Shown: in pieces, positions 1 to 32,000 of the stretch | Layout of the letters: each line of letters begins with the position of its first letter | How positions within the stretch are numbered: position 1 is the stretch's first letter | Assembly: GCF_001457615.1 (NCBI RefSeq) | Contig: NZ_LN831024.1 | Coordinates: 4,050,001-4,082,000 of the forward strand | Length of the DNA: 32,000 nt | Source: Pseudomonas aeruginosa | GTDB taxonomy: Bacteria > Pseudomonadota > Gammaproteobacteria > Pseudomonadales > Pseudomonadaceae | Reading direction: 5' to 3' | Notes under the pieces: generated by a model | Databases searched by the model: none | Told to the model about the DNA's origin: nothing | What the model saw: the letters and a program-made list of their open reading frames with translations, nothing else | Made by a program: the position numbers and the translations under genes

Positions 1-134
1 TTCACAAGAGCAACATCTTCCAGAAGGTCGGTTGCAGTTGCATCGGCGCCTTCAAGGCACTCGCCCGGCAAAAGAAGTGGAACTTCTATATCCCGCCGAC
101 CTTCGCCAGCGCCAAGTACATCATCAATCACTAG
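1..134 (+). CDS. 3' end of a LuxR/GerE-type HTH transcriptional regulator (5'-truncated by the window edge)
   Basis: The frame is open from position 3 to TAG at 132-134. It translates HKSNIFQKVGCSCIGAFKALARQKKWNFYIPPTFASAKYIINH. The HKSNIFQKVG stretch resembles the recognition helix of LuxR/GerE HTH domains. It is absent from the ORF track because no start codon lies in the window. Confidence 0.45.
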   Translation, partial: HKSNIFQKVGCSCIGAFKALARQKKWNFYIPPTFASAKYIINH

Positions 135-217
135 TCGCGCCTCGCGAGAGCCTTCGGCGTGCCGGGCGACGCTTTTGCCGGCGAAACCGAGCGGTTCGAA
201 TGGACAAGGACAACAGC

Positions 218-1765
218 ATGTCTCGAAACAATCCTTCGCGTCATTCAATACTCGTCACTTCCAACATAAACGCGGCCAATGATGCGAATCGTCTTTCCGA
301 GCTTTGTCGACAACTGGAAATACGCGGCTATCGGCTCTTCCAGGCGCCAAGCCGCAAGGTCGCCCTGGATTTTCTCGGCAACGCCGCGCACCCCGCCGGC
401 ATCCTCCTGCTCGTCGCGGAGCCGACAGGCGAGAACGAGGCCGCACAATTGGCGGCCCTCGATGAACTCCGCCAGGTCGCGCCGTCCATCCCGCTGTTCC
501 TGTTGTTTCGTCAACTGCGCATCGAGCAGTTGTCCAGCCAGCTACTGGACGAGGCCCAGGGATGCTTCAACCTGGCCGCCGGCCCCGCACGCTTCATCGC
601 CGAGCGCATCGACAGCGACCTGCGCGAATGGCGCGCCCCGGCAGGCCCCAGGCGGCTGCGCGACTATGCCCCGCCGGTCCCGCGCACGCCGGTGAGCGCC
701 CGCTACAACGGCCGCGCACGCCTCGACTTGGCGCCGGCCAAGCAGTGGCGGATCGGCTCGGGGAGCACCGCGGAGCGCCTGGCGACACCGCTGAACGACC
801 TCTCCACGGCCTACCGCAAGACGTCCGCAGGAGCCCCGGCGGCGCACGCCGGCGACATCGCCGAGGCCTTTCGCCGGGCGCTCTGGGAAGCCGCTGCGCG
901 GCTCGCCAGGGAGGATGGCGATACGTGGTTCTTCGAGATACTGCGGGGCAACCCGGGGCCTGGCATCGAGGCCGGCCGGGAGACGCCGGCGAAGCGCTGG
1001 CACGGGCTCGCCGAGACACTCGACAGCAGTCCTCGGCTGGACCCGCTGCGCGTCGCCCTGAGCGCCCCCGGCCTCGATTCGCGCGGTCGCCCGGCCAGCT
1101 TCGGAGTACCCGCCGCGGTGGTCTGCCGCTACCTGCGCCGGCACGGCATCGCCCCGTTGCGCACCGGCGACTATCGCTTCCTGCTGCTGTTTCCCCAGGG
1201 CGCCAGGGCGGAACACGCGCAGCCGCTGGTGGACAGGCTGTGCGAATTCAAACGCCGGCACGACGACGATGCGCCGCTGAAGCAGGTGTTGCCGGAGTTG
1301 CTCGACAGCTCGCCGCTGTACCGCTACATCGGCCTGCGCGAACTCTGCGCGATGATCCACGAAGCCAGCCTGCGGCTGCACCTGACCGCCCTCGCCGACG
1401 CCGCCGCCAGGGCTGCCGGCCACGCCGCGCTGGCGCCGGCCACGGTCTATGGGCACCTGGTCAGGGACGAAACCGAAGCGGTGGCGATCGACAGGCTCGG
1501 CGGCCGTGTGGTCGCCAGCCTGGTCGGCGTCCATCCGGCGGCCACGCCGCTGCTGTTGCCCGGCGAACGGGTGGCCGAGGAATCACCGGCGCTGATCGAC
1601 TACCTGCTGGCCTTGCAGGCCTTCGGCGAGCACTTTCCCGGTTTCGCTCCCGAGTTGCAGGGCATCGAGATCGATGAGCGCGGCCGCTACCGGGTCCGTT
1701 GCGTCAGGCCGGCAGCCCTCGCCCGCGGCTCCGGCCTGCGCCTGGCCACGCGCCGGCCGGACTGA
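218..1765 (+). CDS. Orn/Lys/Arg decarboxylase-like protein with N-terminal wing (receiver-like) domain and C-terminal OKR_DC_1_C-like domain but no recognisable PLP-binding core
   Basis: This is the 3' part of ORF 32..1765. The upstream gene ends at 134, so the start must be ATG 200 or ATG 218; 218 has AAGGA 7 nt upstream. The N-terminus (ILVTSN...IPLFLLFRQ) resembles the LdcI/AdiA wing domain. The C-terminal ~240 aa (DPLRVALSAPG...FGVPAAVVCRYLRRHGI...LLLFPQG...LLLPGERV...YLLALQAFGEHFPGF) aligns by eye with the LdcI C-terminal domain. No S-x-H-K PLP-lysine motif is present. Confidence 0.8.
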   Translation: MSRNNPSRHSILVTSNINAANDANRLSELCRQLEIRGYRLFQAPSRKVALDFLGNAAHPAGILLLVAEPTGENEAAQLAALDELRQVAPSIPLFLLFRQLRIEQLSSQLLDEAQGCFNLAAGPARFIAERIDSDLREWRAPAGPRRLRDYAPPVPRTPVSARYNGRARLDLAPAKQWRIGSGSTAERLATPLNDLSTAYRKTSAGAPAAHAGDIAEAFRRALWEAAARLAREDGDTWFFEILRGNPGPGIEAGRETPAKRWHGLAETLDSSPRLDPLRVALSAPGLDSRGRPASFGVPAAVVCRYLRRHGIAPLRTGDYRFLLLFPQGARAEHAQPLVDRLCEFKRRHDDDAPLKQVLPELLDSSPLYRYIGLRELCAMIHEASLRLHLTALADAAARAAGHAALAPATVYGHLVRDETEAVAIDRLGGRVVASLVGVHPAATPLLLPGERVAEESPALIDYLLALQAFGEHFPGFAPELQGIEIDERGRYRVRCVRPAALARGSGLRLATRRPD

Positions 1766-1775
1766 GGCGCGCCGT

Positions 1776-3365
1776 TCAGCGCAGCGCCTTGCTCAACTGG
1801 CCACGGTGCTTGAGTTCCAGGCGCTGGACGAAGGCCTGGAGGATGCGCCGGTAGAGTTCGTCGCCGAGCTGGCCGTCCTCGACGCCGGCATCGATATTCG
1901 GGTTGTCGTTGACCTCGATGACCAGCACCTTGTCGCCGGCCTGCTTCAGGTCCACCCCGTAGAGGCCGTCGCCGATCAGCCCGGCGGCCTCCAGGGCCAG
2001 CTCCAGCACCGCCGGCGGCACCTGCTCCAGCGGCACGGCGCGGCACTCGCCGTTGACGTCCTGGCCGTCGGCCTTGTGGTTGTAGATCTGCCAGTGGCCG
2101 CGCGACATGAAGTACTGGCAGGCGTACAGCGGTTGGCGGTCGAGCACGCCGATGCGCCAGTCGTACTCGGTGTAGAAGAACTCCTGGGCCAGCAACAGGA
2201 CCGAGCGCTCGAACAGCTCGCTCGCCGCCGCCAGCAGTTCGCTGTCGTCGTTGACCTTGACCACGCCACGGGAGAAGCAGCCATCGGGAATCTTCAGCAC
2301 CAGCGGGAAGCCCAGGCGCCGGGCCACCCGCTGCCAGTCCTGCGGGCGTTCCTTGTAGAGGATCTCGGTGAGCGGCATGCCCAGTTGCCGGCAACCAAGC
2401 AGGTCGGCCAGGTAGACCTTGTTGGTGCAGCGCAGGATCGATGCCGGGTCGTCCATCACCACCAGGCCTTCGCGCTCGGCCTTCTCGGCGAAGCGATAGG
2501 TATGGTGGTCGACCCGGGTGGTCTCGCGGATCAGCAGGGCGTCGAACTCGGCCAGGCGCGCGTAGTCCTTGCGTCCGATCAGTTCGACGTCGATGCCGAG
2601 GCTGGCGCCGACCCGTACGAAGTTGGCCAGCGCCTGCGGGTTGGACGGCGGCAGCGCTTCGTCGGGATCGTGGAGGATCGCCATGTCGTAGCGTGCCACC
2701 CGCCGCGAACGCGGCATGCGCCAGGCGCGCCGGCTGAAACCGTCGAGGGCGTCGGCGAAGACATCCTCCTGGTCGCTGCGCAGGCGGTTCAGCACGCCAG
2801 GGCGCACGCCCTCGATATGCCAGCCCTGCTGGCGACGGAACTCCACCAGCAGGATCGGACAGGGAAAGGCTTCGAACAACTGGCGGGCGAGGTCGGCCAG
2901 CAGCTCGAACTCGGTATGGCCGAAATACAGGGTCAGGGTGAAGCCGTCGGTGGCGCCATAGGGCGTACGGCACAGCGCCTTGTCCAGGGCCTTGTCGAGG
3001 CCACCCAGGGCCAGCCCGTACACCGACTTGCGAGCCAGTTCGCTGATGCAGCGCAGCGACGGGATCACCCGGTGGCCACGGGCCTCGGCCAGCAGCGAAC
3101 AGTAGTAGCCGAGGCCGAGGTACTTGTAGCCGCGGCACAGGTTGATCACCTGCACGCGGCGGCCGCCGTGGTCGCGCGCCGATTGCTCGAGGTATTCCTG
3201 GGCGGTGAGTACTTCCTCGCTGGGCAGGTAGGAGGCCCAGTCCTCGCGTCGCTCGACGACGATCATCAGGCGGCTGCCGAGGTCGGCGAGAGCCGGCGGT
3301 CGGGGTTGCTCGACGGGGGTCATGCGGAGCGACCCGTCGAGGGTGGCTAACGAGGCTGCTGACAT
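1776..3365 (-). CDS. RimK-type ATP-grasp ligase with ~225-aa RimK-like N-terminal (RLAN-type) extension
   Basis: 529-aa ORF with ATG at 3365 and GAGGA upstream. The C-terminal ~290 aa has the ATP-grasp pattern (LVLKIPDGCFSRGVVKV, LLAQEFF, DWRIGVL, GVDLK, VIEVNDNP). The N-terminal part (YYCSLLAEARGHRVIPS) resembles the RimK-like ATP-grasp N-terminal domain. Confidence 0.85.
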   Translation of the reverse strand: MSAASLATLDGSLRMTPVEQPRPPALADLGSRLMIVVERREDWASYLPSEEVLTAQEYLEQSARDHGGRRVQVINLCRGYKYLGLGYYCSLLAEARGHRVIPSLRCISELARKSVYGLALGGLDKALDKALCRTPYGATDGFTLTLYFGHTEFELLADLARQLFEAFPCPILLVEFRRQQGWHIEGVRPGVLNRLRSDQEDVFADALDGFSRRAWRMPRSRRVARYDMAILHDPDEALPPSNPQALANFVRVGASLGIDVELIGRKDYARLAEFDALLIRETTRVDHHTYRFAEKAEREGLVVMDDPASILRCTNKVYLADLLGCRQLGMPLTEILYKERPQDWQRVARRLGFPLVLKIPDGCFSRGVVKVNDDSELLAAASELFERSVLLLAQEFFYTEYDWRIGVLDRQPLYACQYFMSRGHWQIYNHKADGQDVNGECRAVPLEQVPPAVLELALEAAGLIGDGLYGVDLKQAGDKVLVIEVNDNPNIDAGVEDGQLGDELYRRILQAFVQRLELKHRGQLSKALR

Positions 3366-3548
3366 GAGTGGCGGTATCCTCTGAATGACGGTACCTGCCG
3401 TTCTAGACCTGCCGGCGCCTCCTGTCGCGCCTCGTTACGCAAGCTTTACGAGCGCCGCCGCCAGACGCCGGCGCGGCAACCGGCCAGGGCCGCCGGGCAC
3501 CGCGCCGCGAGTGCCGAGGAGCATTTTTACGCTGGCGTTGCGCGCTCG

Positions 3549-4343
3549 TCAGGCCAGGCTGTCGAGCACCCCGCCGTCGACCCGCAGGGCCGCGCCGGTG
3601 GTCGCCGAGGCCTGGGTCGAGCAGGTGTAGACCACCAGGTTGGAGACTTCCTCGGGCGTCGCCAGGCGCTGGATGATCGAACTGGAACGGTGCTGCCGGA
3701 CAAAGGCGGTGCCGGCCTCTTCTATGCTCTGCCCGGCCTTCTGCGCATCCTCGCGGAGCATCTCGGCGACGCCTTCGGTGAGGGTCGGTCCGGGCAGCAC
3801 CGCATTCACCGTCACCCCGGTGCCGGCCAGGCGCTTGGCCAGGCCGCGCGACACCGAGAGGTTGGCGGTCTTGCTGAAGCCGTAGTGGATCATGTCCGCC
3901 GGGATGTTCAACGCCGATTCCGAAGACAGGAACACCACTCGCCCCCAACCGCGCTCGACCATTCCCGGGACGTAGGCGCGGGCCAGGCGCACCCCGGACA
4001 TCACGTTGACCTCGAAGAAGCGGCTCCACTCGGCGTCCTCGATGTCGAAGAAGTCCTTCAGCTCGAAGATGCCCAGGTTGTTGACCAGGATGTCCGCCTT
4101 CGGCTCGGCCGCAACGAAAGCCGCGCAGCCTTCCGCCGTGCCCAGGTCGCCGGCGACGCCGCGCACCCTGGCATCCGGCTGGTCGTTCCGGATCGCCGCG
4201 ATCGCACGGTCCACCGCCGCCTGGCTGCGTCCGTTGACCACCACGGTGGCGCCGGCGGCGGCGAGGCCGCTGGCGATGGCGAAGCCGATGCCGGCGGTGG
4301 AACCGCTGACGATTGCCAGTTTGTCGCTCAGATCGATCTGCAT
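3549..4343 (-). CDS. short-chain dehydrogenase/reductase (SDR)
   Basis: 264-aa ORF with the TGxxxGIG cofactor motif (VSGSTAGIGFAIA), an NNLG motif and a Y-x3-K catalytic pair (YGFSK). AGGAG lies 6 nt upstream of the ATG at 4343. Confidence 0.9.
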   Translation of the reverse strand: MQIDLSDKLAIVSGSTAGIGFAIASGLAAAGATVVVNGRSQAAVDRAIAAIRNDQPDARVRGVAGDLGTAEGCAAFVAAEPKADILVNNLGIFELKDFFDIEDAEWSRFFEVNVMSGVRLARAYVPGMVERGWGRVVFLSSESALNIPADMIHYGFSKTANLSVSRGLAKRLAGTGVTVNAVLPGPTLTEGVAEMLREDAQKAGQSIEEAGTAFVRQHRSSSIIQRLATPEEVSNLVVYTCSTQASATTGAALRVDGGVLDSLA

Positions 4344-4438
4344 GGGAGTCTCCTGTCGAGTGACGAACCGCTCAGGAACGCGGCTCGGGGAACAGACGAC
4401 AGCCTAGACCAGCCAGCGTTCCGTGCCCGTTCCTGGCC

Positions 4439-4897
4439 TCAGAGACGCAGGCCGAGGTTGATCATCGCCGCCGAATTGCCGAGCAGCACCAGCTCGCTGC
4501 CCAGCGGGCCGAAGCGAACGCCCACCGAGGGGATGATCGCCGGCGCGACGCCGAAGCGGTTCAGCGGGATCTTGTCGCGGTATTCGCCGCGATAGCCCTG
4601 CAACAGGCCGCCGGTGAGCTTCAGGTAGACCGGGTAGCTGTCACTGTCGAAACGCTTGCCCAGGTAGGCGTAGTTGGAGCGCTGGCTGAACGAGTTGCGG
4701 AAGGTCGCACCGCCGGCCAGCACGCCATCGGCGCGGTTGTATTCGAGGCCGAGCAGGTCCTGGTGATTGTTGTGTTCAGGGTCCGGGTTGAAATGCCGGG
4801 TGTAGACGCTGGTCTGCAGGTACCAGAAGTCGCCGTCGTCGGCAGCCCAGGCAGGTGCGGCGAGCACGGCCAGCAGGCTGAGGATGAGATAGCGCAT
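4439..4897 (-). CDS. pagP: small outer-membrane protein, Pseudomonas-type lipid A palmitoyltransferase
   Basis: Internal ATG at 4897 of ORF 4439..5011, with GGAG 6 nt upstream. Signal peptide MRYLILSLLAVLAAPAWA, then a ~135-aa aromatic/Gly-rich beta-barrel-like sequence. Its position between the SDR and aatJ matches PA1343, which I recall as the divergent P. aeruginosa PagP. The symbol is from memory, not a search. Confidence 0.7.
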   Translation of the reverse strand: MRYLILSLLAVLAAPAWAADDGDFWYLQTSVYTRHFNPDPEHNNHQDLLGLEYNRADGVLAGGATFRNSFSQRSNYAYLGKRFDSDSYPVYLKLTGGLLQGYRGEYRDKIPLNRFGVAPAIIPSVGVRFGPLGSELVLLGNSAAMINLGLRL

Positions 4898-4970
4898 GTG
4901 GACTCCAGGCGGCCGTCGCCAGGGAAGGAAGGCAAGACGTGACGGCTTGCGCCTCGCAGCGTGAATTCTG

Positions 4971-5020
4971 CTGAACCCGGCCTGAATCGGGCCTGAACGA
5001 AGCCTGAACAATTTCTGAAC
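4971..5020 (-). promoter_or_regulatory. array of five PhoP-box-type hexamers (GTTCAG/ATTCAG on the minus strand) at exact 11-bp spacing, upstream of pagP
   Basis: Plus-strand CTGAAC at 4971, CTGAAT at 4982, and CTGAAC at 4993, 5004 and 5015. On the pagP strand this reads GTTCAG-N5-GTTCAG-N5-GTTCAG-N5-ATTCAG-N5-GTTCAG. A possible -10 (CAGAAT, 4965-4970) follows. The array ends 74 nt upstream of the pagP ATG. Confidence 0.6.
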
Positions 5021-5070
5021 GAACCGTCAGAAAACCCCGGAATGGCTCAAGAACGGACGTCGGCGAAACG

Positions 5071-5084
5071 TTCGGAAAACCGAA
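5071..5084. promoter_or_regulatory. AauR-type upstream activating sequence, perfect inverted repeat TTCGGAAAACCGAA
   Basis: TTCGG-N4-CCGAA matches the inverted repeat I recall being reported as the AauR binding motif in P. putida. It lies ~120-130 bp upstream of the sigma-54 element of aatJ. Confidence 0.6.
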
Positions 5085-5163
5085 CGCCATGCCCCGAAAA
5101 TATTCGGAAGAGCGGACGAAAGGCCATTTCGGGGCATTTTCATCCAAATTTAATTTCTTTTAC

Positions 5164-5176
5164 TTTCAAACGGTTA
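5164..5176 (+). promoter_or_regulatory. possible IHF site between the UAS and the sigma-54 promoter
   Basis: TTTCAAACGGTTA matches WATCAANNNNTTR at 8 of 9 defined positions. It is preceded by an A/T-rich tract (aaatttaatttcttttac). Confidence 0.35.
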
Positions 5177-5203
5177 GGCTAAAAAAAACCGGATTTCATA
5201 AGC

Positions 5204-5219
5204 TGGCATGCATCCTGCC
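5204..5219 (+). promoter_or_regulatory. sigma-54 (-24/-12) promoter of the aatJQMP operon
   Basis: TGGCATgcatcCTGCC has GG (5205-5206) and GC (5217-5218) at the canonical spacing of TGGCAC-N5-TTGCW. It lies ~130 nt upstream of the aatJ ATG. The window also encodes the cognate NtrC-family activator aauR. Confidence 0.65.
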
Positions 5220-5348
5220 ACTACACTGTTCGGCAAGCACGATACTCTCGTGGCTTCCCCCGCCGGGGAAAACCGCGAAACACCCTGTCCCGGAGAGGCC
5301 AGGCGCTCGCGGCTCAATAAAAATCAAAACAAGTCGAGGAAGAAATTC

Positions 5349-6257
5349 ATGCGTATCGCTCCCAGTCTGCTGAGCACCGCCATCGTGGCCGCTCTGTTGT
5401 CCGCTCCGGTCGTCGCTGACGAGCTCACCGGCACGCTGAAGAAGATCAAGGACACCGGCACCATCACCCTCGGTCACCGTGACGCTTCGATTCCCTTCTC
5501 CTACCTCGGCACCGAGCCGGGCAAGCCGATCGGCTACTCCCACGACCTGCAACTGAAAGTGGTCGAGGCGGTGAAGAAGGAACTCAACCTCCCCGAGCTG
5601 AAGGTCCGCTATAACCTGGTCACCTCGCAGACCCGCATCCCGCTGGTGCAGAACGGCACCGTGGACATCGAGTGCGGCTCCACCACCAACAACGAAGAGC
5701 GCCAGAAGCAGGTCGACTTCTCCGTCGGCATCTTCGAGGTCGGCACCCGCCTGCTGTCGAAGAAGACCGCCAACATCAAGGACTTCGACGACCTCAAGGG
5801 CAAGAACGTGGTGACCACCGCCGGCACCACCTCCGAGCGCCTGCTCAAGGCCATGAACGCGGACAAGAAGATGGGCATGAACATCATCTCCGCCAAGGAC
5901 CACGGCGAGTCCTTCATGATGCTCGAATCCGGCCGCGCGGTGGCCTTCATGATGGACGACGCGCTGCTCTACGGCGAAATGGCCAAGGCCAAGAAGCCGG
6001 ACGACTGGGTCGTCGGCGGCACCCCGCAGTCCTTCGAGATCTACGGCTGCATGGTGCGCAAGGGCGACGCGGCGTTCAAGAAAGTGGTCGACAAGGCCAT
6101 CACCGATACCTACGCCTCCGGCGAGGTCAACAAGATCTACGACAAGTGGTTCACCCAGCCGATCCCGCCGAAGGGCCTGAACCTCAACTTCCCCATGAGC
6201 GAAGAGCTGAAGAAGCTGATCGCCAGCCCGACCGACAAGGCCGCCGAGCAGATGTAA
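5349..6257 (+). CDS. aatJ: periplasmic glutamate/aspartate-binding protein of an ABC transporter
   Basis: Internal ATG at 5349 of ORF 5208..6257, with GAGGAAG upstream. Signal peptide MRIAPSLLSTAIVAALLSAPVVA. Family-3 solute-binding protein similar to GltI. Confidence 0.9.
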   Translation: MRIAPSLLSTAIVAALLSAPVVADELTGTLKKIKDTGTITLGHRDASIPFSYLGTEPGKPIGYSHDLQLKVVEAVKKELNLPELKVRYNLVTSQTRIPLVQNGTVDIECGSTTNNEERQKQVDFSVGIFEVGTRLLSKKTANIKDFDDLKGKNVVTTAGTTSERLLKAMNADKKMGMNIISAKDHGESFMMLESGRAVAFMMDDALLYGEMAKAKKPDDWVVGGTPQSFEIYGCMVRKGDAAFKKVVDKAITDTYASGEVNKIYDKWFTQPIPPKGLNLNFPMSEELKKLIASPTDKAAEQM

Positions 6258-6259
6258 CG

Positions 6260-6352
6260 AGCGCCTGGCGTTCCTCCCGGAGCGCCAGCGCTTCGCGCGT
6301 CGCCCCCGCCTCGCGGCGGGGCCTCGGGGACGCGGGAGGGCCTGCCCCTCCC
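6260..6352 (+). promoter_or_regulatory. three consecutive GC-rich stem-loops in the aatJ-aatQ spacer (intercistronic stabiliser/attenuator candidates)
   Basis: H1: 6260-6270 pairs with 6283-6292 (10 bp, one bulge). H2: CCCCGCC 6304-6310 pairs with GGCGGGG 6315-6321. H3: GGGAGGG 6334-6340 pairs with CCCTCCC 6346-6352. None is followed by a T-tract. Confidence 0.4.
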
Positions 6353-6458
6353 CAGCCGTCTCCCCCGGAAGAGCAGCGCCGCCGGCCCGCACGGCCGCGC
6401 CGGCGCCTGCCTTCCCCGCCAGTGTCTGCAACCGATTGAACCGAGGGGAAACCCCAAC

Positions 6459-7205
6459 ATGAATTACAACTGGGACTGGGGCGTGTTCTTCAAGTCCACC
6501 GGGATCGGCAGCGAAACCTACCTCGACTGGTACATCGCCGGTCTGGGCTGGACCATCGCCATCGCCCTGGTCGGCTGGATCATCGCCCTGGCGCTGGGCT
6601 CGCTGCTCGGCGTCATGCGCACCGTGCCGAACCGCCTGGTATCGGGGATCGCCACCGCCTACGTGGAAATCTTCCGCAACGTGCCGCTGCTGGTGCAGCT
6701 GTTCATCTGGTACTTCCTGGTACCCGACCTGCTGCCCGAGGGCCTGCAGACCTGGTTCAAGCAGGACCTCAACCCGACTACCTCGGCCTACCTCAGCGTG
6801 GTCGTCTGCCTCGGCCTGTTCACCGCCGCGCGGGTCTGCGAGCAGGTGCGCACCGGCATCCAGGCGCTGCCCTACGGGCAGACCTCGGCGGCCCGCGCGA
6901 TGGGCTTCCGCCTGCCGCAGATCTACCGCCACGTGCTGCTGCCGCAGGCCTTCCGGATCATCATCCCGCCGCTGACCTCGGAGTTCCTCAACATCTTCAA
7001 GAACTCCTCGGTGGCGTCGCTGATCGGCCTGATGGAGCTGCTGGCGCAGACCAAGCAGACCGCCGAGTTCTCCGCCAACCTGTTCGAGGCCTTCACCCTG
7101 GCCACGCTGATCTACTTCACGCTGAACATGAGCCTGATGCTGATCATGCGCCTGGTGGAGAGAAAGGTCGCCGTACCGGGCCTGATCTCCGTAGGAGGTA
7201 AATGA
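6459..7205 (+). CDS. aatQ: ABC transporter permease (polar amino acid, His/Glu/Gln/Arg family)
   Basis: 248-aa hydrophobic ORF of the GltJ-like permease family. Its stop overlaps the next start (ATGA). Confidence 0.9.
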
Positions 7206-7870
7206 TGGACTTCAGTGGAATCGTTCCCGCCCTGCCGAGCCTCTGGGAAGGCATGCTGATGACCCTCAAGCTGATGGTCCTCGGCGTCCTCGGCGGCGTC
7301 GCGCTGGGTACCGTGCTGGCGCTGATGCGGCTGTCGCACAGCAAGTTGCTGTCGAACATCGCCGGCTTCTACGTCAACTACTTCCGCTCGATCCCGCTGC
7401 TGCTGGTGATCACCTGGTTCTACTTCGCGGTGCCCTTCATCCTGCGCTGGATCACCGGCGAGGACACCCCGGTGGGGGCGTTCACCTCCTGCCTGGTGGC
7501 CTTCATGATGTTCGAGGCGGCCTACTACTGCGAGATCGTCCGCGCCGGCATCCAGGCCATCCCGAAAGGCCAGATGGGCGCCGCCCAGGCACTGGGCATG
7601 ACCTACGGGCAGACCATGCGCCTGGTGATCCTGCCGCAGGCGTTCCGCAAGATGACCCCGCTGCTGCTGCAACAGAGCATCATCCTGTTCCAGGACACCT
7701 CGCTGGTCTATACCGTCGGCCTGATGGACTTCCTCAATTCGGCCCGTTCGCGCGGCGACATCATCGGCCAGGCCAACGAGTTCCTGATTTTCGCCGGCCT
7801 GGTCTACTTCGTCGTAAGCTTCACCGCCTCGTTCGCCGTCAAACGTCTGCAGAAAAGGTTAACCGTATGA
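7202..7870 (+). CDS. aatM: ABC transporter permease (polar amino acid family)
   Basis: 222-aa hydrophobic GltK-like ORF. It has ATGA overlaps with both neighbouring genes. Confidence 0.9.
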
Positions 7871-8601
7871 TTTCCATCAAGAATGTCAGCAAGTGGTATG
7901 GCGACTTCCAGGTCCTGACCGACTGCTCCACCGAGGTTGCGAAAGGCGAAGTGGTGGTGGTCTGCGGGCCGTCGGGCTCGGGCAAGTCGACCCTGATCAA
8001 GTGCGTCAACGCACTGGAACCCTTCCAGAAGGGCGACATCGTCGTCGACGGCACCTCCATCGCCGATCCGAAGACCAACCTGCCCAAGCTGCGCTCGCGG
8101 GTCGGCATGGTGTTCCAGCATTTCGAGCTGTTTCCCCACCTGAGCATCACCGAGAACCTGACCATCGCGCAGATCAAGGTACTCGGCCGCAGCAAGGAAG
8201 AAGCCACCAAGAAGGGCCTGGCCCTGCTCGAGCGCGTCGGTCTCAAGGAGCACGCGCACAAGCACCCCGGCCAGCTCTCCGGCGGCCAGCAGCAGCGCGT
8301 GGCGATCGCCCGCGCGCTGGCGATGGACCCGGTGGTGATGCTGTTCGACGAGCCGACCTCGGCGCTCGACCCGGAAATGGTCAACGAAGTGCTCGACGTG
8401 ATGGTCCAGCTGGCCCACGAAGGCATGACCATGATGTGCGTGACCCACGAGATGGGCTTCGCGCGCAAGGTCGCCAACCGGGTGATCTTCATGGACCGCG
8501 GGCAGATCGTGGAAGACTGCGAGAAGGAGGAGTTCTTCGGCGACGTCAGCGCCCGCTCCGAACGTGCCCAGCAGTTCCTCGCCAAGATCCTCCCGCACTG
8601 A
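7867..8601 (+). CDS. aatP: ABC transporter ATP-binding protein
   Basis: Walker [10 protein letters not shown], signature LSGGQQQR, Walker [12 protein letters not shown]. 244 aa. Confidence 0.95.
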
Positions 8602-8677
8602 TGTACCCGCCCTCGCCGGCCCGCCCGGCGGGGCCTGCTCCACCCTCGCCTGCGATAACAATAAATAGGGAAAGCCC

Positions 8678-11525
<2,848 letters not shown>

Positions 11526-11574
11526 GTGAACCCTTCCGGCGCCGCCTGCCGGCCGTGCCGGAAAACCGCCCGCT

Positions 11575-11596
11575 CCGCCGCCCATCGTGGCGGCGG
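11575..11596 (+). terminator. hairpin in the ansB-aauS spacer (weak terminator/attenuator candidate)
   Basis: CCGCCGCC (11575-11582), loop CATCGT, GGCGGCGG (11589-11596). A second inverted repeat, TTCCGGC...GCCGGAA, lies just upstream. No T-tract follows. Confidence 0.3.
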
Positions 11597-11620
11597 GCTG
11601 GCCTAGCCGCGACGACTGTG

Positions 11621-13518
11621 ATGGAATCCCCCGACCCGCCCTGCAGCGTACCTCCGTCACTGACCGTGAAGCCCCGCCTCGTCCGCCAGTTGCTGCTCCC
11701 CATTCCCCTGCTCCTGCTGATGCTCGGCTTCGGCTACGGCGGCTACCGGATCAGCGAGAGCGCCGGCATCCGTGCCCTCGCCGAGAATGGCGAACGCCAG
11801 CTGGAGCTGCATGCGCGGACGGTCGAGAGCGAGATCAGCAAGTACACCTACCTGCCCAGCCTGCTGGAGCTGGAGCGCAGCGTCAGTCACCTGCTCACCG
11901 ACCCGACGCCATACCGGCGCAACCAGGTCAACGCCTACCTCGAAGGCCTCAACCGCCGCGCCGGCAGCCGCGCGGTGTACCTGCTGGACACCAACGGCCG
12001 GGTCCTGGCCACCAGCAACTGGAGCGACCCGGACAGCTACCTCGGCGAGGACCTGTCGTTCCGCGCCTACTGGCAGGACGCGATGAAGGGCAAGCCGGGC
12101 CGCTTCTACGGCATCGGCAGCACCCGCGGCGAGCCGGGCTACTACCTGGCCCACGGCCTGGTCCACGGCGGCCGGATCATCGGCGTGGCGGTGGTCAAGG
12201 TGAAGATGGACGCCCTCGAGGAACGCTGGGAGAAGGCGCGCCTGGAAGCCTTCGTCAGCGACGAGAACGGCATCATCATCCTCTCCAGCAACCCCGCCCT
12301 GCGCCTGAAGGCGGTGCGCTCCCTGAGCGCCGACGACAAGGAGCGCCTGGCGCGCAGCATGCAGTACTACTGGTGGGCGCTGAACGAGTGGCAACCGCTG
12401 CAGCGCGAGCCGCTGGCCGCCGGTGTGGAGAAGCTCAGCTTCCCCGCCGATGAGCAGCATCCGCGCGGCGAAGCGGTCACCTACCTGGCGCAGACCCGCG
12501 CGCTGAACGACACACCGTGGAACCTGACCCTGCTCAGCCCGCTGGAAGACCTGCGCCGCGACGCGGTACGCAACGGCATGCTGGCCGCCATCGGTTTCGC
12601 CCTCCTGGCATTCCTGCTGATCGCCTGGAACGAGCGGCGCAAGGTACTCGCCACCCGCCTCGCCGCGCGCGAGGCGCTGCAACGGGCCAACGGCGAGCTG
12701 GAAGTGAAGATCGCCGAACGTACCGCCGACCTGCAGGCCAGCAACGCACGCCTGACCGCCGAGATCCACGAGCGCCAGCAGGCCGAGGACACCCTGCGCA
12801 AGGCCCAGGACGAACTGGTCCAGGCCGGCAAGCTGGCGGTGATCGGGCAGATGTCCACCAGCATCGCCCACGAACTCAACCAACCGCTGGCGGCGCTGCG
12901 TACGCTGTCCGGCAACACCGTGCGCTTCCTCCAGCGCGGCAAGCTGGAGACCGCCAGCACCAACCTCGCCACCATCAACGAACTGGTCGACCGCATGGGC
13001 CGCATCACCGCCAGCCTGCGTGCCTTCGCCCGGCGCAGCGACGACGCCGGCCAGGCCAGCCTGGCCAAGGCGGTGGACGCGGCGCTGCTGATCCTGCACG
13101 GGCGCCTGGAGCAGGACCCGCCGACCCTGCACCGGCATTTCGACGACGTGCGCCTGGGCATCGACCAGACCCGCCTGGAACAGATCCTGGTCAACCTGCT
13201 GGCCAACGCCCTCGACGCCATGAGCGGGCAGGCCGACCGCCAGCTCTGGCTGGAAGGCCGGCGCGAGGAGGAGCGCTACGTCCTGCGCGTGCGCGACAAC
13301 GGCCCCGGTATCCCGCCGGCGGCGCGCGTCCACCTGTTCGAACCCTTCTTCACCACCAAGCCCGGCGAACATGGCCTGGGCCTCGGCCTGACCCTCTCGG
13401 CCAGCCTGGCCACCGCCGCCGGCGGCAGCCTCAGCGTGCAGCACCCCGAAAGCGGCGGAACCGCCTTCGAGCTGAGCCTGTCCCTGGTTCCCGATTCCCC
13501 GACTGCGAGTCCCGCCCG

Positions 13519-13522
<4 letters not shown>
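11621..13522 (+). CDS. aauS: sensor histidine kinase of the acidic amino acid utilisation two-component system (DctB-like)
   Basis: In-frame ATG at 11621 of ORF 11066..13522; the upstream part overlaps ansB. Two TM segments flank a ~270-aa periplasmic domain. H-box SIAHELNQPL and ATPase boxes NLLANALDA, DNGPGI, GLGLGL are present. Confidence 0.85.
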
Positions 13523-14844
<1,322 letters not shown>

Positions 14845-14859
14845 GCCGGGGGCCCTCTT

Positions 14860-14884
14860 CGCCCTGCCCACCTGGCGCAGGGCG
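14860..14884 (+). terminator. hairpin after aauR
   Basis: CGCCCTGC (14860-14867), 9-nt loop, GCAGGGCG (14877-14884). The T-tract is poor. Confidence 0.3.
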
Positions 14885-14927
14885 CGATGCTTCATCCGAC
14901 ATTTCTCACCCGCCTGCGATTCCGCTC

Positions 14928-14956
14928 GGCGGATAACGCCGGGGGCGTTATCCGCC
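14928..14956. repeat. REP-like perfect palindrome GGCGGATAACGCC-GGG-GGCGTTATCCGCC
   Basis: 13-bp perfect arms with a 3-nt loop. The right arm is followed by CTAC, as in enterobacterial REP (..CTTATCCGGCCTAC). Only one copy is present in this window. Confidence 0.6.
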
Positions 14957-15151
14957 CTACCCGCCTGACGCAGCGCGTCATAGGCCATTCCTCCTCCCTC
15001 GGTGCGCCCGCGCTATCCGGGCATTCATGAATTGAACTCAAGTGTCATTTTCCCCGGCAGCTGTTTTTCGCACGAATCGTTCCGCCAATAATGCGCCCAC
15101 CTTCTTCCAGTACGCCGCGCCGCGGCCGGCCTCACGAGCGAGATCGCCATC

Positions 15152-16264
15152 ATGCTGTTCAGCCCCTATGCCCTTGGCCACCTGACCCTCCCCAATCGCA
15201 TCGTCATGCCGCCGATGGCCCGTTCCCGCGCCGCCAGTGGCGAAGTCGCCACCGCGCTGATGGCCGAGTACTACAGCCAGCGCGCCGGCGCCGGCCTGAT
15301 CGTTTCCGAAGGCACCCAGATCAGCCGGCAGGGCCAGGGCTACGCCTGGACACCGGGCATCCACAGCGCCGAGCAGGTCGCCGGCTGGCGCCAGGTCACC
15401 GACGCGGTGCACGCCGCCGGCGGGCGCATCTTCGCCCAGCTCTGGCACGTCGGCAGGGTCTCGCACACCTCGCTGCAACCGGGCAACGCCGCCCCGGTGT
15501 CCTCCTCGGCGCTGGTGGCCGAAGGCGTGAAGGTCTTCGTCGATCCCCAGGGCCGCGGAGCGCAGGCCGGCGGCGGCGAGATGGTCCAGCACTCGGCGCC
15601 GCGCGCACTGGCCGTGGAGGAAATCCGGGAGATCGTCGCCGACTATGCCCAGGCCGCACGCAACGCCCTCGACGCCGGCTTCGACGGGGTCGAACTGCAC
15701 GGCGCCAACGGCTACCTGATCAACCAGTTCATCGACTCCCAGGCCAATGCGCGCAACGACCAATACGGCGGCTCGCTGGAGAACCGCCTGCGCTTCCTCC
15801 GCGAAGTCGCCGAGGCGGTCACCGCGGTGGTCGGCAGGGAGCCCATCGGCGTGCGCCTGGCGCCGCTGACCACCCTGCAGGGCGCGGTCGACGACACCCC
15901 GCAAGCCACCTACCTGGCCGCGGCGCGGCTACTGGACGAGATCGGCGTGGCCTACATCCACATCGCCGAGGCCGACTGGGAAGACGCCCCGGCCATGCCG
16001 GCGGCGTTCAAGGAAGCGTTGCGCATCGTCTACCGTGGCAGCCTGATCTACTCCGGCATGTACACCAAGGCGCGCGCCGAGGAAGCCCTGGCCAGGGGCT
16101 GGGCCGACCTGATCGGCTTCGGCCGGCCGTTCATCGCCAACCCCGACCTGCCCTACCGCCTGGAGCACGACCTGGCGCTGGCCGACGGCGACCGCTCGAC
16201 CTACTTCGGTGGCGGCGCCGCCGGCTACACCGACTACCCGAGCCTGCCGCAGGCGGCCGGTTGA
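15152..16264 (+). CDS. NADH:flavin oxidoreductase, Old Yellow Enzyme family (NemA/XenB-like)
   Basis: 370 aa. The N-terminus LFSPYALGHLTLPNRIVMPPMARSRA and the motifs GFDGVELHGANGYL and RLAP are typical of OYE. Confidence 0.9.
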   Translation: MLFSPYALGHLTLPNRIVMPPMARSRAASGEVATALMAEYYSQRAGAGLIVSEGTQISRQGQGYAWTPGIHSAEQVAGWRQVTDAVHAAGGRIFAQLWHVGRVSHTSLQPGNAAPVSSSALVAEGVKVFVDPQGRGAQAGGGEMVQHSAPRALAVEEIREIVADYAQAARNALDAGFDGVELHGANGYLINQFIDSQANARNDQYGGSLENRLRFLREVAEAVTAVVGREPIGVRLAPLTTLQGAVDDTPQATYLAAARLLDEIGVAYIHIAEADWEDAPAMPAAFKEALRIVYRGSLIYSGMYTKARAEEALARGWADLIGFGRPFIANPDLPYRLEHDLALADGDRSTYFGGGAAGYTDYPSLPQAAG

Positions 16265-16272
16265 ACCCCCTA

Positions 16273-16305
16273 GCCGACCGGACCGCGAGCGCGCGGCCGG
16301 TTGGC
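16273..16305 (+). terminator. interrupted 14-bp hairpin after the OYE gene
   Basis: GCCGACCGG-a-CCGCG, loop AGCG, CGCGG-CCGGTTGGC. No T-tract follows. Confidence 0.3.
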
Positions 16306-16458
16306 GAAACATGCCGCCACAACCTCGCCTTTGGTCGACTAGAACCCACGGCTGGCGGGACCTAGACTCAATTCGCCAGATATTCATTATTAATAGGCCT
16401 GATTTCCTGGACAGGGGGGACCACCGATAGCATCGAGGAACATTTCGAGGAATCCGCC

Positions 16459-16665
16459 ATGAGCAAGTCCCTGATCGTCTCCCTGGCCGCCAGCCTGGTC
16501 GTCCTGACCGGTTGCGCCAACCCGCCGCGCAGCGTCGAACGCCCCTACAGCGACGCCGAAATCAAGTCCTACGCCCTCGACAGCCTGGAACGCAGCGACC
16601 TCTCGCCGAAGCGCCTCGACCAGTACCGCAGCGTGCTCGGCACGCCGCACCGGCAGACCCTGTAG
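16459..16665 (+). CDS. small lipoprotein of unknown function
   Basis: 68 aa with GAGGAA 7 nt upstream. Signal peptide with lipobox (SLVVLTG-C). Confidence 0.7.
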   Translation: MSKSLIVSLAASLVVLTGCANPPRSVERPYSDAEIKSYALDSLERSDLSPKRLDQYRSVLGTPHRQTL

Positions 16666-16670
16666 CGCCT

Positions 16671-17294
16671 TCAGACGGGGCGCCGCCAGACGCTCGCCAG
16701 CCAGGGCTGCTGCTCGCGCGGCAGGCCCGGCGGCCGGTAGTAGTGCTCCAGCTCGACGAAACCGGCTTCCTCCAGCAGGCGTTTCCAGGCCGGGTAATCG
16801 TGGTAGGCACCGTAGCGTTGGCCATTCCAGCCCTCGCGGTTGTCGCCGCGCGGGTTGGAGCTGAACAGCACGCCGCCCGGTCGCAGCGCTTCGAAGAGTT
16901 CGCCGAGCACCCGCGGCAAGGCGCTGCCGGGCACATGGAACAGGCTGGCGTTGGCGAAGATGCCGTCGAAGTGCCCAGCCGGCAGTCGCAGCGCCAGGAA
17001 ATTCTGTTGCCATACCTCGCAACCGCTGTCGGCCCTGGCCATCTCGACGAAGCGCGGCGTGCCTTCGAGTCCCACCGGCTGGTGGCCGAGGCGGCGGAAG
17101 GTGGCCAGGTCGCGCCCGGGACCGCAGCCGAAATCGAGGATCCGGTACGGCGGCGGCCCGTCGATTTGGCGCAGCAGCGCCTCGACGTTCTGGCTCACGT
17201 CGTGGCCGCGGGTGCCCTCGCGGAAGCCTTCGGCGTTGCGCTGGTAGTCGGCCAGGGTGGTGGCGGTGATCGCGTCGAAATCCTCGGTGCTCAT
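16671..17294 (-). CDS. class I SAM-dependent methyltransferase
   Basis: Internal ATG at 17294 of ORF 16671..17978. The upstream part of that ORF is Arg/Ser-rich and implausible as protein. SAM motif I ILDFGCGPGRD is present. 207 aa. Confidence 0.8.
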   Translation of the reverse strand: MSTEDFDAITATTLADYQRNAEGFREGTRGHDVSQNVEALLRQIDGPPPYRILDFGCGPGRDLATFRRLGHQPVGLEGTPRFVEMARADSGCEVWQQNFLALRLPAGHFDGIFANASLFHVPGSALPRVLGELFEALRPGGVLFSSNPRGDNREGWNGQRYGAYHDYPAWKRLLEEAGFVELEHYYRPPGLPREQQPWLASVWRRPV

Positions 17295-17450
17295 GTCTGC
17301 TCGCAGTGGCGGGGTTCCGCCCAGTCTAGCGCCGGCACGGGTTTCGCCTAAGGTTTTGTAATAGTTTCCCGCTGTGGCGAGGGCCCGCGACACAGTAGGA
17401 TCGAATTCCCTTTGACTCTCAATGGCCATCATGACCACCCTTTCGGAGCC

Positions 17451-17550
17451 CCCCAGTCGTCCTTCCGGACAACCCTCCCCGCTTCGCCTTCGCCACCTGC
17501 GTCCGCCCCTCGACGCCGAATCCCTCGCCTCGTCGCCCTCCGTCACCGCC
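17451..17550 (+). promoter_or_regulatory. C-rich, G-poor tract in the leader of the TerC-CBS gene (candidate Rho utilisation site)
   Basis: My hand count over these 100 nt is about 55 C, 18 G, 18 T and 9 A. The tract lies inside the proline-rich uORF 17422..17613, whose TAA sits immediately after the GGGAGG Shine-Dalgarno of the downstream gene. Confidence 0.3.
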
Positions 17551-17619
17551 GGCTGCCGCAGCCGCGCCGTGCAGCGTCGCGCCAGCGCGACGGCCAGCCG
17601 GACCGGGAGGTAAGCGCAC

Positions 17620-19167
17620 ATGGAATGGATAGCTGACCCGACTGCCTGGCTCGGCCTGGCGACCCTGATCGTGCTGGAGATCGTCCTCGGCATCGACAAC
17701 CTGGTGTTCATCGCGATCCTCGCCGACAAGCTGCCGCCGCACCTGCGCGACCGCGCCCGGGTCCTCGGCCTGTCGCTGGCGCTGCTGATGCGCCTGGGCC
17801 TGCTGGCGAGCATCTCGTGGATGGTGACCCTCACCGAGCCGCTGTTCGAGGTATTCGGCAAGAGCTTCTCCGGCCGCGACCTGATCATGCTGTTCGGTGG
17901 CGTGTTCCTGCTGTTCAAGGCCACCATGGAGCTGCACGAACGCCTCGAAGGCCATGTCGCCCAGCACGCCGGCAACAAGACCTACGCGCTGTTCTGGCCG
18001 ATCGTCGCGCAGATCGTGGTGCTCGACGCGGTGTTCTCGCTCGACGCGGTGATCACCGCGGTGGGCATGGTCGAGCACCTGGAAGTGATGATGATCGCGG
18101 TGATCGTCTCCATCGGCCTGATGATCGTCGCCAGCAAGCCGCTGACCCGCTTCGTCAATCGTCACCCGACGGTGATCATGCTGTGCCTGGGCTTCCTGAT
18201 GATGATCGGCTTCAGCCTGACCGCCGAGGGCCTGGGCTTCCATATCCCGAAAGGCTACCTGTACGCGGCCATCGGCTTCTCGATCCTCATCGAGGTGTTC
18301 AACCAGGTCGCCCGCAAGCGCCGCAAGAAGAGCCTGCAGGGCCACCGCCCGCTGCGCGCGCGTACCGCCCATGCGGTGCTGCGCCTGCTCGGCGGCCAGC
18401 GCCTGGAGGCCGACGAGGTCGGCGAGGAAGTCGCCGACCTGTTCGAGGAGGGCGACGACCAGGTGGTCTTCGACCGCCGCGAGCGGGTGATGATCAGCGG
18501 CGTGCTGCAATTGGCCGAGAAGCCCATCCGCAGCCTGATGACGGTACGCGCCGAGGTCGACTGCATCGACCTCGACAGCGGCCGCGAGGCGATCCGCGCG
18601 GCGCTGCTCGAATCGTCCTACTCGCGCCTGCCGCTGGTGCGCGACGGGCGCGTCGAGGAGCCGCTGGGCTACGTGCACAAGAAGGAACTGCTCAAGGAGC
18701 TGCTCGCCGGCGCCCAGCCGGACCTGGAAAGCCTGGCCCGCCAGCCGCTCAACCTGTTGCAGGACTGCTCGATCCTCAACGCCCTGGAGCAGATGCGCGA
18801 GGCCTCGACCCACGTGGCCTTCGTGGTCAACGAGTTCGGCGAGTTCATCGGCCTGCTGACCCTGACCGACATTCTCGAATCCATCGCCGGCGAGCTGCCC
18901 GACGCCAGTGAGATCGACGGTCCGGACGTGGTCGAGGAGAACGACGGCTATCTGGTCAGCGGTGCCATGAACCTCAGCCAGGTGCGTCGACGCGTGGGGT
19001 TCGACGCGCGCGCCACGGAGGACTACCAGACCCTCGCCGGGCTGGTGATGAGCCTGCTCGACCGCCTGCCGGTGATCGGCGACCGCCTGCAGTGGCAGGA
19101 CTGGGAGCTGCGGGTGGTGGAAGTGGAAGAACGCCGGGTGACCCGGGTCCTGCTGCGCAGGGGCTGA
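17620..19167 (+). CDS. TerC-family integral membrane protein with C-terminal CBS pair and CorC/HlyC domain (YoaE/YegH-like)
   Basis: 515 aa with GGGAGG 9 nt upstream. The N-terminal half is multi-TM with the TerC motif ([14 protein letters not shown]). The C-terminal half has CBS-type and CorC_HlyC-type sequence (DGYLVSG...LAGLV...RLP). Confidence 0.9.
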
Positions 19168-19173
19168 GCGAAG

Positions 19174-19197
19174 CGGCGGCCGCCGATCCGGCCGCCG
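19174..19197. terminator. hairpin between convergent genes (possible bidirectional terminator)
   Basis: CGGCGGCCG (19174-19182), loop CCGATC, CGGCCGCCG (19189-19197). Confidence 0.3.
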
Positions 19198-19222
19198 TCC
19201 TCCCCGGCGCAGCGGCAGACCG

Positions 19223-20002
19223 CTACAGGCGGCGCTGCCAGGCCTGCGCCTGCTCGTCCTTCACCACCTCGACGAAAGCTTCCGGCAACAGGGTGCGGAA
19301 CGGGCCTTCGTCAGCCTCGGCCAGCTCGACCATCCGCGCGATCATTTCCTCCGGATCGTACTGCTCGAAGGGAAAGCGCACGCCGCTGTGGTCGGTGAAG
19401 TGGCGCTGCGGGTCGTACCAGCGTTTCCAGGTTTCCATCATGCGATCGTTGAAGCCGGTCTGGTACGGGCCGGGATTGATGGTGCCAACCTGGATGCCGA
19501 ACGGCTTCAGTTCGGCATGCAGGGCCTCGGCGAAGGCCTCCAGGGCATGCTTGGAGGCGCAGTAGGGGCCGGTATAGGGTCCGGTGATCAGGCCGGCGAT
19601 GGACGACACGAAGAGCACCTTGCCGCCACGCTTCTGCTCGACCATGCGCCGGACGAAACCCTGGGTCAGTTCCAGGTTGGCGAACACGTTGGTCTCGAAC
19701 AGCGCGCGCACCAGTTCCAGCGGGATCTCCGCGCTGGCCCCGGCCTCGGCGCTGCCGGCGTTGTTCAGCAGCACGTCGATATCCCATTCCCAGGCGCGTT
19801 CGCGATCGGCGGCGACGGTGATGTCGAGGGTTTCCACCCGCAGCGGGACGCCACGCCGCCCGGCCTCTTCGCGCAGGTCGGCGGCCTGCCCGGCGCCGCG
19901 CACGCCGGCGATCGTCCGATGGCCGCGGGCGGCCAGGCGCAACGCCACTTCCCGACCGAAGCCGCTGCCGGCCCCGGTCACCAGGATTCGCTTCTGTTTC
20001 AT
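19223..20002 (-). CDS. short-chain dehydrogenase/reductase (SDR)
   Basis: Internal ATG at 20002 of ORF 19223..20176, with AGAGG upstream. Motifs: TGAGSGFG cofactor motif, NNAG, and YCASK catalytic Y-x3-K. Confidence 0.9.
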   Translation of the reverse strand: MKQKRILVTGAGSGFGREVALRLAARGHRTIAGVRGAGQAADLREEAGRRGVPLRVETLDITVAADRERAWEWDIDVLLNNAGSAEAGASAEIPLELVRALFETNVFANLELTQGFVRRMVEQKRGGKVLFVSSIAGLITGPYTGPYCASKHALEAFAEALHAELKPFGIQVGTINPGPYQTGFNDRMMETWKRWYDPQRHFTDHSGVRFPFEQYDPEEMIARMVELAEADEGPFRTLLPEAFVEVVKDEQAQAWQRRL

Positions 20003-20007
20003 CTCGA

Positions 20008-20424
20008 TTACCTCTGGATTGTTGCCATGGCCACGGCGGCCTCGGCGATGGATTGGTCCTGGGCCGCGCTGGCGCCGGAGACGCCGATGCCACCCAGGCA
20101 GGAACCGCCGGCATCGCCCAGCGGCATGCCGCCGGCGAAGCAGGCCAGCCCGCCGTTGCTCTGCTCGATGCTCCACAACGGCTGGCCCGGCCCGGCGAGT
20201 CGGCCCAGCTCGCCGCTGGGCAGGCGGAACAGCGCGGCGCTGCGCGCCTTGCGCTGGGCCAGGTCGATGGCACCGGGAACGCTGTCGTCCATCCGTACGA
20301 ACGCCAGCAGGTTGGCATGGGCGTCGACCACCGCGACGCAGACCGCCAGGCGCTGCCGCTGCGCTTCGGCAATGGCCGCCGCGATGCAGCGTTGGGCATG
20401 TTGCAGAGACAGGTGGGTAGACAT
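20008..20424 (-). CDS. GlcG/HbpS-like (DUF336) heme-binding-type protein
   Basis: ORF 20008..20439. I prefer ATG 20424 because GAGGA lies 8 nt upstream. GGG(I/V)G-type motif (CLGGIGVSGA). It ends 5 nt before the SDR start, so the two probably form an operon. Confidence 0.8.
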   Translation of the reverse strand: MSTHLSLQHAQRCIAAAIAEAQRQRLAVCVAVVDAHANLLAFVRMDDSVPGAIDLAQRKARSAALFRLPSGELGRLAGPGQPLWSIEQSNGGLACFAGGMPLGDAGGSCLGGIGVSGASAAQDQSIAEAAVAMATIQR

Positions 20425-20523
20425 GGCCGGCGTCCTCATCGAGTGCTTGCGGGCCAGTCTAGAAAGGTCGAAGCTTTAACAGAACCGGCCTTCTCCTACG
20501 TAGACTTTCAAGTTTTTCTAACA

Positions 20524-21432
20524 ATGAATCGACGCGATCCCCTCGCCGGCCTGCATGTCTTCAGGCAGGTCGCCGACACCGGCAGCTTCACCCGCGCCGC
20601 CGCCCTGCTCGGGGTGACGCCGGCAGCGGTGAGCCAGGCGATCAACCAACTGGAAGCCGAGCTGCGTCTCAAGCTGTTCCACCGCACCACCCGCGGGGTC
20701 AGCCTGAGCGAGGCCGGGCAGCGCTACCACGAACAGACCGAACAGCCCTACCGCGACCTGGTGCGCGCCCGCGAAGCGCTCGGCGAAAGCCTCGCGGAAC
20801 CCTCCGGGCAGCTGCGCATCAGCGCCCTGCACCTGGCGAAGAACCTGGTGATCGCACCGATGCTCAACGAGTTCGTGCGACGCTACCCGAAGGTACAACT
20901 GGAGATCCGCTACGAGGACCAGTTGGTGGATATCGTCAGGGAACGACTGGATGCCGGCATCCGCCTGGCCGACGCCCTGCAGCCGGGCATGGTCGGGGTG
21001 CAACTGACAGCGCCGCTGGCGTGCCTGCTGGTGGCCACTCCGACCTACCTCGCCGAGTACGGTACGCCGGCCAGCGTCGCCGACCTCGATGGGCATGCCG
21101 CCGTGCGCTTCCGTTTCCCGCGCAGCGGCCGCCTGCACAAGTGGCGCTTGCGGGAAGACGGGCGGGAACTGGAAGTGGACCTGCCGGCACGCTTCGTCAG
21201 CACCGACACCGAGACGATCATCGAGGCGGCCCGCGCCGGCGCAGGGATCGCCCAGGCATTCATCCGCGAGCGAGTCGCCGCGGACCTCGCTGCCGGGCGC
21301 CTGGTGGAAGTGCTGCCTGGCAGTTGCCTGCCGCTGCCGCCGATGTGGCTGTATTACCTGAACCGCCGCCACGTACCGGCCAAGCTGCGCGCCTTCATCG
21401 AACTGCTACGCGAGTGGCGGCAGCCGGCCTGA
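20524..21432 (+). CDS. LysR-family transcriptional regulator
   Basis: In-frame ATG at 20524 of ORF 20053..21432. N-terminal wHTH (FRQVADTGSFTRAAALLGVTPAAVSQAINQLE). Divergent from the GlcG-SDR operon. Confidence 0.9.
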   Translation: MNRRDPLAGLHVFRQVADTGSFTRAAALLGVTPAAVSQAINQLEAELRLKLFHRTTRGVSLSEAGQRYHEQTEQPYRDLVRAREALGESLAEPSGQLRISALHLAKNLVIAPMLNEFVRRYPKVQLEIRYEDQLVDIVRERLDAGIRLADALQPGMVGVQLTAPLACLLVATPTYLAEYGTPASVADLDGHAAVRFRFPRSGRLHKWRLREDGRELEVDLPARFVSTDTETIIEAARAGAGIAQAFIRERVAADLAAGRLVEVLPGSCLPLPPMWLYYLNRRHVPAKLRAFIELLREWRQPA

Positions 21433-21435
21433 ACC

Positions 21436-23370
21436 TCAGCGGCCCTTGCCGGCCGGCCCCGGCCGGCTCAGCAGGAGGTCGTCCGGTCCGTCGATCTCGA
21501 TGAAGCGACCGCTTTCCAGCGCCTCCTCCAGCGGCGTGCCGGCGAGCACGTCGGCCTTGCGCAGGGCGCTGGAGAAACGCAGGTCGGCGCTGGCTTCGAC
21601 CTTCGCCAACGGCACCTGGTAGGTCTTGAACGCACCGTAGCGGAAGCCTTCGCTGGGCATCATCCCTTCCTGCCCCAGCAGGTAGGCGGACACTCCCAGT
21701 TCGCCGCTGTCGGCGTCGATCATCGCCACCACCTTCCAGAACTCCAGCGGCACCTGCACGCCCTGGTAGAGCGGATCGTCGTCGCGGAACACCGGGCCGG
21801 TGAACACCGAGATGCGGAAGCCCTCGCTCCTGGCGTTCTGCAGCACGTAGTCCTCCAGCGACAGCCAGCTGCGCTGGTTGAGCTGCGCCACCTGGGGCAC
21901 CGCGTTGGTGTAGACGAAGGTGTCGTCCTCAGCCTGCCGGGCGACGGCATCGCTGTCGCCCCAGCCGGGATCCTCGCGACGCACCATGTGGCCCTTGTCG
22001 AACGAAGCCGGGCCGTAGAAGTCCTTGTGTCCGACCTGCGCGGCCGCCTCGATGCGCGGGTCGAAGCCCCAGGAATCCTTGCGCTTGAGCGAACGCTTGA
22101 GCGCGCCGTCGATATTCACCGCGGTGAGGATCGGCAAGCGCCGACTGGCGCTCATCACCACCGAGAAATGCAGGTAGTCCAGGCGCATGCCCTTGCCCAC
22201 CGGCAGCACCTGGTGGCTCTTGCCCGGCTTGGGCAAGGCCGCCTTCGGCCCGAGGAAGGCCTCGTCGAAACCCTTGCGCTCGGCCAGGTCGGCGACGCTG
22301 CGCTGCTTTTCCTGGAAGCGCGGCACGCCGCGCTTCAGCTCCGCCCCGGCCACCGGCACCCAGGCGCGACGCGCCAGCAGGCTGCGGATCACGCTGGCCT
22401 TCACCGCATAGTTGGTCTTGCGGAACTGGCCGCCGAAGTGCAGGCCGACCACCTCGCCGCCGTCGATCGAAAGCACCGCCGAGCCGGAATTGCCGCCCAG
22501 GGTCGAGCAGTCGTGGGTCAGGTACCAGGCGTCATGGGGCAATCCCACGACTTCGCCGGGAGCGAAGCGCTTGACGTCGTAGATGTTGCCGAAGATATCT
22601 TCCATCGCCCCGGCGTCGTTGCGGCTGTCGCGCGCCGGATAGCCGACCACCGCCACCGCCTGGCGCGGCTCGGCATCCTGGCGCGCGAGGACCAGCGGCG
22701 GCGGCAGCAGGTCGCCCTTCACTACCTGGAGGATCGCCATGTCCGGCGCCTCGGAGACGTCCGGGGCGATCCACAGGACCCGCGCGATCACATGCTCGTC
22801 GCTTTCCGGCTGGCGGTATTCCTCGCGGAAGTCCACGCGGGTGCGCACCTGCTTGCCGGCCTGGTTGAGACGGAAGCGGAACAGGCTGCCCTGGCGCTCG
22901 GCGAACAGGCTGGCGACATGCCGGTTGGTGACGATCAGGTCGTCCTCGATGCGCCAGCCGGTACCGCACCAGTCCATGCTGTCGTGGTCGATCAATTCCA
23001 ACCGACCGACCGAGCGGATCGGCGTGGCCAGCGCGGCGCGATGCTTCTTCAGGCGCTGCTCCAGGCCGGCCAGCGGCGCTTCGTCGAAGATACCGTTCTT
23101 CACCAGCAGCACCGGCCGGCTCTTGAGCAGGACGATCGCCTCGCTGAAGCGCCGCGAGTCGAAGAACGAGGCGTCGGATTCCGGCGACACGCTCTTGCCC
23201 AGGTGGTCGGCGATCTGCTCGCGGCTGGCGTTGTACGCCGGCACGTTGCTCCACTCACCGCGGGCGGCGAGGTGGGCGAGTTCCTCGCGGGTGCCCTTTT
23301 CCTTCAGTACCGAGCAGACCCGCAGTTCTTCCGGCGTGGCCCGCCGGGGGTTGCGCTTGCGCATGGCCAT
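21436..23370 (-). CDS. fusion protein: trypsin-like (S1) serine protease domain plus DNA/RNA non-specific (DRGH, beta-beta-alpha-Me) endonuclease domain
   Basis: 644 aa. Protease triad candidates are H151 (TNRHV), D210 (DMAIL) and S295 (GGNSGSAV). The nuclease motifs FDKGHMV (aa 457-463) and TNAVPQVAQLNQRSWLSLEDY (aa 488-508) closely resemble Serratia NucA DRGH...NITPQ..LNQGAWARLED. No N-terminal signal peptide is visible. Confidence 0.85.
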   Translation of the reverse strand: MAMRKRNPRRATPEELRVCSVLKEKGTREELAHLAARGEWSNVPAYNASREQIADHLGKSVSPESDASFFDSRRFSEAIVLLKSRPVLLVKNGIFDEAPLAGLEQRLKKHRAALATPIRSVGRLELIDHDSMDWCGTGWRIEDDLIVTNRHVASLFAERQGSLFRFRLNQAGKQVRTRVDFREEYRQPESDEHVIARVLWIAPDVSEAPDMAILQVVKGDLLPPPLVLARQDAEPRQAVAVVGYPARDSRNDAGAMEDIFGNIYDVKRFAPGEVVGLPHDAWYLTHDCSTLGGNSGSAVLSIDGGEVVGLHFGGQFRKTNYAVKASVIRSLLARRAWVPVAGAELKRGVPRFQEKQRSVADLAERKGFDEAFLGPKAALPKPGKSHQVLPVGKGMRLDYLHFSVVMSASRRLPILTAVNIDGALKRSLKRKDSWGFDPRIEAAAQVGHKDFYGPASFDKGHMVRREDPGWGDSDAVARQAEDDTFVYTNAVPQVAQLNQRSWLSLEDYVLQNARSEGFRISVFTGPVFRDDDPLYQGVQVPLEFWKVVAMIDADSGELGVSAYLLGQEGMMPSEGFRYGAFKTYQVPLAKVEASADLRFSSALRKADVLAGTPLEEALESGRFIEIDGPDDLLLSRPGPAGKGR

Positions 23371-23411
23371 GTCCCTCGCTGGGCGGATATCCCTGGCAGG
23401 AGTCTAGCCGA

Positions 23412-23434
23412 GGGACATGACAGGGCCATGTCCC
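23412..23434 (-). terminator. hairpin downstream of ilvA2
   Basis: GGGACATG (23412-23419), 7-nt loop, CATGTCCC (23427-23434). No clear U-tract follows. Confidence 0.3.
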
Positions 23435-23455
23435 GCTGGCGCACCGCCGCGCAGC

Positions 23456-25003
23456 TCAACCGGCGAACAGCCGGTAGGCCGGGTTGTGGGTTTCCTCCCA
23501 GTACGGATAGCCGATGGCTTGCAACGCCGCCTCCAGCTCGCCGCGCTCCTCGTCCGGCACCTGCAATCCGGCCAGCACCCGACCGTCGGCGGCGCCGTGG
23601 TTGCGGTAGTGGAACAGGCTGATGTTCCAGCGCGAGCCGAGCTTGTCGAGGAAGTTCAGCAAGGCCCCGGGGCGTTCGGGAAACTCGAAGCGGAACAGCC
23701 GCTCGCGGCGCACCTCGGTACCGTGGCCGCCGACCATGTGGCGGATGTGCAGCTTGGCCATCTCGTTGTCGGTCAGGTCGAGTACCGGGAAGCCCTGCTC
23801 GCGCAGGCCGGCGAGCAGGTCGGCGCGGCTGTCGATGAGCGGATGGGTCTGCACGCCGACGAACAGGTGGGCCTGGCGGTCGCTGTGGTAGCGGTAGTTG
23901 AACTCGGTGATCTGGCGCCGGCCCAGCGCCGCGCAGAAGGCCTTGAAGCTGCCCGGCCGCTCGGCCACGGTGACGGCGATGATCGCTTCGCGCTGTTCGC
24001 CCAGTTCGGCGCGCTCGGCAACGTGGCGCAGGCGGTCGAAGTTGATGTTGGCACCGGAGTCGATGGCCACCAGGGTCTGCCCCTCGGTGCGTTCGCGGGC
24101 CACGTACTTCTTGATCCCCGCTACGGCCAGGGCGCCGGCCGGCTCGGTGATCGAACGGGTGTCGTCGTAGATGTCCTTGATCGCCGCGCAGATTTCGTCG
24201 CTGCCGACGGTGATCACCTCGTCGACATGGTCCTTGCAGACCTCGAAGTTGCAAGCGCCGATCTGCGCCACCGCCACCCCGTCGGCGAACAGCCCGACCT
24301 GGCCCAGCACCACCCGTTCGCCGGCGGCCAGCGCCGCCTGCAGGCAGTTGGAATCCTCCGGCTCGACGCCGATCACGCGAATATCCGGACGCAGGTGCTT
24401 GACGTAGGCGGCGATCCCGGCGATCAGGCTGCCGCCGCCGACCGGCACGAAGATCGCGTCGAGGCGGCCGCTGTGCTGGCGGAGGATCTCCATCGCCACC
24501 GTGCCCTGTCCGGCGATCACGTCCGGATCGTCGTAGGGTGGGACGAAGGTCATGCCTTCGCGCTCGGCCAGTTGCAGGGCATGGGCCAGCGCATCGGGGA
24601 AGGCGTCGCCGTGCAGCAACGCCTCGCCGCCGCGCGCCAGCACGCCCTTGACCTTGAGCTCGGGAGTGGTGCGCGGCATCACGATCACCGCCCGCACGCC
24701 CAGGCGCTGCGCCGCCAGGGCCAGGCCCTGGGCATGGTTGCCGGCGGAGGCGGTGATCACCCCGCGAGCCTTCTGCTCGTCGCTCAGGCGCGCGACACGG
24801 GTGTAGGCGCCGCGGATCTTGAAGGAGAACACCGGCTGCAGGTCCTCGCGCTTGAGCAGCACCCGGTTGCCCAGGCGCTGGGACAACTGCGGCGCGACCT
24901 GCAAGGGGGTTTCCACGGCGACGTCGTACACCGGCGCGGCCAGGATGCTTTCCACGTAGCCGGCCAGCAGGGGTTTGCTTGCGCTGAGGGTCGAGGCGCT
25001 CAT
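23456..25003 (-). CDS. ilvA2: biosynthetic-type threonine dehydratase (threonine deaminase) with C-terminal regulatory domains
   Basis: In-frame ATG at 25003 of ORF 23456..25078, with GGAGG 7 nt upstream. PLP-lysine motif FSFKIRGAY and GGGGL-type loop PVGGGSL. At 515 aa it includes the two ACT-like regulatory repeats. The symbol is from remembered synteny (PA1326). Confidence 0.9.
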   Translation of the reverse strand: MSASTLSASKPLLAGYVESILAAPVYDVAVETPLQVAPQLSQRLGNRVLLKREDLQPVFSFKIRGAYTRVARLSDEQKARGVITASAGNHAQGLALAAQRLGVRAVIVMPRTTPELKVKGVLARGGEALLHGDAFPDALAHALQLAEREGMTFVPPYDDPDVIAGQGTVAMEILRQHSGRLDAIFVPVGGGSLIAGIAAYVKHLRPDIRVIGVEPEDSNCLQAALAAGERVVLGQVGLFADGVAVAQIGACNFEVCKDHVDEVITVGSDEICAAIKDIYDDTRSITEPAGALAVAGIKKYVARERTEGQTLVAIDSGANINFDRLRHVAERAELGEQREAIIAVTVAERPGSFKAFCAALGRRQITEFNYRYHSDRQAHLFVGVQTHPLIDSRADLLAGLREQGFPVLDLTDNEMAKLHIRHMVGGHGTEVRRERLFRFEFPERPGALLNFLDKLGSRWNISLFHYRNHGAADGRVLAGLQVPDEERGELEAALQAIGYPYWEETHNPAYRLFAG

Positions 25004-25407
25004 CGGCTGGCCTCCGCGCTCGCCGCCACCGAGGCCAGCAGGTCGGTGCCGTAGGAGTTGTCCACCGCGCAGCGCCACTGGCCATCGGCCTCCTGGCGGA
25101 ACACGTAGGTGGCCCGACGTTGCAGGCGTCCGGCCTTCGACTCGATCACCGCCTCGGCCATGACCAGCGCCGTATCTCCCGCCTCGATCACCCGTAGGTC
25201 GTGCTGGCGCACTCGCAGGCTGTGCTCGAAGTGCCGGGCGATGGCGTCGAACGCCTGGCGGATCTGCGCCTTGCCGCAGGCGTTGAGGCCCGGCTTGACC
25301 ACCAGGGTGGCGTCGTCGCAGTAGAAATCCATCAGGGCATCGAACTGCCCGGCATTGATCAGGGCGTCGGCCCGGCCAACGAGGTTCTGGAGGGTCTGGT
25401 GCTGCAT
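25000..25407 (-). CDS. NTF2-like / SnoaL-like (DUF4440-type) small protein
   Basis: 135 aa with GGGAG 6 nt upstream. Its stop overlaps the ilvA2 start (ATGA at 25000-25003). The sequence pattern (FYCDDATLVV...RATYVFRQEADGQWRCAVDNS) is typical of the NTF2-like fold. Confidence 0.8.
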   Translation of the reverse strand: MQHQTLQNLVGRADALINAGQFDALMDFYCDDATLVVKPGLNACGKAQIRQAFDAIARHFEHSLRVRQHDLRVIEAGDTALVMAEAVIESKAGRLQRRATYVFRQEADGQWRCAVDNSYGTDLLASVAASAEASR

Positions 25408-25440
25408 GCTGTTCTCCCGGTTCGGTGGTTTTGGCCCAGG

Positions 25441-25475
25441 AGACAGAACGAAGAACCCGCCTCGAGGGCGGGTTC
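25441..25475 (-). terminator. intrinsic-terminator-like hairpin inside the 5' leader of the NTF2-like/ilvA2 operon (attenuator)
   Basis: Minus-strand RNA reads GAACCCGCC-CUCGA-GGCGGGUUC followed by UUCGUUCUGUCU. The stem is 9 bp and perfect. It ends ~45 nt upstream of the operon start codon. Confidence 0.5.
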
Positions 25476-25489
25476 GGAGTGGACGCTGG

Positions 25490-25555
25490 CTAACCCGCCA
25501 TAGCTGGAATGGCGGTAATAATGCTGCGGCGGGTAAGCAGGGTCGCGAAGGTCAT
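25490..25555 (-). CDS. candidate 21-aa leader peptide MTFATLLTRRSIITAIPAMAG
   Basis: ATG at 25555 to TAG at 25490-25492 on the minus strand. It contains 3 Ile (all AUU) and 4 Thr codons. It overlaps three sequence blocks that can each pair with, or compete for, the terminator arm. No Shine-Dalgarno is visible, and the putative promoter would leave a very short 5' UTR. Confidence 0.4.
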   Translation of the reverse strand: MTFATLLTRRSIITAIPAMAG

Positions 25556-25563
25556 GGGTATCG

Positions 25564-25593
25564 AAACTACGGCGCAGGCCCGTTGGCTGTCAA
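25564..25593 (-). promoter_or_regulatory. sigma-70-like promoter for the leader/ilvA2 operon
   Basis: On the minus strand, TTGACA (25593-25588), an 18-nt spacer, then TAGTTT (25569-25564). Confidence 0.35.
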
Positions 25594-25615
25594 GCGGTCC
25601 GGCCGCGCCGGCAGG

Positions 25616-25645
25616 AAAAAGCCCCTGCCGCGATGGCAGGGGCTT
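25616..25645 (-). terminator. rho-independent terminator of the PA1323/PA1324-like operon
   Basis: Minus-strand RNA reads AAGCCCCUGCC-AUCGC-GGCAGGGGCUU followed by UUUUU. It starts 28 nt after the stop at 25673. Confidence 0.85.
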
Positions 25646-25672
25646 GCCGTTTTGGCCGAACACCGCCGGAGG

Positions 25673-26185
25673 TCAGCGGGTCAGCAGCACCTTCTGCGGC
25701 TGCGAGCCGCTCACGGTGACCAGCTTGGTGACGGTGCCGCCCTCGGTGATGGTCTTGCCATCGCTCTGGGCGCTCCAAGTCAGCTCGCTGGAAATGTAGT
25801 AGGTGCCGTTGGGGATGTGGTCGAAGTCGAAGCGACCGTTCTGGTCGGTGGTCGCCTCGCGCACGTAGGTGGCGCGTCGCGGGTCGAGCACCGGCGGTTG
25901 CACGTCGGGATCGCGCTTGGCGGCATCGAGGTTACCGAACTTCGCGTAGTAGGCCTTCATGTAGCTGGTCGCAGGCTCCAGGGTGACCTTGGTGTTGGTC
26001 CCCTTCTGGATCGCACCCGACGCGCTGGTCAGGTACAGGTCGCCGTTGATCACGCCCTCTCCCACCTGCTGGGTCGCCGCGTATTCATGCTCCGGGAAAT
26101 CCGGCAGGTCGTTGGGATTGGAGGCGCAGGCCGCCAGGGCCGCGGTCATGGCCAGGAGGCCGAGGTTCTTCTTGATCGAAAGCAT
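25673..26185 (-). CDS. lipoprotein with carboxypeptidase-regulatory-like / prealbumin-like fold (PA1324-like)
   Basis: The ORF track start at 26191 is a TTG. ATG at 26185 has AAGGAA 6 nt upstream and gives 170 aa. Lipobox LAACA. The C-terminal part (TDQNGRFDFDHIPNGTYYI) is typical of CarboxypepD_reg-like beta-sandwich domains. Confidence 0.85.
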   Translation of the reverse strand: MLSIKKNLGLLAMTAALAACASNPNDLPDFPEHEYAATQQVGEGVINGDLYLTSASGAIQKGTNTKVTLEPATSYMKAYYAKFGNLDAAKRDPDVQPPVLDPRRATYVREATTDQNGRFDFDHIPNGTYYISSELTWSAQSDGKTITEGGTVTKLVTVSGSQPQKVLLTR

Positions 26186-26244
26186 GGGCAATTCCTTTTT
26201 TCAAGCGAAGGTAACGAGTCCGTTGTGCGGCACCGACCGCGTGC

Positions 26245-26577
26245 TCAGGAGCGACGCCCGAGCAGGAAGCCGGCGAGCAGGCCCACCGCGGTGGTGATGG
26301 CCACGGTCTGCCAGGGATTGGCGCCGATATAGCTTTCCGTCGCATCCACCGCGTGGCGGCTGCGTTCGGCCACGGCGCTACCGCCCTTGCCGAGGGCATC
26401 GTTGGCCTTCTCCAGCAGCGCGCCGATCCGCGCACGGGCGCTATCGGCCTTGTCGCCGGCGAAGGCGGCGCTGTCGGCGAGCATGCTGTTGGCTTCGGAG
26501 AGCAGTTCCTGCAGCTCGCTGTAGCTCTGGTGCTGAATCTGCTCGAGGTTGTCTTTCACTGCGTTCTTGCGTGCCAT
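26245..26577 (-). CDS. ElaB/YqjD/DUF883-family tail-anchored membrane protein
   Basis: ATG at 26577 (GGGAG 8 nt upstream) within ORF 26245..26607. Helical N-terminal part plus a C-terminal TM anchor (PWQTVAITTAVGLLAGFLLGRR). Confidence 0.85.
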   Translation of the reverse strand: MARKNAVKDNLEQIQHQSYSELQELLSEANSMLADSAAFAGDKADSARARIGALLEKANDALGKGGSAVAERSRHAVDATESYIGANPWQTVAITTAVGLLAGFLLGRRS

Positions 26578-26612
26578 CGAAGAGGCTCCCTGAAAAATGA
26601 CTTGCAAAGGAG

Positions 26613-26641
26613 TTGATAGGCGCCGCAGTGAAAAAGTTCAG
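26613..26641 (-). promoter_or_regulatory. possible promoter of the ElaB-like gene with RpoS-style -10 context
   Basis: On the minus strand, CTGAAC (26641-26636), a 17-nt spacer, then C-TATCAA (26618-26613, with C at -13). Confidence 0.2.
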
Positions 26642-26657
26642 AGGAAATCGCCGGGAA

Positions 26658-26689
26658 GAACCGGCGCCCAGGCAGTGAGCGCCGGCTTC
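26658..26689 (-). terminator. terminator-like hairpin after pfuA
   Basis: Minus-strand RNA reads GAAGCCGGCGC...GCGCCGG-UUC followed by UUCCCGGCGAUUUCCUCU. One bulge; moderate U content. Confidence 0.4.
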
Positions 26690-26705
26690 CATGGCCTGCC
26701 TGCCG

Positions 26706-28904
26706 TCAGAACGCGTAGATCGCCGAAAGAATCGCCGTGCGACCGTCGCCATACTCGATGGCCGAGGAGCGCGACTGGTTGCCGTACACCTGGCGCACCC
26801 GCTCGACGTAGGCCTTGTCGAACAGGTTGTCGAGGTTGAGTTGCAGTTTCAGGTCGCGCGTCGCCTGGTAGCCGAGCATCATGTTGTGCACCCAGTAGGC
26901 ATCCAGCTTGCCGTTGTCCACCGAGGTGACGTTGCGCTGGCTGACGTAGCGTGCGCCATAGCCCAGGGTCACGCCCTCGGGCAGTTCGTAGGTGCTCCAG
27001 AGGCTCAACGAGCGCGGCGGGGTATTGCCCAGGGCCTGTCCCTCACGCTGCGGGTTGCTGGATTTCAGGGTTTCGCTGTCGAGGTAGGTGTAGGTGGCGA
27101 AGAGGTCCCAGTGCTCGTTCAGCTTGCCGCTGGCGCTCAGCTCCAGGCCACGCACGCGCTGTTCGCCGGCAAGCACGTAGCTGCCGTCGGCCAGGCGTTC
27201 GCGAGCGTCTTCCTTCTTCACCTGGAACAGCGCCGCGTCCAGCTCCAGGCGCCGTCCGAGGAACTCCCACTTGGTGCCCAGCTCGTAGGTACTGTTCTTC
27301 TCCGGCGCCAGGCCTCCGGTCGCCTCGGTCACGCCCGAGCCGGTAGTGACCAGGTGTTCCGCCGAGGGGTTGAAGGAGGTGCCGTAGGAGAAGTACAGCC
27401 GCCCGTTCTCCAGCGGCTTGAATACCAGCCCCGCCCGAGTGCTCAGCTTGCCGTCGGAACTGTCGGCGCGCACCGTCGGCTTGCCTGAGGGCGTGCTCCG
27501 CGAGGTGCCGTCGATCCAGTCGTAGCGCAGGCCCAGGCTGAGGTCCCAGCGCTCGTCCAGGGCGATGGTGTCGAAGGCGTACAGCGCCTTGACCTCCAGT
27601 TCGGTCCGGTTGCGCGCGCTGTCGCGCTTGTCGGTGGGGCCGTTCCAGTAGCCCGGCGGGTTGTGCAGGTCGAAGCCGTTGGCCGGGTAGAACTTGCCCA
27701 GGTTGTAGGAGTAGGTGGTGCGGTCGTAGGTCTCGCGGGACAGCTCGAAGCCGCCGATCAGCGTATGCGCCAGGCCGAAGGTATCGAAGCGGCCGGTGAG
27801 GTTGGTCTGGTTGATCCACATCCGCGTCTTCGAATCGCGCCCGTAGGCTTGCGGTCCCGCCGGCAGGTAGCGACCCGGCGGCAGGCCCTTCTGGTTGACG
27901 TGGGAGGCGGAGATCACCGTGTCCCGATGCAGGTGGGAATAGCGGATGAGGTTCTGCAACTGGAAGTCGTCGCTGAAATCGTGTTCGAGCTTGAGGGTGG
28001 CGACGTCGTTGTCGATCCGTTCCTCGTCCAGGTTGCGCCAGCCGAAATAATCGTGGCGGCTGACGCCGTCCAGCTTGCGCCCGTTCAGCGCCGGCACGCC
28101 ATAGTCGGGAAGGTTGTCGTCGCGCTGGTGGAAGTAGCTCAGGGTCAGGCGGGTCGGGGTGTCCAGGCCGAAGGTCAGGGATGGCGCGATGCCCCAGCGC
28201 TGCTTGTCGATCTGTTCGCGCCCGGCGACGTCGTTGTGGTGGGCCATGAGGTTGAGGCGGAAGGCGGTCGATTCGCCAAGCCCTTCCAGCGGCTGGTTGG
28301 TGTCCAGGGTCAGGCGCCGGTAGCGGTCCGTGCCCAACCCGGCGCCCAGGTGGGTGAAGGCTTCGGCCTTGGGCTGCTTGCTGACCATGTTGATGCTGCC
28401 GCCGCTGGTGCCGGCGCCGCCGAACACCGAGTTCGGTCCCTTGATCACTTCCACCGCCTCCAGGTTGAACAGGTCGCTGCGGCTGGTCTGGGCGCTGTCG
28501 CGCAGCCCGTCCACCTGCATGTTGGCGTTGGCGCTGAAGCCGCGGATGTTGATGCTGTCGCCGGAACCGCCGCCGCCCTCGCCGGCGTTGAAGGTGATGC
28601 CGGAGACGTTGGACAGCACCTGGCGCAGGCTCAGGGCGTTCTGCTCCTGGATCACCTTTTGCGGCACCACCGTGACGGTCTGCGGGGTATCCAGCAGCGG
28701 CACGGCGTACTTGGCCGAGGCCGAGCGTTCGACCCTGGACGAGGCCTGCTCGCCGGTGACCGTGTCGGCTCCCAGTTCCAGGGGATCGTCCTTGCGCGCC
28801 GCGTCCTCGGCCAGGGCCGGCGAGGAGCAGGCGGCCATCAGCAGCATCAGCGGCGCCAGCGGGCGTTTGGTGGGCAAGGGGGACGGCTCGTTGCGACGAT
28901 CCAT
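26706..28904 (-). CDS. pfuA: TonB-dependent ferric-siderophore outer membrane receptor
   Basis: ORF 26706..28916. I prefer ATG 28904 (GGAG 6 nt upstream) over 28916 (no SD). Signal peptide, plug domain (TonB box region DTVTG, then NIRG) and a C-terminal beta-barrel ending in ...AIYAF. The symbol is from remembered synteny (PA1322). Confidence 0.85.
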   Translation of the reverse strand: MDRRNEPSPLPTKRPLAPLMLLMAACSSPALAEDAARKDDPLELGADTVTGEQASSRVERSASAKYAVPLLDTPQTVTVVPQKVIQEQNALSLRQVLSNVSGITFNAGEGGGGSGDSINIRGFSANANMQVDGLRDSAQTSRSDLFNLEAVEVIKGPNSVFGGAGTSGGSINMVSKQPKAEAFTHLGAGLGTDRYRRLTLDTNQPLEGLGESTAFRLNLMAHHNDVAGREQIDKQRWGIAPSLTFGLDTPTRLTLSYFHQRDDNLPDYGVPALNGRKLDGVSRHDYFGWRNLDEERIDNDVATLKLEHDFSDDFQLQNLIRYSHLHRDTVISASHVNQKGLPPGRYLPAGPQAYGRDSKTRMWINQTNLTGRFDTFGLAHTLIGGFELSRETYDRTTYSYNLGKFYPANGFDLHNPPGYWNGPTDKRDSARNRTELEVKALYAFDTIALDERWDLSLGLRYDWIDGTSRSTPSGKPTVRADSSDGKLSTRAGLVFKPLENGRLYFSYGTSFNPSAEHLVTTGSGVTEATGGLAPEKNSTYELGTKWEFLGRRLELDAALFQVKKEDARERLADGSYVLAGEQRVRGLELSASGKLNEHWDLFATYTYLDSETLKSSNPQREGQALGNTPPRSLSLWSTYELPEGVTLGYGARYVSQRNVTSVDNGKLDAYWVHNMMLGYQATRDLKLQLNLDNLFDKAYVERVRQVYGNQSRSSAIEYGDGRTAILSAIYAF

Positions 28905-28920
28905 GAAGTACTCCATCTTG

Positions 28921-28939
28921 GTTATTGAGAATCATTGGC
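28921..28939. promoter_or_regulatory. Fur box upstream of pfuA
   Basis: GTTATTGAGAATCATTGGC matches the 19-bp consensus GATAATGATAATCATTATC at 14/19 positions, with a perfect core GAGAATCATT region. It lies 5-17 nt upstream of the candidate start codons. Confidence 0.6.
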
Positions 28940-29090
28940 ATTTGATTGATGGAGGGTTTTTTCCACAAGCCGGACAGCTCCGAAAAAGCTCCCGGAAAAA
29001 TCTGATAACCAACGGCAGAGTCCCGGAACAGAGGGCTCGCCGCGCGGCCCTTCTGCCAGGCGGCGACCGCATCCCTGCCATCGCGCAGAC

Positions 29091-29122
29091 AAAAAAAAGC
29101 CCCGCCAATCGACCGGCGGGGC
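29091..29122 (-). terminator. rho-independent terminator of the cyo operon
   Basis: Minus-strand RNA reads GCCCCGCC-GGUCGAUU-GGCGGGGC followed by eight U. It lies ~20 nt after the cyoE stop. Confidence 0.9.
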
Positions 29123-29142
29123 TTTCCCTAAAGCGTGTCGCC

Positions 29143-30033
29143 TCAGAACAGCGAGGCGACCAGATGAGTGGCGGGCGCCACCTGGAAGTCGATGGACATC
29201 ATCACGCTCAGCGCGGTGATGGCGACGATGGAGAAGGCGAACAGCTTGCGCGCCCAGACCCGGTCGTCGGCGGTCCAGTAGCCGGTCAGGGCGATGGCCA
29301 GCCACCACAGGCTCACCGCCACCGCCACCAGCAGGTAGCCGTAGCCGGCGTAGCCGCCCAGGCACAAGGCGAGGGTCGCCGCCATGAAAGCGAGGATGTA
29401 GAGCACGATGTGGATCTTGGTCACCGCGATGCCGCGCGCCACCGGCAGCACCGGGATGCCGGCCGCCTCGTAGTCCTTCAGGCGGAAGATGGCGATGGCA
29501 TAGGAGTGCGGCATCTGCCACAGGCAGAAGATCGCCAGCAGCGAGGCGGCTCCGGCGTCGAACTGGCCGCTCACCGCGCAGTAGCCGACCACCGGCGGCA
29601 TCGCCCCGGAGAGGCTGCCGACCAGCGTGCCGTACTGCGAACGACGCTTGAACCACAGGCTGTACAGGCCGACGTAGACGAAGTAGCCGAAGCCGGCCAG
29701 CGCGGTGGTCAGCGGGTTGGTCCACCACCACAGCAGGCCGAAGCCGGCGACCCCGAGGACCAGGCCGTGGGCCAGGGCAGCCTTCAGCGAGATCTGCCCG
29801 GTCACGGTGACCCGCCCGCGGGTCCGCTCCATGTGCCGGTCGATGTCGCGGTCGATGCAGTTGTTCAGCACGCACCCACTGGCGACCACCAGCGACAGGC
29901 CGATGACCGTGGCCAGCAACAGCATCGGCTCGACGCTGCCGCGGGCGGCGAGGAAGTATCCCCCCGCCACCGCGATCAGGTTGCCGAAGATGATTCCCGG
30001 CTTGGCCACCAGGAGATAGCGTTTCAGCTTCAC
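29143..30033 (-). CDS. cyoE: protoheme IX farnesyltransferase (heme O synthase)
   Basis: 296 aa, polytopic. GTG start at 30033 with GAGGG 7 nt upstream. UbiA-family motif [14 protein letters not shown]. Confidence 0.95.
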
Positions 30034-30043
30034 GTCATGGCCC

Positions 30044-30379
30044 TCAGGGCATCGGCATCATCAGCATGTCGGCGCTGAAGATGATCCACAGCGAGAGACC
30101 GACCACCAGCAGGATGACGATCACCGTGAAGATGAACGCCATCACGTTCCAGCGCCCTTCCGACGACATGTTCATGTGCAGGAAGCAGATCAGGTGCACC
30201 ACCACCTGCACCAGGCCGAGGACGACCATGGTGAGGATGGTCGCGTGGCGCGAGAAGCCGCCGTCCATGACCATGTAGAACGGGATCGCGGTGAGGATCA
30301 CCGAGAGCACGAAGCCGATCGCGTAGGAACCCAGGCTGCCGTGGCCGGCGCCGTGGTTGTCGTGTGCAGCGCTGCTCAT
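30044..30379 (-). CDS. cyoD: cytochrome o ubiquinol oxidase subunit IV
   Basis: Internal ATG at 30379 of ORF 30044..30529, overlapping the cyoC stop by 1 nt (TAATG). 111 aa with three TM segments. Confidence 0.9.
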
Positions 30380-31008
30380 TACAGGGCCCCCATCAGGTAG
30401 ACGACGGTGAAGACGCAGATCCAGACGATGTCGAGGAAGTGCCAGAACAGGCTCAGGCACATCATCCGGGTGTTGTTCTGCGCGGTGAGGCCGCGGGTCC
30501 AGATCTGCGCCATCAGCACCAGCATCCACAGCAGACCGGCGCTGACGTGCAGGCCGTGCATGCCGACCAGGGTGAAGAAGGACGACAGGAAGGCGCTTCG
30601 GCTCGGGCCGAAACCTTCGGCGATCAGGTGGTGGAACTCGTTGATCTCCATCCCGATGAACGCGGCGCCGAGCAGGAAGGTGACCCCGAGCCAGGCGATC
30701 GCCTGGCCCTTGGCGCCCTTGTGCGCAGAGAGCATGGCCAGGCCGTAGGTGCAGCTGGAAACCAGCAGGATGGCGGTTTCCACCAGCACGTAGGGCAGCT
30801 CGAAGATGTCCTTGCCGCTGGGGCCGCCGGCGGTGTGGTGAACCAGCACCGCGTAGGTGGCGAAGACGCTGGCGAACAGCACGCAGTCGGTCATCAGGTA
30901 GAGCCAGAAACCGAATACGGTGTTGCCGCCGCTATCGTGTGCATGATCGTGGTCGTGGCCCACTTCGTGGGCGTCGGCCAGATGCTTGTTCAATACTGCC
31001 GTCGACAT
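30379..31008 (-). CDS. cyoC: cytochrome o ubiquinol oxidase subunit III
   Basis: 209 aa, typical subunit III sequence ([13 protein letters not shown]...WHFLDIVWI). Confidence 0.95.
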
Positions 31009-31011
31009 GGT

Positions 31012-32000
31012 TCAGACCTGCTTGGCGAGTTGCTGGAAACGGGCGCTTTCGATCTTCTCGATCTCTTCGGGCTGGACGTAGTAGTCGACGTCCTGGTTGT
31101 AGCTGCGCACGATGAAGGAGCCGATCATGCCGACGAAGCCGACCGCCATGAGCCACCAGATATGCCAGATGGCGGCGAAGCCGAAGACGAAGGCGAACAC
31201 GGCGATGGAGAAGCCCGCGGCGGTGTTCTTCGGCATGTGGATCGGCTGGTAGGCCGGCAGCTTGCGGTAGGCGGTGCCGGCCTTCTTCATGTCGTGGAAG
31301 GCATCCACGTCCTGTACCTTCGGCAGCTCGGCGAAGTTGTAGAACGGCGGCGGCGAGGAAGTGGCCCATTCCAGGGTGCGGCCTTCCCACGGGTCGCCAT
31401 TGACGTCGGCCAGTTGCTTGCGGTTGCGGACCGAGACGAACAGCTGGATCAGTTGGCAGGCGATGCCGCAGAAGATCAGCACGGCGCCGAAGAACGCGAC
31501 CACCAGGTAGGGCTTCCACAGCGGGTTGTCGTAGTGGTTCAGGCGACGGGTCATGCCCATGAAGCCGAGGATGTAGAGCGGCATGAAGGCCATGTAGAAG
31601 CCCACCAGCCAGCACCAGAAGGAGCGCTTGCCCCACTTCTCGTCGAGGGTGAAGCCGAACGCTTTCGGGAACCAGAAGGCGAAGCCGGCCAGGTAGCCGA
31701 ACACCGCGCCGCCGATGATGGTGTTGTGGAAGTGGGCGATCAGGAACAGGCTGTTGTGCAGCAGGAAGTCCGCGCCCGGGATGGCCAGCAGGACGCCGGT
31801 CATGCCGCCGATGGTGAAGGTCACCATGAAGCCCAGGGTCCACAGGATCGGCGTGCTGAAGCGCAGGCGGCCCTTGTAGATGGTGAACAGCCAGTTGAAC
31901 AGCTTCACCCCGGTGGGGATCGAGATCAGCATGGTGGCCACGCCGAAGAAGCCGTTGACGTCACCGCCCGAACCCATGGTGAAGAAGTGGTGCAGCCACA
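31012..32000 (-). CDS. cyoB: cytochrome o ubiquinol oxidase subunit I, C-terminal part (5' end outside the window)
   Basis: The frame is open to the window edge. Heme-copper oxidase subunit I motifs are present (FFGHPEVY-type region outside the window; [17 protein letters not shown] inside it). Confidence 0.95.

Follow-up and report, generated by a model that had tools for sequence, protein, structure and literature searches.

A probable leaderless isoleucine attenuator upstream of yybH-ilvA2 in Pseudomonas aeruginosa, known until now as the sRNA P9

The classical four-segment model of leader-peptide attenuation (Yanofsky 1981) is the reference for the leader described here. The RNA at this locus was reported by Livny et al. 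2006 (PMC1524904), who detected P9 on Northern blots as an RNA of ~130 nt in both exponential and stationary LB cultures and catalogued it without an assigned function; several transcriptome papers tabulate it among sRNAs, and it is tabulated as a 3'-end feature in the 3pMap data. In Rfam (RF00624) and in the literature examined, it stands as a stand-alone sRNA gene (Rfam type "Gene") with no function. For leader peptides translated from leaderless mRNAs, 14 have been predicted in Deinococcus deserti; leaderless mRNAs are rare in P. aeruginosa, with 43 reported in PA14.

We analysed a window of 32,000 nt of the P. aeruginosa genome (NZ_LN831024.1, positions 4,050,001 to 4,082,000), for which an Ile/Thr-responsive leader-peptide attenuator had been proposed from the sequence alone (hereafter, the original prediction). 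Every element listed in that prediction was found on the minus strand at its coordinates. We conclude, with a probability of roughly 0.8, that the P9 leader is a ribosome-mediated, trp-type attenuator that senses Ile-tRNA and controls yybH-ilvA2, and that P9 is its terminated product. The core idea of an attenuator is strongly supported by comparative evidence and by published transcription start site (TSS) and Northern data; the proposal as a whole is partly supported, with threonine sensing and block A not borne out. Translation of the ORF, stalling at AUU, a kinetic contest of C:D with D:E and induction by isoleucine shortage are steps that we infer. The features are as follows (window coordinates; all on the minus strand).

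25616..25643, minus: intrinsic terminator of the upstream PA1324-like gene (GCCCCUGCC-loop-GGCAGGGGC, then UUUUU)
25588..25593, minus: -35 hexamer TTGACA, from the sequence, 18-nt spacer to the -10 hexamer
25564..25569, minus: -10 hexamer TAGTTT, from the sequence, ending 8 nt before the leader ATG
25555, minus: TSS, the A of the leader ATG (PA14 TSS table, Doetsch 2012)
25490..25555, minus: leader ORF, 21 codons plus UAG, MTFATLLTRRSIITAIPAMAG (sequence; conserved in-frame ATG)
25528..25534, minus: block A, ACCCGCC, an additional, species-specific partner of C, with which it pairs in the minimum free energy (MFE) fold of the free RNA
25517..25522, minus: regulatory codons AUU AUU, Ile12 and Ile13 (sequence; conserved Ile pair)
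25509..25515, minus: block B, CCGCCAU, 5' arm of the anti-antiterminator hairpin (covariation; Rfam consensus)
25492..25501, minus: block C, AUGGCGGGUU, pairing with B or D and overlapping the last codons and UAG (conservation, folding)
25467..25475, minus: block D, GAACCCGCC, shared by the terminator, as its 5' arm, and the proposed antiterminator, as its 3' arm (invariant ACCCG core)
25441..25461, minus: block E, GGCGGGUUC, with U-rich tail UUCGUUCUGUCU, completing the terminator as its 3' arm and forming the 3' end of P9 (terminator scan)
25409..25446, minus: hairpin of anti-SD GUCUCCUGG with the Shine-Dalgarno (SD) region CCGGGAGA of the first cargo gene (MFE)
25000..25407, minus: first cargo gene, YybH/SnoaL-like/DUF4440, PA1325 orthologue (Pfam DUF4440, SnoaL_3, SnoaL_2)
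23456..25003, minus: second cargo gene, ilvA2, biosynthetic threonine ammonia-lyase (Pfam PALP and Thr_dehydrat_C)

Identity of the leader and the genes behind it

A search of Rfam matched minus-strand positions 25452..25525 to the covariance model RF00624 (Pseudomonas sRNA P9) at 89.8 bits (E = 2.3e-18; gathering score 43 bits), over its full length (model positions 1-74 of 74). Among the 17 Rfam matches at E <= 10 in 25300-25750, there was no Thr, Leu, His or Trp leader family, nor any riboswitch or T-box model. As in the original description of P9, the element lies between the PA1324 and PA1325 orthologues and ends in a Rho-independent terminator, and its flanks (of the 510-nt and 405-nt class, at distances of 93 and 44 nt) are those in Table 1 of Livny 2006. 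With the same PA1324/PA1325 interval and the same ~130-nt terminated transcript, RF00624 is the identical element, although its model begins at the Ile codons and so lacks the ORF's first third, the start codon at the TSS and the SD hairpin. Despite the "Pseudomonas" in its name, RF00624 scores above threshold in Alpha-, Beta- and Gammaproteobacteria and in Desulfuromonadaceae. The possibility that the element was undescribed therefore applies to its role and not to its sequence, which was already in Rfam as RF00624/sRNA P9: we found no description of P9 or ilvA2 as an attenuator in Livny 2006, Naville & Gautheret 2010, Wurtzel 2012 or the 3pMap paper, nor in full-text literature searches whose coverage excluded Vitreschak et al. 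2004 (FEMS Microbiol Lett) and RegPrecise.

We compared ~175 loci in total, with structure counts based on 42 leaders and codon counts on 53 non-redundant leaders. In 80 genomes fetched by protein homology alone, the same layout recurred upstream of homologous genes in 57, far more than chance. A further 120 metagenome loci were found by a leader pattern (112 evaluable for cargo); this pattern contained ATTATT and the B, C, D and E cores, which are therefore not independent evidence of conservation in that sample. Across the ~175 loci, P9 lay directly upstream, on the same strand and 40-60 nt from the start codon, of a member of one of three families. By leader pattern alone, IlvA was the cargo at 75 of the 112 evaluable loci, in line with the proposal that the regulated gene is threonine deaminase, which commits threonine to isoleucine synthesis; the remaining cargo was mostly a YybH-like protein and/or an AAA_33 kinase. 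At loci anchored on SnoaL homologues, the leader was present in 57 of 80 and ilvA in only 7. That the leader belongs to the SnoaL gene and not to ilvA was rejected on the leader-anchored scan, in which IlvA was the commonest cargo.

Within the window, the first cargo protein matches TIGR02246 and is a homologue of PDB 2GXF YybH. The ilvA2 product matches TIGR01124 at 799 bits and has two C-terminal regulatory domains, and its ATG overlaps the yybH stop codon (ATGA, 25003-25000). The leader forms a separate transcription unit, set off from the PA1324-like gene upstream by that gene's intrinsic terminator. Elsewhere, in the P. fluorescens group, Cupriavidus and Halopseudomonas, the threonine deaminase behind the leader no longer has allosteric domains, and the YybH/NTF2-like protein and the AAA_33 P-loop kinase are sometimes fused; YybH-like and AAA_33 cargo have no known link to isoleucine.

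Start site, leader peptide and isoleucine codons

The proposed TTGACA-18-TAGTTT promoter is present in the sequence and is validated by a published TSS. In PA14, Doetsch 2012 reported a TSS at 4198118 (-), 148 nt upstream of the yybH coding sequence (CDS) and inside P9, in 3 of 4 conditions; mapped to the window, this is 25407 + 148 = 25555, and a cross-check through the end of PA14_47120 (4198236, window 25673) gave the same position. This evidence supersedes our sigma-70 scan (rule: 4-of-6 hexamer match), which called no leader promoter because TAGTTT matches TATAAT at only 3 of 6 positions. The TSS falls on the A of the leader ATG and not, as the original prediction had guarded against, downstream of the leader ORF. 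Among 164 non-redundant homologous upstream regions, positions -38..-35 from the leader ATG carried TTG in 125, a TANNNT box ended 6-8 nt before the ATG in 106 (and occurred almost nowhere else), and an SD-like motif preceded the ATG in 2; C stood at -1 in 81% of homologues. The -10 spacing, the missing Shine-Dalgarno and the TSS on the ATG together indicate that the leader-peptide mRNA is leaderless, so that what had been raised as a caveat (no Shine-Dalgarno and a nearly leaderless mRNA) is a conserved feature with experimental support.

The predicted 21-codon ORF was confirmed at 25555..25490, with three Ile codons (all ATT) and four Thr codons. An in-frame ATG was present in 53 of 53 non-redundant leaders, compared with 16 and 4 for the other two frames, and the distance from ATG to Ile pair was mostly 10-11 codons (mode 10). 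At all ~175 related loci, we found an ORF of 16-25 codons with an invariant Ile-Ile pair; N-terminal residues vary freely, that is, the ORF is kept and the peptide sequence is not. Leader peptides were listed for ~110 further loci. All the leader stop codons fell at one of two sites, C (34 of 42 leaders) or the B:C loop (8 of 42), from either of which a terminating ribosome would cover C. Judging from the TSS on the AUG, the kept frame and length and the two stop positions, the leader ORF is probably translated.

Isoleucine was found at position 12 in 37 of 42 leaders and at position 13 in all 42. Codon choice at the pair was strongly skewed: ATT occupied the two positions in 47 and 52 of 53 leaders (ATC only twice), accounting for 99 of 101 Ile codons of the pair, against ~15% ATT in the downstream CDSs (ATC 329, ATT 61, ATA 20). 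That AUU is a non-preferred Ile codon here was borne out by the five neighbouring genes (ATC 74, ATT 3; 4% ATT). The preference for AUU could reflect an RNA-level constraint instead of a decoding one. In alphaproteobacteria, the leader peptides carry many branched-chain residues (SLIIIAV and VVVIL, for instance). Of the claimed responses to Ile and Thr, the comparative data favour the one to isoleucine, through the essentially invariant Ile-Ile pair, and not the one to threonine: the residue after Ile-Ile varied across the 42 leaders (T19, I7, L5, S5, R3, P2, A1), and we therefore rejected threonine sensing. The ACC codons are accounted for by their forming the 5' arm of helix B:C.

Competing pairings, proposed switch and alternatives

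The 158-nt leader folds at -60.6 kcal/mol, compared with -43.8 +/- 3.5 kcal/mol for dinucleotide shuffles (z = -4.8; 0 of 200 shuffles folded as well), and constrained folds reproduce the switch. Helix B:C, the first hairpin in the Rfam P9 consensus, was 92.9% paired across 42 leaders, with changes on both sides at three pairs (AU19/GU11/GC9, AU29/GC7/UA1 and UA28/UG3/AU1); block B starts 1 nt after the Ile pair. The cores of C (GGYGGG) and D (ACCCG) were each invariant in 42 of 42 leaders. Block E proper (25453-25461, followed by the tail) forms with D a stem of 9 bp, 7 of them G-C, capped by a 5-nt loop (terminator scan). Neither D nor E varies over four bacterial classes, which sets them apart from ordinary terminators. 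Pairing potential between C and D was 93% in the 42 leaders. With D constant throughout, this duplex shows no compensatory double changes, and the proposed antiterminator thus rests on conserved complementarity and folding, not on covariation. The C-side columns common to the C:D duplex are invariant and their B-side partners vary, an asymmetry expected if C has two partners. When nucleotides 1-47 or 1-50 were blocked and E was absent, constrained folding gave an 8-bp C:D helix at -14.1 kcal/mol; D:E alone was computed at -17.9 kcal/mol and would win at equilibrium, so antitermination would have to be kinetic, as it is in the trp leader.

Alignment of orthologous leaders therefore bore out most, and not all, of the predicted architecture. 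Helices B:C (covarying) and D:E (invariant) stood, as did the Ile codons, and C and D keep their complementarity as a putative antiterminator; the Thr codons did not stand, nor did block A, which was rejected as part of a conserved switch because it occurred in only 4 of 147 non-redundant leaders and is a P. aeruginosa-specific extra.

The SD of the first cargo gene lies in a further hairpin, in which GUCUCC..GGAGAC recurs across taxa. By manual pair count, this helix was 71% paired with weak covariation; RNAalifold gave no consensus for the hairpin, and a shuffle control of SD pairing (90% versus 76%) was uninformative, since the U-tract is a further possible partner of the SD. We considered whether, in the antiterminated state, the freed E takes up the anti-SD and exposes the ribosome-binding site, and rejected this: the SD stayed paired in 109 of 148 forced C:D folds, compared with 124 leaders in the terminated state.

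Taken together, we propose that transcription would begin on the A of the leader AUG and that a ribosome would load on this leaderless 5' AUG. With Ile-tRNA plentiful, the ribosome would pass AUU AUU and reach the UAG inside C, covering C; D would then pair with E, and polymerase would stop in the U-rich tract, releasing an RNA of ~111 nt. With Ile-tRNA scarce, the ribosome would stall with AUU in its A site, leaving B covered and C free to pair with D once D is made; E would be partnerless, and polymerase would read into yybH and ilvA2, raising threonine deaminase, the committed step towards isoleucine. If no ribosome loads, B:C (and, in P. aeruginosa, also A:C) would form and termination would be the default. 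The prematurely terminated transcript that such a switch predicts is visible in published data as the Northern band and the 3pMap 3'-end feature; the band, at ~130 nt, slightly exceeds the ~111 nt expected between TSS and U-tract. Terminated P9 in LB agrees with attenuation, because rich medium should favour termination.

A different account would make P9 primarily a trans-acting sRNA that pairs with distant mRNAs, its position upstream of ilvA2 being incidental. A discrete ~130-nt RNA does accumulate in both growth phases, the Rfam type and the original description imply such a role, several transcriptome papers tabulate it among sRNAs, and the trp attenuator RNA rnTrpL of S. meliloti offers a precedent in that it also acts in trans. 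We nevertheless consider a primarily trans-acting P9 quite improbable, given that at ~175 loci it always adjoins one of three gene families on the same strand, that a conserved ORF starts at its TSS and that mutually exclusive pairings within the molecule account for its most conserved nucleotides. P9 may have a role in trans in addition to attenuation. Still less probable, and in our judgement very remote, is a riboswitch or a protein- or tRNA-binding leader in which the ORF would be a by-product of sequence. Nucleotide conservation is indeed very high (AUUAUU, GGYGGGUUAG and AACCCGCC), extending to AUU third positions beyond what the amino acid needs; yet the leader has no structure of aptamer size, only two simple hairpins and the SD hairpin, its 5' third varies in sequence but keeps its frame and length and begins with an ATG at the TSS, its stops are confined to two positions, and the Rfam search had no riboswitch or T-box match.

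The attenuator might, in place of isoleucine, sense general translation stress (ribosome-targeting drugs or slow elongation), as does the leader of armZ (PA5471), which controls MexXY. The AAA_33 P-loop kinase fold also includes drug kinases, and part of the cargo consists of AAA_33 P-loop kinases of unknown substrate. In published work, PA1325-PA1326 were the two most up-regulated transcripts in a mutant with slow EF-G (fusA1 P443L), IlvA2 was reported up after tobramycin, and IlvA2 and YybH rose 3.5- and 3.2-fold after a bactericidal peptide. The fusA1 and tobramycin inductions are not isoleucine-specific and do not discriminate between these readings, because any ribosome-dependent attenuator would be expected to answer a global slowing of elongation. 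Two thirds of the cargo, however, are threonine dehydratases, at the entry to isoleucine synthesis, Ile-Ile are the sole invariant residues of the peptide, and Ile, Val and Leu are over-represented in the versions from alphaproteobacteria; a general stress sensor therefore seems to us unlikely, and we favour the sensing of Ile-tRNA.

Implications and comparison with known attenuators

As an Ile-tRNA attenuator, an RNA that has been an orphan sRNA in Rfam and in Pseudomonas annotation since 2006 gains a function, and RF00624 would be misfiled, as a gene rather than a cis-regulatory leader, and misnamed, as it is not restricted to Pseudomonas. Attenuation would explain why PA1325-PA1326 are the top induced genes when elongation is slowed. 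It also suggests a division of labour between the two threonine deaminases of Pseudomonas, with IlvA1 under allosteric control and IlvA2 under attenuation, and the common leader provides a handle on two widespread proteins of unknown function. More tentatively, and at somewhat less than even odds, P9 may mark a proteobacterial isoleucine-starvation regulon, in which a leaderless AUU-specific attenuator governs a back-up deaminase and the YybH/NTF2-like and AAA_33 cargo. If so, attenuation would replace feedback inhibition where the cargo deaminase is without allosteric domains; the YybH/NTF2-like and AAA_33 proteins would, by guilt by association, act in isoleucine or 2-ketobutyrate homeostasis; and the exclusive use of wobble-decoded AUU would be a means of tuning, by which the sensor responds to a drop in Ile-tRNA with greater sensitivity than the proteome at large.

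Within the same organism, the nearest parallel is the armZ leader peptide PA5471.1, likewise a short ORF with a terminator that is de-repressed when translation is impaired, and it has been discussed alongside the fusA1 data in which PA1325/PA1326 were the top induced genes. It differs in answering ribosome-targeting drugs and in controlling an efflux-pump anti-repressor, with no link to amino-acid biosynthesis, and we detected no sequence similarity between the armZ and P9 leaders. In its leaderless start, the P9 leader resembles S. meliloti trpL/rnTrpL, whose transcript also begins with the leader-peptide AUG (PMC7298713), and the leaderless leader peptides predicted in D. deserti and reported for mycobacterial poly-Cys sORFs and Corynebacterium glutamicum. 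These leaderless attenuators elsewhere sense Trp, Cys and others, have unrelated sequences and belong mostly to other phyla; the P9 leader adds a clear proteobacterial case.

The P9 leader reveals no new regulatory principle. It departs from the enterobacterial attenuators (trp, thr, ilvGMEDA, ilvBN, leu, his) in carrying no more than two or three regulatory codons, in sensing, in most taxa, nothing but Ile, in being leaderless and without a Shine-Dalgarno, with an extra SD-sequestering hairpin, and in controlling a stand-alone ilvA paralogue and not an ilv operon. It shares with them the same four segments (B, C, D and E corresponding to 1, 2, 3 and 4), regulatory codons just upstream of segment 1, a stop codon that lets the ribosome mask segment 2, a terminator thermodynamically stronger than the antiterminator and a cargo that acts in the pathway of the amino acid sensed.

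The P9 leader upstream of the ilvA2 operon

The elements originally predicted (promoter pair, leader open reading frame (ORF), blocks A to E with their alternative pairing options, and hairpin with tail) were all found exactly in one intergenic region:

Between a PA1324-like gene (25673-26191) and a SnoaL/DUF4440 gene (25000-25407), minus strand: intergenic region with the leader
Minus strand: promoter-like pair TTGACA-18-TAGTTT
ATG at 25555, minus strand: 21-codon leader ORF, MTFATLLTRRSIITAIPAMAG
Minus strand: G+C-rich 9-bp D:E hairpin, then a U-rich tail
25409-25446, minus strand, in addition to the predicted elements: anti-SD/SD hairpin, in which GUCUCC pairs with GGAGAC, the Shine-Dalgarno (SD) sequence of the first cargo gene (that is, the first gene behind the leader)

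The D:E hairpin was called by a terminator scan, and relative to dinucleotide shuffles the fold of the 158-nt leader was better by 4.8 standard deviations. The ORF has three Ile codons, all of them ATT, as against 74 ATC and 3 ATT in five neighbouring genes. Downstream lie genes for a YybH/SnoaL-like protein (a homologue of PDB 2GXF) and a biosynthetic threonine ammonia-lyase (IlvA2; TIGR01124, 799 bits), whose stop and start codons overlap as ATGA (25000-25003, minus strand) with GGAGG 8 nt upstream, which suggests that the two are translationally coupled. A further gene (21436-23370, minus strand; PA1327 orthologue) encodes a 644-aa protein with a trypsin-like peptidase domain fused to a DNA/RNA non-specific endonuclease domain; because its PA14 orthologue has its own transcription start site (TSS) 30 nt upstream, it probably lies outside the attenuated operon. 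A sub-threshold Rfam suhB/mmgR match in the PA1324-like terminator region (25606-25681, minus strand; 22.4 bits vs a threshold of 41) most likely reflects no more than the general likeness of terminators.

Across the whole window, the sole above-threshold Rfam match was RF00624, Pseudomonas sRNA P9 (25452-25525, minus strand; 89.8 bits vs a gathering score of 43). sRNAPredict2 had predicted P9, and it was observed in PAO1 as a ~130-nt RNA of exponential and stationary LB cultures, located between 510-nt and 405-nt genes, in a text that mentions neither a leader peptide nor attenuation for it (Livny 2006). The Rfam consensus starts with AuuAUUAUUACC; as it opens at the Ile codons, the 5' third of the ORF is left out of the model. 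A 3'-end mapping study lists P9 among its 3'-end features. The P9 RNA is already known and the attenuation principle classical; the literature searched (Vitreschak et al. 2004 and RegPrecise lay outside it) nowhere describes P9 as a leader-peptide attenuator or the family as reaching well beyond Pseudomonas.

Conservation of pairing, start site and isoleucine codons

For a protein-anchored comparison (set 1), SnoaL homologues were aligned and 80 loci taken from GTDB species genomes; these were chosen without regard to leader sequence, so their statistics are unbiased. The same leader layout lay directly upstream of the SnoaL gene in 57 of the 80, among them Pseudomonas, Methylobacter, Methylomonas, Advenella, Sulfuriferula, Propionivibrio, Azonexus, Pseudoduganella, Rhizobium, Ensifer, Bradyrhizobium, Pleomorphomonas, Cohaesibacter and Desulfuromonadaceae, and the Rfam P9 model scored 45-82 bits in 16 of 20 leader loci tested. 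Divergent leaders at L048, L075 (Massilia) and L076 (Salinicola), with GTCCGC replacing the U-tract after the terminator stem or an altered Ile pair, may be in decay or have a different wiring.

In a structural alignment of 42 leaders (A2), the anti-antiterminator helix B:C was 92.9% paired, and at three of its pairs both sides had changed (A-U 19, G-U 11, G-C 9; A-U 29, G-C 7, U-A 1; U-A 28, U-G 3, A-U 1). The C-side columns shared with C:D were invariant and their B-side partners variable, as expected if C has two partners. C:D complementarity held in 93% of cells with zero double changes, so that the proposed antiterminator is supported by conservation, not covariation; D (ACCCG) and E (CGGGU) showed no variation across four bacterial classes. 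When nt 1-47 or 1-50 of the window leader were blocked, mimicking a ribosome with AUU in the A site, the transcript ending before E folded into an 8-bp C:D helix (-14.1 kcal/mol), and blocking up to the stop-codon footprint gave D:E (-17.9 kcal/mol); the free RNA paired C with A or B, plus D:E. Since D:E is more stable than C:D, antitermination would have to be kinetic. Block A of the original prediction is not supported as part of the conserved switch: of 147 non-redundant leaders, just 4 have it. P. nitroreducens group leaders (L002-L019) have an extra GCCCGCC block ~10-20 nt past the terminator U-tract that is able to pair with E, a hairpin option absent from P. aeruginosa. Most related loci had the anti-SD/SD hairpin at the corresponding place, whichever cargo gene came first (helix 71% paired, covariation weak), and its opening was not predicted by folding of the antiterminated state.

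The lack of an SD sequence before the leader ATG and the nearly leaderless mRNA, originally entered as a caveat, proved to be a real feature. Of 164 non-redundant upstream regions, 106 had a TANNNT box ending 6, 7 or 8 nt short of the ATG and 125 had TTG at -38 to -35; a C directly preceded the ATG in 81%, and SD-like motifs occurred in 2. A PA14 TSS inside P9 (4198118, minus strand), 148 nt upstream of yybH (PA14_47110), was present in three of four conditions in a study that counted only 43 leaderless mRNAs in PA14 (Doetsch et al. 2012). Mapped to the window (25407 + 148 = 25555), it falls on the A of the leader ATG, not downstream of the ORF, and PA14_47120 coordinates in another paper map identically.

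An in-frame ATG 15-42 nt before the Ile pair was found in all 53 non-redundant set 1 leaders (16 and 4 of 53 in the other two frames), at a distance of 10 codons in 38 and 11 in 8, and the N-terminal residues of the peptide varied, with no conservation. The two core codons encoded Ile in 37/42 and 42/42 leaders and were ATT in 47/53 and 52/53, with ATC only twice; downstream coding sequences at these loci used ATC 329, ATT 61 and ATA 20 times. The residue after Ile-Ile was T, I, L, S, R, P or A; threonine is therefore not conserved, and the Thr part of the proposed Ile/Thr sensing is not supported. Alphaproteobacterial peptides read SLIIIAV, LIIL or VVVIL, and the stop codon lay in block C (34/42) or the B:C hairpin loop (8/42).

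Genes behind the leader

In set 1, ilvA followed the SnoaL gene at only 7 of the 80 loci. A leader-anchored comparison (set 2) used a degenerate pattern of the Ile pair plus the B, C, D and E cores, and yielded at least 120 metagenome loci; pattern-encoded features are not countable as conservation, and ORF start, promoter geometry and downstream genes are independent of the pattern. The ORF and -10 box were present in nearly all loci listed. Among the 112 listed loci with enough downstream DNA, 72 had an IlvA homologue behind the leader, 20 an AAA_33 P-loop kinase, 11 a SnoaL protein, 6 SnoaL together with the kinase and 3 SnoaL together with IlvA, as in P. aeruginosa; a further 3 had none of these, one of them carrying another P-loop kinase and one an integrase-like ORF. 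With IlvA the commonest cargo listed, set 2 overturned our interim view of the leader as belonging to the SnoaL gene and supported the original logic of a sensor controlling entry into isoleucine synthesis.

The long IlvA class (~520-540 aa) occurred in the P. putida group, Metapseudomonas and P. japonica, and the short class (~337-371 aa) in the P. fluorescens group, Cupriavidus and Halopseudomonas, ending after the catalytic domain (positions 1-320 of the 499-position TIGR01124 model). Short threonine dehydratases directly behind a P9-type leader (L104:11306-12319, minus strand; L128, L146, L086, L113 and ~25 more metagenome loci) end right after the PALP domain and have neither of the two C-terminal regulatory domains; here attenuation may take the place of allosteric feedback. 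Branched-chain amino-acid synthesis is linked to the leader a second time in two alphaproteobacterial MAGs, where a LeuC-like gene of the aconitase family lies ~116 nt after the leader-controlled SnoaL gene (L037:3512-4918; L042:3518-4924).

The kinase (~165 aa), for which an NCBIfam search matched no model, stands alone behind the leader (Serratia, P. protegens, Cupriavidus), downstream of SnoaL, or joined to SnoaL in a fusion:

L002:3378-3869, L030:3400-3900, L061:3401-3916: AAA_33 kinase loci
L041, L050, L052:3001-3876: SnoaL-AAA_33 fusions
L085, L087, L124, among others: kinase-only loci

Behind two metagenome leaders lie an ORF that by eye is phage-type integrase-like in its N-terminal sequence (L166) and a membrane protein of ~460 aa, unrelated to the usual cargo (L147); a rearrangement or an island insertion has probably parted leader from cargo in these loci.

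Probable attenuation, rival readings and known leaders

We favour, at a probability of roughly 80%, a trp-type attenuator with AUU AUU as regulatory codons, a leaderless start and P9 as the terminated product. Transcription begins, and translation would begin, at the leaderless AUG of the ORF; a ribosome stalled at the regulatory codons, with AUU in the A site, would let C:D form before E is made, and one at the stop codon would allow the D:E terminator to form, releasing P9.

Published physiology bears on this choice. PA1325 and PA1326 were the two most strongly up-regulated transcripts in a fusA1 P443L (EF-G) mutant, in a study whose authors discussed leader-peptide attenuation for armZ and did not connect it to the PA1325-PA1326 operon; IlvA2 and YybH rose together after a bactericidal peptide (3.5- and 3.2-fold), and IlvA2 is listed as tobramycin-induced. 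Together with the 3'-end data, these observations fit ribosome-dependent read-through and are not isoleucine-specific. A generic translation-stress sensor could look the same, and we consider it unlikely beside the conserved Ile pair and the IlvA cargo. That P9, catalogued as an sRNA, acts purely in trans is less probable still, given the in-frame ATG in every non-redundant set 1 leader; an additional trans role beside attenuation is possible. A ligand- or protein-binding RNA is very improbable.

The proposed attenuator resembles the trp leader, in which segments 1 to 4 correspond to B, C, D and E of the P9 leader and antitermination is kinetic. Leaderless leader peptides may also occur in mycobacteria and Corynebacterium. 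The P9 leader shares its leaderless leader-peptide start with S. meliloti trpL, where it is known, and with Deinococcus deserti, where such peptides are predicted.
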